Part shown: one piece after another, positions 1 through 64,000 of the stretch
Numbering within the stretch: the stretch's first letter is position 1
Layout of the letters: the number at the start of each line of letters is the position of its first letter
DNA from: Micavibrio sp.
GTDB taxonomy: Bacteria > Pseudomonadota > Alphaproteobacteria > Micavibrionales > Micavibrionaceae
Reading direction: 5' to 3'
NCBI GenBank assembly: GCA_030824805.1
Contig: JAPJRC010000004.1
Coordinates: 10,355 to 74,354, forward strand
Length of the DNA stretch: 64,000 bases
Program-made: the position numbers and the translations under genes
Notes under the pieces: model-generated
What the model was told of the DNA's origin: nothing
What the model saw: the letters and a program-made list of their open reading frames with translations, nothing else
The model's database searches: none

Positions 1-346
<346 letters not shown>

Positions 347-440
347 CTATCCTTTGTGCGTTGCGTGAATCCTGTATGTGAATCTATCACTCGCGTGACT
401 ATGCACAAGACCGATTAACAGAGTATTGATTGACATAAAC

Positions 441-1691
441 CTAATTTATGCCGATTACGCCCAATTGCCAGCGCAGCTCTTCTTCGGTCAGGGGATAATC
501 CGTGCCGTGGCGGGGGTAGATGATATTGACGCTTTTCACCTCGCCGAATGTCTGTTGCAGGCGCATGGCAAGCCGCATCGAAAGCCCGGCCTTCCAGCAA
601 ACGGCGCAGATGGATTTCGGCGCTTTTACATCGAAGACCTTTTCGATGTTGGCAATGGAGGTGTTGGCGCGGAGCGCAAGACCGGCAAAGACGAATTTCT
701 TGTCGTGCATGGCAATGGCGTCTTCGAACACTTTTTCGAGCAAGTCGCCGGAGGCGAACATTTTCTTGGCGCGCTTTACGGGATCGCTTCCCGCAAAGTT
801 GTTCTTGCGCTGCTCCTCGTATTCCATGCGGCGCTTGATGACTTCTGTCACTTCGTTGATCGTGCGCTTGTCGAGATCGGACCGCTCCAGAAGAATTTTG
901 CGTACCGATTTGTCGACATAGGCCGCGAGTTTTTGTGCCATGAGCGGCGAGAGCGCCTTGTTCACCGCCAGCGGTTTGTGCCATTCGGGATATTCGTTGG
1001 CCCGTGCGACGATGGTTTCCAGCAGATCCTCGGTGATAATCGCGCCCGTGTTGTTCAACAGGATCGAGCCTGCAACCGCGTTGCCCGTGTCGATAACGGC
1101 GGCCGACACGCGCGCGCTCACCACCGCCCTGCCCGCGATGGCTTCGGCGGCCCAGTTTGCGGGATGGGTCATCAGTATATCGCACAGATCGTCATCGCTC
1201 AGCGCCATACAAAAACGCAGGATGGGTTCGGAGACTTCGCGTTCCAGATCGCGGGCGAGCGCCGTTGCCACTTCCGGCGGCGTGAAGGCATAGTCTTTGA
1301 GGGTTTCGGTGAGCGCCTTGCGGATTTTCAACACCTCATCGAGCGCCAGCATGCCAAGCGATTGCACGGCGAACGCATATAGCTGGCTGTAGCGTTCCTG
1401 ATCCAGCGTGGGAAGGATTTTAACAAGCCTGTGCGCCATGATTATCCGCACATCCATGCTTTTGTCTTTGGCAAGAAGCGAAGAGGCCTGCAGCGGCGTG
1501 GACGGATTTCCGGCAACGGCCTTGCGCACCTTTTCCGACTGGTCGTGCAGCGCCAGATAATAAAGAATTTCCTGAGAAGCGCGTTCGTTGCGCGCCAGCG
1601 CCAGACGCTGTTTTTCCGAGCCGGTTTCAGCGATGCGCTTTTCATCGACTTCGTTGATTTTTACCGATTTGAATTTATCGAAAAAACCCAT
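441..1691 (-). CDS. conserved alphaproteobacterial hypothetical protein (DUF2336-like helical repeat protein)
   Basis: 416-aa ORF, helical-repeat composition resembling DUF2336-family proteins; long ORFs on the opposite strand (426..1382) are shadow frames. Confidence 0.6.
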   Translation of the reverse strand: MGFFDKFKSVKINEVDEKRIAETGSEKQRLALARNERASQEILYYLALHDQSEKVRKAVAGNPSTPLQASSLLAKDKSMDVRIIMAHRLVKILPTLDQERYSQLYAFAVQSLGMLALDEVLKIRKALTETLKDYAFTPPEVATALARDLEREVSEPILRFCMALSDDDLCDILMTHPANWAAEAIAGRAVVSARVSAAVIDTGNAVAGSILLNNTGAIITEDLLETIVARANEYPEWHKPLAVNKALSPLMAQKLAAYVDKSVRKILLERSDLDKRTINEVTEVIKRRMEYEEQRKNNFAGSDPVKRAKKMFASGDLLEKVFEDAIAMHDKKFVFAGLALRANTSIANIEKVFDVKAPKSICAVCWKAGLSMRLAMRLQQTFGEVKSVNIIYPRHGTDYPLTEEELRWQLGVIGIN

Positions 1692-2752
1692 CAGCGCGCC
1701 TCGAAATAGCTGGATGATTGCATTTCCTTCAAACGCGATATGGTGCGTTCGAATTCATATTCATACTTGCTGTCATGATATATTTTTTCCGGCGCGGTTT
1801 CAGCCGTAAAAAACACACGGCGGCGCGCATCGTACAAAACGTCAACAAGCGTCATAAGCCGCTTGGTTTCGTTGTTGCGGTCATACCCCATGCGCGGAAT
1901 GCCTTCCACGAACACGGTGTGGTATTTTTCCGCGATGGTAAGATAATCTTCCGCGCCGTGCGGTTGTTCGCAAAGCTGCTGGAAGGTAAAGCGCGCCACG
2001 CCGTTTGCGGCACGGACCGGAATATCCCGCCCCTTCACCGTCACCGTTTCGACATGCACCGCCGCATCGCCGCTCAGCATGTGAAAAAACATGTCTGCCT
2101 TCATCTGCGTCTGCGTGTTGAGAGGATAAAGATAGGTTTCCAGATCCTGCACCGCTTCTTCGCGATAATCGGTTTCGGAATCCAGATGGACCACTTCCAT
2201 TCTCTGCTTCACCAGTTCGATGAACGGCAGGAAGCGTTCGCGCTGCAACCCGCCTTCATACAGGCGGTCGGGCACCCAGTTGGATGTCGCCACCACAGCG
2301 ACACCATAATCGAACAAAGCGGTGAACAGGCGGGAAAGGATCATCGCATCGGCGACGTCGGTGACGTGGAATTCGTCAAAGCATAGAACGCGCACCGTGT
2401 TGGCGACATGCTTGGCGTAATCTTCGAACACGCTGTCCGAAGCTTTATCAAGGCGTTGGTGGTGCAGCCAGTCCTGCGTTTCGATCATAAAGGCATGGAA
2501 GTGGACACGGCGTTTTTTGGTGTTTTCCGGCAGGTGCACGAAAAACAAATCCATCAGCATGGATTTCCCGCGCCCGACGCCGCCATGGATATAGACACCG
2601 CGCACGGGTTTCTTTTTTGAAAAGAACCCCTTCTTCGCGGCAAGGTCTTCTTGCAGGCGCTGTAGGGCGATGGCCGCCTTTTCCTGTTCCGGATCGGGCG
2701 TTATCTCGCCGGACGAAACCTTGGCGCGGTATGTATCAAGCAGTTTTGGCAT
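1691..2752 (-). CDS. zapE: cell division protein ZapE (AFG1-family ATPase)
   Basis: Walker A GGVGRGKS, AFG1/ZapE-like conserved blocks; start taken at MPKLLDTYRAKV (ATG 2752), which overlaps the tatC stop rather than the longer ORF start. Confidence 0.85.
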   Translation of the reverse strand: MPKLLDTYRAKVSSGEITPDPEQEKAAIALQRLQEDLAAKKGFFSKKKPVRGVYIHGGVGRGKSMLMDLFFVHLPENTKKRRVHFHAFMIETQDWLHHQRLDKASDSVFEDYAKHVANTVRVLCFDEFHVTDVADAMILSRLFTALFDYGVAVVATSNWVPDRLYEGGLQRERFLPFIELVKQRMEVVHLDSETDYREEAVQDLETYLYPLNTQTQMKADMFFHMLSGDAAVHVETVTVKGRDIPVRAANGVARFTFQQLCEQPHGAEDYLTIAEKYHTVFVEGIPRMGYDRNNETKRLMTLVDVLYDARRRVFFTAETAPEKIYHDSKYEYEFERTISRLKEMQSSSYFEAR

Positions 2753-3509
2753 CGCGGGCCTTTTCGATGCGGCGGACGAGGAAGATAGACAACTCATAAA
2801 GACCACAGATGGGAATGGCGAGCGCAAGCTGGCTAATCACATCGGGCGGCGTGATAACGGCGGCTACGGTAAAGATGGCAACGATCGCATAGCGGCGGAA
2901 AGAAACCAGCGCATCGCCCGAGACAATGCCGGCGCGCGCAAGCAGCGTGAGAAGGACCGGAAGCTGGAACGAGAGGCCGAATGCGAAGATAAGCATCATG
3001 ATCAGGTCGAGATATTGTTTTACGCTCGCCTCAAGCTGCACGGGCAGGACGGTTTCCGCACCCGTCGACTGGAAGCTTAAAAAGAAATGCCACGCCATGG
3101 GAATGACCATGTAATAAACCAGCGCCCCGCCGAGGAAGAACAGCACGGGCGTTGCCACCAGATAGGGCAGGAAGACCTTGCGTTCGTTTTTGTAAAGCCC
3201 CGGTGCCACGAACATCCATATTTGCGTCAGGATGATGGGGAATGTAAGGAAGCATCCGGCAAAGAACGAAATACTCAAGTAGGTGAAAAACGCTTCGGTA
3301 AGGCCGGTGTAGATAAGGCGGTTGGTAGACCCCTCGCCCATGGCATCGGCCAGCGGTTGCACCAGAAAGCCGTAGATCGGTTCTTTGAACAGGTAGCATA
3401 AGCCCGTGCCGGCCAGCATGGCGAACAGGCACCACATGACGCGCTTGCGCAACTCGGTAATGTGGGCGGTGAGCGATTCCATCGCGGTTTGCGGGGTCAT
3501 TTCATTCAT
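2736..3509 (-). CDS. tatC: twin-arginine translocase subunit TatC
   Basis: 257-aa polytopic membrane protein with TatC signature segments (FTYLSISFFAG...PGLYKNER...), directly downstream of tatA/tatB. Confidence 0.95.
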   Translation of the reverse strand: MNEMTPQTAMESLTAHITELRKRVMWCLFAMLAGTGLCYLFKEPIYGFLVQPLADAMGEGSTNRLIYTGLTEAFFTYLSISFFAGCFLTFPIILTQIWMFVAPGLYKNERKVFLPYLVATPVLFFLGGALVYYMVIPMAWHFFLSFQSTGAETVLPVQLEASVKQYLDLIMMLIFAFGLSFQLPVLLTLLARAGIVSGDALVSFRRYAIVAIFTVAAVITPPDVISQLALAIPICGLYELSIFLVRRIEKARDAKTA

Positions 3510-3808
3510 AGTTCAGGCCCCGTTTTCGGCTCGGCTTTTGCCACAGGATAATCTTCTTCGTCGGCGGATTTTTCATCGGTGGCAGGGCGCTTCTTGTTCG
3601 CTTCGAAATTCACGCCCTTGCGCAGTTCTTCGATATCGCCCGCGCGGAGAATATCGTCGAATTGCTGGCTCATCGCGAATTTCACGTATTGCAGGCGGCG
3701 GGCGAAGCGGCCGATCTGGTACATGGCTTTGGGAATATCTTTCGGCCCGATCACCATGACGGCGATCACCATGATCACCAGTAATTCGGACCAGCCGATG
3801 CCGAACAT
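3506..3808 (-). CDS. tatB: twin-arginine translocase subunit TatB
   Basis: MFGIGWSELLVIMVIAVMVIGPKDIPK... N-terminal TM plus amphipathic helix; 4-bp overlap with tatC. Confidence 0.9.
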   Translation of the reverse strand: MFGIGWSELLVIMVIAVMVIGPKDIPKAMYQIGRFARRLQYVKFAMSQQFDDILRAGDIEELRKGVNFEANKKRPATDEKSADEEDYPVAKAEPKTGPEL

Positions 3809-3811
3809 GGC

Positions 3812-3997
3812 TTACTGTTCTTTCTGCTTGTCTTCGATCTGTGCGGGCGGCGTGGAGGCATCGTCATCCGCCATGCCCTTTTTGAAGCTCTTGATGCCTT
3901 TGCCGAGATCTTCCATCAGGCCGGACACGCGGCCCTTGCCGAACAGCAGGAACACCACGACCACGACAACCAGAATGTGCCAGATGCTGATACCCAT
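3812..3997 (-). CDS. tatA: twin-arginine translocase subunit TatA
   Basis: 61 aa, [41 protein letters not shown], canonical TatA/E. Confidence 0.95.
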
Positions 3998-4000
3998 AAT

Positions 4001-4687
4001 TTATTCTTCCTCTTCGTCGTAACCGTCAAATTCGTCCTCGGCGCTTTCCACCGGCTCACCGCCGTCATCCTTGACGCCGGACAAAATTTCGGCGGCGTTG
4101 AGGTCGGCGTTGTCAAACATATCGCGCGTATCGGGCAGCGTTTCAATAGCCGGACGGCGATCCAGAAGACCAGCAGCCTTCAAATCTTCGAGACCCGGCA
4201 GCTCCATGATAGAGCCGAGGCCGAAATGGTCCAAAAACGCGTTGGTGGACAGCCATGTCAGCGGGCGGCCCGGCGTTTCGCGGCGCTTGCCGGGCTTGAT
4301 CCAACCGAGTTCGAGCAACTGGTCGATCGTGCCCTTGTTGGTGGCCACGCCGCGGATATTCTCGATTTCGGCGCGCGTGATAGGCTGGTGGTAGGCGATG
4401 ACAGCCAGTGTTTCCAGCGCGGCACGGGACAGGCGGCGCTCCACATCCTTTTCGATTGTGAGTGCGGAAGCCACATCCTGCGACGTTCTGAACGCCCATG
4501 CGCCGTTGACCTCGATCAAATTGATGCCGCGCCCGTCATATTGTTCCTGTAGTGCGGGCAGCAGAACCGCAAGGTCCGTGCCTTCGGGCAAGCGTTCATG
4601 CATCGCCTGCGGCGTCATCGGTTGCGGCGAAGCGAACAGGAGCGCTTCGACAATTTTCAATTGCTCAGTTTGTTCCGGATTCATCAT
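4001..4687 (-). CDS. scpB: segregation and condensation protein B
   Basis: ScpB winged-helix blocks (LKIVEALLFASPQPMT..., IEVNGAWAFRT, ETLAVIAYHQPITRAEIENIRGV); start set at MMNPEQTEQ, acidic C-tail. Confidence 0.9.
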   Translation of the reverse strand: MMNPEQTEQLKIVEALLFASPQPMTPQAMHERLPEGTDLAVLLPALQEQYDGRGINLIEVNGAWAFRTSQDVASALTIEKDVERRLSRAALETLAVIAYHQPITRAEIENIRGVATNKGTIDQLLELGWIKPGKRRETPGRPLTWLSTNAFLDHFGLGSIMELPGLEDLKAAGLLDRRPAIETLPDTRDMFDNADLNAAEILSGVKDDGGEPVESAEDEFDGYDEEEE

Positions 4688-5567
4688 CGTTACTTTCTTC
4701 TTCAATTTTATCTTCCGCCTTGGGTGCCTGCTCTTCAAGCGGCGGGCGGTTCGCGGTGCGCAGATAGATCGGACGGAACAAACCATCCTGACGGATTTCA
4801 AGCTTGCCCTGCTTCGCCATTTCCAGACCGGCGGTAAAGGTGGATGCCGTTGCCGAGCGCAGCATTAGCGGGTCCTTTATATTTTCGGGGAGGAAGCTCT
4901 GCAGCGTCGTCCACACCGAATGCACGCCGGATTTCGGCAGGTTGCCGAGCATGCGCGCCATGCGGTCCATCGCCTCTTCCATCGTCATGATGTTGAAGAC
5001 GGGCAGTTCGTACACGGCGGATTCCGCACGGCGGCGGATATCGCCGTAAGCCTTCAGCACATCATAAAGAGTGTCCTTGTAGGTGGCGTTGTAGGCTGTC
5101 TTCAAACCTTCGGGCGCGCCGCGCTTGAAGATGTTCACGCCGAGCTGCGGACGCGCCATCAATTTTTCCGCCGCCTGACGCATGGATTCAAGACGGCGCA
5201 ATTGGAATTGCAGCGCTTCGGCCATCGCCTCGCCCGACGGCTCACCGCTTTCGTCTTTCGCACGCGGCAGCAGCAGGCGGGATTTCAGATAGGCGAGCCA
5301 CGCCGCCATGACGAGATATTCGGCGGCGAGATCGAGACGCAGATCTTTTGCGCGCTCGATGAAATCCAGATATTGCCGTGCGAGTTGCAGGATGGAGATT
5401 TCGCGCAAGTCGACCTTTTGGTTGCGCGCCATGTCGAGGAGAACGTGGATAGGCCCTTCGTATCCGTCGAGATTGAGCAGCAGCGCATCCGCCTCATGCT
5501 CCCCTTCGGGGATGAGGGCGGTCGGATTATAATCCTGCGGCGGCTCGTCGAATGCGGCTTGCATCAA
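4665..5567 (-). CDS. scpA: segregation and condensation protein A
   Basis: ScpA/kleisin signature (LDGYEGPIHVLLDMARNQKVDLREISILQLARQYLDFIE). Confidence 0.9.
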   Translation of the reverse strand: MMQAAFDEPPQDYNPTALIPEGEHEADALLLNLDGYEGPIHVLLDMARNQKVDLREISILQLARQYLDFIERAKDLRLDLAAEYLVMAAWLAYLKSRLLLPRAKDESGEPSGEAMAEALQFQLRRLESMRQAAEKLMARPQLGVNIFKRGAPEGLKTAYNATYKDTLYDVLKAYGDIRRRAESAVYELPVFNIMTMEEAMDRMARMLGNLPKSGVHSVWTTLQSFLPENIKDPLMLRSATASTFTAGLEMAKQGKLEIRQDGLFRPIYLRTANRPPLEEQAPKAEDKIEEESNDDESGTN

Positions 5568-6489
5568 ATCTCTTCAAACTCTCTTCGCGCAAAGGCGGGC
5601 AAGCCTTTGCAATATCTTCCATTTCATTCAGGTGACCCGCGCAATATAGCGCGATATCGAGCCCCGCTTCCAGCGTTTTGACCACTCTATCCGCAGGAGA
5701 TCCATATCTTTCCAGCGCTTTCATGCAAAGGTCATCGGATACCAGTAACCCATTGAATTGCAGGTCATTCCGGATGAGATCGGTCACTTTGGAGGACACC
5801 GAGGCCGGATGTTCGGTGTCTATGGCGGTGTAGATAATGTGGGAAACCATGCCCCAGACCTTGTGCCCATAGGGTTGCTGGATCACGTAACGGAAGGGGC
5901 GAAAATCCATGGAATCGAGGTCGTCTATGTTGGCCGAGACGACCGGAAGGTCGTAGTGCGAGTCCAGCGTCGAGCGGCCCTGCCCCGGCATGTGCTTGAT
6001 CACGGGCGTAATGCCTTCGTTGATAAAGCATTCACAGGCCAGCGCGCCGAGCGCCGAAACGATTTCCGGATCGTGGCTGAAGGCGCGATCGCCAATGGCC
6101 TGATGTGTTTTCTCAAACAACACATCGAGCACCGGCGCGCAGTCGACATTAATACCGACACCGTTCAGATCATCCGATATGCCGCGCACCGTGGCGATCA
6201 GGCGGTCCTTGTCGTCAAGATCGCCGATGTCTTTCATCGACGGATATTCCGGCCAGTGCGGCGGGCGCATGCGGCGCACCCTCCCGCCTTCCTGATCGAT
6301 CAGGATGGGGCAATGCCAGCCGACGCTCTTGCGCAGATCGCTGCAGAGTTTTTTCAGTTGCGGCTGGTCGAGAATGTTGCGCGCGAACAGGATGAACCCG
6401 AACGGCTTCGCGTGTTTGAAAAAGCTTTTCTCCGCGGGTGAAAGCGTGTGGCCCAGACAGGAAAGAATGACGGCTTGGCTGTTTTGCAT
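5527..6489 (-). CDS. nagZ: beta-N-acetylhexosaminidase (GH3)
   Basis: GH3 motifs KHMPGQGRSTLDSHYDLP, GLLVSDDLCMKAL; 320 aa as in bacterial NagZ. Confidence 0.9.
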   Translation of the reverse strand: MQNSQAVILSCLGHTLSPAEKSFFKHAKPFGFILFARNILDQPQLKKLCSDLRKSVGWHCPILIDQEGGRVRRMRPPHWPEYPSMKDIGDLDDKDRLIATVRGISDDLNGVGINVDCAPVLDVLFEKTHQAIGDRAFSHDPEIVSALGALACECFINEGITPVIKHMPGQGRSTLDSHYDLPVVSANIDDLDSMDFRPFRYVIQQPYGHKVWGMVSHIIYTAIDTEHPASVSSKVTDLIRNDLQFNGLLVSDDLCMKALERYGSPADRVVKTLEAGLDIALYCAGHLNEMEDIAKACPPLREESLKRFDASRIRRAAAGL

Positions 6490-6561
6490 GCAACCAACTT
6501 ACAAAAAAAGCGCGGGGAACGCCGCGCTTTTTTCAAACTTATGATCAGGTATTTTGGCCGC

Positions 6562-7527
6562 TTACTTGGCAACCACGAGGCAGGAACCGCCCTTGGACTT
6601 GATACCGTTGCAGATGGAGGTTGCCGATTCTTTCGAGATCGGGCCTGCCTGGATACGGTAGAAGGTGCCCTTGGCGAGGTCCGCGCGTTGCGTGCGGAAT
6701 TCCAGACCGCTAAGGCCGGCATGTTTGGCTTGCAGCTTTTTGAATTCGCCTGCGGCACCTGACGTGTCCTTGACCGAGGCCAGCTGGACAAAGTAACCGC
6801 CCGCCGTCACTTTCGCGGCCGTTGTGCCAGCGGCAGGTTCCGTTTTGGCTACGGCTTCGGCTTTCTTCGGCTCCTCGGCTTTCGGCGCTTCTTCCACTTT
6901 CGCGGTTTCCGTCGGTGTTACCGGCGCAACAGGCTCCGCCTTGGCAACAGGTGCGGGAGCGGCGGCTGTCGGAGCGGTATCAGGTGTTGCTGTGCCGATG
7001 GCTTCCTTTACCAGCGCGTCGTTCGACGGCGGGGCAACCGTTTCGACTTTCGCCAGCGTGTCGGAAGGAGGCTGCACGCCCGGTTGCTGGTCACCCAGAA
7101 CAGGTTGCACGGCAAGGCCGGTTTCGGTTTGCGGGGTTTCCGTGTTCAGACCGGCAAACAGCTCGTCACGCGGCAGCGGCTCTTCGGCGCTTTCATCGGC
7201 GAGGATGTTTTCAGGACCCCCATCGGTCTTCGCGCCGTCAACGGACGAAAACACGGTGGAATCGCGGTATGGAATTTCCATGCCGCCCGGATTTTCCGGC
7301 GTGGTCTTGTAATCGCCAGCATCGGCGCGCACGATCGGCACGCTTTCGTTCGCGGCCATTTCGTCGCTGTCGGGGTACGATCCGAACACCACAACCCCCA
7401 AAAGGATCACGGCGACGGCGACCGATGCGATCGCGAACTCGCGCTTGCGTCTGGAAACAATATTCAGGATCTGGCCGAACAAGCCGTCCGAATCCTCTTC
7501 ATCAAAATCATCATATTTTTTTGCCAT
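6562..7527 (-). CDS. SPOR domain-containing protein (peptidoglycan-binding, Ala/Pro-rich linker)
   Basis: N-terminal TM, long low-complexity A/P/T/E-rich region, C-terminal SPOR fold (GGYFVQLASVKDTSGAAGEFKKL...FYRIQAGPISKESATSIC). Confidence 0.85.
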   Translation of the reverse strand: MAKKYDDFDEEDSDGLFGQILNIVSRRKREFAIASVAVAVILLGVVVFGSYPDSDEMAANESVPIVRADAGDYKTTPENPGGMEIPYRDSTVFSSVDGAKTDGGPENILADESAEEPLPRDELFAGLNTETPQTETGLAVQPVLGDQQPGVQPPSDTLAKVETVAPPSNDALVKEAIGTATPDTAPTAAAPAPVAKAEPVAPVTPTETAKVEEAPKAEEPKKAEAVAKTEPAAGTTAAKVTAGGYFVQLASVKDTSGAAGEFKKLQAKHAGLSGLEFRTQRADLAKGTFYRIQAGPISKESATSICNGIKSKGGSCLVVAK

Positions 7528-7657
7528 GAGTCGGATGCTATGAAAAAGGGGACAGGTTGTAAAGGGGCAGGTTGGTTAATATTCACGGATTTGAACAAAC
7601 TGTCGCAACTTCTCCATCCTGATCATAAAAACTCATTACCAATACAGCCAAAAGAAC

Positions 7658-8080
7658 CTACACAGGATCCCTTATAATCAGTTTCATATTGTGTTTTTCC
7701 CAGCTGTGCATTAGCACGAAGGTCAGCGCCGAAGCCACCACGCCGCCGCAGGCGAAAGCGCCAAGAAACAGCGCCATCACGAAAAAGCGATCTTGCATCC
7801 ACGGCGCACCCAAAATGAGAGACAGGATAATACCGTTGATGAGCGTGCTTTTCAGCGCTGTGTTGAGGTAGGGTTTGTAATGCCGCACACCCTGGTCCCA
7901 CAGGATGAAGCCTTTCAGATAGCCATAGATGATGGAGGGCGTCGCGATTACCATGCCTGTCAGGATAACAATATCGGCAATTGTAAAAATCGCAAGCGGC
8001 TGGGTGGATTCCAGCGCCATGGCGACCACAAGGCAGGCGACGGATGTGGAAAATAAAACAATGAATAATTTTACCAACAT
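7658..8080 (-). CDS. small integral membrane protein (about 4 TM), unknown function
   Basis: 140-aa ORF with four hydrophobic segments; no recognisable motif. Confidence 0.5.
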   Translation of the reverse strand: MLVKLFIVLFSTSVACLVVAMALESTQPLAIFTIADIVILTGMVIATPSIIYGYLKGFILWDQGVRHYKPYLNTALKSTLINGIILSLILGAPWMQDRFFVMALFLGAFACGGVVASALTFVLMHSWEKHNMKLIIRDPV

Positions 8081-8110
8081 GGCCTGTTTCCCCCTTTAGA
8101 AAAGCCGGTG

Positions 8111-9313
8111 TTATTTATCCCAGTATAAATCAAACAATCTTTCGTGCTCGCGGATCGCGTAACGGTCTGTCATGCCCGCGATATAATCGCAGACGATGCG
8201 CGCGCGGGCCGTGTCGTTGATCATGCCGCCCGCTTCTTCCACGCGCCGTTGCCAGTGTTCGGGCAAAAGCTGGTAACGTTCCATAAAGGCGCTGAAGAGT
8301 TCGGAGACGATGCGTTCCACCTTCAACCGCACGCGCATTACGGTGTAGTGACGGTACATGCGGTTCCAGAGAAAGCTGCGCAGCTCATCCACTTTTTCAA
8401 GCATTTCATCGGAAAACGCCACGACCTGGCGACCCGCATGGCGTACATCATCCGGCGATTGCGGGTTCAACTTTTGAATACGCGCGTTTGATTCCGCCAG
8501 CACATCCTGCACCATGCCGCCGATCATCTCGCGGATGGATTCCTGTACCAGATAATGTTCGGCGATATCGGGATAGCGGCGTTTTACATCATGGATCACT
8601 TCGCGCAGGAGCGTGACGGTTTCCAGATCCTTCAACGTGAACATGCCGGCGCGCAGCCCGTCTTCCACATCGTGGTTGTTGTAGGCGATGTCATCGGAGA
8701 TCGCGGCGCATTGCGCCTCGACAGATGCAAACGTGTCGAGCAACAGGTCTGTCTGTTTTTGCACTTCGGTCAATGTCACGGGGCGATGGCCCGTGACGGG
8801 GCCGTTATGCTTTACCACGCCTTCCAAAGTTTCCCATGTCAGGTTCAGGCCCGGCCAGCGATGGTATTTGCGCTCCAGTTTCGTGAGCACGCGCAAAGAC
8901 TGGTCATTGTGTTCGAAGCCTTCATACGGCTCCATGCATTTTTCCAGCACTTCCTCGCCCGTGTGTGCAAACGGGGTGTGGCCAAGGTCGTGCGCAAGAG
9001 CGATGCCTTCGGCCAGATCTTCGTTCACCATCAGCGCGCGGGCGATGGAACGTGTTATCTGGGCCACTTCCAACGTGTGAGAGAGGCGCGTTCTGTAATG
9101 GTCGCCCTCGTGATAGACGAACACCTGCGTCTTGTATTTCAACCGGCGGAAAGCAGAGGCGTGGATGATACGGTCGCGATCCCTCTGGAAACAGGTGCGG
9201 GTGCTGCTTTCCTCTTCTGCGTGCAGACGGCCTTTCGACTGGTCCGGGCGGCAGGCATAGGATGCCAGCGGAAGGGCACAATAATTATAGGAAAGCGGTT
9301 GTTTCTCTGACAT
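8111..9313 (-). CDS. dgt: dGTPase-like deoxyguanosinetriphosphate triphosphohydrolase (HD domain)
   Basis: HD motif LSHTLEVAQITRSIA...HDLGHTPFAH, 400 aa typical of dGTP triphosphohydrolase-like proteins. Confidence 0.9.
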   Translation of the reverse strand: MSEKQPLSYNYCALPLASYACRPDQSKGRLHAEEESSTRTCFQRDRDRIIHASAFRRLKYKTQVFVYHEGDHYRTRLSHTLEVAQITRSIARALMVNEDLAEGIALAHDLGHTPFAHTGEEVLEKCMEPYEGFEHNDQSLRVLTKLERKYHRWPGLNLTWETLEGVVKHNGPVTGHRPVTLTEVQKQTDLLLDTFASVEAQCAAISDDIAYNNHDVEDGLRAGMFTLKDLETVTLLREVIHDVKRRYPDIAEHYLVQESIREMIGGMVQDVLAESNARIQKLNPQSPDDVRHAGRQVVAFSDEMLEKVDELRSFLWNRMYRHYTVMRVRLKVERIVSELFSAFMERYQLLPEHWQRRVEEAGGMINDTARARIVCDYIAGMTDRYAIREHERLFDLYWDK

Positions 9314-9336
9314 AGGATCTCATATATAATAGTGTT

Positions 9337-9663
9337 ATGAGCATAACACTGACAGACGGCCTCGTAAAACGGATTAAGTCCTTACAGACGCAGCAAAATA
9401 ACCCTGCGTTAAAACTGCGGATCATGGTTGATTCCGGCGGGTGCCAGGGTTTCGAATACAAGTTCAGCCTCGACACCGAAGTGAAATCCGACGACGAATT
9501 GTTCGAAAAGGACGGTATCGGCGTGATTATCGACGATATATCCCTGCCCTACATGCGCGGCGCGACCATAGATTACACGAACGAACTGGTCGGCGCGTAT
9601 TTCAAGATCGACAACCCCAACGCCACCTCGTCGTGCGGGTGCGGCACATCTTTCTCGGCATAA
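9337..9663 (+). CDS. erpA: iron-sulfur cluster insertion protein ErpA/IscA family (HesB)
   Basis: 108 aa; conserved Cys in DSGGCQGFEY and C-terminal CGCGTSF. Confidence 0.9.
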   Translation: MSITLTDGLVKRIKSLQTQQNNPALKLRIMVDSGGCQGFEYKFSLDTEVKSDDELFEKDGIGVIIDDISLPYMRGATIDYTNELVGAYFKIDNPNATSSCGCGTSFSA

Positions 9664-9730
9664 CGCATACGGCGGAACTTTTCGCCCATTCAACAGTTAT
9701 GTCATTCTTAGCTCATTTACGGGGTCTATC

Positions 9731-11026
9731 ATGAAAGCATCTCTTTGCGCGCTGGTCGCTACACTCGCGATACTGAGTGCGCCCGCCATGGCGAATGAAA
9801 AAATCCAGACTTTTGGCCCCAATCCCATACTACCGCCCCCCGACACATCGCTAATCCCAACCGTTAACATCGCCAAGGCCGTCGGCTGGCCGAAGGGAAA
9901 GACGCCACTAGCCGCCGAAGGTTTCAAGGTTAACAATTTCGCAGGCAAACTGGACCACCCGCGCTGGGTGTATGTCCTTCCCAACGGCGATGTCCTGGTG
10001 GCGGAAAGCAACAAGCCCTCGAAAAAGCCGGAAGGCGTAAAAGCCTGGGTCCAGGGCAAAGTCATGAAGCGTGCCGGTGCGGGTGTTGAAAGCGCGAACC
10101 GCATCACGCTTCTCCGTGACACAGACAAAGACGGTGTTGCAGATTTGCGCACGGCTTTCTTGCGTGACCTGCATTCACCGTTCGGCATGGCCCTTATCGG
10201 CAAGGATTTCTATGTGGCGAACACCGACGCTATCGTGAAATTCCCGTATGTCGAGGGCGAAACGGCCATCAGCGCAAAGCCCGTTAAAGTGGCCGATCTT
10301 CCCGCCAACCCGCCAAACAGCCACTGGACCAAAAGCCTGATTGCCAGCGCCGATGGCAAAAAACTGTATGTCGGCGTCGGCGCGAATAGCAACATCGCAG
10401 AGAACGGTATGGAGGCGGAAAAAAACCGCGCCGCCATTCTGGAAGTGGATATCGGGAGCGGGCAAAGCCGCGTTTATGCCTCTGGCCTTCGCAACCCCGT
10501 CGGCACAGGATGGAATCCCGTTACAGGCGAATTGTGGACGGCCGTGAACGAGCGCGACGAGCTGGGCACGGACCTTGTGCCCGATTATATGACTTCGGTA
10601 AAAGACGGCGGATTCTATGGCTGGCCGTATTCCTATTTCGGGCAGATCGTCGATGAACGTGTGGAGCCGCAAAATCCTGAACTCGTCAAAACCGCCTTGA
10701 GGCCGGATTACGCGCTGGGCGCACACACGGCCTCCCTCGGTTTGACTTTCTATGACGGAGAGATGTTTCCGGAGCGTTACAAAAACGGCGTGTTTATCGG
10801 ACAGCACGGATCATGGAACCGAAAACCCCTCAGCGGATACAAGCTACTTTTCATACCATTCAAAGACGGTAAACCGGACGGCATGCCGGAAGACATTCTT
10901 ACGGGGTTTGTCACCGAACAACAGGAAGCATGGGGCCGCCCAGTCGGCGTAGCCGTTGCCAAAGACGGCGCTGTTTTAATGGCGGACGACGTCGGCAACA
11001 TCATCTGGCGCGTCTCGAAAAAATAG
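9731..11026 (+). CDS. PQQ-dependent sugar (sorbosone/glucose) dehydrogenase, secreted
   Basis: Signal peptide MKASLCALVATLAILSAPAMA, beta-propeller soluble quinoprotein dehydrogenase blocks (DGDVLVAESNK, NPVGTGWNPVTGELWTAVNERDELG, GGFYGWPY). Confidence 0.85.
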   Translation: MKASLCALVATLAILSAPAMANEKIQTFGPNPILPPPDTSLIPTVNIAKAVGWPKGKTPLAAEGFKVNNFAGKLDHPRWVYVLPNGDVLVAESNKPSKKPEGVKAWVQGKVMKRAGAGVESANRITLLRDTDKDGVADLRTAFLRDLHSPFGMALIGKDFYVANTDAIVKFPYVEGETAISAKPVKVADLPANPPNSHWTKSLIASADGKKLYVGVGANSNIAENGMEAEKNRAAILEVDIGSGQSRVYASGLRNPVGTGWNPVTGELWTAVNERDELGTDLVPDYMTSVKDGGFYGWPYSYFGQIVDERVEPQNPELVKTALRPDYALGAHTASLGLTFYDGEMFPERYKNGVFIGQHGSWNRKPLSGYKLLFIPFKDGKPDGMPEDILTGFVTEQQEAWGRPVGVAVAKDGAVLMADDVGNIIWRVSKK

Positions 11027-11027
11027 A

Positions 11028-11222
11028 CTATCCCACCGCGCAAAACTTGTTTTTCAGGTAACCCTCGTAATAAGGATCCGTGTGACGGCCTTCATAATCG
11101 TCATCGATTTTCTGGATAATTTTCTCGCCGTCCGGTGCAAGCCGTAAAAGCAAAGCATCAAGTTTTGCTTCCACGCGATCGTCGCCTTCCTTCGATTGCG
11201 TCGATCCGACATGCAAAAGCAT
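11028..11222 (-). CDS. small hypothetical protein
   Basis: 64-aa ORF downstream of and co-oriented with the 11241..11447 gene; no homology recognised. Confidence 0.3.
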   Translation of the reverse strand: MLLHVGSTQSKEGDDRVEAKLDALLLRLAPDGEKIIQKIDDDYEGRHTDPYYEGYLKNKFCAVG

Positions 11223-11240
11223 AGCCAGTCAAGCGACCTG

Positions 11241-11447
11241 TCATATGAGTTGCAGGAATTCAGACTGCCAGTTTTCGAACGTGTCCCGCATCATTTCGAT
11301 GGTGTAACCGGAAACCTCGATGGGCTGGCTGTGTTGTGTCTGCTCATCTATATAAGCGTACCATCCAAACAGCCAGTGGCCGACGAGCGAGAGCAGGAAC
11401 AGAAATCCTGTTACCCAGACAAAGCCGTAATTCTTGAACAGCTTCAT
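11241..11447 (-). CDS. small membrane protein, unknown function
   Basis: 68 aa with one clear TM (VWVTGFLFLLSLVGHWLFGWYAY), immediately downstream of the SDR gene. Confidence 0.45.
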   Translation of the reverse strand: MKLFKNYGFVWVTGFLFLLSLVGHWLFGWYAYIDEQTQHSQPIEVSGYTIEMMRDTFENWQSEFLQLI

Positions 11448-11460
11448 GACAGGCTCCGGA

Positions 11461-12258
11461 TTATTTTGAAGCGGAGCCGGGTTCGTTCATGCCGCGCATT
11501 GTGCCGGCATTGACTTTATCGGGAAGCAACTTGCCCATAACGCCCTGCATTTTGCTTTTCATCGAATGGGCGATAACCTTGTCATCGCCGCGCATCAATG
11601 CCTCGAATCCATCGCGGGCAACATCGCCCGGATCGTCTTTCTTGCTCTGACCAATCTTGGTATCCTGCAGGCCCGCGCGCTCGAAGAAATTCGTATCCGT
11701 GGCACCGGGCATTAGCGCGGTGATGGTAATGCCGCTGTCCTTCAACTCACTGCGGATCGCTTCGGCGAAATTAAGCACAAACGCCTTGGATGCGCTGTAT
11801 ACCGCCTGAAACGGCGCCGGCGCTTCGGAGACGACCGAGGCTGTGAAAAGAATTTTACCGCTTTTACGCACGCCCATGTCATTGATCAGGCGTTTGGCAA
11901 GGTGCACCGTCGATGTCACGTTGAGTGCAATGATATCGAGTTCTGCCTGCAGGGGGTTATCGGAAAAGGCACCGCCAATGCCGATACCTGCGTTAAGAAT
12001 TGCGACATCGATGGGTTGGACATTGGATTCGATGACGGCATAAAGCTGTTCCACGCCTTCGTATTTGCGCAAATCTGTTTGCACATCGATAATGTTTACG
12101 CCTTGCGCACGTAAAACGGCGGCGGTGTTTTTGATGTTTCGATCTTCTGCCGCGACAATGAGGTCATACCCCTTTTCTGCCAGAAGTTTCGCGAACTCGA
12201 ATCCGATACCGCTCGATGCGCCGGTAACTAGTGCCAGAGGTCTTGCTGTGGTAGCCAT
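11461..12258 (-). CDS. SDR-family oxidoreductase
   Basis: TGASSGIG cofactor motif, NAG, catalytic YSASK. Confidence 0.9.
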   Translation of the reverse strand: MATTARPLALVTGASSGIGFEFAKLLAEKGYDLIVAAEDRNIKNTAAVLRAQGVNIIDVQTDLRKYEGVEQLYAVIESNVQPIDVAILNAGIGIGGAFSDNPLQAELDIIALNVTSTVHLAKRLINDMGVRKSGKILFTASVVSEAPAPFQAVYSASKAFVLNFAEAIRSELKDSGITITALMPGATDTNFFERAGLQDTKIGQSKKDDPGDVARDGFEALMRGDDKVIAHSMKSKMQGVMGKLLPDKVNAGTMRGMNEPGSASK

Positions 12259-12267
12259 TTTTTCTCC

Positions 12268-13464
12268 TTATTCCGCTGCTAGCAATGTGTCATGCGGGTG
12301 CATAACGACCTTGATGCATCCGTCTTTCTTTTCCTTGAATGTTTCATAAAGATCTGGACCATCTTCCAACCGCGCGCGGTGCGTGATGATGAAAGAAGGA
12401 TCGAACTTGTCGTTGGCAATCAGGTCCATCAGTTCGTCCATGTATTTTTGTACATGAGTCTGGCCGGAACGCATTGTCAGACCTTTGTTTACGATGCTAC
12501 CCATCGGGAATTTGTCGACATAGCCGAAATACACTCCCGGCACGGAAACGTTTCCGCCCGGACGCACACATTTTATGATGTCACGCAGTACGTGCGGGCG
12601 ATCTGTGGCCATACCCACGCCGGCTTTCGCGCGGTCCATCACAGCATCGAAACTGCCCAGACCATGCGCTTCGGCGCCCACGGCGTCGATCACGGAATCC
12701 GGACCACGACCACCGGTGATCTTGTTTAACTCGTCGTATACATCGCATTCCATGAAGTTGAAAACTTCGGCCTTGCCCATAGTGCGGGCCATTTCAAGAC
12801 GTTCCGGCACATGGTCGAACGCCACCACCTTGCCCGCGCCTTGCAGCCATGCGCTCTGGATGCACATCTGGCCGACGGGACCACAGCCCCAGACAGCGAC
12901 CGTGTCGCCCGGCTTGATATCGCAGTTTTTCGCCGCCATCCAACCTGTCGGAAAGATATCGGACAGGAAAAGAGCCCTTTCATCCGAAATGCCATCGGGC
13001 ACTTTGGTCGGGCCGAAATCCGCGTTCACGACACGCACATATTCCGCCTGCCCGCCCGCATAACCGCCAAGCAAATGTGTATAGCCGTATAAACCGGATG
13101 TGTGGTGCCCCATCAGCTTTTCCTGCTTTTCGGCATCGGGGTTGGTGTTTTCACAAAATGAGGAAAGTTTTTGCTGGCAATAAAAACATTCACCACAAGC
13201 GATCACAAAAGGAACGACCACCCGGTCGCCAACCTTGTGTTTTTTGACTTCCGATCCGACAGCCACGACTTCGCCCATGAATTCATGGCCTAGAATGTCG
13301 CCTTTTTCCATCTCAACGGCATAGGAGTCATAAAGGTGAAGGTCGGACCCGCAGATGGCGGTGCTCGTGACCTTTATGATCATATCCGTAGGTTCCTGGA
13401 TGGTTGGATCAGGAACATTGTCGCATTGCATCTTATAACGGCCATGCCAGACGAGGGCTTTCAT
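12268..13464 (-). CDS. fdhA: zinc-dependent alcohol dehydrogenase, glutathione-independent formaldehyde dehydrogenase-like
   Basis: [12 protein letters not shown], structural-zinc CxxCxxC...C block ([15 protein letters not shown]), GxGxxG NAD motif (VWGCGPVGQ); 398 aa like FdhA. Confidence 0.85.
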
Positions 13465-13572
13465 TGGAGGTCTCCTTCATTGTATGATGAGCCTCCAACC
13501 AGATCTTCCGCTTGGGAGTTCCCTTAAAAAATCGCAACAAGCGGGGATTGATAATAAAGGCTTAACAACTGC

Positions 13573-14328
13573 ATGAAAATCGCCACATGGAACGTCAATT
13601 CGATCAAGGCGCGCACCGCCCATGTGCAACGCTGGATCGAACGCCAGCAGCCGGATATTTTGTGCCTTCAGGAATTGAAGGGGCTGGAATTTCCGGTGGA
13701 CGCATTTCCAAACCTGACCATCAAGGCTCTCGGACAAAAGGCGTATAACGGCGTTGCCGTTCTATCGCCCCATGCTTTCGAAACGGTGCTTGATAAATTG
13801 CCCGGCGACGATGCGGACGAGCAGGCGCGCTATCTTGAAATAGAAACGAACGGTGTCCGGGTCATCAATATCTATCTTCCGAACGGCAATCCGTGGCCCG
13901 GAGAAAAATTCGATTATAAACTCAAATGGATGGAACGTCTTTATCAACGCCTGTCTGAATTGCGTGCGAACGACGTGCCGTTTTTGATCACCGGAGATTT
14001 CAACGTCATACCGGAAGCGCGGGATTGCTGGGATCCCAAGGCTTGGGAGAATGACGCGCTGTTCCGTATCGAAACACGGGCCGCTTTCCGCAAACTTTTA
14101 AATCTTGGTCTAACCGATGCTTTCAGAGCATTGAATCAAAAGGATCATCAATACACATTCTGGGATTATCAGGCCGGATGCTGGCAAAAAGATTTTGGAA
14201 TTCGCATTGACCACTTCCTTCTCTCTCCGGTTGTCACCGACAGGCTGGTTTCCTGCACCATCGACAAGGAACCGCGCGGCGAAGATTCCCCGTCCGATCA
14301 CACGCCCGTTATCCTGACCATACGATGA
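13573..14328 (+). CDS. xthA: exodeoxyribonuclease III
   Basis: MKIATWNVNS...LCLQE ... C-terminal SDHTPV, ExoIII/AP-endonuclease family. Confidence 0.9.
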   Translation: MKIATWNVNSIKARTAHVQRWIERQQPDILCLQELKGLEFPVDAFPNLTIKALGQKAYNGVAVLSPHAFETVLDKLPGDDADEQARYLEIETNGVRVINIYLPNGNPWPGEKFDYKLKWMERLYQRLSELRANDVPFLITGDFNVIPEARDCWDPKAWENDALFRIETRAAFRKLLNLGLTDAFRALNQKDHQYTFWDYQAGCWQKDFGIRIDHFLLSPVVTDRLVSCTIDKEPRGEDSPSDHTPVILTIR

Positions 14329-14936
14329 AACGATTTCTGCTTTTGATCCCCCTGTTACTATGCGGCTGTGCCGACCAGCTTTACGCCGACATGCCCTCTT
14401 ACATGATAAGCAAGAACCTTCCCCCCGTCAGCATGAAAAGCTTCCCGCATTGCCAGAATTACGATTGCGCCAAGGTCAAGAAGGTCGAACTCAATCAATA
14501 TGATTGGGACCGCATTGAAAAAGAATTCGGCAAAAAGGCGAAGAGCGCCGAGCAAGAGCGTGAAAAGATTGTCAAAACCATAGGCGCATTCGAGCGCGTG
14601 GTGGGCCCGATTACAGGCACGGAGAATGACCGCGAAGGCACATTCCTCCAGACGGGGGAGGGCCAGCTCGACTGTGTGGATGAAAGCACAAACACGATGG
14701 TTTATCTTTTGCTGCTCAAGGAGGCCGGGTTGATACGCTTCCACGAGATTGAACAGCCGCAGGTGCGATACCCGCTGATTTCCGGGCGCGGATGGATGCA
14801 CCAGACCGCCGTGGTAACCGAAACAAAAACAGGCAAACAATACGCCATAGATTCCTGGTACGAGGACAATGGCCGTCCGGCCTATGCCGTACCCATGGAA
14901 GAATGGCGGAATGGCTGGCACCCCCGCCCTTTTTAG
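14325..14936 (+). CDS. lipoprotein, unknown function
   Basis: Lipobox LLLCGC at the N-terminus, 203 aa, ATGA overlap with xthA stop. Confidence 0.6.
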   Translation: MKRFLLLIPLLLCGCADQLYADMPSYMISKNLPPVSMKSFPHCQNYDCAKVKKVELNQYDWDRIEKEFGKKAKSAEQEREKIVKTIGAFERVVGPITGTENDREGTFLQTGEGQLDCVDESTNTMVYLLLLKEAGLIRFHEIEQPQVRYPLISGRGWMHQTAVVTETKTGKQYAIDSWYEDNGRPAYAVPMEEWRNGWHPRPF

Positions 14937-15022
14937 GCGTTTTACCCATGGCCAAAGCCGGATTTTCAGCCTAAACTATTCGGGACATTACTGATTCCCC
15001 CTTTCCGATCCGGATAGACACC

Positions 15023-15937
15023 ATGAAAAAATCTCTGCTCAAATCGATCGCCGCGGCAACCCTGCTCGCAGCCATTCTCGTTCCTGCCGCTTGCGCCAGC
15101 CTCGACAACGAATATGACGAGATCACCGCCGAGCGTATCGCCCGCCCCGCCTTTATGGTGGAGCGTCGCCTCGAAACCGGCGGGATGGATTTCCAGTTGT
15201 GGGAGCGCATGCACCAGGCCCACGCGCCGGCCAACCTCTATATCGAGGGCGATGGCCAGTCGACCTACCTGAACCGCAATATCAGCGAAGACCCGACGCC
15301 GGACAATCCGGTCGGCCTGCATCTTGCCAGCCGCGACAATGCAGACAATCTCGTCTATATCTCGCGTCCCTGCATGTTCCGGGAATCGCCGGACGTAGAA
15401 AAATGCTCCGACAAATTCTGGAGCACGCGCCGCTTCTCCCCAGAAGTCCTGGCCGCCTACAACGAGGCGATCGATGAGATCAAAACGCGATACGACATTT
15501 CCGAATTCAACCTGATCGGTTATGACGGTGGCGCCAACATAGCGGCGGCCGTCGCGGCTTCCCGCACGGATATCGCCAGCCTGCGCACTGTGGCCGGAAA
15601 CCTGAACCCGGATGAGGTGCTCGCCAAGACCGGACAGGAAATAGACGCCGACAGCCTGCGCGCCATACAGATAGCACCGAAGCTCGCCGAAACGCCGCAG
15701 CACCACTTTATCGGTGTGGGCGATGAAATAACGCCCGCTTCCGTATACCATTCCTACCGTCAGGCCATGGGCCCGTCCGAGTGCGTGCGCTACACCGTTG
15801 TGCAGGATGCGGACCATCAGCGCGGCTGGGTCGAGAAATGGCCGGAACTGCTGAAGTCCCCGATCGATTGCCCACCGCCCTATGTGCCGGCCCCGTTGCC
15901 GCCGCTCCCACCAAGCAAGGACGGTCCAAACAAATAG
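15023..15937 (+). CDS. alpha/beta-hydrolase-like lipoprotein, Pro-rich C-terminus
   Basis: Signal/lipobox LVPAACAS; nucleophile-elbow-like GYDGG; followed by a rho-independent terminator. Confidence 0.6.
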   Translation: MKKSLLKSIAAATLLAAILVPAACASLDNEYDEITAERIARPAFMVERRLETGGMDFQLWERMHQAHAPANLYIEGDGQSTYLNRNISEDPTPDNPVGLHLASRDNADNLVYISRPCMFRESPDVEKCSDKFWSTRRFSPEVLAAYNEAIDEIKTRYDISEFNLIGYDGGANIAAAVAASRTDIASLRTVAGNLNPDEVLAKTGQEIDADSLRAIQIAPKLAETPQHHFIGVGDEITPASVYHSYRQAMGPSECVRYTVVQDADHQRGWVEKWPELLKSPIDCPPPYVPAPLPPLPPSKDGPNK

Positions 15938-15942
15938 AACAA

Positions 15943-15966
15943 GCGGCCTTCGGGCCGCTTTTTTTA
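15943..15966 (+). terminator. rho-independent terminator
   Basis: GCGGCC-TTCG-GGCCGC hairpin followed by TTTTTTT. Confidence 0.8.
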
Positions 15967-16032
15967 TAGCCGGAACCTGTAAGCGCTGCGTCAGGTTGGC
16001 CTTATACCCACCCACACCTCAAGGAGGATATC

Positions 16033-16464
16033 ATGGCAACCAAAGTAAAAGATTTAATGGAAGCGCATACCGTAATGGTAAGCCCGATGGCAACCCTAGC
16101 CGAGGCCGCAAGAATGATGAAAGAAGAAGGATGCGGTTTTTTGCCTGTTGGCGAGGATAACAAACCGCAAGGCGTTATCACGGACCGCGACATTGTCATA
16201 CGGTGTATTGCGGACGGTCACGATCCACAAGAAATCAAGGTGCGCGATTGCATGACCGAGAGTGTTTGCGCCTGCGGCGAAAAAGAAAGCCTGGAAGAAG
16301 CCGCACAGAAAATGAACGACAATGCGGTGAGCCGTCTTGTAGTGCAAACCATGGACGGAGATATTTGCGGCGTGCTGACGTTCGGACGGATCATACGCAG
16401 CAATGACAACAAAAACCAAACCAGCGAAATCGTGCAGTGCGCGACCGGCAGAGCCGCCGCGTGA
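16033..16464 (+). CDS. CBS-domain protein
   Basis: Tandem CBS pair (VMVSPMATLAEAARMM..., GVITDRDIVIRCIADG); RBS AAGGAGG 8 nt upstream. Confidence 0.85.
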   Translation: MATKVKDLMEAHTVMVSPMATLAEAARMMKEEGCGFLPVGEDNKPQGVITDRDIVIRCIADGHDPQEIKVRDCMTESVCACGEKESLEEAAQKMNDNAVSRLVVQTMDGDICGVLTFGRIIRSNDNKNQTSEIVQCATGRAAA

Positions 16465-16488
16465 ATCGTGGTTAACGGCGTTTAAAAA

Positions 16489-16518
16489 GGCGGCCCTTCG
16501 GGGCCGTTATTTTTTTAC
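16489..16518 (+). terminator. rho-independent terminator
   Basis: GGCGGCCC-TTCG-GGGCCG hairpin then TTATTTTTTT. Confidence 0.75.
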
Positions 16519-16588
16519 AGACCGGCCTTTGCACCAAAGGAATGGTTTCCTGCGCAGAGCCGTATATACTGTATACAAGGATGCCGGC

Positions 16589-17143
16589 ATGACCCGATTG
16601 TTTTCATTTTTCCTGTTTTTGATGCTCGTGGCTCCGCATGCCCATGCGGCGGAGGCCTATGCGGTGGCGAAGGTAAATCTGCGCGCGGGACCCGATGGTG
16701 GGTATCCGGTAGTGGATATACTGAAATCCGGAGAACGGGTTGAACTTCTCGGCTGCCTCGACGGACACCAATGGTGCGAGGTGGAAACAAACAATGGCGA
16801 GCACGGATGGGTCTATGCCCATTATCTCGGAACAAGCTACCAAGGCAACAGCCTTACCATCATCCAGCGCAACGGGGACGGCCTGAAGATCATCACCTTC
16901 AACCCACGCAATTACTGGAGCCAGTATTACCGCACAAAATATTTCTACAAGGATCGCGACCGCTGGCTCCCGCCGCACCATCACCACGACGATGATGATG
17001 ACGACCATGGGCACCACCCGCCTGTAGAACCACGCCCGCCAAAGCCGGTGAAAGAACCGGAACCGCCGAAATACAAGCCGATGGAAATGCCTTCGCGCAA
17101 ATCCTACAACCCGCTGTGCCCGATGGGCCAGACGGATTGCTAA
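16589..17143 (+). CDS. bacterial SH3-domain protein with His/Asp-rich tract, secreted
   Basis: Signal peptide MTRLFSFFLFLMLVAPHAHA, SH3b-like core (AKVNLRAGPDGGYPVVDILKSGERVELLGC...WCEVE), HHHHDDDDDDHGHH and a Pro/Lys-rich tail; the longer ORF start at 16403 lies upstream of a terminator and is rejected. Confidence 0.75.
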   Translation: MTRLFSFFLFLMLVAPHAHAAEAYAVAKVNLRAGPDGGYPVVDILKSGERVELLGCLDGHQWCEVETNNGEHGWVYAHYLGTSYQGNSLTIIQRNGDGLKIITFNPRNYWSQYYRTKYFYKDRDRWLPPHHHHDDDDDDHGHHPPVEPRPPKPVKEPEPPKYKPMEMPSRKSYNPLCPMGQTDC

Positions 17144-17177
17144 GCGACAAGCCGCCATAAATATTGTATAAGGCCGC

Positions 17178-18320
17178 ATGGGCGACATTGGAAACTTTAT
17201 AGATGCATACACACAAAGTGCCGGAAACGGCACTTTCGTGCGTTTGAATTTGAATGATTACAAAGGCGCCGAAACCGATTTGAAGAAGATCACAGTGCGC
17301 AAGGTTATCATCAAGCGCGCGGAGAAATTTTCATTCACCTATACCTATAAAACACGCGATATAACGAAGAATTACGATCTCGCCGAAGCATCGGATATTC
17401 TCTCAAGCTATCTTAACAATGGATTCAAAGCGGGAACGTTGCTGACCACCGCGTTTGATCTATCCTATCCATCGCTGAAAAAATCGAAAGCCAGCCAGAC
17501 GGAAACCCCTGCGGCCGATCATGACGTGGCGAAAAAACGCCTCGTGGCGACGGAAGGAAAATCCTATCTCCATCTTCTGGGCATAACGGACCAGAAAGGC
17601 GGCGTGCTCAAAAACGCACAGGACAAATACCGCCAGATCGACAAATATATCGAGATTGTCGGCGGGCTCGTAAAAGACATGCCCGAGGGCCGTATCAGGA
17701 ATATCGTCGATATGGGATCGGGTAAAGGATATCTCACCTTTGCGTTGCATGATTATTTAAACGGCCAAGACATAAGGACAAACACCAAGGGCGTTGAATA
17801 CCGCAAGGACCTTGTCGATCTGTGCAACGACATAGCAAACAAATCAAACATGGATACACTGTCTTTCGTGCAAGGCACGATCGAGGCGTTCGATGCCACG
17901 GACACAGATCTGCTCATCGCGCTGCATGCATGCGATACGGCAACCGACGATGCCATCGCCAAAGGCATAAAGGCTGGATCGTCTTTGATCGTTGTCGCGC
18001 CGTGCTGTCACAAACAGATCCGCCGCGAAATGGAGGCCGGAAAAAAGAAAAACGATCTGGAATTCATGACAAAGTACGGCACGCTGCTGGAGCGTCAGGC
18101 GGAAATGGCGACGGATGCGATGCGCGGCCTTCTCCTCGAAAACGCCGGATACACGGTAAAACTGTTCGAATTCATATCGGACGCCCACACGCCGAAAAAC
18201 GTTATGATTGTGGCCAAAAAGACCGGAAAACCCAGAAAAGATGCGCTTTCCGAATTCAAAGCCGCAAAAGAATATCTTGGCGTTGCCCGCCATCATCTTG
18301 AAACATCGCTCGGTCTCTAA
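17178..18320 (+). CDS. class I SAM-dependent methyltransferase
   Basis: Motif I VDMGSGKGYLTFAL, 380 aa. Confidence 0.7.
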   Translation: MGDIGNFIDAYTQSAGNGTFVRLNLNDYKGAETDLKKITVRKVIIKRAEKFSFTYTYKTRDITKNYDLAEASDILSSYLNNGFKAGTLLTTAFDLSYPSLKKSKASQTETPAADHDVAKKRLVATEGKSYLHLLGITDQKGGVLKNAQDKYRQIDKYIEIVGGLVKDMPEGRIRNIVDMGSGKGYLTFALHDYLNGQDIRTNTKGVEYRKDLVDLCNDIANKSNMDTLSFVQGTIEAFDATDTDLLIALHACDTATDDAIAKGIKAGSSLIVVAPCCHKQIRREMEAGKKKNDLEFMTKYGTLLERQAEMATDAMRGLLLENAGYTVKLFEFISDAHTPKNVMIVAKKTGKPRKDALSEFKAAKEYLGVARHHLETSLGL

Positions 18321-18397
18321 AAGCGGTTAAAAAACCGTAAAGATTGGCCGCAAGCCGATTTGAGAATTCCTTCACCAAATTTGTATACTTTAAAGGC

Positions 18398-19456
18398 ATG
18401 GGACAACCGGATTTCAAGGCATTCCAGGAATTCATGCGCGCCGAAGGCAACGGCAGCGCCCTCACCATCGTGCGCAGAAACAACAACGCCGAACCCGGTA
18501 AAAATTACGTTCATCTCGATCTTGCGGCGTATTCCACAACCAGCGCCACGGACCAGACGCGCATACGCAATACTGTGGGCGAACATTTGCGCACTGCGGG
18601 CGCATCTCAGGACGTGATAATCCAATACAATGATTTCATGGATATGGCGGCAAGAGAACCGGTGCTCGCAGCGTCTGGCGGCGGCGGTTTGTTCGCACGT
18701 GGTCTTGTGATGACAGATGGCCGCTCGATTAGCCAGTCCGCCGAAGTGGAAGACGTCTTGCAAAGAGATGTCACCGCAAATATGGGACGTCACGATGAAT
18801 TCGCAAGGGAGAAAGTGCGCCGCCATGAAATCGCGCACGCTACACTAGACCTTGAAGAACCGGGATCGGATTTTGTCGCGGCGGCGACCATGCTGCGCGA
18901 CCATCCGGAATCGCGTGCCATGTGGCGCAACGAGGCGGACCTGCGTCTTGTGTATGGTCTTCAGCGCGGCGTGCCCGCGCTTTCCGATTACGGAGTGGAA
19001 TGCCACGACGCTATAGAACGCGCGCTCGCCATGACTCCGGCCCAATTGAAATCCGCTTCTCTTCAAACATTGCACGCCATCGGCGCGGAATACGACCAGC
19101 GGAACGCGCTCAACAGATCGCTCGGCGCGGCCTCACCCGAAGGGCGTGTGCTCGCAACCATCTCGTCGGCGACCGGCCACGGGATGTACGACCGTTCGTT
19201 AAGAAGTCAGTGGGAAGTTGCAGCCCGCGGCGACAGCCCCGAACCCAACACAGCACTGGAAGGCATGCGCCTCAATGCCTCGACAACGGATGCCATGCTA
19301 CGCGCGCTGGAGCGATCTCCACCGACAAACCCTGAGGAAAAACGGATTTCGGAAGCGTTCAGCCAATCGGTCGCGCGTTTAAGCCAGTATGCAACACCTG
19401 AAACGCCTGCCCCGGCAAGCACACCGGCACCGCGACAGCCTGAATTCGTGCAATAA
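18398..19456 (+). CDS. hypothetical protein with HExxH motif
   Basis: Long ORF (the track starts it at 18344; the alternative ATG at 18398 was chosen by position only and no upstream RBS was inspected); contains RHEIAHA (HExxH); no other recognisable domain. Confidence 0.5.
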   Translation: MGQPDFKAFQEFMRAEGNGSALTIVRRNNNAEPGKNYVHLDLAAYSTTSATDQTRIRNTVGEHLRTAGASQDVIIQYNDFMDMAAREPVLAASGGGGLFARGLVMTDGRSISQSAEVEDVLQRDVTANMGRHDEFAREKVRRHEIAHATLDLEEPGSDFVAAATMLRDHPESRAMWRNEADLRLVYGLQRGVPALSDYGVECHDAIERALAMTPAQLKSASLQTLHAIGAEYDQRNALNRSLGAASPEGRVLATISSATGHGMYDRSLRSQWEVAARGDSPEPNTALEGMRLNASTTDAMLRALERSPPTNPEEKRISEAFSQSVARLSQYATPETPAPASTPAPRQPEFVQ

Positions 19457-19468
19457 TTTTCTGGAGAA

Positions 19469-19543
<75 letters not shown>

Positions 19544-19603
19544 AGGCCGATAAGATGCGGGCGAACCTACAATAAAAAATCCGGCCTGTCATCCCCGAAA
19601 ATC

Positions 19604-19631
19604 TTTAAAAAAACAGGGCCCTGAGGCCCTG
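19604..19631 (-). terminator. rho-independent terminator of the OMP gene
   Basis: CAGGGCC-TCA-GGCCCTG hairpin followed by a T-run on the minus strand. Confidence 0.75.
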
Positions 19632-19653
19632 CTTCCGTATTATTTCCAGTATC

Positions 19654-20262
19654 TTAGAAGTGGTAGGCCACACCGAGGCGCAGATTGTCTTCGTCGGGGT
19701 CGACACCGTTTTTGTCTTCATACCAGACGTGGCTGTAATCGAGACGAACGCCGAAATCACTGAACGCCATGAGCTCGGTTCCAAGACCCAGTTCAAAACC
19801 GTCGTGCCATTCGGATTCACCGCCGGCTTCGAATTCGGCGCTGCGGTAACCGATGATACCGTATGGTTTAAAGCCGAATGTATAGTCATCGACAAAGGAC
19901 AGGCCGGGACGGAAGTTGATACCCCATTCATTGTCTTTTTCTATGCCGCCGTCATCCTGATCGGACCAGCCGTAAAAGCCTTCCAGCGAACCGTTGATGC
20001 CAAGGCCGATCGTGCTGTCGAGGAGCGTGTCCAGCGAATAGCCGGCAAAAACACCGTAATCCGCGCCATCCAGATCCGCGCTGCCGCCACCGTCAAAATC
20101 GGCATCCGTCCAGCTGTAGCCGCCGTAACCACCAACATAGACGCCGGAGAGCGGGCTGATCTTGCCTTCTTCCTTGTATGTGGCTTGCTGTTCATATTGT
20201 GCTTGGGCCGTGCCGGTCAGCGCGATCAGGGCTGCAGCGGTCAAAAGGGCGTATTTCTTCAT
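19654..20262 (-). CDS. outer-membrane beta-barrel protein (OmpA-like/porin family)
   Basis: Signal peptide [21 protein letters not shown], alternating beta-strand pattern, C-terminal aromatic (..VAYHF). Confidence 0.8.
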
Positions 20263-20498
20263 GGGAATCTCCAAAAAAGTTACAGGATGGTTACGGAACT
20301 GAAACAATAACTGGCCGGAGGCCATTCGGTTCCGTCAGCCGGCGGCTCTATATGGCAGCTTTCGGGATACCGTGACAAATCCGCCACAACCCTGCCAACA
20401 AGCGGCCCTAAAAACGGCGGAAAACCCCGTTAAACCCCTTTTCTTACAGGGGCGTGATGTCCTATAGTCACCCTGTTTTTACGACAATAGGCAGATTC

Positions 20499-20657
20499 AT
20501 GGGCAACAACCTGACCGAACACGGGCGCAAGCTCGCGGAGATCAAGGCCGCCAAGCGGGCGGAAGCGCTGCGCGCCAATTTGAAACGCCGCAAGGAAAGC
20601 GAAGCCGTGAAGGCCGCCAAAGGGGGAAAAGATGCAAAACCTGAAGACAGCGAATGA
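20499..20657 (+). CDS. small basic protein (DUF4169-like) upstream of dcd
   Basis: [32 protein letters not shown]...; start inferred; overlaps the dcd start. Confidence 0.35.
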
Positions 20658-20673
20658 CGACGAAGTGCGCGCC

Positions 20674-21261
20674 GCCATGGCCGCGAAAATGCTCCCCGGC
20701 ATTCTGGCAGATCACCAGATCCGCGATCTTTCGCTGAACGAAGGCATGATCGACCCGTTCGTCGAAAAACAAAACCATGACGGCGTTATTTCCTATGGCC
20801 TGTCTTCGTACGGTTACGATGCGCGCTGCTCATCCGAATTCAAAATTTTCACGAATGTCGACAATGCGATTGTCGATCCCAAAAATTTCTCCGAGAAAAG
20901 CTTCGTCGACCGCGACGTCGATGTCTGCATCATCCCGCCGAATTCTTTCGTGCTGACGCGCTCCGTCGAATATTTCCGCATTCCGAAAGATGTTCTGGTC
21001 ATCTGCCTCGGAAAATCCACCTACGCGCGTTGCGGGCTGATCGTCAACGTGACGCCGCTGGAGCCGGGCTGGGAAGGGCATGTGACACTGGAGATTTCCA
21101 ACACCACGCCGCTACCGGCGAAAGTGTACGCCAACGAAGGTGTCGCACAGTTCCTGTTCTTCAAGGGCTCGGACAAGTGCGAAGTTTCCTATGCCGATCG
21201 TGCAGGCAAATATATGGGCCAGCGCGGCGTTACGTTGCCAAGAATGAAAGACGCACAATAA
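20674..21261 (+). CDS. dcd: dCTP deaminase
   Basis: dUTPase-like fold signature ([40 protein letters not shown]); start approximate. Confidence 0.85.
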
Positions 21262-22637
21262 TGAACCAAGCCAAGATTACCGAGGAAATCATTTCCAGCA
21301 GCGAAAAACAAACCAACGCCGAAGGACAGGTCATCGAGATCATCCATGGCGAAGTCAAACCATCGAACCTGAACGCACTGCGCGTGCGCGGCGGCAACCG
21401 CCTGAAAGGCGATATCAGAATCTCTGGTGCAAAGAATGCTGCGCTTAAACATATGTGCGCGGCGCTGCTCACCGATCAGGCAATCCAGTTCCAGAACATG
21501 CCGATCGCACTCGGTGATGTTCGCACACTGGCGGAACTTCTCGACTATCTCGGCATGACGGTGGCGCTGCGCAGCGATGGCGTTGCGATGCTGAAAACAC
21601 CAAAGATCAAAACCCATGTCGCGCCGTACGACCTCGTGCGCAAGATGCGTGCAAGCGTTCTCGTGCTAGGCCCGTTGCTCGCCCGTGAAGGCCAGGCGGA
21701 TATTTCCATGCCGGGCGGATGCGCCATCGGCACACGACCTGTCGACCTGCACCTCAAAGGCTTCGAAGCCATGGGCGCGCAGATCGAACTCGACGGCGGA
21801 TACATCAAGGCCCGCGCGCCGAAAGGTTTGAAAGGCGCGCATATTACGTTCCCGTTCGTGTCCGTGGGCGCGACGGAAAACATCATGATGGCGGCAACGC
21901 TGGCGCAGGGTGAGACCATTCTTTCCAACGCCGCGCGTGAGCCGGAAATCGTCGATCAGGGCAACGCGCTGATCGCCATGGGCGCAAAAATCGAAGGCCT
22001 TGGCACATCAGAAATCCGCATTCAGGGCGTAACATCGCTGAACGGCGTCACCCACAGCTGTATTCCCGACCGTATCGAGACCGGCACCTATATGTGCGCG
22101 GTCGGTTTGACCGGCGGTGAAGTGCGTCTGAAAAACACGCGCCTTGATTTGCTCTCCGCGCTTGTGGGGCCGCTCATAGGCGCTGGCATGGAAATCAGAC
22201 AGGACGGCTATGATGTGTTCGTCTACCGCAACGGCAGCAACCTGAAAGGCATCGACATTATGACCGAGCCTTTCCCAGGCTTCCCGACAGACCTGCAAGC
22301 GCAGTTCATGGCGATGATGACGATGTGCAAGGGCGCGGGCATGGTCACAGAAACCATTTTCGAAAACCGTTTCATGCACGTGCCTGAGTTGTGCCGCATG
22401 GGCGCAGATATCACCGTGCAAGGCAATTCCGCCATCGTGCGCGGCGTCGAAAAACTGAAAGGCGCGGAAGTGATGGCAACCGATCTTCGCGCATCCGTCG
22501 CGCTTGTTCTCGCCGGCCTTGCCGCCGAAGGCGAGACGATCGTCAACCGCATCTATCACCTCGAGCGTGGCTATGAAGACATTGTCGGCAAGCTCACGGC
22601 CGTGGGCGCGGATATTGAGAGGGTTTCCGAACGTTAA
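21261..22637 (+). CDS. murA: UDP-N-acetylglucosamine 1-carboxyvinyltransferase
   Basis: MNQAKITEE... start in a TAATG overlap with the dcd stop; MurA blocks (ISGAKNAALK, catalytic Cys in MPGGCAIGTRPVDLH, GATENIMMAATLA). Confidence 0.95.
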   Translation: MNQAKITEEIISSSEKQTNAEGQVIEIIHGEVKPSNLNALRVRGGNRLKGDIRISGAKNAALKHMCAALLTDQAIQFQNMPIALGDVRTLAELLDYLGMTVALRSDGVAMLKTPKIKTHVAPYDLVRKMRASVLVLGPLLAREGQADISMPGGCAIGTRPVDLHLKGFEAMGAQIELDGGYIKARAPKGLKGAHITFPFVSVGATENIMMAATLAQGETILSNAAREPEIVDQGNALIAMGAKIEGLGTSEIRIQGVTSLNGVTHSCIPDRIETGTYMCAVGLTGGEVRLKNTRLDLLSALVGPLIGAGMEIRQDGYDVFVYRNGSNLKGIDIMTEPFPGFPTDLQAQFMAMMTMCKGAGMVTETIFENRFMHVPELCRMGADITVQGNSAIVRGVEKLKGAEVMATDLRASVALVLAGLAAEGETIVNRIYHLERGYEDIVGKLTAVGADIERVSER

Positions 22638-22658
22638 ACATCTTTTCTAGAGTAGAGT

Positions 22659-23429
22659 ATGGCTGGTAATCTTTTCCTGATGCATGAATTCAATGGCGAG
22701 CAAGTAAGCCGCCATTTCGGTGTGGCCCCGCATAACACGCATGACCGTGCGGCCATGCATTACATGTTCCGCGTCATGAAAGAAGAGATACCCGCAAAGG
22801 ACCGCGATGGCCTCAAGGAAGTCGCCAACATCACCATCGAGAAAATAGAATTCCGGTATGATGTGTACCGCGGCTTCTGCGAGGATTTTTTCCTTGGCAG
22901 CCCTTTCGATGAAGAAGCGCTCTCGCTTGCGGTTATCTGCGACGAATACGTCAACCACGTCAACGAAGTCGATTACGCAAAACTCGAAGAGATGGATGGG
23001 GGTACCGACGAAATACCCCATCGCAATGATGGTTTCAGCGACGAAACAGCAAAGATGGCCTGTACGTTCTGGGAAGACGCGTGTTCCTTTGAATCCGGCA
23101 TCACACGCGGTCAGGAAAACCAATATCCGCCCGAAAGCCTTTTTCTCGCGCATGTCAACGCGCTGGAAAGCCTGCGCGAACACGAGCAGCGCCGGGACGA
23201 TTACGAGATCGATGAAATCCGCGAAATCGTGAACGTCGATCTTCCCAACATGCGTGCCTTTGCCCGTCCCGACACGGATATCGGCCAGCATCTTTTGAAA
23301 TTCATCGATTATACGGAGCAGGAACTGTCAGTGTATCTGGCACCGCCCAAGCCCATGCTTCTCCTCCCCGCCCCGCCCGTAAGGCCGCGCCCGGTGCTGA
23401 CGCTGGTGCCAAGAATGGACAATCCTTAA
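22659..23429 (+). CDS. hypothetical acidic protein (possibly DUF2948-like)
   Basis: 256-aa ORF between murA and hisG; Pro-rich C-terminus; no motif recognised. Confidence 0.5.
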   Translation: MAGNLFLMHEFNGEQVSRHFGVAPHNTHDRAAMHYMFRVMKEEIPAKDRDGLKEVANITIEKIEFRYDVYRGFCEDFFLGSPFDEEALSLAVICDEYVNHVNEVDYAKLEEMDGGTDEIPHRNDGFSDETAKMACTFWEDACSFESGITRGQENQYPPESLFLAHVNALESLREHEQRRDDYEIDEIREIVNVDLPNMRAFARPDTDIGQHLLKFIDYTEQELSVYLAPPKPMLLLPAPPVRPRPVLTLVPRMDNP

Positions 23430-23469
23430 AGGAATCTCTATTTTTCCATAATTATATTGCTTTAAGCCT

Positions 23470-24225
23470 GTGGATGGCCTATGGTCCTTACCCATGGCGA
23501 CCAGACAGGAAGACATCATTTCGTTGAACGGATTTAACGTGCAGGCGGTGCTCGATCATTTCGGCATCCAGCATGAAGACAAGGTTTTGTGCGCGGCCGT
23601 TCAGTCTTTCTACAATTATGAAGCTGGCGGCATGCGTTTCGATGCCAAAAGCGTGACAGGCCATAGAACCGCCGCCGTCGAGCAGACCATTCTGGCATTG
23701 GAATATCCTATCGATAATTTGCGCCGTTTCGCGCCGGATTTCTTCCAAAACGCAGAATATGACAGGGACGCTGTAATCGTTGCAGCCATATGCGGCGACA
23801 AGCTGGACCCGGACGGCGAGGATTACCATGAATCATTCTTCCGCAATCTGGCCTCTATCGATGCTACACTGCAGGAACGCGCAACCATCATCGCACTCGA
23901 AGCCTGCAGCTATATAAATTGCGCAGAGCCGGAAACGCCCGCTACATCGGAAGGAGCATTTGTCGCACACAGTGAAACATTGTGCGTGATCAAATCTGTC
24001 CTGCAGGATTACAGCAACGGGCAGGACGATATTGTCGCGCTTTATGCCCTTCAAAGCGAATGCCTTTCCGCCGTGCCTGCTTTTATTCAGGAAAGGCCTG
24101 CTATCAGTCTGGAAATCCTCGAAAACATAAAAGAAGTCTATCAACATATCTGGAACGCACACGCCCCCCAGCCGGAACCGCCGCATAGCCCGCAACCGCC
24201 CCATCTGCATCTTGTAAAATCTTGA
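23470..24225 (+). CDS. hypothetical acidic protein
   Basis: 251-aa ORF, Pro-rich C-terminus ([13 protein letters not shown]); no motif recognised. Confidence 0.5.
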
Positions 24226-24260
24226 TTTTACAGACACGACCCCTTACAACCGCTACAGCT

Positions 24261-24920
24261 ATGACATCGCAACAAAAACTTATTCTCGCCCTTCCCAAGG
24301 GCCGCATTCTTGACGAGCTGCAGCCGTTTCTCGACGGCACAGGCATCAAGCCGGAAGATGCGTTCTATGACGACAAATCGCGCCTGTTGCAGTTCAAGAC
24401 CAATATGCCGAACCTTGAGATTATCCGCGTGCGTTCTTTCGATGTCGCAACCTTCACCGCGTTCGGCGCGGCGCATCTCGGCGTTGCCGGATCGGACGTG
24501 TTGGAAGAATTCGATTATCCCGAGCTTTACGCGCCCGTCGACCTCAAGATCGGCGCATGCCGGCTGTCGGTTGCCATGCATGCGGACGAGGCGACAAAGG
24601 ACAATCCGCGCCAGTGGAGCCACATACGTGTCGCGACGAAATATCCAAACCTGACCAAGAAACATTTTGCCGCCCGCGGCGTGCAGACGGAATGCATCAA
24701 GCTGAACGGTGCGATGGAAATCGCTCCCTGTCTGGGTCTTGCGCGCCGCATCGTCGACCTTGTTTCGAGCGGCGGCACATTAAAGGCCAACAACCTGGTC
24801 GAAGTCGAAACCATCATGGAAGTGTCTTCGCGTTTGATCGTCAACCGCACAGCCATGAAAACCATGCCCGATATCATGCAGGAATGGATCGGCAAATTCC
24901 GCGCGTGCGTGAAGGCATGA
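24261..24920 (+). CDS. hisG: ATP phosphoribosyltransferase (short form)
   Basis: [17 protein letters not shown]..., HisG short-form blocks ([15 protein letters not shown]). Confidence 0.9.
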
Positions 24921-25399
24921 CATCGGCGATCAAATCCATCACGCTGCACTATCCCGATGGTATAAAGCCCGCCGCCATGGCGAACGAACAGGACAGGGCG
25001 ATTGCGGATTTGTGCAGCGGCGGGCATTTCGCTTTTCACAGCGACAACCATCCGCCCTATCACATCGATCTTTCGATCTATAACAAACAACTGGTTTTAA
25101 AGGCGTCCGACGAACACGGCGTTGAACGCCCGCATCTCGTGCTTTCGCTGTCCCCGTACCGTTCCATCATCAAGGATTATTTCATGATGATCGAAAGCTA
25201 TGAGCGCGCCCGCATGGAAGGAAACCAGCAAAAGCTGGAACCGATCGACATGGCGCGCAGAGGGCTCCACAACGAAGCGGCCGACCTGATGATCGACCGC
25301 CTGAAAGACAAGATAGAGATGGACCACGAAACCGCGCGGCGTTTCTTCACCCTGATCTGCGTGTTGCACATGGATCAGGCGCGGTTGTGGCGCGGATAA
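24916..25399 (+). CDS. UPF0262-family protein
   Basis: [15 protein letters not shown]..., ATGA overlap with hisG stop; conserved alphaproteobacterial hisG partner. Confidence 0.7.
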
Positions 25400-25627
25400 T
25401 CAGAATGTCAGAGTGTGGCCCTGCACACCGGCAAAATGCTCTGCTTCCATGTCGGCCTTGATGGCTTCTTCGAATTTAAAGCGTTCTTGAAAGGCATTGA
25501 TCTTTGCAACCTGGGTGCCGTTGTCGTCATGGCCTTTAAAGGTTACGTCCTTGTTCGCGCGCGCGGCGCTAAAGAAAGACGCATCAATGATCGGTTTTGA
25601 TGTCTGCGGTGTGAATGGACCACTCAT
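25400..25627 (-). CDS. small conserved hypothetical protein (DUF1150-like)
   Basis: 75-aa ORF convergent with the UPF0262 gene. Confidence 0.5.
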   Translation of the reverse strand: MSGPFTPQTSKPIIDASFFSAARANKDVTFKGHDDNGTQVAKINAFQERFKFEEAIKADMEAEHFAGVQGHTLTF

Positions 25628-25776
25628 GATATACTCCCCTTGTTAAAATATATTGTCATAATTATCAAACTTTCCCCTTGATTACAAGGATAAAGTGCCG
25701 ATTCTGGTTTGCAATATGTCCTGTGCGGGACTATAACGTCTTCCACAGCAAGGAAACTCAGGGTTTTAAGAGATTT

Positions 25777-25995
25777 ATGGCCAAAGAAGATCTGATCGAA
25801 TTCAAAGGAACGGTAACCGAAGTTCTGCCCAACGCGATGTTCCGCGTGAAGCTGGAAAACGATCACATCGTTCTGGCGCACACAGCCGGCAAGATGCGCA
25901 AAAACCGCATCCGTGTTCTGGAAGGCGACACGGTTGTTGTTGAAATGACGCCATACGACCTGACCAAAGGCCGCATTATTTTCCGTGAAAAATAA
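25777..25995 (+). CDS. infA: translation initiation factor IF-1
   Basis: [70 protein letters not shown], near-identical to bacterial IF-1; the track ORF begins at an upstream TTG, real ATG at 25777. Confidence 0.95.
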
Positions 25996-26563
25996 GCTGA
26001 TCTTAGCCTCCGCCTCACCGCGGCGCCTCGAACTCCTGAGCCAGATCGGGATCACACCCGACAAAGTTATTCCCGCAGACATCGATGAAACTTTGCACAA
26101 GAATGAGCTGCCCCGCTCGTTCGCGCTGCGCCTTGCGCAGGAAAAAGCCGCAAAGATTCACGATGCAAACAAAGATGCCATCGTGCTTGCCGCAGACACG
26201 GTTGTGGCCGCAGGAAGGCGCGTTCTCGACAAACCGGTCGACGCGAAAGACGCGGAACGTATTTTGAAAATCCTCTCGGGCCGCCGCCACAAAGTCTATG
26301 GCGGCATTTGCGTCATCGGCACGGATGGCAAGCCGCGTACGAAACTCGTCGAAACTTCCGTTTCCTTTCGCAGACTTTCCGATGCCGATATCGCGGCCTA
26401 TATTGAAAGCAACGAGTGGGAAGGAAAAGCGGGTGCGTATGCGATTCAGGGCCTCGCTTCCACCTATGTGAAATTCCTTTCGGGTTCATATAGCAACGTG
26501 ATCGGCCTTTCGCTTTATGATACGGTCAATCTGCTGAACGCGGCTGGATTTAAAAAGGACTAA
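25985..26563 (+). CDS. maf: Maf-like nucleoside-triphosphate pyrophosphatase
   Basis: GTG start, [10 protein letters not shown]...LAADTVV, Maf family. Confidence 0.9.
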
Positions 26564-26566
26564 ACC

Positions 26567-27805
26567 TTGGACATTATGGTCGAAGAACTGGACGGCGGAT
26601 TGTGGGTGGCGGCCACCGAGGCCGGGCGCCTGCAGGGACTTGAAGTCGATCCCGGCGCCGAGGATGTGCGATGGGGCGCCATTTACTGGGCCAAGGTCAT
26701 TCGCATCGACAAGGCTATGGATGCAGCCTTTGTGCAGTTAGATGGCGACAATGAAGGCATATTGCACAACGCCGATGTCCGGCATGTCGATGCCGGCGGC
26801 AATATCGTCAAAGGCGGCGATCAGGCCATCGGCAAGGTTCTGCGCCCCGGACAGATGATCGCGGTGCAGGCCAAGAGCGGTTATCTCCGCCACGAATATG
26901 ATTTCGAATTCATCCGCGAGGAAAAAGTGCCGAAGGTGAGCATGGACATCACCCTGCCCGGCCGCTTTCTGATTTACGCCCCGTTCCTCGACGGCAACAA
27001 GGTTTCATCCCGCATCCGCAATAAAAAACTGCGCGAACAGATGATGGAGATGCTCAAAGGGTTCGAACCGCTCAAGGGTATTATCCTCCGCGCCGCGGCC
27101 GAAGACACGCAGATGGATATCCTGCTGCGCGAGGCGAAGATCCTTGAAGGCATGTGGGAAAAACTGCAACCGACATTCCAGGGCGAGAAGCCCGCCCTGC
27201 TCATGCAGGGTGCGGATTCTTTCCAGCGCACCATAGGCGATCAGGCCGGACATAACATCGAACGCATCGAGATCGTCACGATGGACCGCTTCCGCCAGAT
27301 CGAACAATGGTGCGAAATATTCGGGCCCGACCTCGTGCCGAAAATCACGCCCGTCGAACTGGAAGACCCGCAGGCCGAACTCGCGCTCTTCGACTACCGC
27401 GGCCTGTTAGGAGACATAGAAGATCTGTTTCAGGAATACGCGCTTCTCCGTAGCGGCGGCAGCCTTATCATTCAGGAAACCGCAGCGCTCACCGCCATAG
27501 ATGTAAACCGCGGCGGCGACGACCGCTCGAACATGGACATCAACATCGAGGCTGCGACCGAAATCGCCCGCCAGATACGCCTTCGCAATATCGGCGGTAT
27601 TATCATGATAGATTTCCTGAAATTTTCGAAAAAAGACGACCAGATTTCCTTCCAGAAGGCGCTGGGTCCGATTTTCGACACCGATCCCTGCACGGTGCAA
27701 ATCCATGGCCTCACAGGCTTGGGACTGCTGGAAATCACGCGCAAACGCCGGACGCCGCCCCTCTCCGAACGCCTTGATAATGTTGAGAGTTTGAACGCCC
27801 AATAA
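26567..27805 (+). CDS. rng: ribonuclease E/G family protein (RNase G-like)
   Basis: S1-like N-terminus and RNase E/G catalytic blocks (IDVNRGGDD, GGIIMIDF); infA-maf-rng synteny. Confidence 0.85.
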   Translation: MDIMVEELDGGLWVAATEAGRLQGLEVDPGAEDVRWGAIYWAKVIRIDKAMDAAFVQLDGDNEGILHNADVRHVDAGGNIVKGGDQAIGKVLRPGQMIAVQAKSGYLRHEYDFEFIREEKVPKVSMDITLPGRFLIYAPFLDGNKVSSRIRNKKLREQMMEMLKGFEPLKGIILRAAAEDTQMDILLREAKILEGMWEKLQPTFQGEKPALLMQGADSFQRTIGDQAGHNIERIEIVTMDRFRQIEQWCEIFGPDLVPKITPVELEDPQAELALFDYRGLLGDIEDLFQEYALLRSGGSLIIQETAALTAIDVNRGGDDRSNMDINIEAATEIARQIRLRNIGGIIMIDFLKFSKKDDQISFQKALGPIFDTDPCTVQIHGLTGLGLLEITRKRRTPPLSERLDNVESLNAQ

Positions 27806-27878
27806 CATGCAAAATTGGGGGTGGACAGGCGGTTTTCTTTCTTCTATAAGAAGCCCTTACCGAGACCAACCCTCTGTT

Positions 27879-27954
27879 GCCCAGGTAGCTCAGTCGGTAG
27901 AGCAAGGGATTGAAAATCCCTGTGTCGGCGGTTCGATTCCGTCCCTGGGCACCA
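27879..27954 (+). tRNA. tRNA-Phe (anticodon GAA); prophage integration target
   Basis: GCCCAGGTAGCTCAGTCGGTAGAGCAAGGGATTGAAAATCCCTGTGTCGGCGGTTCGATTCCGTCCCTGGGCACCA: canonical cloverleaf, anticodon loop TTGAAAA, CCA encoded. Confidence 0.95.
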
Positions 27955-28100
27955 CAAAAATCCCGCTATTATTTAAAAACCCAATCAAATATCATTCGAA
28001 AACAATAGCTTAACTTTATCTATTGCATAAAGCCTTATGCGTGTGCTTTAAAAATGTCACACAAAATGATACACAAACTGTACCACCTTGGCATTTTAGC

Positions 28101-29417
28101 ATGAGCGATTACCTGCACAATCGCAACGGGCGCTATTATTACCGTCGACGCGTTCCTTCAGAGGTGGCTTCATACGACAATCGCGAGACGGTATGCATAT
28201 CCCTTAAAACGAATGACGTGCGAGCCGCCAAACGAAAGGCGGATATCTATAATGAACAGATCGAGGAATATTGGCGATCACTGATAGTGACGGGATCCAC
28301 TTATGAGGAGCAAAGCTACAAGCAGGCTGTAGCAATCGCGCGGGCGCATGGCTTTAATTATAAGTATGCAGCCGACATTGCAAAATCGCCAATACAAGAG
28401 ATTGTCGACCGCGTGCTCCTGGTGCAATCAAACCAGAACCCAGAAATGGTCGCAGGCATCCTTGGCGGTGTGGATCAACCCGAGCTCTTGATCAGTGAGT
28501 GCCTAGATAAATATTGGCCGCTTTGCGTGGATAGGCTTACCAAGAAATCCGATCAACAAATACACCGATGGAAGACTTTAAGAACCACTGTCATGAAGAA
28601 CTTTTTGCGCATCGTCGGTGATAAGCCGATCGCCAAAATAGACAGAAAAGATGTGATGATACTTAAGGAATATTGGGCGCAAAAAATTGCCAAGCGCGAG
28701 CGCTCGACCGACACAGCAAACAAACAGATACGGATTGCTAGAGATATCCTGCAGACTGTTGCTGACCATGCAGGCATGGAACTGGATTTTACGAAGCCTT
28801 TTGCGAAGACCAACTTCAAGCGCTCCACAAACTCACGGCCGCCTTTTGATGCAAAATATGTACAGAATGTAATTTTGGCGCCCGGGGCTCTGCCGACTTT
28901 GAATGATGATTGTAAATATCTCATCTATGCAATGGCTGATCTGGGCGCGCGACCATCCGAGCTTGTGGCGCTAACCCCCAAAGACATCTTCCTGGACGCC
29001 GACATACCATTCATTTGGATCCGGCCTTCTATCGATCGCGAATTAAAAACAGAGCATAGTGAACGTCAAATACCTTTAGTAGGCGCTGCGCTCTTTGCCT
29101 TCAAGAAAATGCCCGATGGCTTCCAACGCTATGCCACCGCCGACAGCGCATCCGCGGCAATCAACAAATACCTTACGACACGGGATTTGCTTCCAACGCC
29201 GCAGCATAGCCTGTACAGTCTTCGCCACACATTCAAAGACAGGTTACGGGATGCCGGCGCCCCGGAAGAAGTGATAGACTCATTGATGGGACACGAGACA
29301 AACCGACCGAAATACGGCCGCGGCCACAACTTGGAAACCAAGAAGAAATGGCTAGAAAAGATCGCCTACAATCCACCTGCCGGCGTTGAATCAATGTCGA
29401 CCCAGCAATTCGTTTAG
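28101..29417 (+). CDS. int: tyrosine-type site-specific integrase
   Basis: C-terminal catalytic R...HxxR...Y region (LRHTFKDRLRDAG...LMGHE) and an N-terminal arm-binding domain; start MSDYLHNRNGRYYYRRRVP. Confidence 0.9.
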   Translation: MSDYLHNRNGRYYYRRRVPSEVASYDNRETVCISLKTNDVRAAKRKADIYNEQIEEYWRSLIVTGSTYEEQSYKQAVAIARAHGFNYKYAADIAKSPIQEIVDRVLLVQSNQNPEMVAGILGGVDQPELLISECLDKYWPLCVDRLTKKSDQQIHRWKTLRTTVMKNFLRIVGDKPIAKIDRKDVMILKEYWAQKIAKRERSTDTANKQIRIARDILQTVADHAGMELDFTKPFAKTNFKRSTNSRPPFDAKYVQNVILAPGALPTLNDDCKYLIYAMADLGARPSELVALTPKDIFLDADIPFIWIRPSIDRELKTEHSERQIPLVGAALFAFKKMPDGFQRYATADSASAAINKYLTTRDLLPTPQHSLYSLRHTFKDRLRDAGAPEEVIDSLMGHETNRPKYGRGHNLETKKKWLEKIAYNPPAGVESMSTQQFV

Positions 29418-29431
29418 CAGCCCCATGCCGC

Positions 29432-29986
29432 CTATCTGGCAAGCGCAGCCAGCAGCTCATCGAGGCTGGCGGACGCACGCTTGGCTTGGGGACGGGGGTA
29501 AACATCAAGAGCGGGATTATCGAACGCGCTGGATTTGGATGGAGGGCTGAAACCAGTCTGGCTACCAAGGCCGTAGGGGGCGGTCCCATAATACCCAAGC
29601 AGCCCCTGACTTACAGCTGAAGCTCCTAAAGCGTGATGGGATGCGGTCGGGGAATCATCGAAAAGCAAATCCACAAAATCGCGGGATTTATGTTGCACGT
29701 TGTACCGTGGCTGATATTGCGCAATAAGCATCTGCTCCACCTCATCCAAGTAAAAGGCGAGACCTTGCCTGAATGCCACCCAAAGCGTGTGTCTAGAATC
29801 GTCTGCCACAGCACGGCGTATGGTTTCATGGCAAGGATTAAGTCGGTCGGGCGCGTTCTTAGCCTGTCCGACATAGGTCACACTGTTTTTACTATCAATG
29901 AGAAGATAAACGGCTGGACCGTGCGTCTTTTTGACGGTTTCAAAATCATGGTTCGTGAAAAAAATTCCGCTGATGTATTTTTGCAT
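29432..29986 (-). CDS. GIY-YIG nuclease-domain protein with Gly/Ser/Pro-rich C-terminus
   Basis: GPAVYLLIDSKNSVTYVGQAKN (GIY...YIG), downstream Arg/Glu/Asn (QYQPRYN) consistent with GIY-YIG; start inferred (MQKYISG). Confidence 0.6.
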   Translation of the reverse strand: MQKYISGIFFTNHDFETVKKTHGPAVYLLIDSKNSVTYVGQAKNAPDRLNPCHETIRRAVADDSRHTLWVAFRQGLAFYLDEVEQMLIAQYQPRYNVQHKSRDFVDLLFDDSPTASHHALGASAVSQGLLGYYGTAPYGLGSQTGFSPPSKSSAFDNPALDVYPRPQAKRASASLDELLAALAR

Positions 29987-30041
29987 TTCTGCCCCCTGTA
30001 TTTTTCTGATTATGTAACCTATCATAGAATATGAAAAAAAT

Positions 30042-30692
30042 CTAATAAGAATCGCGCAAAGGCTCGACGTCCTTTACGCCCGTAGAATTCATAGAGGGAT
30101 TCATCGCAGTGATCTCGAACATCGACGCCGGCAGTGTTGGGATTGTCTCAACAGTCGAGCGTCCGGGATCCAGCCAGTCATCCACGTAGTCTGTAATTAT
30201 CGGAACACGGTGATGGTATTGTCGAACAACCCCCTCTGATTCAGTGGTGACGATCGAAAAAGAAACAAGCCACTCATTCTCGATCTGCGTGTGATTGTAA
30301 ATACCTGCCAGGTTGATTAGACTGCCGTCTTTTCGCGAGAATTTGTAAGGCATCTTACGCTTCCGCTCCCCCTCTTCGCGCCACTCGTAGAAAGCTTCGC
30401 AAGGAATTATGCACCGGCGCTTTGCGTAGGGAGTCTTGAAGCTCGACTTTTCAGTGATAGTTTCTGCCCGCGCATTGTGTAAAGTTGGAAGCTTTTCGAG
30501 GTTGCGCACCCACGATGGCACGAGCCCGAAGCGCGCCAAATGCCAGTGCGCGCCGTTTTCGTCGTTGCAAAGGATGGGCGTTATGCCTGTAGGCGGCAGA
30601 TTGGGATCATACTCGAAATTGAAAGCGGGCGAAGAGGCAAAACACTCCAATAGGCGGTTTGCGTTTCTTGGCGATTGAAATCGTGCACACAT
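30042..30692 (-). CDS. SOS-response-associated peptidase (SRAP/YedK family, abasic-site processing)
   Basis: Begins MCARF (catalytic Cys2 of SRAP), blocks PSWVRN...HNARAETI...KRRCIIPCEAFYEW...FSIVTT; start set at MCARF. Confidence 0.85.
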   Translation of the reverse strand: MCARFQSPRNANRLLECFASSPAFNFEYDPNLPPTGITPILCNDENGAHWHLARFGLVPSWVRNLEKLPTLHNARAETITEKSSFKTPYAKRRCIIPCEAFYEWREEGERKRKMPYKFSRKDGSLINLAGIYNHTQIENEWLVSFSIVTTESEGVVRQYHHRVPIITDYVDDWLDPGRSTVETIPTLPASMFEITAMNPSMNSTGVKDVEPLRDSY

Positions 30693-31097
30693 GAACCTCA
30701 ATATGGTGTTTCAATCGATAAAAAGCGAGAGGGATAGCGCCCTTTGGCAGGCGTGCCCTCACTTTTTTGACTGATTAAGGTTTGGCAAACCGGAAAGTTC
30801 CAGACATGCGAAGCTCCTCCTATTGTATGATAAATTACCTCCGTCCCGGACATGCGGGATCTACTGGTTACCAGCGTAGTCAGTAAAGCGAGAGAAGTTC
30901 ATGGTTTAAAGCGTTGGCGCGCTTTAACTAGAATTGGGAAAGCAGATGGTTAATTTCTGATATGCAATTAGTGGAATAAATCTTAAGGATTTGACGATCA
31001 CTTTTCAAGCGGCAGCACTACCATTTTATTGAAAATTAAAAAAATTTCCTATAGGATGATACATTAGACATCCTGAAAGTATAACGGCCAGCCCACC

Positions 31098-31241
31098 ATG
31101 AAAGTTTTGACTTGTATAAAAGCTATTTTTTCATCTCCCACCAAAGTGTGTGAGCTTTGCGGCGGTGAAAAAAAGCTGTCTGGATGGGCAGATGACTACT
31201 ATCAGTGCGCAACATGTAAACGCGGCACATTTGAGATTTAA
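31098..31241 (+). CDS. putative 47-aa zinc-ribbon micro-protein
   Basis: MKVLTCIKAIFSSPTKVCELCGGEKKLSGWADDYYQCATCKRGTFEI, two CxxC pairs; below the ORF-track size cut-off; convergent with the SGNH gene. Confidence 0.3.
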   Translation: MKVLTCIKAIFSSPTKVCELCGGEKKLSGWADDYYQCATCKRGTFEI

Positions 31242-32530
31242 GGAAACATTGCTTGTATTGCGCCTCTCACATTCAATCCAGCCAAAGTATGGCCATTTTG
31301 CGAAGGATGTAACCCATCCCCGGTCACGAGAAACGGGGTAATTCCGTCGACAAGGGCTTTATACGTGCCTGCTGGATCACGCATGTTTGCCATCGAAACC
31401 AGCGCATCAATAGTTCCGTCCGCAAGTTTCGTAGCTAGCCAATCGTTGAATTGAACCGCCACACCAGATGGCGGCGTCCATGCCGAACTGACCGTCTGGC
31501 CTGCATATGTGAGAAAATTATCTGTAGAACTTCCGCTAAATAGCAACTCTGTGCGGATAATTTTCTCAACACCGCTGCTTCTGTACAACGACCAAAGACC
31601 GTTGGCTCGACTTTGTGCTGTGGCCAGCGTTACACCTCCGCCGTTAATATCGTTCGTCATATACTCGTCGATGGCACATTTACAGTACTTGATATATCGC
31701 TTTGCGTTGTGCCCCCCAGTTAGCAGTGTTGATTGAGACGAGGATCTTGCGCAATTTATGGACGGGTAAATTCCGTTAGCATCACCAACGGCGCGTGATA
31801 GAAAGCCTCCTCCATAAATTCCATTAGGCCCATCGCCTGCACCTTCAGCGATAGACGTGCCGGACAAGAAAAACGAAGGTGCATCTACAACAGGGTTCCC
31901 CAACACAACAGGATGGTAACCGAAGGCTGCATATTGTGGAGATGATCCAGTTGCAGTAAAAGGACCAGATTCGTTAGTCGACGAAAGTGTCGTGAGCGCT
32001 GAATCATAATGCCCGTATTGAACACCAGGGTAGGAATTCCGCAAACCCACGTCATAAGGATACGCACCATTGGCTGGAAAAGAAAACTTTGTTTTGATCC
32101 AATAATATTCCCCTTTGCCTATATAATCCAACCCAAAGTCCTGAGCGAATATTGGGTTTGAGTTTAGGTCACTGGTGTAGGATGACAATTGCAAAGGCGA
32201 TCCCACAGGAAAAGTTACTGGCACCACCGCACCATTCGGTGCTATTACCGCGCATTCGTCAATTTGACCAATATTTCCGACACTCAGTTCGTTCCCGCCG
32301 ACATTATACCACCAGAACGACAACACTAATGTCCTCGCATCCTGTCCAATAAGGGCTGGAATATATGAGAAACCAGATTGCCTGCCACCCGAAACAGTTG
32401 TTTTGTTGTTCGCGAGGCGCTGGTTAACGCCTATAACACGTAGTGGAGTAGTAATTGGTGGAACGTTATCAGAGTTCCGATAACCCAAACCCAAGCCGTT
32501 ATCAAATCCAAGCATTCCTATACGTCTCAT
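31238..32530 (-). CDS. tail-fibre-like protein with C-terminal SGNH/GDSL hydrolase domain
   Basis: 430 aa; the C-terminal half carries SGNH blocks (LSGTSIAEGAG, YMTNDINGGG, GDGLHPS = DxxH); the N-terminal half is Gly/Ser/Asn-rich like receptor-binding proteins. Confidence 0.6.
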   Translation of the reverse strand: MRRIGMLGFDNGLGLGYRNSDNVPPITTPLRVIGVNQRLANNKTTVSGGRQSGFSYIPALIGQDARTLVLSFWWYNVGGNELSVGNIGQIDECAVIAPNGAVVPVTFPVGSPLQLSSYTSDLNSNPIFAQDFGLDYIGKGEYYWIKTKFSFPANGAYPYDVGLRNSYPGVQYGHYDSALTTLSSTNESGPFTATGSSPQYAAFGYHPVVLGNPVVDAPSFFLSGTSIAEGAGDGPNGIYGGGFLSRAVGDANGIYPSINCARSSSQSTLLTGGHNAKRYIKYCKCAIDEYMTNDINGGGVTLATAQSRANGLWSLYRSSGVEKIIRTELLFSGSSTDNFLTYAGQTVSSAWTPPSGVAVQFNDWLATKLADGTIDALVSMANMRDPAGTYKALVDGITPFLVTGDGLHPSQNGHTLAGLNVRGAIQAMFP

Positions 32531-32536
32531 ATTCGC

Positions 32537-32731
32537 CTACCTGCCAGCCGCCGCACGTTCGTTGTGCGCCGTAATATTTTGCATGGATTCCCGATCAAGT
32601 TTCACTCTATTGGATAAGGGGATTACTTCTGACACACACGTCGACCGGGGCGTCGAACACGCTGCTAGCACAGAAACGGCGCACAAGTTCAGTATCATCA
32701 AGGCGACGGATTTTATTGAGATGCACTGCAT
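32537..32731 (-). CDS. o-spanin (Rz1-like outer-membrane lipoprotein)
   Basis: Lipobox VLAAC after a signal peptide (MQCISIKSVALMILNLCAVSVLAAC); the gene starts inside the i-spanin gene in another frame and extends past it; the start could instead be 32698 or 32782. Confidence 0.6.
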   Translation of the reverse strand: MQCISIKSVALMILNLCAVSVLAACSTPRSTCVSEVIPLSNRVKLDRESMQNITAHNERAAAGR

Positions 32732-32918
32732 TTTCTTTCCTAACATTAAGTTCAGCAACGGCAAAATTAGCCTTAGTTTCATTTACACCGCGGGTGTAAG
32801 CCATTTCTTCGCGGTGCTGGAGATAAAGAAAAGCCCCAATTGCAAAGACAACCAGGGCGATATGGGCTTTATACTCCCAAAGCCAGCTAGAGATATTTTT
32901 TATGGCGATCCATTTCAT
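32607..32918 (-). CDS. i-spanin (Rz-like inner-membrane spanin)
   Basis: N-terminal TM (IALVVFAIGAFLYL), a charged coiled-coil periplasmic domain, ATGA overlap with the endolysin stop, o-spanin embedded. Confidence 0.7.
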   Translation of the reverse strand: MKWIAIKNISSWLWEYKAHIALVVFAIGAFLYLQHREEMAYTRGVNETKANFAVAELNVRKENAVHLNKIRRLDDTELVRRFCASSVFDAPVDVCVRSNPLIQ

Positions 32919-33370
32919 GAAAGCTTACCTCCCACCCCCACAAAGAAATCACGTAGGGCTATCATAGTGTTTTCGTGTTGACCGTATCCGGCGCCAGGCA
33001 GTGACGCCCAAATATTGGCACACTTTCGCACCGCCAGCTCGAAGCGGCCGGCTTCTACATCGGCCATAGCCCGCTGCTCTCGTATCATTTGAACGGCGAT
33101 AGCGTCTTGTGACGCCGGAGAAAAATCCCTCAAATTCAAAGTCACGCGGTAAGCGTCATAATATCTTGCAAGAATTTGGTAACGACCGGCGGCCGTGCTG
33201 GTCACAAATTTTCCCTTGATTGCGAACCGTAGCTTTTTGCGAGGATGATCATTATATCCTTGAAAGTAGCCGCCACCGTATAAGACGTTATATCCATCAT
33301 GGCCTTTACCGAATGTGCCTTCAGAATATGCGATCGTATCCAGAAATGGCTTGAGATTCTTATTGAGCAT
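32915..33370 (-). CDS. endolysin, lambda R-type lytic transglycosylase
   Basis: Strong similarity to lambda R: FLDTIAYSEGT, GYNVLYGG, YNDHP, GAGRYQILARYYDAY, KDFSPASQDAIAVQMI, CANIWASLPGAGYGQ; start set at MLNKNLKPF. Confidence 0.9.
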   Translation of the reverse strand: MLNKNLKPFLDTIAYSEGTFGKGHDGYNVLYGGGYFQGYNDHPRKKLRFAIKGKFVTSTAAGRYQILARYYDAYRVTLNLRDFSPASQDAIAVQMIREQRAMADVEAGRFELAVRKCANIWASLPGAGYGQHENTMIALRDFFVGVGGKLS

Positions 33371-33650
33371 CAGGCACCTTTGATTCCGCCGTTGTTTGAA
33401 CGGTCTTTGTTGTGATTTCTTCCACGCGTTGCATTCCGAAGCGCGCCGCAATCAAATTTTGCGCCCCTTTGTCGCCGACAAGGACAAATAGGGTTGCAGG
33501 TATTGCCCACATCAATCCGTCCCACAGATTGCTTATTGTGTCATTGTCTATGCCTTTTATCGTAACTGCATAGACGATCATGCTTGCCCAAACATGCAAG
33601 GCGGCAACGCTAAACTTCATGGCCGCGCGGCCCGTGTTTTGATCCGTCAT
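33360..33650 (-). CDS. putative holin
   Basis: 96 aa, two TM helices, a charged C-terminus, possible dual start (M1/M11), immediately upstream of and overlapping the endolysin. Confidence 0.6.
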   Translation of the reverse strand: MTDQNTGRAAMKFSVAALHVWASMIVYAVTIKGIDNDTISNLWDGLMWAIPATLFVLVGDKGAQNLIAARFGMQRVEEITTKTVQTTAESKVPDAQ

Positions 33651-34057
33651 CTGTTTGAACTTTCCAAGCGGTCCTCTATCTTCTCCAATCGATCCTGAAG
33701 ATTGACGATTTGCGCGTCTCTGAGACGCCGGGAGGACTCTATTTCTGCCTTGGTAACATATCCTGCCTGGCTCTTTTCCATCGTTTCGAGCTTGTAATTT
33801 GCAATAGTAATTTGCGATTTCAGATCAACGATTTCATTTTTCATTTCGTCGCGAAATTTTACGATTTCGGACTTCATATCTTCTCTGCTATCGCGAACAT
33901 TGGAATTGATGGATGAGAAATATGCCCACCCTCCGCCGATTGCGGCTATGACGGCCCATTGGAATATGCTCTGGAAAATTTGACCCCAATCGATTTTCAT
34001 GCGCACGCCTGTGCTTTGACCATCCACTTCGACCTCAGCATCCATATTAATATCCAA
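33647..34057 (-). CDS. membrane-anchored coiled-coil protein (lysis-associated or tail-associated, unknown)
   Basis: One TM (WAVIAAIGGGWAYF) followed by heptad-rich K/E repeats; 4-bp overlap with the holin. Confidence 0.45.
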   Translation of the reverse strand: MDINMDAEVEVDGQSTGVRMKIDWGQIFQSIFQWAVIAAIGGGWAYFSSINSNVRDSREDMKSEIVKFRDEMKNEIVDLKSQITIANYKLETMEKSQAGYVTKAEIESSRRLRDAQIVNLQDRLEKIEDRLESSNR

Positions 34058-34151
34058 TCATTTGTGTCAGCATGCACCGTAATTTTCCCCACTCTGTCGT
34101 AATTATATGTCCATCAGCACTCCATTGAGCGTTTCGGGCAATGTTGAGACT

Positions 34152-35429
34152 TTACAGCCTCCCGGTATATTTGAATTTCAGAGTGTGGATGTCGCATCCT
34201 TTTAATGATGCGCATTTGTTTCGGTGGACCTTTTCGTTATCGACAGAGATCAACCCGCGGCTTATTGCATCCTGTATTTCGGACCAGCCGCCGAGCTGCT
34301 GATACTCGACCAATCTTTTGATACGATCATCCATAGGATCCAGAAGCACCGGTATAAGATCGGGTTCGTTATGCAAAAATGGATGGGGGATAATATCCAT
34401 ATCCGCATTTTTGATATCATTCGTTATCTCTTGCGCCTCTGCCTGCACACTGGCGCCATCCATGTATTCTTCCAAAGTTCTACGCTTGGCAACCATGCGA
34501 TATTTTTTGCCGGTTACTTTGCATTTATGCGTGCAACGAATATCGGTTGGCCCGTTATAGGCCCAGGGCGGCACTTCAGCCAGATACGTGCCTACGACAT
34601 CTCCGGAAGAATTCAACAAGGCGTAGAAAAAGCCACCAACCTCTCCCTCACCAATGTCATAGGGCGGCGATGAAGTGACATAGCGTTGACTGTAACTCAC
34701 GTTCCTGTTTGAAGATGATCCACCTTTCGACACTTGGGGATAGAACCCAAACTCACCGCCCGGAAGAGAAGTATAGCCAGTGCCGCTGACCGTCGATCCG
34801 TTTTGTCGTCTTACGCCTAGGCGGCCGGCCGTACCGCTAAAGCTGCTGGGTCCACCGGAGAAGACGGTCACGTCGATAAAACCGTCACTATCAATAAAAA
34901 ATCCGAACGAACCGGTACCGAGGCTCGTGTTCAAATCCCCCTGAGAAACGGTAATAATGCCGGTGCTTTCGTTCGTTCCCGCCAATTGCAAGAAAGTACC
35001 GTCATAAATTGCGGTATAAAAGCCATCTTGAATAATGTCATTGGCGGCCAAAGCAGCCAATCCGCTTTCGGTTTTCTTCCGAAATGGGATGGGCGACAAA
35101 GGATCGATCCCGTCGATGACCGCATCCACCGGCCCGCCGTTGGATGACAGGGCTATAAATTTGAACTCCATGCCGTCGCCGAGTTCCGACAAACCGAGCG
35201 GCGTGGTCAAGGTTAAATGGTCGGAAGTGCCTGCAACAGCGCATTTGATGAATTCATTGCTTTGCACATCGCGCGCATTGGGAACGATAATTCCACCTGG
35301 CGTAACACTATCACCCACATGGATGCGCTTCTTGGTGATGTTGTAGCCAAATTCTGCCAACGCAATCACGGCAGAGCCTATTACCGAATCCACGCCTCTA
35401 CGATGTTGTACCTGCTCGGTTATCGCCAT
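34152..35429 (-). CDS. phage tail fibre protein
   Basis: 425-aa Gly/Ser/Thr-rich protein directly downstream of the J-like protein. Confidence 0.6.
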   Translation of the reverse strand: MAITEQVQHRRGVDSVIGSAVIALAEFGYNITKKRIHVGDSVTPGGIIVPNARDVQSNEFIKCAVAGTSDHLTLTTPLGLSELGDGMEFKFIALSSNGGPVDAVIDGIDPLSPIPFRKKTESGLAALAANDIIQDGFYTAIYDGTFLQLAGTNESTGIITVSQGDLNTSLGTGSFGFFIDSDGFIDVTVFSGGPSSFSGTAGRLGVRRQNGSTVSGTGYTSLPGGEFGFYPQVSKGGSSSNRNVSYSQRYVTSSPPYDIGEGEVGGFFYALLNSSGDVVGTYLAEVPPWAYNGPTDIRCTHKCKVTGKKYRMVAKRRTLEEYMDGASVQAEAQEITNDIKNADMDIIPHPFLHNEPDLIPVLLDPMDDRIKRLVEYQQLGGWSEIQDAISRGLISVDNEKVHRNKCASLKGCDIHTLKFKYTGRL

Positions 35430-35437
35430 ACTATCCT

Positions 35438-37600
35438 CTAAAAAGTTCCAAAATCTGTGAATGCGGCTGGGGCGTCTGCGAAACTTCCGTAATCCTGAAA
35501 ACCCGTCAGGGTGTTACTGAACAAACCATAATCTCTGGTGCCACCGACGCCGCCAGAACTGCCTGCAACAAATCCGGAAATGGTCTGCCAGGCGGAACCG
35601 ACACCAAGGCGATTGAACGCGCGAATGCTTAGATCATACGTAGCACCGAGAGACGCTGAGAAGGCGTCGGCCTGCGTTTCATAACCCTCGATGCGTCCGC
35701 CGACCGGAATCCAAACCGCCGAATCGGATTTTTTGTAACGGATTTGAATGTATCCACCCTCCTGGACAAAAACGTCCGAGTGCAGCGTCCATGAGGGTAC
35801 AATACGGAAGGTAAGATCCCCTTCCACCGTTTCGATGGGGAAGGAATTGACTGCTAGCCCCACCACAGCAGAAACTACGAACGGGTTCGGCATTTCTGTG
35901 CGCGGTGCCGCCGACGTCGGGCGCTCGTAATCAGTATGCCAGGCGTAGACATTGGCATCCGTTTCATCCAGCACGAGATCCACGCCCCAAACTTGTGCAC
36001 CTTCCATCTTGTCTGCGACCCTTTGGCGGCTGTACACCTCAAAGACTTTCCCATCCCAACCGCGCTTTGGTCGTGTGATTGTGATAGTATCGGTTGGCTC
36101 CAGCGGCAAACTTCGCAGCGTTGCTGGGAAATTCACGCGTTGCTCGCGTCGGTTTTGCTCTATCTTGATTTTTGCAAGACGTTGCGCCGTTGTCGGCCGT
36201 GGCGTAAACGGCAAGGGCAATTCAGAATAAGCCTTTTCACCACCATCTTGCTCTACGTAGTCCGCGATACTTACTTCTGGGTAGTCAGAGGATTGCCAGA
36301 AGTTTATAGGCCCGTTAAAGATGCCTTTGACAGAATTGAAACTTGATATTCTTGACCGCCACGGATCAATAGTCATAGCGCGCCGGCAATCGCTTTCTGT
36401 GAGTTCCATTACTGGTGGTCTGTACATGGCCGAGTGGAGCTTCCAGTGTCCACCCGGAGCACAATACGTCGCACCCATACCCGTTAGAATATCAGTGAGG
36501 TTTTCACCCCGCGTGCGGCCACGATCAATGATCCCGCCTCCATGATAACGCGGCTCTGCATTAACCCGGAAAGTAAGGGCTCCGTTGTGGCCCGTGCCAA
36601 GGGCGACGTAGTTGCCGGCCATGGCGTTATCCAGCGATGTGGCCAGTGCTATCCGCGGATTTTGCCCATACTGTATTGGCACAGCAAAGTAATCTGTTCC
36701 GGCGCTTATGCCTGATGGCAAATCTCCGGTGGAGTGCAGCCGACCGCGATCGCCTCGAACAATCTCCAGCGTGGCCCCCTCCAACGATAGCAGGTTTCCG
36801 GATACGGCTTTGATCGTGTAATTACGCTCTTTGACAGCGACCATTTCATCGCAGTTGTTGGCAGAAGCAATGATAGCGACGTCATCGATATCCGCGGCTG
36901 CTACCCCCAGACCGTATTTGCCATGAACGTAATCACGCCCCATCAATGCTATGTTCATTCCCCACTTGGTTTCGTCATTCCTGGGATCGAACAACTTCTT
37001 TCCGCGCACGACCGCGCTTACGTTGGGCGTACCCGTAGGATATGCATCGCGATTATAGGTCATTCGAACATATACGCCTGCGACACCCCTTCCGCGATGG
37101 TTTGCTGTCCAGTTAGGGACTTCCGCAACAAGGTTTGGGTCCGCCAGCTGACCTTCGGTTCCCAAAAATTTCTTGATGCGCATATATCCGGCATATCTGC
37201 CTTGCGTGACATTTCCATTGGCATCAAGCCAGTCATTTGGCACGACCTGATCATTAATCCATACCTCATCGATACCCGCGACTTCATGGCCTGCCAGCGG
37301 TATAATGATGTGGAAGTATTTTTTGCTCGAAGTGCTCGTGACGAAAATCACCGGACCTGATACTCGAACCTCACCGTACAATATTTTCCGGGTTGTAATG
37401 GCTTGACGAACTTGGACAGTTCGGCCGTTCGACTGGCTTACAAAGTCAGGCGTCTTGGGTCTGTTCATGACAGATTGCAGCACGCTGACGCCAAAAGTGA
37501 TGCCGCCAGCCAACAAGGCTGCGCCGAACGATGCCCCTATGATGGCAGCATTCGCGGCCGCGAAGGCTCCAGCGATAACTGCAGCACCGATTGCGGGCAT
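35438..37600 (-). CDS. phage host-specificity / central tail fibre protein (lambda J or GTA g15-like)
   Basis: 720 aa, at the lambda J position after the NlpC/P60 hub proteins; N-terminal hydrophobic Ala/Gly stretch. Confidence 0.7.
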   Translation of the reverse strand: MPAIGAAVIAGAFAAANAAIIGASFGAALLAGGITFGVSVLQSVMNRPKTPDFVSQSNGRTVQVRQAITTRKILYGEVRVSGPVIFVTSTSSKKYFHIIIPLAGHEVAGIDEVWINDQVVPNDWLDANGNVTQGRYAGYMRIKKFLGTEGQLADPNLVAEVPNWTANHRGRGVAGVYVRMTYNRDAYPTGTPNVSAVVRGKKLFDPRNDETKWGMNIALMGRDYVHGKYGLGVAAADIDDVAIIASANNCDEMVAVKERNYTIKAVSGNLLSLEGATLEIVRGDRGRLHSTGDLPSGISAGTDYFAVPIQYGQNPRIALATSLDNAMAGNYVALGTGHNGALTFRVNAEPRYHGGGIIDRGRTRGENLTDILTGMGATYCAPGGHWKLHSAMYRPPVMELTESDCRRAMTIDPWRSRISSFNSVKGIFNGPINFWQSSDYPEVSIADYVEQDGGEKAYSELPLPFTPRPTTAQRLAKIKIEQNRREQRVNFPATLRSLPLEPTDTITITRPKRGWDGKVFEVYSRQRVADKMEGAQVWGVDLVLDETDANVYAWHTDYERPTSAAPRTEMPNPFVVSAVVGLAVNSFPIETVEGDLTFRIVPSWTLHSDVFVQEGGYIQIRYKKSDSAVWIPVGGRIEGYETQADAFSASLGATYDLSIRAFNRLGVGSAWQTISGFVAGSSGGVGGTRDYGLFSNTLTGFQDYGSFADAPAAFTDFGTF

Positions 37601-38038
37601 CTATATTCTCCAGGCCTTGAAGCCGTACCGAAGAGGTAGGCGCACCACGCCCCTCTCCTCCGAAACCGCTACGATATACCGACCCGACAGATCAACAATC
37701 CCAATTGCCGGTCCATCTTCAGTTTCAAACATGATGGCATCCCCGCGCTGTGCCATCATGGTTGTTGGCAAGGCTGCACCGAGCGTCGCGTCGGCGAGCG
37801 CTTCCAGATTTGCGTATCCTTTCGATGTTATGAGCGCCTCTGCAGCGTCTTTGGAACTGTATAAATTCCGAAATTCTTGACCGTAATCCACGCCAGTCAT
37901 GGCGAGGCACGCACCCACAGCAAAAAGGGCGCAATCAAAATCTCCGCGCACGAACGCTTTCTGCCGGACATCTTTGAGATATGCATCAAGAACCTCCGGC
38001 CAATTTTCAAATCTGCTTCTGCTCACTAATCCCCCCAC
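37601..38038 (-). CDS. NlpC/P60-family phage cell-wall peptidase (tail-associated)
   Basis: 145 aa with a catalytic Cys region (DCALFAVGACLAMTGVDYG), GTA g14-like position. Confidence 0.65.
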   Translation of the reverse strand: MGGLVSRSRFENWPEVLDAYLKDVRQKAFVRGDFDCALFAVGACLAMTGVDYGQEFRNLYSSKDAAEALITSKGYANLEALADATLGAALPTTMMAQRGDAIMFETEDGPAIGIVDLSGRYIVAVSEERGVVRLPLRYGFKAWRI

Positions 38039-38625
38039 GCAACTTCAGCGTCTTGCATTTGCGGCACATATTCAAAAAAACGATCGCCCGGGTAATCTAT
38101 CTGTTGATCTTCATGGGTATAGCGCCGCTCGTTCGGACGGGTCAGCATCACCAAGTCGCTTTCTGCATTCAATGTGATTACCGGATTTGTAGGATCGTCA
38201 AGCAACGGCATAGAATCCATTTTTCCTGTAAATTCCCGGACGGGATTCATGATAAGCTCATCGGCTTTGATAATGCTGTTGGTATCTGGATCGTAAGCAG
38301 GCATGGCAGCGGGATTGATAAATCCAGACCATACGCGAGCCGGGCGGCCGCGGGGACGCGTGTTCAACGCTGCCGATACGATCTCGGGAATGCCAGACAA
38401 TTGTATGCGAGTGTTTTGCGCTTCTAGCGTTTGAGTTTCCGCAGCCGTTTCAATTTTTAGGAGAGCGCCGCCACCGTAGAAAATTTTATCCGACCAACTG
38501 ATGACCCCATATCCTGTCCAAAGCCCAAGCACGCCTTCTTCAAATTCCAGCTCAATAAGTGAAACCGGATAAAGAATATTTTTCTCGAGCTCTTCAAAAA
38601 GCGCTTCGCTGACATCTTCTCTCAA
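38026..38625 (-). CDS. phage tail hub protein (DUF2163 / BR0599-like)
   Basis: Position between the DUF2460-like and NlpC/P60 genes as in GTA-like tail clusters. Confidence 0.5.
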   Translation of the reverse strand: MREDVSEALFEELEKNILYPVSLIELEFEEGVLGLWTGYGVISWSDKIFYGGGALLKIETAAETQTLEAQNTRIQLSGIPEIVSAALNTRPRGRPARVWSGFINPAAMPAYDPDTNSIIKADELIMNPVREFTGKMDSMPLLDDPTNPVITLNAESDLVMLTRPNERRYTHEDQQIDYPGDRFFEYVPQMQDAEVAWGD

Positions 38626-39257
38626 GGCACCACCTCACGAGCATCAAATCCAACGTTTGAGAAAACCGGTCGGGACCGTACAATTTCGCTTGATGGTTGC
38701 GCGAGACGGAAACAGCCACGGGCATTCTGGACAGTCACAGGCGTATCCACTGCCAGATCGTATCGTGTAGACGGCCACACTGTGATTTCACCATGTCCAG
38801 AAGCATTACTGTCTACATCGAACAAAACTTGGTGAAGTCGCGCATCCGAGCCTACCCCAATCTGGACATGGTCCCCTTCAAGAAGATATCCGAAAGCATT
38901 CAGAGGCAAACCTTTAAGCTGTACAGTATTAACCCGTGCTGAATGCAACAACCTTACTTTGGGCACTCCGGGATTTGTTTTTGCGATGCCCCTTGGAACC
39001 GCACGAATGGGATCTCCCAGCAAAAAATAGCCTTCACGGCCGTTGAGCTTGCCGAAAAATGCCTCCCATCTAGCAGAAGCGTCGCTCTTCAGGGGCGGTA
39101 AAGCAATCTGTGCCTCCCACCACTGCCCGGCGGAGACCTGGATTTGCTCTTCTCCGGTATAGGGGGACATAGTTCCGTCTGATACGGACCGTTTACGAAT
39201 TGTGATACTGGCTTTGCCTTCAGAAGGAAGATCTAAAGGATACGTGATGACTGGCAT
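38622..39257 (-). CDS. distal tail protein (DUF2460-like)
   Basis: 211 aa, immediately downstream of the tape measure. Confidence 0.5.
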   Translation of the reverse strand: MPVITYPLDLPSEGKASITIRKRSVSDGTMSPYTGEEQIQVSAGQWWEAQIALPPLKSDASARWEAFFGKLNGREGYFLLGDPIRAVPRGIAKTNPGVPKVRLLHSARVNTVQLKGLPLNAFGYLLEGDHVQIGVGSDARLHQVLFDVDSNASGHGEITVWPSTRYDLAVDTPVTVQNARGCFRLAQPSSEIVRSRPVFSNVGFDAREVVP

Positions 39258-39260
39258 GTC

Positions 39261-41216
39261 TTAAGCCCTCAGGTACGTGCCATTGCGGCTATATTTATTC
39301 ATGACAGCTTCGACCGCTCGTGGACCTATTTCACCATCTATCCGCTCCACAACCGAACCAAGGGCGCGTAATTGCGCGGATAAGCGCTCCACAGCGCCTT
39401 GATCCGCATTCGTGGCATCAATGAAATATTGCGAAGCTGCACTGCGTTTTGGTGTGTCGCCCTTGAGTGTTACGGGTATTGTTCTGCCGTCTGGCAATGG
39501 AACCGCGGCTTCGTTCAGTGGACCTTCACCGAAAATGGCGGGTCGATCGGATATGCCGCCTTTTGAAAAAAGCTTGAATCCGTCAAACAGACCGCCGCTT
39601 GCGCTTGGTTTGTTGGGAGGGGGCAGAGGCAACCCGTTCCCTGCACGTTGCAGTCCACCACCACCGCCTCCAATGCCACCAAGAAGATTGAACAATCCAC
39701 CGGCTATCAGGCCGCCTAGACCGCTACCCTTGCCTGTGCCGGCATCCAGCTCTACAAAGGCAGCCGCAATCTCCGCAAGAGTATCGAGCGCATAATCGCC
39801 CAGATCTTCAAACGCCGCGCGGCCTCCTCGTACGGCATCTGCAAGCATCTTTGCACGGTCGGCACTTTCTTCCTGCGCATCCCGCATTTCATGATACTGG
39901 TAAACCAGGCGCGCTATTTCCTCGCCTTCCCGGGAGAAAATGTCTACGCCTGCTTCGCGCAGACGATTATTGACCTCTTGCGTAGCCTCCGAAAGGTTCA
40001 TTTCTTCGTTACGGATGCGAAGCTGATCGATGACCTTACGTATCGCCTCCGCTTCGTCGTGCGCCTGCTTGATAACCTTTTCGCGCTCTTTGTCCCCACG
40101 AAGGATAATCTCTTCAGGTTTCGAAGCCGGCACCGGCACAGGCGGGCTTGAAATGCCACCCTCCGCCGATGGATCCCATTTTGGGCTCCACCCATAGTGC
40201 GTGGAGGAAAGGTCACCCATCTGCTCACGGATGCGCTGATCATACGCAGCCGCACCCGCAACCGTTGGCAAGGCCTTGCCCTCAGCATCCATCGCAGGGG
40301 GAACAATACTATAATCGCGCTTTGCGGCCTCGTGTAGCTTGTCAAGCTCACCCACCAGAATTGATGCGCCAGTCGCGGCATCTGCAAAAAGCTGTATCGC
40401 TTCTGCAAGCGGTCCCGTGATGAGGTCGCTATCGCCCAGAGTCGCGGAAAGTTCTTTCCATGCGTTGTTTAGGTCTGACAATGCGGCAACGATGCCGCCA
40501 TCCAGTTCCTGTGCAGCGCCCTCGAAATCTTTCGTGGCCTTGGCCACCCATTCCGCCAGCTGCTTGCCAGAGACTTCACCGTCCTTGACCATCTGTTTAA
40601 GTTCGGCACCTGTAACTCCCGCCGCTCTTCCCACATTTTCGATGAAACCCGGCAGAGGCTCCATGATCTGGTTGAATTCGGCCGTCTCCACACGAACTTG
40701 CGAGAACGCCTGTCCCATCCCGTACAGAACCTGACCGATTTGAGCATCGGCTGCGCCAAATACCGCTTTGGCATTGGCAAGCCCAACCAATATTTGGTCG
40801 GTTATGTCTTGGTTTATTATTCCGCCCTTCTGAAGCGCCAGCAATCGCCCATAACCATCGCTGAGAGCGAAGATATCGATATTGAGCTCGCGCGCCTTTG
40901 TGCGCAGGAACTCTTGCGCCGCCGCCAACTCCTCGGTACTTCCGGTCAAAAATTTTAGACGTGCCTCCAAACGCTCGAACTGCTGCATGTTAGAAAACGT
41001 ACTGGAGGCTGCCTGATAGGCGCCAATCGCCGGAACCAATTGGGTAAGCATCGTTCGGGCAAGCAGTCCGATTTTCTGATTTGCCTTTAAAGCACCATCG
41101 CCCACGCGATTCATCGACCGCTCCCCGGTTACGCCAAGCTGCTCGATTGTTGCAGTGACGGTTTTTCCGCCCTCTGCCTCGAGGCGGATGATGTAACTAT
41201 GCCGTGTTTGGCTCAT
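39261..41216 (-). CDS. tail tape measure protein
   Basis: 651 aa, helical, Gly-rich segment (GGLFNLLGGIGGGGGG), lambda gpH-family position after the G/GT pair. Confidence 0.85.
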   Translation of the reverse strand: MSQTRHSYIIRLEAEGGKTVTATIEQLGVTGERSMNRVGDGALKANQKIGLLARTMLTQLVPAIGAYQAASSTFSNMQQFERLEARLKFLTGSTEELAAAQEFLRTKARELNIDIFALSDGYGRLLALQKGGIINQDITDQILVGLANAKAVFGAADAQIGQVLYGMGQAFSQVRVETAEFNQIMEPLPGFIENVGRAAGVTGAELKQMVKDGEVSGKQLAEWVAKATKDFEGAAQELDGGIVAALSDLNNAWKELSATLGDSDLITGPLAEAIQLFADAATGASILVGELDKLHEAAKRDYSIVPPAMDAEGKALPTVAGAAAYDQRIREQMGDLSSTHYGWSPKWDPSAEGGISSPPVPVPASKPEEIILRGDKEREKVIKQAHDEAEAIRKVIDQLRIRNEEMNLSEATQEVNNRLREAGVDIFSREGEEIARLVYQYHEMRDAQEESADRAKMLADAVRGGRAAFEDLGDYALDTLAEIAAAFVELDAGTGKGSGLGGLIAGGLFNLLGGIGGGGGGLQRAGNGLPLPPPNKPSASGGLFDGFKLFSKGGISDRPAIFGEGPLNEAAVPLPDGRTIPVTLKGDTPKRSAASQYFIDATNADQGAVERLSAQLRALGSVVERIDGEIGPRAVEAVMNKYSRNGTYLRA

Positions 41217-41601
41217 CTTGACCGCCGCGCTGGCTGAGGATTGAGGATATTTCTGACGAAGCCGTCAGGAGGAAATCGAGAACGATCGGGCAATCCTGCC
41301 CATGGTATTTAAGAATTCCGACTAGGGCGGCAGCATCGAGTCCGATGAAAGATCCAGCACTGGTAATGCGGCCCTGCCCCGTGGATTTAAGAAGAATGTC
41401 CCAGGCCACCGCCTCTTGCTTGGTTTTCGGGCGATGCTCTATGTCTGGGCAGAAACTTCCGCCGGGTCCGCGGCGGCCGCTGGCGCAAGCGAGGCCTTCG
41501 AGTTTGCATCCGGCGCAATAGTCGGGACCGCAGTCTGAGGTAAAATGCCATCTGACGCGGTCCCGGAATCTTTTTTTGCGCTGAGATACTTTGACTGCCA
41601 T
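41197..41601 (-). CDS. tail assembly chaperone -1 frameshift extension (gpT-like; DUF1799-like Cys-rich segment)
   Basis: Overlaps the 3-prime end of the chaperone gene in the -1 frame; the overlap contains the slippery heptamer A AAA AAA G. Confidence 0.6.
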   Translation of the reverse strand: MAVKVSQRKKRFRDRVRWHFTSDCGPDYCAGCKLEGLACASGRRGPGGSFCPDIEHRPKTKQEAVAWDILLKSTGQGRITSAGSFIGLDAAALVGILKYHGQDCPIVLDFLLTASSEISSILSQRGGQDEPNTA

Positions 41602-41993
41602 CTCATAAGTCGGTCGTAAAACGGTATGCTGATAAAAGGATTCTTTAAAACCGCTTCAATGGCATCACGCGTTGGCTCGACTGGACAGTCGCTGTTATTA
41701 AGAATACCCGACCACGAAACAATATGCTCACAACCCAATTCGATGATCAGAAATTCTTTTAGAATTCCTTCACGGACTATGGGATTTTCCAAGTCAGGGA
41801 GATTGCGATCATCGAAGAGACCCGCCTCCTTACATTGGTCGACGCTCTCTTCAAGTCCGGTTAAACGTTGCTTGGCAGCCGCTTGAGCAATACTGTAAGA
41901 ACGTAAATCCATCGATCGCACAATAAATACGATGCCGTCGAGGATTGGAATTTCGAGCGGTTCTCCTGTAACCGCAATATCATCTAGCCTCAT
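41439..41993 (-). CDS. tail assembly chaperone (gpG-like)
   Basis: Acidic 184-aa protein between the major tail and tape measure genes. Confidence 0.65.
   Translation of the reverse strand: MRLDDIAVTGEPLEIPILDGIVFIVRSMDLRSYSIAQAAAKQRLTGLEESVDQCKEAGLFDDRNLPDLENPIVREGILKEFLIIELGCEHIVSWSGILNNSDCPVEPTRDAIEAVLKNPFISIPFYDRLMRWQSKYLSAKKDSGTASDGILPQTAVPTIAPDANSKASLAPAAAADPAEVSAQT
41571..41577 (-). other. programmed -1 ribosomal frameshift slippery site (A AAA AAA G)
   Basis: The zero frame reads GCA AAA AAA GAT (..SAKKD.. of the chaperone); the -1 frame continues KKRFRDRVRWHF, which is the downstream ORF. Confidence 0.6.
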
Positions 41994-43258
41994 GCGTACT
42001 GCGTGCCGTCAAGATCGTTGATCAATTCGATGGTAGCAAGCCTGCCAACCGTGGCGTCGCGCGATGCCTGGTAATTGATCGTGGCGGAAATACCGCCAGG
42101 GCCCGAAATAGGATCTTTCGGTATTGACATTGTAATGCGGTGAAGCTTTATCCGCAGAACCTGTGCCGGCGTAAGCTTATATCCAAGCTCAAGATCCGTC
42201 TTTGTCTCAGCCTCGGCTTTTGCAAGCAAGCCTTCGTTTGAAAGACGGATTTGAGCAGTCCCAGTAATGGACGTGATGCCTTCATCCGCACCCTGAATAC
42301 GGTCATCATCGCGGATAACCTGGATAGCTTCAAGATTGTTTGTGTGCTGTAAACTTGCAGAGGTAAGGTTTCCGACAAAAACGCCTGCCTCTTTAACATA
42401 GCCTTTAAACTGGCTGATACGTTCGAAGGTAAGCTCTTGCGGGACCCCGCCCTGAGAAGCTGATGTAATCGCCTGCTGCCCCCGGGCAATCGTTCCTATC
42501 ACTGCTTGTGCAGCGCCCGATCTTTGGAAATCCAATGCCAAGGAGTTGAATTTTACACTGTCGAACATGCGGTACCGGTTTATCTCTGGATTGCAGCGTT
42601 CAATATCTGCACAAGGAAGATCGTTTACCCCCGTTACGAATGTGTGCTTATTTCCACCACCAATCAGAGTTTTGTCACTGGGCCTTGCGTGGCTTGCAGC
42701 CAATGTGAATGCATTTCCTGCGGTGCCGCCGGTGTCATGGATGACCTGCAAAGCGCTTCCAACTCTGCTGTAGGTGGCGGCTGACACGCTGACGTTCGCG
42801 GAGGCATTCAATGCCGTCACAACATTGTCGATTGTTGCAGCAACGTTGGCACCGATTTGTATGTTTTGTCCCGTGCTGGCGCCAGCAATGAAGGTAAATG
42901 CAACACCGTTGATTGTAATTGTCTGTGTCGCAACCGGATTTGATAGAAACACGATTTGACCATCTGCTTTGTTGTTCACGGTGGTGGTAGGGGCACCGAA
43001 AAGGCCTTTAAGCCATAAGCCAAAATAGCGCGTATCGACTGGAACGGCGATATCGCCGGAAACATTGAGGACATCAAGTAGAGGATCCGCAGGATCACGG
43101 CCGAATCCCAACACGGGATCATCCACAAGGCTGCGCTCTCCGCCGAGCTCGTTCCTGGTGAAAGGCATTTTCATGAAATTGCCCGTTGCCGGAGACTCAT
43201 AATCGCTTTTGAACTTAAGCAGAGTTAGCGCGCGCGCGCCAGATGCACGAGTGGCCAT
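41990..43258 (-). CDS. major tail (tube) protein
   Basis: 422 aa, at the lambda V position, Thr/Ala/Gly-rich Ig-like C-terminal region. Confidence 0.7.
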   Translation of the reverse strand: MATRASGARALTLLKFKSDYESPATGNFMKMPFTRNELGGERSLVDDPVLGFGRDPADPLLDVLNVSGDIAVPVDTRYFGLWLKGLFGAPTTTVNNKADGQIVFLSNPVATQTITINGVAFTFIAGASTGQNIQIGANVAATIDNVVTALNASANVSVSAATYSRVGSALQVIHDTGGTAGNAFTLAASHARPSDKTLIGGGNKHTFVTGVNDLPCADIERCNPEINRYRMFDSVKFNSLALDFQRSGAAQAVIGTIARGQQAITSASQGGVPQELTFERISQFKGYVKEAGVFVGNLTSASLQHTNNLEAIQVIRDDDRIQGADEGITSITGTAQIRLSNEGLLAKAEAETKTDLELGYKLTPAQVLRIKLHRITMSIPKDPISGPGGISATINYQASRDATVGRLATIELINDLDGTQYA

Positions 43259-43284
43259 GGAATATCCTTTCTAAATGTTGAAAA

Positions 43285-43731
43285 TCAAACGATTGGAGAG
43301 GCTGTGTCGTACTCAGCCACCAAAGAGATAACGGCCGACTTTATGTCGTGACCGCCGGCAATGCGGTCTGTTATCGGCGCGGGTTGCCCGTATGTTATAC
43401 CTTGTATAATTCCGCCAAGGGTTTCATCCTCTGCTAGTGCAATACCGATTGCTTTTACGAGAACCGCATAACGCTCATCGCGTACACTGGCCTTCCCGTG
43501 CTTTACAAACACCTCGATATCGATCTGATGCTCGTAATAACAGCTTTGGAACCCACCAAGCACTTGCTCCGGATCACCCGGATCGCCATCACGAATTACA
43601 ATGCAACCCCTGTCAGGTATTTCGTCGTCTGCCGGATCTTCGTTACGGAGAACGAGGACTTCAGTATCTGTAGCCGCATCAAGACGTTGGCGGAGCACGC
43701 TTAAAACGGTTTCTGCATCCGTTGGCATCAC
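43285..43731 (-). CDS. tail terminator / completion protein (DUF3168, gpU-like)
   Basis: 148 aa directly upstream of the major tail gene. Confidence 0.55.
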   Translation of the reverse strand: MMPTDAETVLSVLRQRLDAATDTEVLVLRNEDPADDEIPDRGCIVIRDGDPGDPEQVLGGFQSCYYEHQIDIEVFVKHGKASVRDERYAVLVKAIGIALAEDETLGGIIQGITYGQPAPITDRIAGGHDIKSAVISLVAEYDTASPIV

Positions 43732-44426
43732 ATTCTTCTCTCAATATATGATGGAACCATGCTTCCCCAGAGTTTTGCCTCTTTGGAAATATCCAGCCTC
43801 TTTTTTATGGAGACCTGCGGTATCAAAACAAACATCGGAACATCGGCACGGCCGGCGAGCATGGTGCGCTCACCCATTGTCTTGGTCGCGCTTCGTGTTT
43901 TAAGCTTTTGAATGGTTCCACCACCCTTTGAACGGTTCAAATTGTTACCGCCTGAGAGGCGTACGCCGCGGGCCACCAAGAGCGGATGTTTACCGGGACG
44001 TTTAATCATTACCAACTCAATACCCATCCATTCTTCCAAAAGGCGAGGCGTAATCCGGTATTTACTTTTGCCAGCACCTATCAGCTTCTGAGCCTGGGGC
44101 AAGGGTACAGCGAGGAATCGGCCGGAGCTTGATTTAATAATGGCCCCTTTTTCGTATCCGTCGATAATGTGTGGGGCCTTAGAAATGACAGAGGCCGCGG
44201 CATCAAGACTTTCACCGGACTTAGGGTAAACATAGTGAGATGGCGGCCCCTGCCATGTGTTCGCGAGTCTTTGGCCAAGGCCAGCACGCCTGGTTTCTTC
44301 ACGAAGATTGTTCTTCAGTGCTGTCGCAGCCTCAACAATGCCTCCCTTGGTCGCCTTAGCCAATCTGGCTTTAAACTTTTTGGCGTCACCGACTGGATCG
44401 CCCATAAGCTTGGCGCTAAGCTTCAT
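43728..44426 (-). CDS. phage virion structural protein (tail completion, HK97 gp10-like)
   Basis: 232-aa basic protein within the head-tail joining block. Confidence 0.45.
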   Translation of the reverse strand: MKLSAKLMGDPVGDAKKFKARLAKATKGGIVEAATALKNNLREETRRAGLGQRLANTWQGPPSHYVYPKSGESLDAAASVISKAPHIIDGYEKGAIIKSSSGRFLAVPLPQAQKLIGAGKSKYRITPRLLEEWMGIELVMIKRPGKHPLLVARGVRLSGGNNLNRSKGGGTIQKLKTRSATKTMGERTMLAGRADVPMFVLIPQVSIKKRLDISKEAKLWGSMVPSYIERRM

Positions 44427-44747
44427 TCAATCTGCAGGATAACACTCAACGCGCCATACGCGTCGGTTATCATCAGGAACGATGCAACGCTTCACAACCC
44501 AATCACCCTTAAAAGTGATTTTATCGTCCTTTTCTGGCTTCGGATGCATTGCTGTCGCGATTACGATTTCGAAGATTGCCGTTTCCGACTTAAACATTGC
44601 CCCGCGGACGGTGGTCAACTCATCAGGAAGCTTTTCTAGAAACGGAATATCAGTCCAACTTTGTGCCCCTGAGGCAAGCGCAAAAACGCCCCTGTCACCC
44701 CATACCGCTGTGACGTCCGCAAGCATGGCGTCGACATCGTCCAACAT
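44427..44747 (-). CDS. head-tail connector protein (gpFII-like)
   Basis: 106 aa, position after the capsid genes. Confidence 0.45.
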   Translation of the reverse strand: MLDDVDAMLADVTAVWGDRGVFALASGAQSWTDIPFLEKLPDELTTVRGAMFKSETAIFEIVIATAMHPKPEKDDKITFKGDWVVKRCIVPDDNRRVWRVECYPAD

Positions 44748-45097
44748 TATTCTGAATCTTTTGCTGGAATCAAATCTACATGCGAGTTGGTAGCACCGCC
44801 GCGTATAATCGAGATTTTATCATTGCGTGCTTTTACCAGAGGGAACATTACACCCTTAGCGACTGGTATGCTGCCGGCACCCAAGGTTGCTTCGGGGTCC
44901 GCTCCGTATGCCACACGAATATCTGATTGCGTTGGGCATACGAACACCAGGTCAGATTCGATATCAATTAGCGTATCTGCGCTTGTATCACTCGCAGTAG
45001 TTTGAACAGATCTCGCAAGATCGAGCATAACCGCTTGCAGTTGCGTACCGTCAAAGGATCTAGGCGTTATTTTACCTGTCATTTTTGTCTCCAGCAA
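44747..45097 (-). CDS. head completion / DNA-packaging accessory protein (gpFI-like)
   Basis: 116 aa directly downstream of the major capsid gene. Confidence 0.45.
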   Translation of the reverse strand: MLETKMTGKITPRSFDGTQLQAVMLDLARSVQTTASDTSADTLIDIESDLVFVCPTQSDIRVAYGADPEATLGAGSIPVAKGVMFPLVKARNDKISIIRGGATNSHVDLIPAKDSE

Positions 45098-45141
45098 AAA
45101 AAAGGGCGCCGAATGGCGCCCTTTTGTTCTGTTTAGGCTGC

Positions 45142-46239
45142 TTATTTCACTTTTACGTACATTGTTGCGTTTGGACGTCCGGGAACGGGAAGCGGCGCGG
45201 ATTGGGTCATAACCTGCTCAACTGGAGGATCGTTCTCAACCCAATGTGTTGGCGCATATTCTGCCTCTTGCAAAACTGAACCGTCCATAATCGCCCCAAA
45301 GGCACGCTTACCGGCAAGGGCGCCCGTTGCACCGAGAATTACGCCCGTGCTGTCGATCATCTTTTGAGGTTGCCCTGCTGCATCGGAATACACTTCGTTG
45401 TACGTGAAGTACTCCACATCACCGATCGTACCCTTGTACACCGGAGCACCAGGTGCGCCAGGCTTGATGCCGAGATCAAGCGTCGCGGTCTGGCCTTTTT
45501 GACGATCCAGAGCCTTTTCTGTCAATGGATCCGCGATAAACAGTCGCCAGGCATCCTTGCCCATGACAGCAACGTTTACAGCCGCGCCACTCTTTTCTCC
45601 GACAAGGTCAAACCATGCATCCAGGTTGCTGTAAGGGCTGATACCGTTATCGCCCCATTTGGAGCCGTTGGCGAGGATCTTGGTCAAAGCTGCATCCCGC
45701 CCGAAGTCCACTTGCGTTTCCGGATAGTCCTCACCGGTGACAATAATTTTTCCGGTTTTTAGTAGCTCTGCGACCATCCATTCTATGCGTCGATCGATCT
45801 GCTCTCGTTGATCAATGAGAATTTGGTTCACAGCCAAGTCACGACGCTGAGCTGGAGAGAGAGAACCCAGAGGCGGTTCCCCAGGCTGGCGTGCGATCGG
45901 CACATACGGGTCAACTTGTGTTTTCGGCTTCACGTATGCCGGCGTGAACATCTTGGTACTATAACCCCGCTGTTTTTTTGCTTTACCCGCAACAAATGGG
46001 GAAACAAACGGAGCCAATGCAAGGTTGTCTGACAGAACGTCAAACATAATCTCTTTGGTTGAGAATGTAACTACCTGTGGGAAGAATGTATCCATGAGGA
46101 AGCGGGGAACTCGGTGGAGCGATTGAAGAGTTTCAATCAACGTTGCTGTGTCGTGTGTTTGAGCCATAAGGGCATCTCCTGTATTTGCGTTGATATTGTT
46201 AAAAGCGGAAAAAGAAACAGCGCCCTGAGGCGCTGTCAT
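45142..46239 (-). CDS. major capsid protein, lambda gpE family
   Basis: Matches lambda E blocks (FTPAYVKPKTQVDP vs FTPGYVKPKHEVNP; VMTQSAPLPV vs TMIQSAPLML); the true start may be MAQTHD at 46167. Confidence 0.9.
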   Translation of the reverse strand: MTAPQGAVSFSAFNNINANTGDALMAQTHDTATLIETLQSLHRVPRFLMDTFFPQVVTFSTKEIMFDVLSDNLALAPFVSPFVAGKAKKQRGYSTKMFTPAYVKPKTQVDPYVPIARQPGEPPLGSLSPAQRRDLAVNQILIDQREQIDRRIEWMVAELLKTGKIIVTGEDYPETQVDFGRDAALTKILANGSKWGDNGISPYSNLDAWFDLVGEKSGAAVNVAVMGKDAWRLFIADPLTEKALDRQKGQTATLDLGIKPGAPGAPVYKGTIGDVEYFTYNEVYSDAAGQPQKMIDSTGVILGATGALAGKRAFGAIMDGSVLQEAEYAPTHWVENDPPVEQVMTQSAPLPVPGRPNATMYVKVK

Positions 46240-46263
46240 AACAAAATTTAAAAGACCTATGCC

Positions 46264-46914
46264 CTAGCGGGTGTAAATTCCCGCATCACGCAGTACCGCC
46301 TTCGTACTCGCAGCGGTATGGCCGGCACCGAACGTCAATGCTTCGGCATTAAATTCACCGCCGATATATGCCATCGCCTCGGTATCGGTGATGGCGGCAG
46401 GGCTGTCTTCAACCAAGATTGCCGAAGGTATTTGTGAGCCATCTGTGGCCGCTGCCGTGGACACTTTGAATTTGCCGGATCCGGCCGCGACGGTGATGTC
46501 GAAACCGTCGCCCACAACGAAGTCTGCAGAGCCATCGGCGATCGCAAATTTAACATCGTCTGAGAACGTCGCCCCCACTGCCGCCTCACCTATGACATTA
46601 CCATCCGGGTCTTCCACTCGATATGTACCGGAGTTAGCTGCAGCCGCGACAAAACGGACTGTGTACACACCGACTTTGGCGCCGGCGAGAACTGGTGTTA
46701 CGGCATCAAGCGTGAGAACACCATTGCCAGTGTTCCCGCCCGCTTTTGCGGCCACAGTGGCGCCGCCGGTTAAAATTTCCCCAAGGACGGTACCAGCCAA
46801 AAGATCGGCTGTTCCTGCCAAAAGGATCACTTTTTTGGATCGAACAGCGTTCCCGTTGGCCAGCAGGCCACCTGGTGTGTAACTTTCGCTGCTTGCACTT
46901 GCGACATGTCTCAT
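46264..46914 (-). CDS. head decoration protein (gpD-like)
   Basis: 216-aa Ala/Gly/Thr-rich protein between the protease and capsid genes. Confidence 0.7.
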   Translation of the reverse strand: MRHVASASSESYTPGGLLANGNAVRSKKVILLAGTADLLAGTVLGEILTGGATVAAKAGGNTGNGVLTLDAVTPVLAGAKVGVYTVRFVAAAANSGTYRVEDPDGNVIGEAAVGATFSDDVKFAIADGSADFVVGDGFDITVAAGSGKFKVSTAAATDGSQIPSAILVEDSPAAITDTEAMAYIGGEFNAEALTFGAGHTAASTKAVLRDAGIYTR

Positions 46915-47000
46915 ATTTTATTCTCCGTTTTTGTTTGAAAGAAATATTTGTACAGAAATACGTTGTGTAGTCTTACAGGAGGGATCCTGTAACGATAATG

Positions 47001-48284
47001 TTAGGCCGTCTTCTTGATCGTCGACGGACGGAATGCTTGCTGTGCGGCCAGCAATGGGTTTTTCTGCTGCCCGCCTTCTGAAGATGGTTTAAGGGCCGGC
47101 TGATGATGTGAACGCATTGTGTTAGCAAACGTTTTATCTTCTTCAGCCGCCGCGGCAGGTGCCTTTTCAAGCAGCTTAACGGCCGCTTCGGGCAACATAT
47201 CTGAGTTGAAAGCCAGTTCTTGCGCAAGCTCCTCACGCCCCTTTGCGGAAGCATGGCTCAGAATGGCAGAAATTCTGGCCCGCTCAACTTGTGCCGCAGC
47301 TTTATCTTTGTCGCCTTCGGTTTCTTCACCTTCACCTTCATCGCCTTCGGTTTCTTCACCTTCACCTTCATCGCCTTCGGTTTCTTCACCTTCTTTGGCG
47401 GCGGCAGGGGAATTTTTCTTACCGCCTTTGTCATTTTGTGCCTTTGGGTTTTTGGCGTCCGGTTTTACTTTAGTTTTCATGGCAAGCTCCTGTGTTGTCG
47501 TAGTTTCGTTGGAATTAAAGGTTTCGATAAGCTGTGAAAGGTAGCCTATATCATCGGCAAGCCCGATATCGACGCCCAATGCGCCGCGGTAGGTGCTGGC
47601 TTCCGTAGCTTTAATGGATTCTCTGTCTACGCCGCGGTTTTCAGCAACGGCGTCCACGAACATATCCCGTAAGTAATCCATATCGGCTTGATAACGGGCC
47701 TGCGCTTCTTCGGTTAACGCTTTGTATGGGGATCCGTCTGCTTTATGTGCGCCGGAATGGATGTGCGTAACACTGACACCCCACGCTTCCATCATTTTTG
47801 AATAATCGAAGTGGCTCATAATCACGCCAATGGATCCAACTTCTCCCGCTGGCTCAACCACAATGCGTGACGTTGCAGACGCCAACCAATAAGCTGCGCT
47901 GTCCGCCATGGCACAATGGGAGACAATTGTGACGGTCTCACCGAGAGCCTGAAGCTTTTCTGCCGTTTCTGCGCATCCCATGACAGTGCCGCCGGGCGAA
48001 TTAAACGCAAGAACAACTGTTTCCACGCCGTGCTCTTCCCGGACGTGTTCAATGGTGGCCAGAATGCTTTCATATGTGATGTTGGCAAACCAATACCATC
48101 CACTGATGCGCGCGGTAGAGATGCAACCATTGACAGGAATGACCGCAACCGAGCCATCAAGTTGGTACCGAAGAGCGTGATGCCCAAAATTTTCTGTCGA
48201 AACAAGAGCCGCCAGCTCTTCTTCAGACATTTTGTTGGGGCGTTGAAGATCTACACGCAGGTGATTTAGATAATAATCATGCAT
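47001..48284 (-). CDS. head maturation protease / scaffold (S49 ClpP-like, lambda gpC/Nu3-like) with acidic repeat
   Basis: S49 motif FNSPGGTVMG and SHCAMADSAAY; an internal (EGEGEETEGD)x3 repeat and a helical C-terminus. Confidence 0.85.
   Translation of the reverse strand: MHDYYLNHLRVDLQRPNKMSEEELAALVSTENFGHHALRYQLDGSVAVIPVNGCISTARISGWYWFANITYESILATIEHVREEHGVETVVLAFNSPGGTVMGCAETAEKLQALGETVTIVSHCAMADSAAYWLASATSRIVVEPAGEVGSIGVIMSHFDYSKMMEAWGVSVTHIHSGAHKADGSPYKALTEEAQARYQADMDYLRDMFVDAVAENRGVDRESIKATEASTYRGALGVDIGLADDIGYLSQLIETFNSNETTTTQELAMKTKVKPDAKNPKAQNDKGGKKNSPAAAKEGEETEGDEGEGEETEGDEGEGEETEGDKDKAAAQVERARISAILSHASAKGREELAQELAFNSDMLPEAAVKLLEKAPAAAAEEDKTFANTMRSHHQPALKPSSEGGQQKNPLLAAQQAFRPSTIKKTA
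47311..47393. repeat. 30-bp tandem repeat, 2.8 copies, inside the protease/scaffold gene
   Basis: tcgccttcggtttcttcaccttcaccttca repeated perfectly at 47311, 47341 and a partial copy at 47371. Confidence 0.95.
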
Positions 48285-49875
48285 CTTCTTTTTCCCTCGA
48301 ACTGTTCATATTTATCGCCTCTGCTAGCCACTTCGGCTCAGGAATCCCAAGGCGCTTCATTTCCTCAATTTCGCGACGGCGTTGCTGAAGCACTTCCTGC
48401 CAGTCCTTACCTTGGTCCGCGCATTCGTCTTCAAGGGTAGATATACCCATCTCCATACGCATCTGTGCAGATAGAACCTCTTTGACTGGATCAACCCATC
48501 CACGGCCTTGACCGATCCAGCGAACACGGCAATAAGCAGCTTTCCCCTCATAAAAGCTGACACTTCCTGGAAGTTTGATCTTCTTGCGGGCAACCTGTTC
48601 CTCAAACCAGAGAATGAAAATTGGCGTTGCAAATTTCTCTGCGAAACCGCTCCGTTGCCGCAAGTGGAACTTCCACACTTCCAGTAACGCTGCCCTGGCG
48701 GACGAATAATTCGTGCTGGACCAATCTTGCGAGAGCTGCTCGTAAGAAAGGTTCAAACCAGATGCGATGTTACGCAAACAAGCTTGCTCGAAGGCGCCGA
48801 ACTGCGCTGCTGGTCTTTGCGCGGTTTGAAAACTGAACTTCTCTCCCGGGAAAAGTGTAGGAATTCTGACGCCATCAACTGTCAAACTTTTGCTTTTGTG
48901 GAATTCAGTGCGCAAAGCCTGATATTGACCTACACCGTTACCTCCGCCCAGAGCCTCTTCCATTAGTTCATGATCGAACGGACTCTCAATGAATGCCGCA
49001 AAAACCGCATTCAACAAGGCCGCCTGCAATTCTACGCGGTCATATTTATCAACCATCTTAAGGCGTTCGATAACCGGGGCAAACATGCCCACACCGCGCG
49101 TCTGGTCGGTGCGCTCTTTCTCGTACGCATGGATAACCTGCCGGCGACCAATGGGCTTTATTTCTCTTTCAACGCGGGTCCACGTGTAAGATCCTCTCCC
49201 GAAACGCCAATCATCAGGATGACCGTCTCGGAAATGGTACGCGATAGGTGCACCGCGCGCGTCCAATTCCACACCGGATCGTAACAATTGGGAATCGATG
49301 GCTTTATTCGGGTTTGATAGCCTGTCTGGATCGATCAGTTGAATTGTCGTAGCTGGTCGGCCCTTGGGCTTGTCCTCATCCCAAAGCCCTAAAGCAAGCG
49401 CCTCGCCGTCAATAAGATAGTGCCGGTAGGCCAGCCCTAACAAACCGTTAAATGAATCTTGGCGAGCTGCATCGAGGTAACAGTCAGGATCTTCCGCAGC
49501 AAGTCGCCAAAGCCCTTCCACTTCTTTTGCAAATTCGTCTGCCCACTCAGGGGTAAGTCCGAGCGCTGCATAATCAGGTTTTACAGAAAGTCGAAATCCC
49601 GCACCGATTACGCTATTCAAATGACGCGAGACCGCCCCGGCAGCCCATCCCGAATTCCGATACAAATCACGGCTGCGCGCTACAATCGTATCTCTGTTGG
49701 GCAGATAATCGCCATCTGCGGATTTAAGCAATGGACCCCAGCTGGCCAGCTCTTGGCTGGTTTGATCTGCACCTGTGTAGCTTCGCAAATTGCCATTGTC
49801 CCCCGGCGATGAAGCCGCAGGCACAGAAGCATTTGCTTTCACGCCTTTACTTTTTTTGGGGGATTTTTTTGTCAT
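48277..49875 (-). CDS. portal protein, lambda gpB family
   Basis: 532 aa, at the lambda B position between W and the protease. Confidence 0.85.
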   Translation of the reverse strand: MTKKSPKKSKGVKANASVPAASSPGDNGNLRSYTGADQTSQELASWGPLLKSADGDYLPNRDTIVARSRDLYRNSGWAAGAVSRHLNSVIGAGFRLSVKPDYAALGLTPEWADEFAKEVEGLWRLAAEDPDCYLDAARQDSFNGLLGLAYRHYLIDGEALALGLWDEDKPKGRPATTIQLIDPDRLSNPNKAIDSQLLRSGVELDARGAPIAYHFRDGHPDDWRFGRGSYTWTRVEREIKPIGRRQVIHAYEKERTDQTRGVGMFAPVIERLKMVDKYDRVELQAALLNAVFAAFIESPFDHELMEEALGGGNGVGQYQALRTEFHKSKSLTVDGVRIPTLFPGEKFSFQTAQRPAAQFGAFEQACLRNIASGLNLSYEQLSQDWSSTNYSSARAALLEVWKFHLRQRSGFAEKFATPIFILWFEEQVARKKIKLPGSVSFYEGKAAYCRVRWIGQGRGWVDPVKEVLSAQMRMEMGISTLEDECADQGKDWQEVLQQRRREIEEMKRLGIPEPKWLAEAINMNSSREKEDA

Positions 49876-50100
49876 TTAGAAATGAATCCTAATGGCGCCA
49901 CTACGGCCGCCGCGGCCGTCAGTTTTGATAAGCATTTTAAGATTTGCGATATATGTTTTCAGCTCATTGATATTGGACTTTTCGTATCGCACGGATTTTC
50001 CATCATACGTAACTTCCACGCGCTGCTGACCTGTTATCAGCTTATGGTAAGCAACTTCTGCTTCGGCAAGTTTAAGCTGTAACTCTGCAGTTGTTGCCAT
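49876..50100 (-). CDS. head-tail joining protein gpW
   Basis: 74 aa; resembles lambda W (ELQLKLAEAEVAYHKLITGQQRVEVTYDGKSVRY...ELKTYIANL). Confidence 0.8.
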   Translation of the reverse strand: MATTAELQLKLAEAEVAYHKLITGQQRVEVTYDGKSVRYEKSNINELKTYIANLKMLIKTDGRGGRSGAIRIHF

Positions 50101-50107
50101 GAAACCT

Positions 50108-52102
50108 CTAAGCCAATTGGGAAGCCAGAGAGGGCTTCGTATCTGTTTTTACCGTCACTGCTGTATTGCTTAACATTGTCGCAGGATCCAATAGGTCCAA
50201 CTGAACATCATCCGGTGGACACTCTCGCGTATTACGAAGGGCCTCCCAGTCTTGTTCGGACTTTGTATGCCATCCCAAACGTCTTGCGGCCACTTCAGCG
50301 TACAGCTCCATGTCCAGTATCTCATTCCGGAAGGTCGGTAGTTTTACCCAGATGTAACGCGTTGCTTTAGTCTTTTTGTCGACATCAAGTACACGCGTTT
50401 CGGATGTAAGCTGCTGGAAGTAATTCTCTTCAAGATCCTTAGGAAAGCCACAATATCCCTTTTCCAAAGGGTCTTTCTTATCAAGATTTTTATAAAGGCT
50501 GCCCTTAAGACCTGAAACACCCACAAGCCAGTGACGTTTTTGATGTCTGTTGACCCTCTTCCCGTTATTGCGGCGTTCTTCCTGGACGGGAACCATAGGA
50601 GGGGCAGTGTATTCTTTTGCACCTTTAATGGTAATTACGCGGCTTTCTGGATGCTTTTTAGCCCAGGTCTTAACATCATTCGTTTCAAAGTTTGCATCGA
50701 TCGCAAGCATGTCGAGTCCGATTTGTCTGCCAAACCGGTTTCGCCATTTACGATTCAGCAAACCATCAAGCTGTTTTTGCACTAGTTCGGAAGAGATGTG
50801 TCCTTCAATGACGCCATGTTGAATGGTGAAACGTTGAAGATTGGGGCCCCAACCTTTCACATTCCACTCAACGCGATCGCCTTGCACGTCCAATCCGGCA
50901 GTCAAAATTAAGGCATTTATTGGAACAGTACCGACTTCGTAATCGGATCCGGCCGCGCGTTCGTACAACTCCTTCCAAGGTGGCGCTTCCCCTTTTTGCT
51001 CATAGGGAAGACCAACCGTATCGGTCATAAAGGTTTTTTCTTTTTCTGGGTCCCCGAGAGCCTTAAAATACTCCTCGGCTATGTAAGCCCAGCTGGTCAG
51101 CCTGCTGTAGGCACACCAAATATAGAAACCTTCAACCTTACTGCTGGAATTTTCAGCAACCCAGGCATCATACGCCAGAGTTTGATCAAGCATCCATTCT
51201 TTGTGATGGTGCTCGATAACATGACCACAAGCTGGACAATGAAAATGCGCCTCGGAAAATTCCATGCCCTCGTACAAGGACTTCTTAAAATTCTCCCATT
51301 CCAAAGCATGTTTATGGCCGCAGCCGGGGCAAGGGACATGATATTTTTGCTGGTTCGATCGCTTGTAGTTTTTATCGATCTTGCAAACGCCAAGAATGCT
51401 CGGCGTGCTTACCTTGAAAATCTTCGCCCAATCACCAAAACCTTGCGACCGTTTATCGGCCTGACCCTCGGAATCGCCATGCTCGTTGTCTTCCCATTTG
51501 GAAAGATCGTCTTGCACCTGCCTTGGAACCGAGAGCATGGCCAGTGATGCGGCTGAGTTAGCACCGCTGACGACCATTACCCCACGCGAGTCTGCCCGTT
51601 CCTTTACCAGAAGCGTATTCGATGCATCTCTGCTACGGACCTCTCCGGGAAAAATCTTCCGCAAAGAAGGCGACTGCGTAACAAACGGCTTCCACTTTGT
51701 CCTCACCCAGCGCGCAGCATTCTCCAATGAGGGATGCGTGTACATAAACGGGCAGGGATCTAGATCAATGCTCGCTCCGACAAAAACCTGCGCACAAACT
51801 GTTTTACCAACCTGCGCCGAACCCATCAAAATAACTTCGCGGGCCGGATGAGAAGGCTCCAGACATCTCAAAGGTTTTTTGAAGAATGGAAAGAGGTCTG
51901 AGTTGAAAGCGCCCTGAAATTGGCTTTCTGCGCCAAAGAAAACGTTCTTTTGTGCCCACTCGAGAAAATCAATCGGTGGCGTGGGCTCTAACGCCTTAGC
52001 AAAAGCCGCGTATATTACCTCCTGTGCGTTGGCGAGCCCGTCAATGTGTTGTGACGGAACCTCCGGTGTCTTCAAGGGTTGGTAGTCTTCGCAAAAAATC
52101 AT
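50108..52102 (-). CDS. terminase large subunit, lambda gpA family
   Basis: 664 aa, Walker A GSAQVGKT, gpA-like nuclease region. Confidence 0.9.
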   Translation of the reverse strand: MIFCEDYQPLKTPEVPSQHIDGLANAQEVIYAAFAKALEPTPPIDFLEWAQKNVFFGAESQFQGAFNSDLFPFFKKPLRCLEPSHPAREVILMGSAQVGKTVCAQVFVGASIDLDPCPFMYTHPSLENAARWVRTKWKPFVTQSPSLRKIFPGEVRSRDASNTLLVKERADSRGVMVVSGANSAASLAMLSVPRQVQDDLSKWEDNEHGDSEGQADKRSQGFGDWAKIFKVSTPSILGVCKIDKNYKRSNQQKYHVPCPGCGHKHALEWENFKKSLYEGMEFSEAHFHCPACGHVIEHHHKEWMLDQTLAYDAWVAENSSSKVEGFYIWCAYSRLTSWAYIAEEYFKALGDPEKEKTFMTDTVGLPYEQKGEAPPWKELYERAAGSDYEVGTVPINALILTAGLDVQGDRVEWNVKGWGPNLQRFTIQHGVIEGHISSELVQKQLDGLLNRKWRNRFGRQIGLDMLAIDANFETNDVKTWAKKHPESRVITIKGAKEYTAPPMVPVQEERRNNGKRVNRHQKRHWLVGVSGLKGSLYKNLDKKDPLEKGYCGFPKDLEENYFQQLTSETRVLDVDKKTKATRYIWVKLPTFRNEILDMELYAEVAARRLGWHTKSEQDWEALRNTRECPPDDVQLDLLDPATMLSNTAVTVKTDTKPSLASQLA

Positions 52103-52628
52103 TGCTCATTTGTTTTAGCAGCTTGGAGTTTTCCTCATCTATGACTGCCCGGATCTCACGAACATCTGTCATTGTTGAAAATTTCTCTGCAAGCCGGCGT
52201 GAATTACTTTTAAGCTGATCGCGCAGTATTTGTCCTGCGGCGGACACCGCCTTTGTGACGTCTGGCTTTGCAAGGGTGTCCCCCTTGCGGTGTGCAAGAT
52301 CGAGCTTTTCGTTCTCTAGCTTCGTTTTTTCGCGGTCTGTGCGAACAGCTTCAAAAGTGCCCACATTCGATGCAGGCCTATCGGATGCAGGCTTACCAGA
52401 TCCGCTCATATGCGACATGCTCCTGGAAGGATCGCGGGCATTCCGCAATATCTCGTCAGCCAGGTCAGCATCGATTTTTAAGACGCCGTCGCTGTCCGCC
52501 CTCATGGCAGGCTCCAACCGTGTCTTCATCTGGCCTTTCGACAGGTAGGCTTTGGAAACCTTCTTGTATTTTCCATCGTCCTGAAGAATGCCACGCGCGG
52601 CATATTCCGCCTTGGTCATCAAGGCCAT
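52041..52628 (-). CDS. terminase small subunit (putative)
   Basis: 195-aa basic protein overlapping the terminase start. Confidence 0.55.
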   Translation of the reverse strand: MALMTKAEYAARGILQDDGKYKKVSKAYLSKGQMKTRLEPAMRADSDGVLKIDADLADEILRNARDPSRSMSHMSGSGKPASDRPASNVGTFEAVRTDREKTKLENEKLDLAHRKGDTLAKPDVTKAVSAAGQILRDQLKSNSRRLAEKFSTMTDVREIRAVIDEENSKLLKQMSNDFLRRLPTLEDTGGSVTTH

Positions 52629-52629
52629 G

Positions 52630-52872
52630 TTATTTTCTGGCCTTCAACGGATAGCAACCAAAACAGGTGCAATTATCGCGATGCGACTGTTTCTTGGCGG
52701 TTACGAACTGTCCGGTTTCCTTGTCGCGATGATCGTTCTTCCGCGCCTTCTCCAGATCCGCCTGTGCTTTGGCTAACCGGTCGCGCAGCAGACTGTTTTC
52801 AGTTCGGCACCCAACCGTTTCGGCGATAGCTTTTTCATACGTTCTACGTGAGACAAATGGAAACACAAACAT
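52630..52872 (-). CDS. small hypothetical protein upstream of the terminase genes
   Basis: 80-aa basic ORF with C-terminal CTCFGC; 2-bp gap to terS. Confidence 0.35.
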   Translation of the reverse strand: MFVFPFVSRRTYEKAIAETVGCRTENSLLRDRLAKAQADLEKARKNDHRDKETGQFVTAKKQSHRDNCTCFGCYPLKARK

Positions 52873-53924
52873 TCATTCCTCCAAATGCATTTCAGGACGT
52901 AGGTAGGGAGCCTTGTACAGGTAATCCTGCTGGTCAGAAGTCCAAAATATGACCGTCTTATGCGATTGTCGCCGCCCAGTGCGCTTCTGCTTTGCACAGT
53001 GTTCGAAACACCACCCGTCCATGACTGTTGTCTGCCCCCTGGCCTCAATGGCACTATTGGCTCACAGGTTTCACGACAACAGACAAAGAAGAATTGCGTG
53101 TCTTTCCAAGCCGTCATCACGATGTCGCGTTAGCCAGCATCGGAGCCAGCGTCCCGGTACCTTTCCCGGTTGTCAACGGAACATTTCCCCGCCCAGTCAG
53201 CTTTGGAGCTAGCAACTGACTACCCCCAGATGGCATCCCTCCGAATCTATGCGCTCTCAGCCATCCGTCGGTTCCGGAAAAGCGCATACGAGTTTTAGAA
53301 CGAGGCAGGGCTTGATACCTGCTGAAACTGGCACACCTACCAATCCGGATAAGGTAGGTGCTTGGTCTGGTTTGCGCCGTTGACCCGCGCCGAATACGAG
53401 TGCGGACCAGACTTGTTTCGCTGCGTTAGTCAAAGGGGGCTTCTCTCGATCATCCCCACTATTCCAGTTGCGTTTCCTTCAACGCCGCCCGTCCATGTGT
53501 GCCGTGTTCTGGTTATCAGCAATGGCCGGACGATACCGATACCAAATCTACGAACCATAGGCACGACATACAAAGAAGGATTGCTGTCTCTCCAGCTGTC
53601 ACACCAATCTGATGTTTGACGATACCTGCGCCGATATCGAAGCCTACCGGATCTTCTCCTGAATTAACGCTGCGCTAACTCGCTCACCAAAAATCTTTCG
53701 CAGGGCAACTTTAGAAGACACTACAGAATCTTTTTCATGACAGCCTCCATTGCAAGACTGTGAGTAAACGGTAAACCTCAATTTCATTCTATCAGGTTGA
53801 TAAATTTACGGTTTACCAACCAATCCGGTTAACTCGGTTAACCTCGATTTTAAACCCATTGACTAGAAAACCCCTGCGCGTCGCCGCCCCGCATGCCTAC
53901 CAGAAGGGGGAAGGACCCGTGAAA

Positions 53925-53949
53925 GCCGCAGAAATCTGCGGTTTCTTCT
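53925..53949 (+). terminator. plus-strand hairpin plus T-tract inside the non-coding region
   Basis: GCCGCAG-AAAT-CTGCGGT followed by TTCTTCT. Confidence 0.4.
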
Positions 53950-54117
53950 AGGCTAGGTCGAGGCGGGGAGCGATGCGCAGGGCGTACAGAATCCATAACA
54001 TGACAAAATGCATGCAGGGTGTACGTAGTTGAGGGGAAAGAGAGAGAAATGAAAAAGAGGTGGCCACCGGCACACCTCTTACGAATAAATAATCTATGTC
54101 ATTTCGTGCATGCACGG

Positions 54118-54825
54118 TCAACTATTTTCTTTGTCGATGATGACGTAGCCTTTGTCGGGTGTCGTGTGATCATCTGACGCTATGCCAACCATCGCAGAAC
54201 TCCGCCGTTTTCCTTGGAGCATCCGTTTGTAGTCTTCACCCATTAACTCGAGAGCAGCCTGTACCGTGCCAGTCCAGTAGTCACGAGATTGCGTCCCCAT
54301 TTGATTCGCAAGCGATTTGATATCCCTCTTGAAGCCCACGATATGGACCACCGCAAGAGACATACGCGAAGTCGGGCCACCCAATGCCTTAATGGTAGTA
54401 TGCACGTAATTGCGAGCGTCAGCACTGCGTGTGAGAATATCCTCTATGCCCACACCGCCACCGTGTGTGCCAACCAGATTGGTGGTACGGCAGCGGTCAT
54501 ACCCACATCGTTCGAAATCATCACCGAACGCTCTGCCTGCGTGATATGCGTTGTCCGTGATAACGCCTGCCTCGCGCCACCTGTCCAGCTGATCCTTCAC
54601 ACGATTGCCTTGATCGTTAGCACCGAATGTGGCCCTGACCGTTTCGCGAACGATGGGAGCCTTGGCGTTACCGAAACGCGACACCGGCACACCGTACCGC
54701 GGATCCCTGATATATTCCTCATGGTCGTTCTGGAAGCGTGCCAGCTGGGCCATAAAGCCCAGGCTATGGGCCGCCTGTTTCAAAGATTTCCCAACAACAC
54801 TCACGGCTTGCTCGAGCGTTCTCAT
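54118..54825 (-). CDS. phage hypothetical protein (replication/late-regulation module)
   Basis: Start MRTLEQAV with RBS GGAGGTG; no motif recognised. Confidence 0.6.
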   Translation of the reverse strand: MRTLEQAVSVVGKSLKQAAHSLGFMAQLARFQNDHEEYIRDPRYGVPVSRFGNAKAPIVRETVRATFGANDQGNRVKDQLDRWREAGVITDNAYHAGRAFGDDFERCGYDRCRTTNLVGTHGGGVGIEDILTRSADARNYVHTTIKALGGPTSRMSLAVVHIVGFKRDIKSLANQMGTQSRDYWTGTVQAALELMGEDYKRMLQGKRRSSAMVGIASDDHTTPDKGYVIIDKENS

Positions 54826-55571
54826 GCCACACCTCCGAGGCGTTGCACTTTCGCCGCATGACGGTTGCGCAGGTGGCGTTCGGTCGAGATAAACCAGTTC
54901 CGATGCGCAGTGGCATCCTGCGTGTCCAACCATTTGCCGCGTGCTACCAGTTCCGCATCAAGCTCATCTTCAGAAAACTCTGGGAATTTAGCCCGCCAGG
55001 CTTGGTAATCCCGCTTGGCAAGACGAATGCAGCCCTGCTGGAAGTAGTAATCTTCAGCTGATTTTGAACCGGATATATATATATTATTTATATTTTTCTT
55101 TTTTGGTTCTTTTTTCTTTTTATCCGGCGATCGGTTGTAATTTCTTGAAGCCACTGATTTTTCAAACGAAATTACATCCCCTGTATTTTGTTTAAACAAA
55201 TCGCCCGATATCGTGCTGCCACGCAACTTGGGGTTACCCCCGCCAGCCTTGGCCACGCGGCTACGTGTCGCGGAAAGCTCGGACGCCTGGCGGATCTCAG
55301 GATCAAAATACGCACCACTCTCCCCGTCACGCTCCAGCAACTCGAGGCCGCAAAGATCATTCAGGATACGCGCTACGACCCCTTCATCCAGCCTGCACAG
55401 ATCGGCCACAAAGGTTGCAGTGCAATCCCGCTGGCCGACTCGCAACCACCCACCCGATCCGATTGCTATCATGCGCAGCTTGAACAATACCAGTTCAGCA
55501 ATGTGATCCAGCGCACAGATGCGAAGATCCCCCATCCACTCTGTCGGGTCGATGGTTAATTTACGTTTCAT
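54822..55571 (-). CDS. phage replication-associated protein (DUF1376-like)
   Basis: 249 aa immediately downstream of dnaB with a Lys-rich linker. Confidence 0.5.
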   Translation of the reverse strand: MKRKLTIDPTEWMGDLRICALDHIAELVLFKLRMIAIGSGGWLRVGQRDCTATFVADLCRLDEGVVARILNDLCGLELLERDGESGAYFDPEIRQASELSATRSRVAKAGGGNPKLRGSTISGDLFKQNTGDVISFEKSVASRNYNRSPDKKKKEPKKKNINNIYISGSKSAEDYYFQQGCIRLAKRDYQAWRAKFPEFSEDELDAELVARGKWLDTQDATAHRNWFISTERHLRNRHAAKVQRLGGVA

Positions 55572-55582
55572 CCGTTCTCTCC

Positions 55583-57004
55583 TTACGGTTGGTTATGATT
55601 TTCGTCGTAGAAATATTGACGCACCCCATCAAAGCGACATCGTACGGATGCAATCTCGCCTTGGCGGAATTTGCCAATAATAATTTCAGCTGCGCCCTCT
55701 TCCGCATGAACAAGCTCTGTCCATGCCTGATATCGGTCGTTGAATTTGTCCTGACTTTCGCTGGCGCGACGGTGTGGCTCTTCCTTTTTAAGGTAGTACT
55801 CCGGCCGGTATGGGAACATGATCAAGTCAGCGTCTTGTTCTATGGCGCCGGAATCGCGCAGGTCGGCGAGCGAGGGTCGCTTATCTTCACGGTTCTCAAC
55901 GCTGCGGCTAAGCTGGCACAACAATGCAACGTGAACATTCAGCTCTTTTGCCATTGCCTTCAGACGTTGCGTAATCTCTTCGAGCTGATGCACTTTGTTG
56001 GCGTTGTTGTTTGTGGGCCTGATAAGCCCAAGATAATCGACAACAACCATATCCAATCCGCCATATCGTCGTTTCATTCGCTTGGCACGGGAAGCAATTT
56101 GCCCTGCTGTAAGCGACCCAGTTTCATCTAGCAAGACAGGCAATTTTTTTAGCTCTTGTTGTGCCTGACGCAACGCCACCATATGCTCAGGGGACAGCGC
56201 CTTGGTCCTGCGCATCATGCCCATGGGAAGGCCCGTTTTACGCGCGAGAAAACGAAGGCCAAGTTGTGCATTCTGCATCTCCAGCGATTGGAACAGCACC
56301 CTATGCCCCGCACGCGCTGCATTGACGGAAATGCTCAAAGCCAGAGCGGTCTTGCCCATCGATGGGCGCGCCGCAATGATGCTCAGCTCTCCGCGTTCAA
56401 ATCCGCAAATTTTTTCGTCGAGCGCTGCTATGCCGGAAGCAATGCCGGTGACTTCCCCGCGTTGCGCACGATCGATCATATCCATTGTTTGTTCAAGCCC
56501 GTCCCCAAGCTCAACGGCTTCCTTTTCCGCCGCGCCGCGATCTGAAAGCGCATAGATCAATGTCTCCGCCTCGGACACGATGTCCCGTGTTGGTCGATCA
56601 ATTTCGTAATTCTGCGCTTGATCGATCATAGCGAAAGCGGTGGTGATAATATTTCTGCGCGTATAATAATCGACAAGCTGTCGTGCATAATCACGGGCGG
56701 AATTGAGACGCGGCACGTATGTCGCCAGATCCACGATATATTTTCCGCCGCCCACGGAATCCAGCGCACCGTCTGCCTCGAAATACTTTCGCACCGTCAT
56801 GGCTGCCGCGTCACCTGTGGCGGCATAGCTTTTGACGATCACATCATAAATCTTACCATGTGTTGGATGGGAGAAGTGCTCTGCGCGCACATGTTCTGCT
56901 ACAGCTTCGATCTGCCGGTTATCGAGCATCATCATGCCCAGCAAGCCATGCTCACAGTCCAAATTATGCGGCAAATGTTCGCTATCAATTCTTGTCATTA
57001 CCAC
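55583..57004 (-). CDS. dnaB: replicative DNA helicase, DnaB family
   Basis: N-terminal DnaB domain (LPHNLDCEHGLLGMMM), RecA core with Walker A (ARPSMGKTALAL), Walker B LVVVDYLGLI. Confidence 0.95.
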   Translation of the reverse strand: MVMTRIDSEHLPHNLDCEHGLLGMMMLDNRQIEAVAEHVRAEHFSHPTHGKIYDVIVKSYAATGDAAAMTVRKYFEADGALDSVGGGKYIVDLATYVPRLNSARDYARQLVDYYTRRNIITTAFAMIDQAQNYEIDRPTRDIVSEAETLIYALSDRGAAEKEAVELGDGLEQTMDMIDRAQRGEVTGIASGIAALDEKICGFERGELSIIAARPSMGKTALALSISVNAARAGHRVLFQSLEMQNAQLGLRFLARKTGLPMGMMRRTKALSPEHMVALRQAQQELKKLPVLLDETGSLTAGQIASRAKRMKRRYGGLDMVVVDYLGLIRPTNNNANKVHQLEEITQRLKAMAKELNVHVALLCQLSRSVENREDKRPSLADLRDSGAIEQDADLIMFPYRPEYYLKKEEPHRRASESQDKFNDRYQAWTELVHAEEGAAEIIIGKFRQGEIASVRCRFDGVRQYFYDENHNQP

Positions 57005-57441
57005 ATTTTCCCATTCGGCATGACATGCGTTTGCTTAACTTTGACGATCTTGCGGCTGACGACAGGAACATGCTCGGCGCAGTATGTTTTCCCACGCTCT
57101 GTACGCTCACCACAGAAACCAAAACCCGGCTCGCCGGGGGAACCAAATGAGTAACGACACATGCATGGTCCAAGGTCCAGCAATGATGTCAATGCTTCGG
57201 GACGAAATGGGGGTTTCAGCGGTATCTTTCTCCTTTTCTGGCAAGTCTTTCCATTACTGCCGGGCTTGTTGCCGCGCGCGCGCGGTTCAGTCACCGTTTT
57301 TAGTTTTAGACGATGCACCTTCCCCATTATCGCGCTGCGCGTTTTTCCCATCAGTTGGACAATCTCGGGCGACGTTTTCCCAGCGCTCCATAGCGCTTTC
57401 AATGTTTCTATTTCTTCATCAGTCCAAGAGTTGCTCTTCAT
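56998..57441 (-). CDS. gcrA: GcrA cell-cycle regulator family protein (phage-encoded)
   Basis: N-terminal WTDEEIETLKALWSAGKTSPEIVQLMGKTRSAIMGKVHRLKL and C-terminal Cys-containing GcrA domain (CQ..PL....FCG....YC.EH). Confidence 0.8.
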   Translation of the reverse strand: MKSNSWTDEEIETLKALWSAGKTSPEIVQLMGKTRSAIMGKVHRLKLKTVTEPRARGNKPGSNGKTCQKRRKIPLKPPFRPEALTSLLDLGPCMCRYSFGSPGEPGFGFCGERTERGKTYCAEHVPVVSRKIVKVKQTHVMPNGKMW

Positions 57442-58073
57442 GCGCGGCCCCTTGACGATGGGCTTTGTTTAAACGTGGGTTCGCCAACACGCGCAGGAAT
57501 ACGCATCACACCCCCGATGACTTCCGGACGAACGCCTGTATAATTTTCTCCCGAAGCATTCAATATTGGCTCATAGTGCCCCCACCCTTTGTCTTTGTGC
57601 ACTTTACGGGCGTAACCTTTTGACACCAAAGCGATCATGGAATCACGAATGCCTGCGGCGTCCCTGTGCACTCTTTCCGCTATCATCGATAGTCCGATAT
57701 CTTTTAGGCACGATTCCCAGCAGTTGATCAGCGCAATAAGGCATTGCTCTTGCAGGTTTGGTAATTTCGCTCTCTTGGATATTATTGGCTCAAGCAGTTT
57801 TGACGACGCATAGCCTAGAACATCCTCGACATACGAAACATAAGATCGATCCTCGCGACCTGCAGGCTTTCCGCCATCCACGCTCGCGCTTGGGCTTTTT
57901 TCTGCGGTAACAACAACAATTTCTTCCGGAGAAACAAGGAAAGCTTGGTTATCGGAAGAGCATCCACTTTGCAAAAAATTTAAGATTTTTTCTGCATTTT
58001 CAACAACGGTATCGGACTGCATCTTCAATGCCGCCTCAACACACCATTTTCGCAATTCTAAAGTGTCGCTCAT
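57438..58073 (-). CDS. phage hypothetical protein
   Basis: 211-aa ORF, 4-bp overlaps on both sides. Confidence 0.55.
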   Translation of the reverse strand: MSDTLELRKWCVEAALKMQSDTVVENAEKILNFLQSGCSSDNQAFLVSPEEIVVVTAEKSPSASVDGGKPAGREDRSYVSYVEDVLGYASSKLLEPIISKRAKLPNLQEQCLIALINCWESCLKDIGLSMIAERVHRDAAGIRDSMIALVSKGYARKVHKDKGWGHYEPILNASGENYTGVRPEVIGGVMRIPARVGEPTFKQSPSSRGRA

Positions 58074-58426
58074 GCATGCACCTGAAGCAGGCGCTTGCGC
58101 CCATCATCACTGGTTATACCTGCCAGCGCTTGATAAAGTTCAGCTCCTCGCGGCACACGCATGAATACAAGCTTCGCTTTCGGATTGCTGACATAAGGCT
58201 CACCGTCCGAAAATTTTAACGGCTTGAGCTCTACATTTTTTTTGTCATACCGGATTTGCTCCACGAAGCCTTTGGATTCCAGTTCTTTCACGATGGCGCT
58301 GACCCGTTGGCTGCATATGCCAGTTTTTACTACAACATCGTTCTGTTTGATCTCATCCGAACGCTCATCCCATAAAGAGATGATTGCATCAAGAACCTTT
58401 CTTTGTGAATATTTGAGCTCTCTCAT
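58070..58426 (-). CDS. winged-helix (MarR-like) DNA-binding protein
   Basis: SQRKVLDAIISLW...NDVVVKTGICSQRVSAIVKELESKGFVEQ. Confidence 0.6.
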   Translation of the reverse strand: MRELKYSQRKVLDAIISLWDERSDEIKQNDVVVKTGICSQRVSAIVKELESKGFVEQIRYDKKNVELKPLKFSDGEPYVSNPKAKLVFMRVPRGAELYQALAGITSDDGRKRLLQVHA

Positions 58427-58517
58427 AAATCCCCTTGTTTGGCATACGCCAAATTATTTTATTGACAGACAAAGAAAACACAGTAAAACGCGGATAGTTA
58501 TGACCACGGAAACCCCG

Positions 58518-58784
58518 CTAAGCGGGCGTGCGGTCGGATACGGCGATAAAACTTTTATAGGTCACAACGCCGCCCGAGATTTCTTCGATCGCAGAAAGCC
58601 ACTCCCAACCAGGACGGCTTTTTTTCCTCCGCCATTTGGCGACATTTTTTGAAAGATTAAGAATCACCAGCTCATACTCGGCAGCGCTCTCGCTGGCATG
58701 TCTGGGCCGCAGATCACGAGCGAATTTCGTGCTGCTGATTTTCTTTTCGGTCAGGAATTGATCCAAGGAGGGCGGGGCGTTCAT
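58518..58784 (-). CDS. Cro-like HTH regulator
   Basis: 88 aa, divergent from the CI-like gene; HTH-like LDQFLTEKKISSTKFARDL. Confidence 0.55.
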   Translation of the reverse strand: MNAPPSLDQFLTEKKISSTKFARDLRPRHASESAAEYELVILNLSKNVAKWRRKKSRPGWEWLSAIEEISGGVVTYKSFIAVSDRTPA

Positions 58785-58792
58785 TTTCAGAT

Positions 58793-58813
58793 AATACGCA
58801 TGATAGGCGTATT
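58793..58813. promoter_or_regulatory. third copy of the TACGC-N7-GCGTA operator in the cro/cI intergenic region
   Basis: AATACGCATGATAGGCGTATT is the reverse orientation of the 63.2-kb operator, with a TTACGC half-site 16 bp downstream. Confidence 0.55.
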
Positions 58814-58880
58814 TCTGTCAAGCATCTTACGCCTGTAACGATATTTATTTATCTAACCATTTGTGTTTAATGAGTTTATT

Positions 58881-59408
58881 ATGCCTAGACCTAAAAGAAA
58901 AAATCGTTTTGCAAGGCCAGCGGTTGTATTGAAGATCATTCGCGAAAGCCTGGGACTAACTCAGTCGAATTTGGCCGCACTTGCCACGGACATCGCCCAG
59001 AAGGTTGATGAGGAATATCCTGAAATTACCCAGCAAACAATTGGTAAGCTGGAGAATGGTACCATCTCTTTATCGACAGAATGGATGCATATTTTGGTTC
59101 CAGCCCTCAATGCAAAAGTTGGCTACAATCGATACAAGCCATATCACCTGGCTGCCACCCCGGAAGAGCTGGACACGCTCTTGAACGAAAACGATGCTTC
59201 CCAATACGAAAAATTGCGTGCCAATCTTACGGCCCAAGAACAAGCGGCTTTTGACGCCGTCACTAAAGGGTGGTACGACACCCTTGTTGGTTCTCGGGAA
59301 GCCACTGAATTGGACAAGATGCGCAACAGTTTGACGGAGAAGGAACAAAAGGTTTTCGACGCAATGGCCAAAAGCTCTCTCGAAGCCATCAAGAACATGC
59401 GGAAATAA
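58881..59408 (+). CDS. CI-like HTH repressor (no peptidase domain)
   Basis: HTH VLKIIRESLGLTQSNLAALATDIAQ; start at MPRPKRKN. Confidence 0.65.
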   Translation: MPRPKRKNRFARPAVVLKIIRESLGLTQSNLAALATDIAQKVDEEYPEITQQTIGKLENGTISLSTEWMHILVPALNAKVGYNRYKPYHLAATPEELDTLLNENDASQYEKLRANLTAQEQAAFDAVTKGWYDTLVGSREATELDKMRNSLTEKEQKVFDAMAKSSLEAIKNMRK

Positions 59409-59419
59409 CCGGAGGAAAC

Positions 59420-59617
59420 ATGTCCATAGAAGCTTTGGTAGTTATCATCGTTGCGCTTGTTATTTACGTTTTGCCCTCATTGATCGCAGACAACAGAAAA
59501 CACTATAATTTCAAGGCCATACTTGCGGTGAATATCCTTACGGGATGGACCGGTTTCGGATGGATTGCGGCCCTGGTCTGGGCATTGACAAACAACGTCC
59601 GCCCAAGGCTCGCCTAA
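59420..59617 (+). CDS. superinfection immunity protein (Imm family small membrane protein)
   Basis: 65 aa, two TMs, the GW...GWIAALVWAL signature shared with T4 Imm-like proteins. Confidence 0.7.
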   Translation: MSIEALVVIIVALVIYVLPSLIADNRKHYNFKAILAVNILTGWTGFGWIAALVWALTNNVRPRLA

Positions 59618-59626
59618 CCCTCCCTT

Positions 59627-59965
59627 CTATCCTGTAGCCGTGCTCCAGTAACGCTCACAACGGCGATCTAGATTTTCATGATATTGACGATCAAGATTCC
59701 AAGCCTCCCCAGTGACGGCGCGGTAAATCTCCCAAAGCCCTTTCAGCGTTGTTTGATGTCCCGCAAGTTCCAAATTCAGGTAATGGCGCTGCATCAGAAA
59801 CCGAGCCTGTGCCAACTCTGCTTTGGTTTTCCTGTATTCGAGCAACTGACTGCGCACGCGCGTCCGCCACAACGCGACCTGGTCATGCAACATTTTAACG
59901 TCAAAAATCTGCGGCTCGACAATTTGGCGGCTTTGTAGGCCAAAAATACTCTGTATCTTACTCAT
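59627..59965 (-). CDS. hypothetical protein (moron)
   Basis: Start MSKIQSIFGLQ; no motif recognised. Confidence 0.5.
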   Translation of the reverse strand: MSKIQSIFGLQSRQIVEPQIFDVKMLHDQVALWRTRVRSQLLEYRKTKAELAQARFLMQRHYLNLELAGHQTTLKGLWEIYRAVTGEAWNLDRQYHENLDRRCERYWSTATG

Positions 59966-60076
59966 TTTACTCCCCACTAATCGTAAATAGTTAACTTCAC
60001 ACGGGAGGATTTTTATAGACAAAACCTTAAAGATTGATTAAGAACTGTACTGTATCACCCCAAAGGATACAAAATC

Positions 60077-60724
60077 ATGGTTATGCCGAGTCAATTTCGA
60101 GCCGCTAGAGGGCTCCTCAATCTTAAGCAACAAGACGTTGCTGAAGGTATCGGCGCGGCCAAAATGACCGTATCCGATCTTGAAAACGAGAAGTCTCAGC
60201 CAAAAGCACATACCGTTGATATGATGCGCCGCTTCTATGAGAGCCGGGGTGTGGAGTTCACGATCGATGGCGGCGTTCGCCCCTCTTCCAATTCTATCCA
60301 GATATTCGACGGTCCGGACTGTTACTTCCAGTTTATCAACGAGGCGCATTCCTATCTCGCGGCGCGTAAGGGTGAAATCCTGTTCAGCGGTGCCGACGAC
60401 CGTCGCTCTCCACCCGAGATCATCGAGAAGTTCCGCACCATGAAAGACGATGGCATTCGCATGCGCTCGCTGATCCGTCCGAATGATGACTATATCTTGG
60501 GCGGGCCGGAAGAATATCGCTGGATGCCGGCAGACCTGTTTGTCGAAGGCGATGTGAAGGCGATCTTTGAAGACCGCGTGGCATGGCTGGTCAGCTGGCT
60601 GAACAACCCCCGCGTTATTATGATCAAAGACCCGATCATCGCGCAGGAAGCCACCCGTACGTTTAACTTCATTTGGAGCCAGTCGGAAGGCCCGACGGAA
60701 TCCAGCGCGCCGGAGAGATATTGA
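60077..60724 (+). CDS. XRE-family HTH fused to an unknown ~140-aa C-terminal domain
   Basis: N-terminus has the alphaproteobacterial short-HTH pattern (FRAARGLLNLKQQDVAEGIGAAKMTVSDLENEKSQP...RGVEF); the C-terminal domain is unrecognised. Confidence 0.7.
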   Translation: MVMPSQFRAARGLLNLKQQDVAEGIGAAKMTVSDLENEKSQPKAHTVDMMRRFYESRGVEFTIDGGVRPSSNSIQIFDGPDCYFQFINEAHSYLAARKGEILFSGADDRRSPPEIIEKFRTMKDDGIRMRSLIRPNDDYILGGPEEYRWMPADLFVEGDVKAIFEDRVAWLVSWLNNPRVIMIKDPIIAQEATRTFNFIWSQSEGPTESSAPERY

Positions 60725-61416
60725 TGGCTATCGTTTCGGTAAAATCCCGCGGCGGATGGACGGAAGGCGGTAAGTTCTCGCTCGGCGTATCCATGGGTAG
60801 CGAGAACCACGATGGAGAAGCCCTGCAGGCCGTCGTAGACTGGATTAACGCTTCCTCTTTCGAAAGCGGAATTATAGACCTGTCTGACACGCTGTGCCGG
60901 TTTGGCTTCATGCTGGAAGGCCTTTACGAGGAGAGCGCGTATCTTGCATCGGTAAAGCTGGGCGATGAATGGCTGCGCCGTAATTCATCCATTCTTTCTT
61001 CTCTGGAAAAGCCCTGTCAGGTCATTCGGTGGGACACATGGCGCCGCCATGAAGATTTTGAAAGCGTGTCGGCCGAAGTTGAAGCCGCCTATAAAAAAAG
61101 CACGGCGTTGCGCCACGCTGTTTATGCCGACATCTCAGCCTATTACACCCGTAAGGATATTGCGCTCTCACCAGAGAAGGTCGGGCTCAGCACGCGGTAT
61201 TTTTTGGAAGAGCTCACCGCCCACACCCTCCTACACCGTATACATGATGTTGCGGCCATTTATCCCGGCAAGCAGCTTGAGTGCTATAAAATGGTGAGGC
61301 AGAAGAAGGTGGAATTTCCGGAAGGGATACCAGGTTCGGCGTTCGTGCGCCTTGTGCCGCATAGCTTTGCCAACACCCCCCAATTTTTACCACTTGTCGC
61401 CTCTAGCCAAGGCTAA
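60724..61416 (+). CDS. cyclodipeptide synthase-like protein (tRNA-dependent CDPS fold) - tentative
   Basis: TGATG coupling to the upstream gene; LGVSMGSENH resembles the CDPS catalytic GISxGNSxF block; ALQAVVDWINASSFESGIIDLSD aligns with AlbC LLQWAGQRFERTDVVYVD; RYFLEE (Y..E) and LECY fit the Y178/E182/Y202 positions. Confidence 0.45.
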   Translation: MAIVSVKSRGGWTEGGKFSLGVSMGSENHDGEALQAVVDWINASSFESGIIDLSDTLCRFGFMLEGLYEESAYLASVKLGDEWLRRNSSILSSLEKPCQVIRWDTWRRHEDFESVSAEVEAAYKKSTALRHAVYADISAYYTRKDIALSPEKVGLSTRYFLEELTAHTLLHRIHDVAAIYPGKQLECYKMVRQKKVEFPEGIPGSAFVRLVPHSFANTPQFLPLVASSQG

Positions 61417-61421
61417 ATATT

Positions 61422-62690
61422 TCAGCATCTCACCACCGGCAGTTCCTTAATATTCGTCGTAAAACATGGGCTCTTGCGGTCGAATTTGGTCCGCCATGTT
61501 GGCCTTACCCCCGCCGCCAGTGGTGCGATGCTCCCCCGCCCATACCGGTGGTTTATCCGGTCCATGGCCTGCATAAGATCGTCTGCCTTCTCCCGGTTGC
61601 CATATCCGTCCAGAAGTGCCGGTTGGTACTGGCTGATCGGTGAAAGATCCATCGTCATGATCCCACCTTTCATGTACCGCCTGCCCCGCTCCCAGCAATG
61701 TTGAACGACAGACTTGGCCGCGCCGACAATACGAATGGTATCGTTCGTGGTTTCAGGGAAATTGACCGTCATGGCGCTGTATTTGTAATCGGGCTCGTGC
61801 GGCGAGGTATGGAAGAACACCACCACGCTGTTGGCGCCCAGATTATCCTTCCGAAGCTTTTCCCCCATCCGTACGGCGTAAAAAGCCATAGCCTCTTCCA
61901 GACCGTCTTTCGTCGTGATGCGCTCGCCGAACATCCGGGAAACGGTGCAGCCCTTCCGGATCGGCGGAACGTCTTCCAGCGAGAGGCAGGACAATCCCCG
62001 CAGCTCGTATACGAGACGCTCCCCCACGACGGTCATCAGCTTGCGGGCCGATGTGGTCGGGAAGCTGATCAGGTCGTCGACATATTCAATCCCGAGCTTG
62101 TTCAGCTTGGCCGTCGACGCGAGCCCTATTCCCCACACTTCGGACACCGGAACAACCTCCGTCACCTCTTTGAATGTTTTCGGGTTTGTCAGGTCGCACA
62201 CGCCTTTGAATTCGGGCACATGCTTTGCCGTCCAGTTGGCAAGCTTTGCCAGCGTCTTTGTCGGGCCAATACCCACGCAGGTCGGAATGCCTGTCCATTG
62301 TTTTACTGTGTCCTTAAGCTCGGTTCCGAACTTGACCAGGTCGAGCCCCTTGAAGGCCGTAAGATCGAGAAAGCTTTCATCGATCGAGTAGGTTTCGATA
62401 TCGGGACAGAATTGCCGGTAGATCTCGTTCATCCGTGCGGACATATCGCCATAGAGCGTATAATTCGATGAGAACACCGCCACGTTGTTTCGCTTGCACA
62501 GGTCGCGGATTTTAAAGAACGGATCACCCATTTTTATACCGACGGCCTTTGCCTCCGCGGTTCGGGCCACGGCGCAGCCATCATTGTTCGACAGGACGAT
62601 AACGGGCCTCTTCTCCAGCTTTGGATCGAACACGCGCTCGCAGGAGCAGTAAAAGGAATTGCCATCGATCAGCGCGAAGACCCTGCTCAT
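61422..62690 (-). CDS. umuC: Y-family DNA polymerase V catalytic subunit
   Basis: [23 protein letters not shown]..., ImpB/MucB/UmuC family. Confidence 0.9.
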
Positions 62691-63130
62691 CGTTGCACCA
62701 GCATATGGATGTTGCAGCGGACCACGCCCCATATCTCGATATCAGATTCATCCGATGTGTTGAACTCGGGAAACTCCCTGTTATCGAAGGCAAGATGCGG
62801 GCGGCCCTTGATGTATTTGAGGCGCTTAAGGGATCTCTCCCCGTTTACCACCGCGATGACGATATCGCCGTTCTGAGGCTTGAGGCTTCGATCGATGACT
62901 AGGATATCGCCGCTGTATATCCCCGCATCTTTCATGGAATGGCCGATCACCCGCCAGAGAAACGTGGCCGGCTTGTTCCGGATCAGCTCGGTTTCAAGAT
63001 TGATGGGCTCGTCCAGATAATCACCCGCGGGGGATGGAAATCCGGCGCAGATGCTTTCCTGCACCATAGGCAGGACAAGGCCGCTGGAATTGCTTGGCCT
63101 GTTTTTCGTTGTCGGGATAAATGAGAACAT
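62687..63130 (-). CDS. umuD: UmuD-like LexA-family S24 peptidase
   Basis: Cleavage-site region [12 protein letters not shown], Ser/Lys dyad (GHSMKDAG...KRLK); start ambiguous (63067, 63130 or 63157); ATGA overlap with umuC. Confidence 0.85.
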
Positions 63131-63139
63131 AAAGGGAAC
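63125..63139. promoter_or_regulatory. candidate alphaproteobacterial LexA (SOS) box GAAC-N7-GAAC
   Basis: GAACATAAAGGGAAC at the umuD 5-prime end (equivalent to GTTC-N7-GTTC on the coding strand). Confidence 0.5.
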
Positions 63140-63203
63140 GGAAACATAGGAGAACACCCTGAGTCAAATTAATTTCAAAACTGAAAAATCGATTATTTAA
63201 ATA

Positions 63204-63258
63204 ATTACGCCTATCATGCGTATTTACGCTTGACATGATTACGCCTATCATGCGTAAT
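63204..63258 (+). promoter_or_regulatory. promoter (TTGACA at 63230-63235) flanked by two copies of the TACGC-N7-GCGTA operator
   Basis: ATTACGCCTATCATGCGTA at 63204-63222 and ATTACGCCTATCATGCGTAAT at 63238-63258; -10-like CGTAAT 17 bp after the -35; drives the 63280 gene. Confidence 0.6.
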
Positions 63259-63279
63259 CGACATCAAAGGGAGCATGTC

Positions 63280-63441
63280 ATGCGTCGCACGATCTCACTA
63301 CAAACCATCGAACAAATAGAACGGAAAAATAGAAACGACGTCCTGGCGTTGCTGTTGATGGACGGTCTGGCCTTTCTTGGAATGATTGCAATCGTTCTCG
63401 TGATTTGCGTCGGCGCAGGTCTGGTGACGGGGGCTATATGA
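63280..63441 (+). CDS. small membrane protein (53 aa)
   Basis: MRRTISLQTIEQIERKNRND... then a TM (LALLLMDGLAFLGMIAIVLVICVGAGLV); RBS AAGGGAG. Confidence 0.5.
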   Translation: MRRTISLQTIEQIERKNRNDVLALLLMDGLAFLGMIAIVLVICVGAGLVTGAI

Positions 63442-63707
63442 AAGCAAACATCGCGATACAAACCATCGACATTGCACGCTTGATCCTTACGCATTGGGCC
63501 GCAGGCGAGACTGCGGATCAGAAAAAAATCATGAAGGCAGCCGTTCTGAACCGTGCCCAGTCACTTGTCGATTTGCGTTCGTCCCGGGTGGACGAGGCTT
63601 GTGTGCCGGCGTGCTGGGATGTGGCCATCAACCTGGCACGGTTTACCGCGTTCTCAACAAACCTTTCCATCCCAACCAAGGACAAGGAACATTCCCGATG
63701 CGCCTGA
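63438..63707 (+). CDS. hypothetical protein
   Basis: ATGA-coupled to the upstream gene; MKANIAIQTIDIARLIL... Confidence 0.45.
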   Translation: MKANIAIQTIDIARLILTHWAAGETADQKKIMKAAVLNRAQSLVDLRSSRVDEACVPACWDVAINLARFTAFSTNLSIPTKDKEHSRCA

Positions 63708-64000
63708 AGTTTCTGTCAGACATTTGGAACGATATCGAAGAGCGCATAATAACCCAATGCGCAGTTCTCCGACGTCGCCTGATTCTACAATATTGCAGAT
63801 CTGCCCCGACCTTTACGCTACGACACATGCTGGAAGCGATGGGTACGGAAGAGGCGCAGAAATCGCTGGTCTATATCGGGGCGTTACAACAGCATAGGCC
63901 CGATTACCCCTTCTCTGATCTTGCAAGGTTTCAATCCCAAATCATGCATGTGGCGGAAAATCATAGCCATCGCTGGCTGATGGAAGAAGCACTGGCGCAA
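63698..64000 (+). CDS. hypothetical protein, 5-prime part (runs off the window)
   Basis: Open frame MRLKFLSDIWNDIEERIITQCAVLRRRL... with no stop before the window end; overlaps the previous gene. Confidence 0.4.
   Translation, partial: MRLKFLSDIWNDIEERIITQCAVLRRRLILQYCRSAPTFTLRHMLEAMGTEEAQKSLVYIGALQQHRPDYPFSDLARFQSQIMHVAENHSHRWLMEEALAQ

Follow-up and report, generated by a model that had tools for sequence, protein, structure and literature searches.

What does a gap of 1.25 kb contain when it lies in a prophage exactly where the replication genes end and the packaging genes begin? The gap occupies positions 52,873-54,117 of the window, i.e., the whole 64-kb stretch of DNA that was analysed, and is bounded by an 80-aa ORF (52,630-52,872, minus strand) and a 271-aa ORF (54,118-54,933, minus strand). 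The flanking genes are all located on the minus strand and follow, in the direction of transcription, the order DnaB-type helicase, 249-aa ORF, 271-aa ORF, gap, 80-aa ORF, terS, gpA-type TerL and lambda-family portal. A preliminary description had found no credible ORF in this region and took it for a structured stretch that could hold a cos site, a late promoter with an antitermination target RNA, or an uncharacterised non-coding RNA. The reading favoured here, at a probability of about 0.8, is that the gap is the junction between the right arm and the left arm of a temperate, lambda-like phage that resides here as a prophage, with its functional content all on the minus strand. As judged from sequence, about 190 bp of it (53,764-53,949) is a lambda-type cos site. 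This cos content is an ordinary, known kind of feature and no new RNA; the proposal of a cos site is thereby upheld, but for these 190 bp only and not for the gap at large.

Gene neighbourhood of the gap

The genes that frame the gap and define its position are the following.

55,583-57,004, minus strand: DnaB-type helicase gene
52,630-52,872, minus strand: 80-aa ORF, homologue of the 96-aa first gene of relative L004
52,041-52,628, minus strand: terminase small subunit TerS (phrog_57, E 7.6e-15)
50,108-52,102, minus strand: gpA-type TerL (PF05876, E 6e-55; PF20454, E 3e-68)

TerS is presumed to be the reader of cosB, and the gpA-type TerL presumably serves both as the cosN nuclease and as the packaging ATPase. 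TerS has no Pfam match and is not a member of the Pfam Nu1 family. The arrangement by which lambda-like phages are recognised, a gpA-type TerL gene with an adjacent small-subunit gene upstream, is present, and gpW is also found downstream of the cos site. The gap thus joins the right-arm end to the packaging genes, at the position expected of a lambda-type cos. The 80-aa ORF shares its N-terminus with the first gene of L004 (MFVFPFVSRRTYE versus MFRTPFVSRKMYD; pairwise E 1.2e-5) and is annotated as a gene on the Logan contig L001. This contig (SRR21973335, equivalent to window 52,931-49,003) is the only other assembly with the exact phage, and its sequence breaks off at window 52,931, in the non-coding spacer that precedes the 80-aa ORF and about 60 nt ahead of that gene.

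The wider annotation is that of a prophage: 27.9-29.4 kb holds a tRNA-Phe gene and an integrase, the minus strand carries genes for tail and head, and regulators of the HTH type are located at 58.9-60.7 kb. The tRNA-Phe gene directly precedes the tyrosine-integrase gene (DUF6538 and Phage_integrase), and this site (27,879-29,417) is probably one end of the prophage. No att-type repeat of at least 12 nt from the tRNA-Phe region occurs elsewhere within the 64-kb window, so the other end may lie beyond position 64,000. A gene for an SOS-response-associated peptidase (SRAP; 30,042-30,701) adjoins the integrase, and a Y-family polymerase gene (UmuC/ImpB-like; 61,422-62,732) lies near the opposite side of the prophage.

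The 249-aa and 271-aa proteins encoded between DnaB and cos (54,118-55,571), hereafter p249 and p271, have no match in Pfam or PHROGs. Homologues occur at the equivalent position in L006 (1,060-2,579) and L011 (5,232-6,631), two relatives with 57-64% TerL identity, and p249/p271 is a conserved pair of unknown proteins that ends the replication operon. The longest ORFs of the two genes overlap by 112 nt (54,822-54,933), so the 271-aa gene probably begins further downstream than its longest ORF does. Exact-protein look-ups with these two longest ORFs returned no contig on record.

The predicted cos site and its counterparts in other phages

Feiss et al. place lambda, 21, N15, phi80 and gifsy-1 in a 'lambda-like cohesive end' group, defined by its cohesive-end and cosQ features (PMC4669245). 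The virion DNA of these phages ends in 12-base 5' single-stranded extensions, of which bp 7-12 commonly vary, and cosQ, a conserved 7-bp element about 30 bp upstream of the left end, is highly conserved (PMC4669245). The same elements can be located in the gap, in the same order towards terS as in lambda.

53,906-53,919, minus strand: cosQ block CGGGTCCTTCCCCC, conserved in L011, L171, L006, L094, L213, lambda and phi2LM21
53,878-53,889, minus strand: predicted 12-nt cosN cohesive end GGGCGGCGACGC, with conserved flanks at 53,863-53,895
53,764-53,843, minus strand: cosB, a cluster of putative TerS-binding repeats (GGTWWACC)

The cosQ heptamer GGGTCCT (53,912-53,918) is identical to that of lambda and is kept in all cos-spanning relatives. 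It begins 29 nt before the predicted end, compared with 30 nt in lambda, i.e., the distance from cosQ to the nick is 1 nt shorter in the window. The cosN element follows about 22 bp beyond cosQ in minus-strand order, and its pattern occurs once in the 64-kb window. Its cohesive end GGGCGGCGACGC equals lambda GGGCGGCGACCT at 10 of the 12 positions; the two mismatches, bp 11 and bp 12, belong to the right half, which is the variable one. Over a longer stretch, positions 53,925-53,866 of the window (minus strand) can be aligned to -35 to +23 of the lambda cos junction, with a score of 24.5, compared with 10.6 +/- 1.6 for shuffled sequences. In this alignment, CTTTCACGGGTCCTTCCCCC...ATGCG/GGGCGGCGACGCGCAGGGGTTTTC of the window faces CTTTACGGGTCCTTTCCGG...TTACG/GGGCGGCGACCTCGCGGGTTTTC of lambda, where the 12 bases after the slash are the lambda cohesive end. 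An nhmmer cos profile, built from relatives alone with the window left out, gives a single match in the 64-kb window (53,924-53,763, minus strand, E 1.1e-29). The nick positions that these alignments suggest would leave a 12-nt 5' overhang.

On the terS side of cosN, the cosB repeats are located, in plus-strand coordinates, as follows.

53,836-53,843: GGTTAACC
53,827-53,833: GGTTAAC
53,810-53,817: GGTTTACC
53,770-53,777: GGTAAACC
53,764-53,769: GTAAAC

Of the 25 GGTWWAC/GTWWACC sites of the 64-kb window, seven fall within the 80 bp of cosB. The tandem CGGTTAAC-T-CGGTTAAC element and the repeated motif ACCAATCCGG, both pointed out in the preliminary description, were located at 53,826-53,842 and at 53,339-53,348 and 53,819-53,828, respectively, and the tandem belongs to cosB together with the second copy of the motif. 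Cos sites of the 'complex' kind have an IHF site (I1) between inverted R sites (PMC4669245). In the window, the inverted GGTAAACC/GGTTTACC pair flanks an A/T-rich spacer of 32 bp that carries a partial IHF-like TATCAA (53,797-53,802); the full IHF consensus WATCAANNNNTTR has no match in cosB.

In the lambda model, TerS binds cosB, TerL nicks cosN, packaging runs towards terS, and cosQ is used at the next cos (PMC4669245). Transposed to the present phage, this model would have the GGTWWACC repeats of cosB occupied by dimers of TerS, with possible help from a DNA-bending protein of the host acting on the A/T-rich spacer. The bound TerS would direct the gpA-type TerL to cosN, to nick the two strands with a 12-nt stagger and so generate the 5' cohesive ends GGGCGGCGACGC. 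Packaging would then run towards terS, and cosQ would be needed to recognise and cut the next cos when packaging ends. We infer the binding of TerS to the cosB repeats by analogy with lambda.

The likeness to lambda extends to the presence of repeated, putative TerS-type sites in both orientations about an A/T-rich spacer, and to the gpA-type TerL, gpW and lambda-type portal located downstream. The two systems nevertheless differ in several respects. The host here is an alphaproteobacterium, and TerL is very distant (all matches among cultured phages are below 60% identity, the best being 40%). The R-site motif is GGTWWACC and not that of lambda, and TerS is without a Nu1 match. After the predicted nick, the first gene begins at 1,017 nt and terS at 1,261 nt, compared with 190 nt in lambda. 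The closest cultured phage is Sinorhizobium phage phi2LM21 (TerL 40% identical), which also has a gpA-type terminase. It carries CGCGGGTCCTTCC followed by short repeats in the gap upstream of its terS and matches the cos profile at E 2e-5. It differs in that its cosN part is not recognisably alike, its repeats are of the GCCTAAAG type, and its upstream genes are others, including one for a NusG-like protein.

Closer counterparts are found among uncultured alphaproteobacterial prophages and viral contigs. TerL relatives were retrieved at 46-77% identity; a contig scan with TerL alone gave no match, and two TerS homologues are found in the protein collection of 5.8 billion proteins. The only segment of the gap that matches these relatives is 53,736-53,934 (minus strand). 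L004/L005, L002, L006, L011, L171 and L012 are alike in their cosQ/cosN block and GTTAACC-type repeats, as well as in the synteny DnaB, p249, p271, cos, terS, terL. In L006 and L011, where the synteny DnaB-p249-p271 is retained, the block lies between the p271 homologue and terS, and the same cosB motif recurs in L004, L002, L011, L171 and L012. The lack of conservation in homologous prophages, which the preliminary description had named as a refuting result, applies to 52,873-53,720 but not to the cos core. In the relatives, cosN is separated by 55-180 nt from the start of the first ORF and by 640-970 nt from that of TerL, the latter distance being 1,787 nt in the window; none of them has the spacer of about 0.85 kb or the repeat of about 170 nt described below.

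Contigs of three different related phages (L004/L005, L012 and L002) start within the conserved block at the predicted nick. L004 (Logan) and L012 (JGI) start at the identical alignment column, with GGGCGGCG... and GGTCAGCG..., respectively. The L004 phage was also assembled independently as L005, which begins 4 nt further on; L002 begins exactly 12 nt beyond the L004/L012 column. As indications of the physical termini of the phage studied here, these contig starts are circumstantial.

The cosB repeats vary between lineages. They are of the GTTAACC/GTAAACC type in close relatives versus the GCTAAAG/GTTTAG type in distant ones, while cosQ is constant. Repeats of the distant type are located at 5,330-5,400 in L094, 5,200-5,265 in L213 and 1,790-1,850 in L253 (phi2LM21). 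The holders of GCTAAAG-type repeats are the relatives at 46-47% TerL identity and phi2LM21, which carry them at the equivalent place. A change of the repeats with the TerS lineage is the behaviour that would be expected of a TerS-specific cosB, and the cosB series across lineages possibly represents a natural series of packaging specificities. The lambda cosQ heptamer and most of the cohesive end are thus kept across very distant gpA-terminase phages, and the cosB repeats change with TerS. The comparison provides predicted genome ends and a predicted packaging mode (cos, with 12-nt 5' overhangs) for this uncultured alphaproteobacterial prophage group, and such conservation of cos is useful for annotating prophage termini in metagenomes.

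Predicted terminator and hairpins around the proposed cos site

Folding was assessed by z-scores, in sliding windows of 120 nt and, for local elements, against dinucleotide shuffles. Across 52,873-53,880, the sliding windows give z-scores between -2.0 and +1.8 on both strands, which does not bear out the description of the region as structured throughout. Only four local elements, among them the strong hairpins that had been reported, fold beyond dinucleotide shuffles, and most of the region is at chance level.

54,035-54,080, minus strand: predicted intrinsic terminator, stem AAGAGGTG/CACCTCTT followed by a TTTTCATTTCTCTCTCTTTCC tail, 38 nt past the stop of the 271-aa ORF
53,965-53,982: inverted near-copy of the cosN sequence, GGGGAGCGATGCGCAGGG, which can pair with 53,872-53,889 (18 nt, 83% complementary)
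53,923-53,949, both strands: hairpin GCCGCAGA/TCTGCGGC, immediately upstream of cosQ, with a T-run on the plus-strand side
53,334-53,412, plus strand: two adjacent hairpins (an 8-bp stem, then a longer GGTCTGG...CCAGAC stem), followed by TTGTTTCG

The first element (54,080-54,035) combines an 8-bp outer stem, 11 predicted pairs in total and a T-rich tail, the hallmarks by which intrinsic terminators are called. The segment 54,030-54,100 folds on the minus strand at -15.9 kcal/mol (z -3.0), and the 120-nt window 54,000-54,119 reaches z -4.7. It is read as a predicted rho-independent terminator closing the replication/early operon. Located after the 271-aa gene, it would shut the replication operon upstream of cos.

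The terminator-like hairpin of the preliminary description was found at 53,923-53,949, just upstream of cosQ. The segment 53,915-53,955 folds with z-scores of -3.2 and -3.3 on the two strands, and L011 and L006 carry a hairpin at the equivalent place that is made of different bases. The near-copy of cosN lies 75 nt upstream of cosN itself, so that cosQ and the hairpin are enclosed in an 18-bp inverted repeat; the segment 53,860-53,990 folds on the minus strand with z -5.0. In the relatives, C-rich stretches complementary to cosN occur at varying positions, with no clearly conserved partner.

The remaining element is the hairpin pair at 53,334-53,412. What had been described as a 9-bp stem is present, but it measures 8 bp (CACCTACC/GGTAGGTG at 53,334-53,341/53,353-53,360) and reads GCACACCTACC, not GCACCTACC. 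The nested stem directly after it was recovered as GTCTGG/CCAGAC at 53,365-53,370/53,407-53,412. The segment 53,325-53,420 folds at -37.5 kcal/mol, and its z-score is -3.2 for the plus and -2.1 for the minus strand. Read in plus orientation, the pair beats 200 of 200 shuffles, and no part of the cos reading explains it.

The spacer before the first gene and its possible origins

Between cosB and the 80-aa ORF, the gap contains about 0.85 kb that are not accounted for by the cos site.

52,873-53,720: lineage-specific non-coding spacer, about 0.85 kb
53,007-53,166: diverged direct repeat of about 170 nt, copy 1
53,481-53,659: diverged direct repeat of about 170 nt, copy 2
53,721-53,748, minus strand: orphan RBS (GGAGG) and ATG, which open a 5-codon ORF only

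The spacer has no match among 250 fetched related loci, no further copy in the 64-kb window and no match in GenBank phages, and the core of the 170-nt repeat is absent from IMG/VR. The reading as a dispersed repeat or a MITE was rejected on this lack of other copies in the window, in GenBank phages and, for the repeat core, in IMG/VR. Searches against proteins, Pfam, PHROGs and Rfam gave no match to the spacer beyond chance level. The orphan RBS-ATG aligns with the start of the first gene of L004 (alignment A1, columns 213-226), which is located right after cosB in that phage, so that the extra 0.85 kb or so before the first gene is found only in the lineage studied here.

The two copies of about 170 nt are related by local alignment (score 28.5, versus 12.9 +/- 1.8 for shuffled sequences). 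In addition, positions 53,335-53,352 form a collinear 18-nt match (16 of 18 positions) with the cosB segment 53,815-53,832. Together, the repeats and the collinear match suggest a tandem unit of about 480 bp, and the global alignment of the two units scores 35.8, versus 7.9 +/- 3.2 when shuffled. A second, decayed cos inside the spacer was sought with the cos profile, which finds none. The case for a tandem duplication consequently rests on one repeat of about 170 nt and one collinear match of 18 nt. The spacer probably arose by tandem duplication of this cos-proximal unit, or by an insertion where the first gene has its start codon, followed by decay that left the orphan RBS-ATG behind cosB. 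We infer that it is best read as decayed, non-coding filler that lacks a function, and it is probably transcribed through as the leader of the packaging operon. Because close relatives are few (two among 5.8 billion proteins), missing conservation cannot prove missing function. As it stands, the spacer opens no new question and is a minor curiosity unless expression data say otherwise.

An unlikely alternative to decayed filler is that a regulatory RNA of the phage is encoded by the spacer, in a single copy or in two, either as a minus-strand leader of the late operon or antitermination target, or as two antisense sRNAs of the plus strand. In the latter case, each sRNA would end at a hairpin, the first at 53,334-53,412 and the second at the cosB palindrome or at 53,923-53,949. 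The fold of the hairpin pair with its following TTGTTTCG (53,325-53,420, z -3.2 on the plus strand) agrees with such an end. Moreover, the terminator upstream of cos implies that a promoter for the packaging genes is located somewhere downstream of it, and RNAalifold pairs two conserved blocks of the 170-nt copies on the minus strand, with one compensatory change. That consensus fold is, however, weak (-16.9 kcal/mol over 197 columns, from two sequences only), and windows of 120 nt over both repeat copies give z-scores of -1.2 to +1.5. A scan for sigma-70-like promoters found no sites on either strand. At the gathering threshold, Rfam 15 detects only two tRNAs in the whole window, both outside the gap; at E<=5, the best matches in 52,600-54,300 have E values of 0.18-0.57, which is at chance level and far below gathering scores. 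The relatives also package their DNA and express the same operon without the spacer. The Rfam scan that had been advised thus brought up no relevant family. Neither of the two RNA proposals of the preliminary description, the late promoter with an antitermination target and the uncharacterised non-coding RNA, finds support: Rfam and the promoter scan are negative, most of the region folds at chance level, and homologous prophages lack the non-cos part.

Equally unlikely is the view that protein genes, one or several, have decayed into the spacer, for example those for a moron or an HNH endonuclease, the latter being known to occur beside cos in other phages. The GC content of the spacer (0.49-0.57) resembles that of the neighbouring genes, and copy 2 of the repeat forms a single plus-frame ORF of 85 aa; in copy 1, the corresponding ORF is divided between two frames. 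Yet the two copies resemble each other less in translation than as DNA, which gives no hint of purifying selection, and their alignment contains single-base indels. Compared with Pfam and PHROGs at E<=1, the six frames of 52,872-53,790 yield only PF14866, a chance-level match (E 0.35; 11.7 bits, where the cut-off is 27). The concatenated six frames have no match at E<=0.1 among 5.8 billion proteins, and tblastn with the neighbouring phage proteins reveals no recognisable remnant in the gap. The ORFs of the gap are all of 87 aa or less, apart from one of 115 aa that overlaps the 80-aa gene. The absence of a credible ORF from 52,873-54,117 is thus confirmed, and the frameshifted pseudogene that had been named as a possible explanation was sought and not found.

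It is quite improbable that the spacer consists of two diverged copies of an undescribed phage element of about 170 nt, inserted between cosB and the packaging genes, whether a regulatory RNA or a protein-binding DNA module, that controls late-operon expression or packaging in this lineage only. As for the conserved block itself, one could imagine a replication origin or regulator-binding region common to these phages instead of a packaging site, since the block adjoins the replication module (DnaB and two conserved unknown proteins) and contains short repeats, but this is barely credible given that it matches lambda cosQ and cosN, that the contigs of relatives end exactly at it, and that its repeats, which face terS, are not the same from one TerS lineage to another.

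Under the preferred reading of the gap as a cos-bearing arm junction, a few minor features remain to be mentioned. GANTC sites (GcrA/CcrM-type) number three in the gap, without enrichment. A direct repeat of 21 nt, TACAGAATC...CATGACA (17 of 21 positions identical), is located at 53,722-53,742 and 53,985-54,005 and brackets the cos site; each copy holds a GANTC site, and the match is only marginally beyond chance. The phage also encodes a GcrA-like protein, at 56,998-57,441.

Follow-up and report, generated by a model that had tools for sequence, protein, structure and literature searches.

Among bacterial proteins that read N6-methyladenine, GcrA, as studied in Caulobacter crescentus, is understood best; it is also an unusual activator, one that travels with sigma-70. 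Structures are available for its DNA-binding domain (5YIU, 5YIV, 5YIW), for the complex with sigma-70 domain 2 (5YIX) and for activation complexes (7YE1, 7YE2). Small phage proteins that bind host RNA polymerase or sigma and retarget it include lambda Q and T4 MotA/AsiA; their likeness to GcrA is one of function only, with no relationship in sequence or fold, and in GcrA the contact is with sigma domain 2 and the non-conserved region there, rather than with region 4 or the beta flap.

The annotation of GcrA homologues in phages goes back to 2012, when gp222 of phiCbK was described (PMC3556154), and GcrA-like genes are also annotated in Brucella, Brevundimonas and Rhizobium phages and in the phiCbK-like phages Senya and Shash. 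The phiCbK-like proteins are, like the one described here, phage-encoded, full-length members of PF07750, and their hypothesised role is the manipulation of sigma-70 transcription or of the cell cycle (PMC3556154, PMC13459779); in the literature searched, no functional test of a phage GcrA homologue is reported. Most of the known GcrA-bearing phages, at 190-350 kb, are large virulent or jumbo phages, whereas the gene reported here lies in a lambda-like temperate prophage of at least 32 kb in a Micavibrio-like host, overlaps ORFs at each end (including dnaB) and encodes a protein with only ~33% identity to the phiCbK gp222 type (tblastn E 1e-2 to 9e-5).

Relatives are plentiful among uncultivated viruses. 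At least 290 IMG/VR viral contigs, many of them probably from alphaproteobacterial phages, carry GcrA relatives; such genes, represented also by PHROGs 12262, 16311 and 323, recur in early or replication neighbourhoods, as is the case here. Of 80 viral loci, 18 have a same-strand DnaB homologue within 5 kb and the other 62 have no DnaB nearby, and the recurrent neighbours are DnaB, DnaA_C, DUF1376, RusA, PDDEXK, NusG-like proteins and adenine methyltransferases. The gene described below is therefore a divergent new example of a kind of phage gene that is already known. The novelty implied by a preliminary description of this DNA, made from the sequence alone, falls away given the phage homologues described since 2012 (PMC3556154) and their frequency in viral contigs, and a single such locus would not surprise a specialist.

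The window analyzed, a stretch of 64,000 nucleotides, comes from an alphaproteobacterial, Micavibrio-like host and contains a lambda-like temperate prophage inserted at tRNA-Phe and spanning at least 32 kb. The host assignment is based on MurA, which is 88% identical to a protein named Micavibrio sp., and on synteny with a JGI contig. The prophage genes include an integrase adjoining tRNA-Phe, a lambda-type portal, capsid protein E, gpD, gpW, a tape measure protein, the terminase large subunit TerL (gpA) and TerS. Synteny with a related genome breaks off exactly at 27954; the 3' end of tRNA-Phe has no att repeat within the window, and the right end of the island lies past 64000. The early region and its surroundings are organized as follows (coordinates in the window).

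52873-54117, minus strand: ORF-poor spacer that separates the late (terS) operon from the early one; of its 3 GANTC sites, two read GATTCTGTA
54118-55571, minus strand: orf249 and orf271, two ORFs that close the early operon downstream of dnaB
55583-57004, minus strand: dnaB-type replicative helicase (DnaB_C 264 bits, DnaB N-terminal domain 79 bits; phrog_19)
56998-57441, minus strand: gcrA-like gene, 147 aa plus stop, ATG start (ORF, Pfam GcrA and PDB GcrA matches)
57438-58073, minus strand: orf211, with a weak winged-helix match (HrcA_DNA-bdg, E 0.0047, under the cutoff)
58070-58426, minus strand: orf118, MarR/DUF7343-type winged-helix protein (DUF7343 28.6 bits, cutoff 27.6; phrog_3502)
58518-58784, minus strand: orf88, which opens the leftward lytic operon, in the Cro/CII position as read from the sequence
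58795-58821, minus strand: probable promoter of the early lytic genes (TTGACA ... TATTAT), read by eye, with TACGCCTATCATGCGTA as its 17-nt operator
58863-59408, plus strand: CI-like HTH repressor (HTH_3; phrog_3 transcriptional repressor), divergent from the lytic operon
59420-59617, plus strand: superinfection immunity protein (Imm_superinfect, 66.5 bits), in the same orientation as the repressor

All early genes are co-oriented, in the order orf88, orf118, orf211, gcrA-like, dnaB, orf249, orf271. The start of the gcrA-like gene overlaps the stop of orf211 as ATGA (57441-57438), and its own stop (57000-56998) overlaps the start of dnaB, by 7 nt if the helicase begins at GTG 57004 or as TAATG (57000-56996) if it begins at ATG 56998; orf118 and orf211 also share 4 nt. 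The stop/start overlaps on each side of the gcrA-like ORF make translational coupling likely, and with coupling the GcrA-like protein would be made shortly after induction or infection, alongside the proteins for replication. Several neighbours yielded little to database searches: orf88 has no family match, orf211 no PDB or PHROG match, and orf249 and orf271 no Pfam, PHROG or PDB match. Pfam and PHROG searches recognised no DnaC/P-type loader in the replication module, and the lytic operon contains no other recognisable RNA-polymerase-binding regulator. Around the gcrA-like gene, a search for iterons or origin-like repeats returned only short two-copy matches.

The operator motif TACGCCTATCATGCGTA occurs three times in the window compared to an expectation of 0.1; umuDC has this operator too, which points to DNA damage as the probable inducing signal. 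A sigma-70 promoter scan performed no better than on shuffled sequence (7 promoters found vs. 7.3) and missed the probable early promoter because its spacer is 18-19 nt long; the same scan gave no minus-strand promoter of its own to the gcrA-like gene. The two placements in the preliminary description, within a prophage replication module and overlapping the dnaB start, both agree with the gene content (DnaB, integrase, structural and repressor genes) and with the overlap of 7 nt or TAATG, depending on the start codon.

The 147-aa protein matches Pfam PF07750 (GcrA) with E 3.9e-24 and 86.2 bits (gathering score 26.9) in a profile search, with residues 5-131 covering profile positions 2-147 of 155, i.e., the full length. 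In a PDB sequence search it matches the C. crescentus GcrA chain 7ye1_G (E 4.5e-18), and each domain matches separately: 5yiu for the DNA-binding domain (E 5e-9) and 5yix_B for the sigma-interacting domain (E 6e-8). Since the full chain and the isolated domains each match, the similarity is that of a two-domain protein; similarity through low complexity was considered and rejected, as each structured domain gives a match of its own, to which the low-complexity linker adds nothing. The homologue is therefore full length, with the two domains that had been proposed from the sequence, an N-terminal DNA-binding one and a C-terminal cysteine-containing one homologous to the sigma-70-interacting domain, and the alignment to Caulobacter GcrA suggested as a check spans both domains.

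The protein has diverged strongly within the family. Identity to any other family member is at most 45%, none of 1.84 billion cluster representatives groups with the protein at 50% identity, and a search of genome contigs returned just two distant MAG matches. Among relatives for which a location could be assigned, the nearest lie on viral contigs; the closest, at 40% identity, is probably on an IMG/VR contig. Searching INPHARED phages with tblastn gave no match at E 1e-5, while relaxing the threshold to E 1 recovered 95 phage records; the initial null thus marks a sensitivity limit rather than absence. In the tblastn alignments, residues 2-125 pair with phiCbK-like proteins that bear the annotation 'putative GcrA-like cell cycle regulator'. 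The ORF is nevertheless intact, and all residues invariant in an alignment of 30 homologues (W6, R44, C95, G100, F107, C110, C121 and H124) are kept. We conclude that the prophage gene is a real, full-length and very divergent member of the GcrA family. It lies inside the tRNA-Phe island and in a lytic operon, unlike a chromosomal, vertically inherited host gcrA orthologue, and its product most likely belongs to the prophage and not to the host cell-cycle circuit.

The protein divides into four segments.

57301-57429, minus strand: N-terminal helix-turn-helix DNA-binding domain, residues 5-47 (5yiu match, E 5e-9)
57196-57300, minus strand: short basic linker, residues 48-82, with 11 K/R and 2 D/E in 35 aa
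57055-57195, minus strand: C-terminal CCCH zinc-finger domain, residues 83-129, homologous to the sigma-70-interacting domain (5yix_B match, E 6e-8)
57001-57054, minus strand: C-terminal tail, residues 130-147, with 5 K/R, a weak counterpart of the GcrA basic patch

The AF2 model is confident across most of both domains (pLDDT >90), placing three helices in the N-terminal domain (residues 8-19, 24-31 and 35-45; block pLDDT 89-96). Confidence falls below 50 in linker residues 54-70, and the block value for residues 131-147 is 58. Superposed by Foldseek on 5yix_B, the modelled zinc-finger domain gives an rmsd of 1.4 A over 43 columns and a TM score of 0.76. The protein and C. crescentus GcrA share the same two-domain plan with a disordered linker between the domains. 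It is shorter, however (147 aa vs. 173), with a basic linker of 35 aa compared to ~60 in C. crescentus GcrA, where residues 88-104 are disordered in the crystal, and its C-terminal patch is weak compared to the basic patch at 157-173, also disordered in the crystal. The gene settings differ as well, a lytic operon of a prophage here and a chromosomal cell-cycle gene in C. crescentus.

Eight of the ten DNA-contact residues of C. crescentus GcrA (W3, W15, T32, R33, N34, I37, G38, K39, H41, R42) are identical in the phage protein, where W6, W18, T34, R35, G40, K41, H43 and R44 correspond to W3, W15, T32, R33, G38, K39, H41 and R42. R33 and R42, which read the G and C of GANTC, are thus retained. 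In the methyl pocket (R33, N34, I37, G38), R35 and G40 are kept, while N34 is replaced by S36 and I37 by M39; across 168 motif instances from the 160 closest relatives, position 34 is S in 27 and position 37 is M in 9. The zinc ligands C95, C110, C121 and H124 are among the residues invariant across the 30 homologues and are spaced C-X14-C-X10-C-X2-H, one residue longer in one spacer than the C-X14-C-X9-C-X2-H of C. crescentus GcrA. Mutagenesis of C. crescentus GcrA has identified eight residues needed for binding to sigma-70 domain 2. Of these (C. crescentus numbering), the phage protein keeps G129, F130, F132 and Y142 unchanged, has conservative changes at two (K119R, W120Y) and non-conservative ones at two more (D124S, Y151S). 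The groove residues on the sigma-70 side are L128, L129, G133, A136, K139, R140, A143 and R462 in C. crescentus. Alanine substitution at D124 or Y151 broke the sigma-70 two-hybrid interaction of C. crescentus GcrA; in the alignment of 30 homologues, the sigma-interface positions vary among other family members too.

GANTC occurs at 0.43 of its expected frequency (~2.3-fold depletion) in host and prophage DNA alike. Such depletion has been reported in CcrM-bearing Alphaproteobacteria and fits their pattern, yet it is not specific to them (PMC3973325). Within the prophage, GANTC is not enriched between genes (5 of 53 sites are intergenic, with ~9.5% of the DNA intergenic), the early promoter has no GANTC, and the full YGAKTCG motif has three matches, all intragenic, compared to roughly 7 expected by hand arithmetic. 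Without intergenic or promoter enrichment of GANTC and without an excess of YGAKTCG, these data give no support for methylation-site wiring, and the scan of phage promoters that had been suggested as a check came out negative. A GcrA-motif scan of alphaproteobacterial phage genomes likewise found no positional signal (PMC9437464). Some viral GcrA loci include a DNA methyltransferase, with such pairing in about 10 of 68 unique loci, whereas profile searches found none encoded in the prophage here. The preliminary description had also suggested that the phage taps the cell-cycle and methylation signalling of its host. We treat that suggestion as a hypothesis: it draws support from the alphaproteobacterial host, the GANTC ratio and the retained R33 and R42, and N34S, I37M, the lack of a prophage methyltransferase and the lack of GANTC enrichment are neutral or count against it. 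We found no literature that treats Micavibrio together with GcrA or CcrM.

We favor the view that the gene probably encodes a compact GcrA-family cofactor of sigma-70 transcription, made early after induction. In the leftward lytic operon the gcrA-like gene stands third or fourth, and its transcription would start at a promoter under repressor control, divergent from the genes for the CI-like repressor and superinfection immunity. As a homologue of C. crescentus GcrA, the protein may bind sigma-70, recognise a DNA site and activate transcription. Its C-terminal CCCH zinc finger would dock on the housekeeping sigma factor of the host, at domain 2, its N-terminal helix-turn-helix, held on the short basic tether, would read a GAnTC-like site, and holoenzyme carrying the protein would load preferentially at a subset of promoters. 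Candidate targets are the middle or late promoters of the phage, the host GcrA regulon, or both. The recurrence of viral GcrA-like genes in early and replication modules counts in favor of a cofactor role; D124S, Y151S, N34S, I37M and the lack of GANTC or YGAKTCG enrichment in the intergenic DNA of the prophage count against it.

A role in host take-over overlaps with the cofactor role, differing only in its targets: the phage protein would replace or boost host GcrA and drive the S-phase regulon (replication, nucleotide and division genes) for phage DNA synthesis in a cell that is not replicating. The non-replicating attack phase of the presumed host, a Micavibrio-like predator, the likely co-expression with dnaB and the retained base readers R33 and R42 are in keeping with it. 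The same hypothesis has been published for gp222 of the phiCbK-like phages (PMC3556154, PMC9437464). We nonetheless regard it as unlikely, given the changed methyl pocket and the low identity to all other GcrA proteins; with viral contigs as the location of its closest placed relatives, the protein has little resemblance to a host regulator copied recently. The substitutions at D124, Y151, N34 and I37, together with the shorter linker (35 vs. ~60 aa), could also uncouple binding from activation, yielding a competitive inhibitor that occupies the GcrA groove of sigma-70, or GcrA sites on DNA, and thereby shuts off GcrA-dependent division genes of the host or frees RNA polymerase for phage promoters. 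C. crescentus GcrA lacking its DNA-binding domain still binds sigma-70 and stimulates promoter opening only slightly. However, two intact conserved domains suggest selection for binding to both DNA and sigma, nothing found points specifically to lost activation, and inhibition seems to us quite improbable.

The overlap with the dnaB start could instead reflect a stoichiometric partnership, in which the target of the protein is not RNA polymerase: it would bind the phage origin, or help to recruit or load DnaB. The 18 viral loci with a nearby same-strand DnaB, the recurrence of DnaA_C, DUF1376 and DnaB as neighbours and the lack of a recognised DnaC/P-type loader would accord with this. Against it, the conserved C-terminal domain is a sigma-70-binding zinc finger without known replication role, 62 of the 80 loci have no DnaB nearby and the repeat search found no iteron-like repeats around the gene, which leaves a replication accessory very improbable. 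Other copies of gcrA are known: C. crescentus NA1000 has the paralogue gcrB (PMC3885167), and GcrA is listed among the cargo genes of S. meliloti prophages (PMC12429752). A gene that alters the cell cycle of the lysogen, or one that is decaying and no longer functional, is nevertheless hard to reconcile with an ORF that is intact, keeps all family-invariant residues, is overlapped on each side in a lytic operon whose strand is not that of the repressor and immunity genes, and has no minus-strand promoter of its own; we consider lysogenic conversion or decay extremely improbable here. Returning to the sigma-70 cofactor, one elaboration draws on the methyl pocket. In C. crescentus GcrA, the I37W substitution makes activation independent of methylation, and N34S and I37M might let the phage protein recognise GAnTC-like sites in an unmethylated or hemimethylated state. 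Made together with the helicase, it would then sense under-methylated phage DNA just after replication and switch host sigma-70 RNA polymerase to the late operon, e.g., via the two GATTCTGTA sites. We judge this elaboration a long shot; if true, it would be a replication-coupled late-gene switch that replaces the Q-type antiterminator in a lambda-like prophage.

The regular occurrence of GcrA-like genes in the early modules of viral contigs gives these proteins a wider interest, and a small temperate prophage with a compact copy overlapping dnaB would offer a tractable system for the candidate roles of phage GcrA, namely action at late phage promoters, hijacking of the S-phase regulon or a block of host GcrA, with dependence on CcrM methylation as a second question.

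The ORF-poor spacer at 52873-54117 matched no Rfam family at the gathering threshold, and an Rfam scan of 52500-54300 at E<=1 gave one chance-level match, to sR18 (E 0.6, 54135-54179), outside the spacer. The fold of its hairpin region is not significant (z = -1.5). The two copies of GATTCTGTA in this spacer are the sole promoter-type GANTC lead.

The gcrA-like ORF fills exactly positions 56998-57441 on the minus strand and encodes 147 aa from an ATG start. The protein matches the Pfam GcrA family (PF07750) with E = 3.9e-24 and 86.2 bits (gathering score 26.9), residues 5-131 aligning with profile positions 2-147 of 155, and a search of solved structures recovered full-length C. crescentus GcrA (7ye1_G; E = 4.5e-18). 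Each domain was also matched on its own, the crystallised one for DNA binding as 5yiu (residues 4-46, E = 5e-9) and the one that interacts with sigma-70 as 5yix_B (residues 77-129, E = 6e-8). The similarity therefore lies in two folded domains, not in a low-complexity linker, and the phage-encoded GcrA homologue proposed in the preliminary description is upheld. AlphaFold2, run on 11 sequences, modelled most of either domain with pLDDT >90 and the linker as disordered (residues 54-70, <50). The C-terminal domain of the model can be superposed on 5yix_B with an rmsd of 1.4 A over 43 columns (TM 0.76), and 7ye1_G is the model's top PDB match overall.

The element that carries the gene is a lambda-like prophage.

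Features of the prophage and its surroundings (window positions)
27879-27954: tRNA-Phe, followed by the integrase
28023-29417: integrase, followed by the SRAP gene
30042-30701: SRAP gene
Structural block, minus strand: tail fibre, Phage-tail_3, tape measure, tail tube, capsid protein E, gpD, S49 protease, lambda-type portal, gpW, TerL gpA, TerS
53722-53730 and 53985-53993, minus strand: 9-mer GATTCTGTA, in the spacer upstream of the late operon
Early operon, in order: orf88 (58518-58784), orf118 (winged helix), orf211 (weak winged helix), gcrA-like gene, dnaB, orf249, orf271
58795-58811, minus strand: inverted repeat TACGCCTATCATGCGTA, inside the early lytic promoter
Plus strand, divergent from the early operon: CI-like repressor (phrog_3)
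59420-59617, plus strand: superinfection-immunity protein of 65 aa (Pfam Imm_superinfect, 66.5 bits), directly after the CI-like repressor
60077-60724: second HTH protein, between the Imm_superinfect gene and umuC
Between the Imm_superinfect gene and umuC: 247-aa ORF without assigned function
63206-63222 and 63240-63256, plus strand: further copies of TACGCCTATCATGCGTA

In the direction of transcription, an ORF-poor spacer and the early operon lie upstream of the structural block. ATGA overlaps occur at the orf118/orf211 and orf211/gcrA-like junctions, and the overlap with the dnaB start was confirmed, the gcrA-like stop codon (TAA, 57000-56998) meeting either a GTG at 57004 or an ATG at 56998 (TAATG); translational coupling of these overlapping genes is likely. 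The operon begins at a TTGACA...TATTAT promoter-like element holding a 17-nt inverted-repeat operator, and it diverges from the repressor and immunity genes, which argues that the gcrA-like gene is an early lytic gene and not lysogeny-expressed cargo. The operator sequence has three exact copies in the window (0.1 expected), the two on the plus strand sitting just upstream of umuD/umuC (62687-63157, 61422-62732). A single repressor, either LexA-like or the phage CI-like protein, is probably in charge of the lytic operon and of the error-prone polymerase genes alike; no S24 peptidase domain is present in the CI-like protein. Within the S49 head-maturation protease/scaffold gene (47001-48284), three tandem 30-nt repeats at 47297-47393 (plus-strand reading CACCTTCACCTTCATCGCCTTCGGTTTCTTCACCTTC) probably encode an acidic, repetitive stretch of that protein.

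The protein was compared with C. crescentus GcrA using structural and mutational work (PMC5887438), the HMMER alignment and a numbering check. Identical DNA-binding residues are W3, W15, T32, R33, G38, K39, H41 and R42, among which R33 and R42 form direct hydrogen bonds to G and to the G opposite C of GANTC (PMC5887438). In contrast, two of the four residues of the methyl-group pockets differ (N34 to S36, I37 to M39). The zinc ligands are C95-X14-C110-X10-C121-X2-H124, the third spacer being X9 in C. crescentus GcrA. Substitution of K119, W120, D124, G129, F130, F132, Y142 or Y151 abolished the two-hybrid signal of C. crescentus GcrA (PMC5887438); G129, F130, F132 and Y142 are identical in the prophage protein, K119R and W120Y are conservative changes, and D124S and Y151S are not. 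Across the prophage protein and 29 aligned homologues, W6, R44, C95, G100, F107, C110, C121 and H124 are invariant, while positions altered in the prophage protein vary in other family members too: position 34 is S in 27 and position 37 is M in 9 of 168 recognition-helix motif instances, drawn from the 160 closest relatives. With these pocket substitutions the prophage protein may or may not read methylation.

The preliminary description had also proposed that the phage taps host cell-cycle and methylation signalling. GANTC occurs at 0.43 of mononucleotide expectation in both parts of the window (host, 46 vs 106; prophage, 53 vs 123), and CTNAG is even rarer; this agrees with the GANTC depletion of at least 2-fold published for Alphaproteobacteria, in a paper which cautions that factors of another kind may lie behind the bias (PMC3973325). 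Five of the 53 prophage sites are intergenic (intergenic DNA, ~9.5%), and a scan of the early promoter found none. The extended C. crescentus consensus YGAKTCG has only three prophage sites, all intragenic, vs roughly 7 expected (GANTC and YGAKTCG expectations by simple arithmetic), and a GcrA-motif scan of alphaproteobacterial phages gave no positional signal either (PMC9437464). The prophage part of the window holds no DNA methyltransferase gene. The earlier interpretation stands as far as a two-domain GcrA homologue in the prophage replication module is concerned; its methylation reading is plausible yet unsupported by the site distribution. In the ORF-poor spacer (52873-54117; 1.25 kb between the early operon and terS, with no convincing ORF), two of the three GANTC sites share the 9-mer, which is found nowhere else in the window; at least two matches arose in 3 of 100 shuffles, and the pair is the only methylation-site lead, a weak and post hoc one. 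The spacer contains a hairpin (about 53921-53945), matched no Rfam family, and may hold the late promoter or a regulatory RNA.

'GcrA-like cell cycle regulator' is annotated in GenBank records of Caulobacter, Brevundimonas, Brucella and Rhizobium phages (PMC11836647, PMC13459779), and GcrA is listed as cargo of S. meliloti prophages (PMC12429752); a phage gcrA-like gene will not surprise the specialist. PF07750-like proteins form 13,378 clusters (50% identity, E <=1e-3), and at least 290 IMG/VR viral contigs encode a relative (one degenerate pattern). With 40% identity, P0002 is the closest homologue; its gene appears to lie on one of these contigs. Among 80 fetched loci, 18 have a same-strand DnaB homologue no more than 5 kb away, often immediately downstream, and eight have a beta-class DPPY methyltransferase. 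Pfam searches with the two closest co-oriented neighbours on either side gave DnaB, DUF1376, PDDEXK nucleases, RusA, MT-A70 and N6_N4 methylases, NusG-like, GapR and DnaA_C; the arrangement in the window is thus recurrent. This copy stands out by its divergence (it is a singleton at 50% identity, and no other protein falls below E 1e-30), by its tight overlap with dnaB, by residing in a small temperate prophage and by a host that appears to be a predatory bacterium. It is a divergent newcomer to the already known group of phage-encoded, GcrA-like putative sigma-70 cofactors, and would be a good experimental handle on them. In viral contigs (loci L003, L078, L082, L040-L043, L067 and others), GcrA-like genes repeatedly adjoin adenine methyltransferases (N6_N4_Mtase, MT-A70) and, in three loci, a NusG-like gene, which suggests phage-borne writer-reader pairs and ties to transcription elongation control. 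Six long relatives (P0133, P0134, P0140, P0147, P0198, P0241; 480-714 aa) have 6-11 separate GcrA DNA-binding-domain matches each, tandem HTH-module arrays unlike GcrA in architecture.

With family membership, architecture and expression context in hand, the best-supported reading is that the prophage protein works like GcrA (PMC4647560, PMC5887438, PMC9976885), and by this analogy we infer its sigma binding, DNA site and activation. The zinc finger would dock on domain 2 of the housekeeping sigma factor ahead of promoter binding, the tethered HTH would next locate a GAnTC-like element near the promoter, and the polymerase would then be helped to load at and open that promoter. A search of the lytic-operon ORFs revealed no second regulator recognisable as RNA-polymerase-binding or Q-like. 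Together with the NusG-like neighbours in three viral loci, this inclines us to assign the protein to the temporal programme of the phage itself. The main alternative is host take-over: Gill et al. (2012), reporting GcrA homologues in 5/6 phiCbK-like phages, proposed that phage GcrA pushes the infected swarmer cell towards replication (PMC3556154). Three readings are less likely: that the protein inhibits host GcrA competitively, that it assists replication in partnership with the DnaB whose gene its own overlaps, and that the gene serves lysogenic conversion, against which the divergent operon speaks.

Genes for ZapE, dGTPase, MurA and RNase G lie in the chromosomal part of the window. Metagenomic proteins match this MurA at 88-92% identity (best named, Micavibrio sp., 88%); next come proteins from MAGs of Alphaproteobacteria and Rhodospirillales, at 74-76%. 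NCBI taxonomy still places Micavibrio under Bdellovibrionota; genome phylogenies and GTDB put it in Alphaproteobacteria, in agreement with these next-best matches. From the MurA matches, the host (1-27800) appears to be an epibiotic predatory alphaproteobacterium resembling Micavibrio; our literature search turned up no account of prophages in that group. The window is collinear with a relative's 1.47-Mb JGI contig (L083) up to the last tRNA-Phe base, 27954 (77-80% DNA identity in coding blocks, 92% over tRNA-Thr); beyond the breakpoint (16684 onward) that contig continues with Ada, Ogt and other genes absent from the window. The inserted DNA (27955-64000) is therefore 36 kb long or more and extends past the end of the window, which fits the absence of an att repeat in the window. 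Besides the prophage, the insertion carries DNA-damage cargo (SRAP, UmuDC).

What the first reader, a model, noticed from the sequence alone, without database searches (positions are those of the whole stretch)
60077..61416. Prophage moron operon: XRE-HTH fusion protein coupled to a cyclodipeptide-synthase-like protein
Two co-directional genes with a TGATG stop/start overlap sit between the immunity region and umuDC, the classic slot for defence or lysogenic-conversion cargo. The first is an alphaproteobacterial-type XRE HTH fused to an unrecognised ~140-aa domain. The second (230 aa) shows the catalytic-serine block and the Y..E / CY positions of tRNA-dependent cyclodipeptide synthases (class-I aaRS-like fold). 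A CDPS-like enzyme encoded by a prophage and coupled to a DNA-binding fusion protein is not a described system. It could be a small-molecule signalling or defence module or a toxin/regulator pair.
Basis: partly seen in the sequence, partly recalled or inferred. Interest (0 to 1): 0.85.

Follow-up and report, generated by a model that had tools for sequence, protein, structure and literature searches.

The report
Mobile cyclodipeptide synthase cassette with dedicated regulator
A prophage of an alphaproteobacterium carries a real tRNA-dependent cyclodipeptide synthase that is always paired, across phages, plasmids and chromosomes, with an undescribed DNA-binding protein whose sensor-like domain could be the first dedicated receptor for these small cyclic peptides.

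Summary
ORF1 (60077-60724) and ORF2 (60724-61416) overlap by TGATG and sit in a tRNA-Phe-integrated prophage, between the repressor/superinfection-immunity genes and umuDC.

ORF2 is a genuine XYP-subfamily cyclodipeptide synthase (CDPS). Its family profile matches solved CDPSs at E 6e-31. The AF2 model (pLDDT 90) matches them at TM 0.77-0.80. The catalytic Ser, the Y...E pair and the Tyr-Pro signature are conserved.

New findings:
- The pair is adjacent in all 19 distinct loci examined (prophage-like, plasmid/ICE, island and chromosomal contexts, all in Alphaproteobacteria). It is also adjacent in a distant regulator clade.
- The two proteins co-diverge (r = 0.95).
- A third gene, a small divergent helical protein, belongs to the cassette.
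- So does a conserved promoter/operator element, TATAGACAA-N4-TTAA-N7-TTAA.

The most likely reading is a self-regulated cyclodipeptide synthesis-and-sensing cassette carried as mobile cargo. Toxin-antitoxin and defence readings remain open.

The enzyme kind is known. The conserved regulator partnership and mobile-element carriage appear undescribed in the searchable literature.

The parts
59627..59965 (-). Small helical protein, 112 aa from the ATG at 59965 (GGGGAG ribosome-binding site 5 nt upstream). It is transcribed divergently from ORF1 and carries the conserved [FM]-[DE]-V-K-x-L motif. It is the third conserved gene of the cassette.
   Evidence: In each locus, a leave-one-out HMM built from the other loci picks this ORF as the top hit among all six-frame segments (E 1e-4 to 1e-8, next best above 0.3). 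It was also found in L016, L020, L022, L023, L025 and L027. It matches no Pfam or PHROGs family. The Lys of DVK is invariant. About half of the homologues end in -AA.
60010..60044 (.). Conserved divergent promoter/operator element, TTTTTATAGACAAAACCTTAAAGATTGATTAAGAA. It contains a -35-like TAGACA (60016-60021), a 17-nt spacer and a -10-like TAAGAA (60039-60044). The palindrome CTTAA-N7-TTAAG (60026-60042) lies in the spacer. On the minus strand, TGTCTATAAAAA reads as a -10-like element for the small gene.
   Evidence: Sixteen loci align with invariant T/A columns in both TTAA half-sites. TATAGACAA-N4-TTAA occurs once per locus, 60-70 nt upstream of the XRE start codon. The palindrome is unique in the 64-kb window. 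Promoter and operator function is inferred. The generic sigma-70 scanner did not call a promoter here.
60077..60274 (+). ORF1 N-terminal XRE-type helix-turn-helix DNA-binding domain (aa 1-66).
60284..60724 (+). ORF1 C-terminal PLD/Nuc-fold domain without the HKD catalytic motif (aa ~70-215). It is a putative sensor and dimerisation domain. The end coordinate includes the stop codon.
60724..61416 (+). ORF2, a cyclodipeptide synthase of the XYP subfamily (230 aa). It is translationally coupled to ORF1 through the TGATG overlap and has a GGAGAG ribosome-binding site 7 nt upstream.
   Evidence: Sequence evidence: TIGR04539 E 2.6e-11; 5MLQ E 1e-18; profile matches to 5OCD at 6e-31 and 5MLQ at 4e-30. 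Structure evidence: AF2 pLDDT 90.5; Foldseek TM 0.77-0.80 to XYP CDPSs, followed by NYH CDPSs and then TyrRS. S23, E163, Y180 and P181 are conserved in 40-41 of 41 clade members.

Best explanation
The locus is a self-contained, mobile three-gene cassette.

Shown:
- ORF2 is an intact XYP-type cyclodipeptide synthase. Enzymes of this family take two aminoacyl-tRNAs and release one 2,5-diketopiperazine, using a catalytic serine that is first acylated.
- The specificity-pocket residues are invariant across the clade, so all members should make the same product. The Gly two residues before the catalytic Ser suggests a roomy first pocket.
- ORF1 is an XRE-type DNA-binding protein fused to a catalytically dead phospholipase-D-fold domain.
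- ORF1 is always encoded immediately upstream of the synthase, translationally coupled to it, and co-diverging with it.

Inferred:
- ORF1 binds as a dimer to the conserved TTAA-N7-TTAA element inside the back-to-back promoters. From there it controls its own operon (ORF1 plus the CDPS) and the divergent small gene.
- Its PLD-fold domain acts as a ligand sensor, as in TrmB regulators. The ligand is most probably the cyclodipeptide made by its partner.
- That would give a feedback or autoinduction (quorum-like) circuit whose output is the small helical protein, which is probably unstable.

In this window the cassette is lysogeny-side cargo (a moron) of a tRNA-Phe-integrated prophage. The same cassette travels on plasmids/ICEs, resolvase islands and chromosomes of Alphaproteobacteria.
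For: CDPS identity. The aligned Ser is the one mutated to Ala in the substrate-trapped structure 9IAM.

Regulator anatomy.

Obligate pairing:
- XRE-to-CDPS adjacency, at 0-50 nt or overlapping, holds in 19 of 19 distinct loci.
- It also holds in a regulator clade only ~34% identical.
- No CDPS of this clade was seen without the regulator.
- Pairwise identities of the two proteins correlate at r = 0.95 over 136 locus pairs.

Sensor-like domain:
- The C-terminal domain is more conserved than the HTH and than the enzyme (56% vs 45% vs 42%).
- Some of its conserved residues are family-wide and others are clade-specific.

Operator: a conserved promoter element with two TTAA half-sites 11 bp apart lies between the divergent genes.

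Third gene.

Receptor-without-synthase states fit signalling systems. These are an orphan second regulator copy beside a diverged pair (L007) and a broken CDPS with an intact regulator (L009).

Mobile contexts:
- Prophage.
- Phage-like: L001 and L005.
- Plasmid/ICE: L011 and L020.
- Resolvase islands: L003 and L010.
Against: - No ligand, DNA-binding or enzyme activity was or could be measured here.
- The fold of the sensor domain resembles nucleases slightly better than it resembles TrmB. No sequence family links it to any ligand-binding domain.
- The generic promoter scanner did not call the proposed promoter.
- Co-divergence and adjacency prove co-inheritance, not ligand-receptor matching.
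- The layout (HTH gene first, overlapping an enzyme gene, autoregulatory palindrome, carriage on mobile elements, orphan HTH copies) equally fits a type II toxin-antitoxin design.
- The C-terminal domain could bind the CDPS protein or the small protein rather than a small molecule.
- All homologues come from metagenomes or MAGs, so no cultured host is available.
Confidence: 0.45

Rival explanations
1. A plain minimal biosynthetic gene cluster. ORF1 is only a pathway-specific repressor or activator that responds to some other cue, or to none. The cyclodipeptide acts outward, as an antimicrobial or allelopathic compound, a metal-binding molecule or an interspecies signal that benefits the lysogen or plasmid host. 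Product sensing plays no part.
For: - CDPS genes with a dedicated adjacent regulator are known, for example the MarR-type PchR with yvmC-cypX (PMC4992311).
- CDPS clusters on mobile elements are known, for example bicyclomycin (PMC5930311).
- No tailoring, export or receptor gene other than ORF1 is conserved.
- The operator is unique in the window, which marks ORF1 as a purely local regulator.
Against: - The regulator's non-DNA-binding domain is the most conserved part of the whole cassette.
- The regulator has stayed fused and paired with CDPSs over deep divergence. That is more than a generic repressor would need.
- The conserved divergent small gene suggests an intracellular output.
Confidence: 0.25
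2. A toxin-antitoxin or abortive-infection module. The CDPS is a growth-arresting enzyme that drains or sequesters particular aminoacyl-tRNAs. ORF1 is the DNA-binding antitoxin, neutralising the CDPS through its PLD-fold domain and autorepressing the operon. The small protein, probably unstable, modulates the switch. The module stabilises mobile elements or aborts phage infection.
For: - The architecture is typical of type II TA systems: the HTH-XRE gene comes first and overlaps the enzyme gene.
- A palindrome sits in the promoter, and the cassette is carried on a prophage, plasmids and islands beside MazE-PIN, Fic, ArdC and R-M genes.
- The HTH resembles HipB, MqsA and HigA antitoxins at the domain level.
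- An orphan HTH copy (L007) and a decayed enzyme with an intact HTH (L009) exist, but the reverse was never seen.
- Many small-protein homologues carry a C-terminal -AA tail, which suggests ClpXP-dependent lability.
Against: - PADLOC has no model matching the CDPS, and only generic HTH matches for ORF1.
- The putative antitoxin is more conserved than the putative toxin (51% vs 42%), which is the opposite of the usual TA pattern.
- Well over a hundred CDPSs have been expressed in E. coli for product analysis. That work is in Gondry 2018 (PMC5816076). I recall no reports of toxicity, but this is my own knowledge and was not checked here.
- All catalytic and pocket residues are conserved, as expected for a product-forming enzyme.
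- Several copies lie in ordinary chromosomal neighbourhoods.
Confidence: 0.15
3. A phage-specific lysis-lysogeny or superinfection device. The cyclodipeptide reports lysogen density to the prophage, and the small protein acts on the phage repressor.
For: In the window, and in L005 and L006, the cassette sits directly beside the repressor and superinfection-immunity genes. Phage-borne small-molecule and peptide communication systems provide a precedent (own knowledge: arbitrium, VqmA-Phi).
Against: - Most copies are not in phages.
- No relatives were found in 50,697 deposited phage genomes or in IMG/VR.
- The operator motif occurs only once in the window, so no other prophage promoter is an evident target.
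Confidence: 0.07

Closest known systems
XYP-subfamily cyclodipeptide synthases: Nbra-CDPS (PDB 5MLQ/9IAM), Fdum-CDPS (5OCD), Rgry-CDPS (5MLP)
   Same: - ORF2 is homologous in sequence (profile E 6e-31 to 2e-13) and in fold (TM 0.73-0.80).
- It has the catalytic Ser, the Tyr...Glu pair and the Tyr-Pro signature.
- Size is similar (~230 aa).
- The host phylum is mainly proteobacterial, as Gondry 2018 reports for XYP enzymes.
   Different: - Identity is only 22-29%.
- ORF2 falls just under the curated NCBIfam cutoff and well under the Pfam cutoff.
- The residue two positions before the catalytic Ser is Gly, against Leu in the cyclo(Ala-Glu) enzyme. The product is therefore probably different and cannot be predicted here.
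- ORF2 is carried on mobile elements and always paired with the XRE-PLD-fold protein. The CDPS literature I could search does not report this.
TrmB / TrmBL2 transcription regulators (PDB 2F5T, 3QPH, 5BPD)
   Different: - ORF1 has an XRE-type HTH, not a winged-helix TrmB domain.
- There is no sequence match to any TrmB Pfam model.
- ORF1 lacks TrmB's second, C-terminal subdomain.
- Its ligand is unknown.
PLD-superfamily nucleases Nuc / NucT / Zucchini (PDB 1BYS, 6EHI, 4GEL)
Type II toxin-antitoxin operons with XRE antitoxins (HipBA, HigBA, MqsRA)
   Same: The gene order and overlap, an autoregulatory palindrome, carriage on plasmids and prophages, and the occurrence of orphan HTH copies all match.
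   Different: - The second gene is a biosynthetic enzyme with no known toxicity.
- The HTH protein is large and folded, and it is more conserved than its partner.
- A third, divergent gene is conserved.
Signal synthase-receptor pairs on mobile elements (LuxI/LuxR-type TraI/TraR, Rap-Phr, arbitrium AimR-AimP-AimX); a functional analogy only, from my own knowledge
   Same: A small-molecule or peptide producer is encoded next to a cytoplasmic HTH receptor, with a small adjacent output gene. The modules are mobile and co-diverging. Orphan receptors occur (L007).
   Different: There is no homology to any of these. The chemistry is different (tRNA-derived diketopiperazine). Ligand binding is unproven.
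PchR (YvmB)-YvmC-CypX of Bacillus subtilis (PMC4992311)
   Same: A CDPS operon controlled by a dedicated adjacent transcription factor.
   Different: The regulator is MarR-type, the CDPS belongs to the NYH subfamily, and a P450 tailoring enzyme is present. The locus is chromosomal rather than mobile.

Membership tests
Cyclodipeptide synthase (Pfam PF16715 / NCBIfam TIGR04539) | Significant sequence similarity to family members or models | tested here: met
   phmmer against solved CDPSs gives E 1.2e-18. The family profile gives E 5.9e-31 to 5OCD and hits 18 CDPS chains at E ≤ 1, and nothing else. The single-sequence curated cutoffs are narrowly or clearly missed: TIGR04539 43.5 vs 45 bits, PF16715 15 vs 27 bits. 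Several homologues do carry a precomputed PF16715 hit.
Cyclodipeptide synthase | Rossmann-type fold related to class-Ic aminoacyl-tRNA synthetases | tested here: met
   The AF2 model has pLDDT 90.5. The top 44 Foldseek PDB hits are all CDPSs (TM 0.60-0.81), followed by TyrRS variants.
Cyclodipeptide synthase | Catalytic serine (AlbC Ser37) that carries the aminoacyl-enzyme intermediate | tested here: met
   S23 is present in 40 of 40 clade members with that region. It aligns with the Ser of Nbra-CDPS that is replaced by Ala in the substrate-trapped entry 9IAM.
Cyclodipeptide synthase | Catalytic Tyr178 / Glu182 equivalents (Y-x-x-x-E) | tested here: met
   The window has Y159 and E163. Across the clade, Glu is present in 41 of 41 members and Tyr in 35 of 41 (Phe in the other 6). 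These residues align with YLLEE of 5MLQ and 5OCD.
Cyclodipeptide synthase, XYP subfamily | X40 / Tyr202 / Pro203 signature (instead of Asn / Tyr / His in the NYH subfamily) | tested here: met
   The window has S26, Y180 and P181. Tyr-Pro is present in 41 of 41 members. Matches to XYP structures are far stronger than to NYH structures.
Cyclodipeptide synthase | Formation of a cyclodipeptide from two aminoacyl-tRNAs | not testable with these tools
   This needs expression followed by LC-MS.
Phospholipase D / Nuc superfamily (ORF1 C-terminal domain) | PLD fold | tested here: met
Phospholipase D / Nuc superfamily (ORF1 C-terminal domain) | HxK(x)4D(x)6GSxN catalytic motif | tested here: not met
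   No invariant His or Lys appears among 28 close homologues or 38 distant ones. M129-R130-S131...G143-P144-x-E146 occupies the motif positions. This mapping rests on spacing and predicted secondary structure, so it is an inference. No Pfam PLDc hit was found at E ≤ 10.
TrmB family regulators | TrmB winged-helix N-terminal domain and TrmB C-terminal effector domain, by sequence | tested here: not met
Type II toxin-antitoxin system | A toxin of a recognised toxin family, or demonstrated toxicity neutralised by the upstream HTH protein | tested here: inconclusive
   The second gene matches only CDPS models, and no toxin family is hit. Toxicity and neutralisation cannot be tested here. The gene order, the overlap and the palindrome are TA-like.
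Known anti-phage defence systems (PADLOC-DB v2) | Match of the components to a defence-system model | tested here: not met
   ORF2 matches no family. ORF1 matches only generic HTH or controller models through its first ~65 residues.
Signal synthase / cytoplasmic receptor pair (quorum-sensing-like) | Synthase and receptor genetically linked and co-diverging; receptor binds the synthase product | tested here: inconclusive
   Linkage (19 of 19 loci, plus the distant clade) and co-divergence (r = 0.95) are met. Ligand binding cannot be tested here.
Prophage moron (lysogeny-side cargo) | Lies inside the prophage, is not needed for the phage life cycle, and has its own promoter | tested here: met
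   - The left end is tRNA-Phe plus an integrase.
- No attR repeat occurs within the window, so the prophage runs past 64000.
- The cassette sits between the sie gene and umuDC.
- It has its own conserved promoter element.
- The same cassette occurs outside phages.

The most novel reading that the evidence does not exclude
The cassette is a new kind of cell-cell (or element-to-element) communication system that spreads on phages, plasmids and islands of Alphaproteobacteria. A tRNA-dependent synthase makes a specific diketopiperazine signal. The XRE / pseudo-PLD protein is its dedicated cytoplasmic receptor. The small divergent protein, probably unstable, is the output. This would provide the first genetically defined receptor for CDPS-made cyclodipeptides. 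It would also assign a role to the several-hundred-cluster family of HTH-PLD-fold proteins and to the many 'stand-alone' proteobacterial XYP CDPSs.
Probability: 0.25. Interest if true: 0.88.

Novelty: new variant of a known kind. Interest (0 to 1): 0.66.

Why it matters
Cyclodipeptide synthases have been studied mainly as biocatalysts and as parts of antibiotic clusters. What the many proteobacterial XYP enzymes do for their hosts is essentially unknown. Whether diketopiperazines are true bacterial signals has also been argued for a long time without a dedicated receptor in hand.

This locus offers a concrete, testable candidate. A transcription factor with a sensor-like domain is welded genetically to the synthase across deep divergence. 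It has an identifiable operator and an output gene. The whole unit is small enough (1.8 kb) to move into a test strain.

The carriage on a prophage, plasmids and islands also means that the cassette is selected as mobile cargo. That makes it relevant to lysogenic conversion, mobile-element competition and possibly defence.

Separately, the work gives a fold and a genomic partner to an uncharacterised protein family of at least 671 sequence clusters.

Tried and rejected
- **Defence-system assignment.** PADLOC gave nothing for the CDPS and only generic HTH hits for ORF1.
- **Phage-family assignment.** PHROGs gave nothing for the CDPS, the C-terminal domain or the small protein.
- **Relatives in deposited phages (INPHARED) and IMG/VR.** None were found for either protein.
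- **Relatives on PLSDB plasmids.** Only HTH-level hits turned up, plus one distant CDPS (27% identity) in a different context.
- **First genome-contig scan, with the CDPS alignment.** The patterns found no confirmed locus. The regulator alignment did work.
- **Sequence-level link from the C-terminal domain to any solved structure or Pfam family.** None was found. Only the fold search was informative.
- **Active-nuclease reading of ORF1.** Rejected because the HKD residues are absent.
Rejected in favour of Y180-P181.
- **SOS control of the cassette.** No GTTC-N7-GTTC box lies near it. The only exact box is in front of umuD.
- **Generic sigma-70 promoter and terminator scan.** It made no call at the conserved element, and found no terminator between the CDPS and the convergent umuC.
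- **Broad regulator-family alignments (A5, A6).** They were too diverse for the locus scanner. A four-member subclade worked.
- **Product prediction from the published P1/P2 motifs.** The consensus motifs are only in figures, so just one position could be compared.
Full report
**1. The observation**

The two ORFs are present as described. ORF1 is 60077-60724 (215 aa). ORF2 starts at the ATG at 60724, which shares its A with the TGA stop of ORF1, and ends at 61416 (230 aa). Alignments with homologues start at this ATG, not at the upstream TTG at 60673. Each gene has a Shine-Dalgarno-like sequence: AAAGGA before ORF1 and GGAGAG before ORF2 (read directly).

**2. Context**

The window holds a siphovirus-type prophage.
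- Structural genes: a gpA-type large terminase, a lambda-family portal, an S49 protease, major capsid protein E, a tail tube, a tape measure and a tail protein, all on the minus strand between 31 and 52 kb.
- Replication and immunity: DnaB, a GcrA-like gene and a divergent pair of HTH genes at 58.5-59.4 kb. A superinfection-immunity gene lies at 59420-59617 (PF14373, E 2e-18).
- Left end: tRNA-Phe at 27879-27954, followed by an integrase at 28023-29417.
- Right end: no repeat of the tRNA 3' end of 12 nt or more occurs in the rest of the window. attR therefore lies beyond 64000, and the cassette and umuDC are internal.

The label 'prophage cargo next to the immunity region' is justified.

**3. 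ORF2 is a real cyclodipeptide synthase**

Sequence evidence:
- The curated models are weak for the single sequence. TIGR04539 gives E 2.6e-11 and 43.5 bits against a cutoff of 45. PF16715 gives 15 bits against 27.
- Direct comparison with solved structures is unambiguous: E 1.2e-18 to Nbra-CDPS (5MLQ/9I5M) and 9e-16 to Fdum-CDPS (5OCD).
- A profile of 13 homologues reaches 5.9e-31 (5OCD), 4e-30 (5MLQ) and 1.8e-13 (5MLP). These are all XYP-subfamily enzymes. NYH enzymes score only 1e-5 to 5e-3.

Structure evidence:
- The AlphaFold model has pLDDT 90.5.
- Its first 44 Foldseek hits in the PDB are all CDPSs (TM 0.60-0.81), followed by TyrRS. That is the expected class-Ic relationship.

Catalytic residues:
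- S23 aligns with the Ser that is mutated to Ala in the substrate-trapped entry 9IAM.
- Across 41 clade members the Ser is present in 40 of 40, the Glu of Y-x-x-x-E in 41 of 41, and Tyr-Pro in 41 of 41. The first Tyr is Y in 35 and F in 6.
C187 varies, and the conserved Tyr is Y180.

Specificity pockets:
- The pocket positions after Tyr-Pro (G182, Q184, L185) and the residue two positions before the Ser (G21) are nearly invariant. The clade should therefore make a single product.
- Gondry et al. report that this second P1 position is Leu in cyclo(Ala-Glu) enzymes, Ala in cyclo(Leu-Glu) enzymes and Phe in the cyclo(Gly-Glu) enzyme CDPS 87 (PMC5816076). Gly suggests a larger first substrate. This is an inference, and the product is not predicted.

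**4. ORF1**

- The remaining residues match no Pfam, PHROGs or PDB sequence.
- It also resembles the effector-binding regions of TrmBL2 (11.5) and TrmB (11.0-11.2).
- No His or Lys is invariant in 28 close or 38 distant homologues. M129-R130-S131 and G143-P144-x-E146 stand where the HxK...GSxN residues would be. The domain is therefore a pseudo-enzyme.
- It is the best-conserved part of the cassette: 56% mean pairwise identity, against 45% for the HTH and 42% for the CDPS. Invariant polar and aromatic residues include E100, R110, S131, Y147, R148, W149 and D159.

**5. The pair is an obligate unit, and it is mobile**

I fetched contigs through both proteins and examined 19 distinct loci. Every one has the regulator gene immediately followed by a CDPS gene, overlapping or up to 50 nt apart.

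The contexts are varied:
- This prophage, and an identical fragment from another sample (L006).
- A locus beside a CI-type repressor and pRha (L005).
- A phage-like element with DUF3987 and DUF2800 genes (L001).
- Mobilisable plasmids or ICEs with MobA, TraG, ArdC, MazE-PIN and RPA (L011-13), or with a relaxase, ArdC, Fic and type I R-M genes (L020).
- Resolvase/ParB islands (L003, L010).
- Ordinary chromosomal neighbourhoods on contigs of 94 kb to 1.3 Mb (L007, L014, L016, L018).

Named hosts are Micavibrio, Rhodobacteraceae and other alphaproteobacterial MAGs.

Pairwise identities of the two proteins correlate at r = 0.95 over 136 locus pairs.

Two loci show a regulator without a working synthase:
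- L007 has a diverged pair (35% and 33% identity) followed by a second, orphan regulator that is 65% identical to the window protein.
- L009 has an intact regulator and a CDPS broken across three frames.

The reverse arrangement was never seen.

**6. The coupling extends far beyond this clade**

An exhaustive HMMER search with the C-terminal domain found 671 clusters at 50% identity (284 at E ≤ 1e-10). Almost all are 200-230 aa with the domain at about residues 70-215. Ten distant members sampled all carry HTH_3 at the N-terminus.

For one distant subclade (~34% identity) I could fetch three contigs long enough to read the neighbouring genes. In all three the regulator is again overlapped at its 3' end by a CDPS (E 1e-33 to 1e-41 against the clade profile, with SVGKPYHEG, EELAVF and [YC]PG motifs).

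**7. Two further conserved parts**

(a) *A small divergently transcribed protein.* In the window it is 59627-59965, 112 aa. An HMM built from the other loci picks it as the top six-frame segment in each locus (E 1e-4 to 1e-8, next best above 0.3). It is also detected in six further loci. Shorter copies in the L014, L018 and L029 clade fall below the HMM threshold but share the motif by eye. The motif is [FM]-[DE]-V-K-x-L followed by helix-like sequence, and the Lys is invariant. About half of the homologues end in -AA (GRAA, KRAA, GKAA, MAA, QAA), which resembles a ClpXP degron. The window copy ends in TATG.

(b) *A conserved DNA element.* It lies 60-70 nt upstream of the regulator's start codon and reads TTTTTATAGACAA-N4-nTTAA-N7-TTAAn. 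In the window the TAGACA / 17 nt / TAAGAA arrangement reads as a promoter. The perfect palindrome CTTAA-N7-TTAAG (60026-60042) lies in its spacer and is unique in the 64 kb. Two half-sites one helical turn apart inside a promoter are what a dimeric HTH repressor would use. This is inference. The generic promoter scanner did not call it.

Accessory genes vary between loci:
- A second small protein in L001, L007, L016 and L020.
- An extra HTH_31 protein in L003, L010 and L011.
- Two 101-aa proteins plus a ferritin in L014 and L018.

**8. Mechanism**

Shown:
- An intact XYP CDPS.
- An HTH / pseudo-PLD protein obligately linked to it and co-diverging with it.
- A conserved operator-like element.
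- A conserved divergent small gene.
- Carriage on mobile elements.

Inferred:
- The regulator binds the TTAA-N7-TTAA site and controls both promoters.
- Its PLD-fold domain is a sensor.
- The sensed ligand is the partner's cyclodipeptide.

My estimates are as follows:
- About 0.9 that this is a regulated CDPS cassette.
- About 0.45 that product sensing (feedback or autoinduction) is part of it.
- About 0.25 for a plain regulator with an outward-acting product.
- About 0.15 for a toxin-antitoxin or abortive-infection design.
- About 0.07 for a phage-specific lysis-lysogeny role.

Against the TA reading: the HTH protein is more conserved than the enzyme, the enzyme keeps all product-forming residues, and CDPSs are routinely over-expressed in E. 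coli. The last point is from my own knowledge of the work summarised in PMC5816076.

For the TA reading: the gene order, the overlap, the palindrome, the mobile-element neighbours and the pattern of decay.

**9. Comparison with what is known**

The enzyme is a new member of a known family. JGI already labels some homologues 'tRNA-dependent cyclodipeptide synthase'. BFVD holds two viral CDPS-fold proteins, one from an uncultured Caudovirales phage and one from a megavirus. A phage-borne CDPS is therefore rare but not unprecedented in databases.

Full-text searches found the following:
- No paper links CDPSs to prophages as cargo, to anti-phage defence or to XRE/HTH partners.
- The known regulator case is the MarR-type PchR in Bacillus (PMC4992311).
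- The known mobile case is the bicyclomycin cluster (PMC5930311).
- Skinnider et al. noted PAS domains near CDPSs and speculated about quorum sensing (PMC5767969).

The HTH-PLD-fold family itself has no Pfam model. Its conserved partnership with CDPSs, the operator and the third gene appear to be undescribed.

**10. Verdict**

It is a new variant of a known kind, with a credible path to something more novel: a diketopiperazine signal-receptor system on mobile elements. Interest is 0.66.

Noticed in passing
window 63125-63139 (minus strand): The only exact alphaproteobacterial-type SOS box (GTTC-N7-GTTC, here GTTCCCTTTATGTTC) in the window lies at the 5' end of umuD. The prophage umuDC operon is therefore probably LexA-controlled. 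The GTG start at 63157 listed for umuD is probably too far upstream.
   Followed up: partly
window 30042-30701 (minus strand) and 61422-63157: The prophage carries an SRAP (YedK-like abasic-site crosslinking peptidase, E 4e-46) next to its integrase, and umuDC at the other side. These are two DNA-damage-tolerance cargo genes on one phage.
   Followed up: no
window 56998-57441 (minus strand): A GcrA cell-cycle-regulator homologue (E 4e-24) is encoded in the prophage replication module, directly downstream of DnaB.
   Followed up: no
window 34152-35429 (minus strand): A tail-region protein gives a weak hit, below the Pfam cutoff, to the N-terminal domain of the major tropism determinant Mtd (E 1.3e-4). 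This hints at a diversity-generating retroelement target. No reverse transcriptase or template repeat was looked for.
   Followed up: no
L007 8627-10654 (= L021, Micavibrio MAG, 399-kb contig): A diverged regulator-CDPS pair (35% and 33% identity to the window proteins) is followed by a second, orphan regulator that is 65% identical to window ORF1 and has no synthase of its own.
   Followed up: partly
L009 10001-11454 (alphaproteobacterial MAG): The regulator is intact, but the adjacent CDPS is split over three reading frames. It is either a pseudogene or an assembly error.
   Followed up: no
L014 8727-9834 and L018 8747-9817: In two chromosomal loci the cassette is followed by two conserved 101-aa proteins of unknown function (63% and 58% identical between the loci) and a ferritin/Dps-like gene. 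This may be an extended operon in that subclade.
   Followed up: partly
L001 6823-7017, L007 8049-8276, L016 6527-6742, L020 6762-6980: A second family of small proteins (64-75 aa, E 1e-6 to 1e-18 between loci) follows the divergent small gene in four loci. In L003, L010 and L011 a 132-150-aa HTH_31 protein (mutually E 1e-18) occupies that position instead.
   Followed up: partly
Small divergent proteins of L001, L003, L014, L016, L018, L020, L022, L023: Their C-termini end in -AA (GRAA, KMAA, KRAA, LQAA, GKAA, GRAA, RMAA), like SsrA-type ClpXP degrons. The window copy ends in TATG.
   Followed up: partly
L036 (MK748464.1, Candidatus Endohaliclona renieramycinifaciens plasmid) 3366-6006: A distant CDPS (27% identity), annotated as hypothetical, is followed directly by a putative sensor histidine kinase. 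This is another CDPS apparently wired to a signalling protein, in a sponge-symbiont plasmid.
   Followed up: no
BFVD entries A0A6J5L519 and A0A167R1P4: CDPS-fold proteins exist in an uncultured Caudovirales phage (366 aa, labelled cyclodileucine synthase) and in Powai lake megavirus. Neither is close to ORF2 (14-16% identity).
   Followed up: no
L031 2417-3106 and L032 2969-3430 (minus strand): In the distant clade, additional HTH proteins with the same N-terminal QIRAAR...GxxF signature lie upstream of the regulator-CDPS pair. They are paralogous regulators of unknown role.
   Followed up: no
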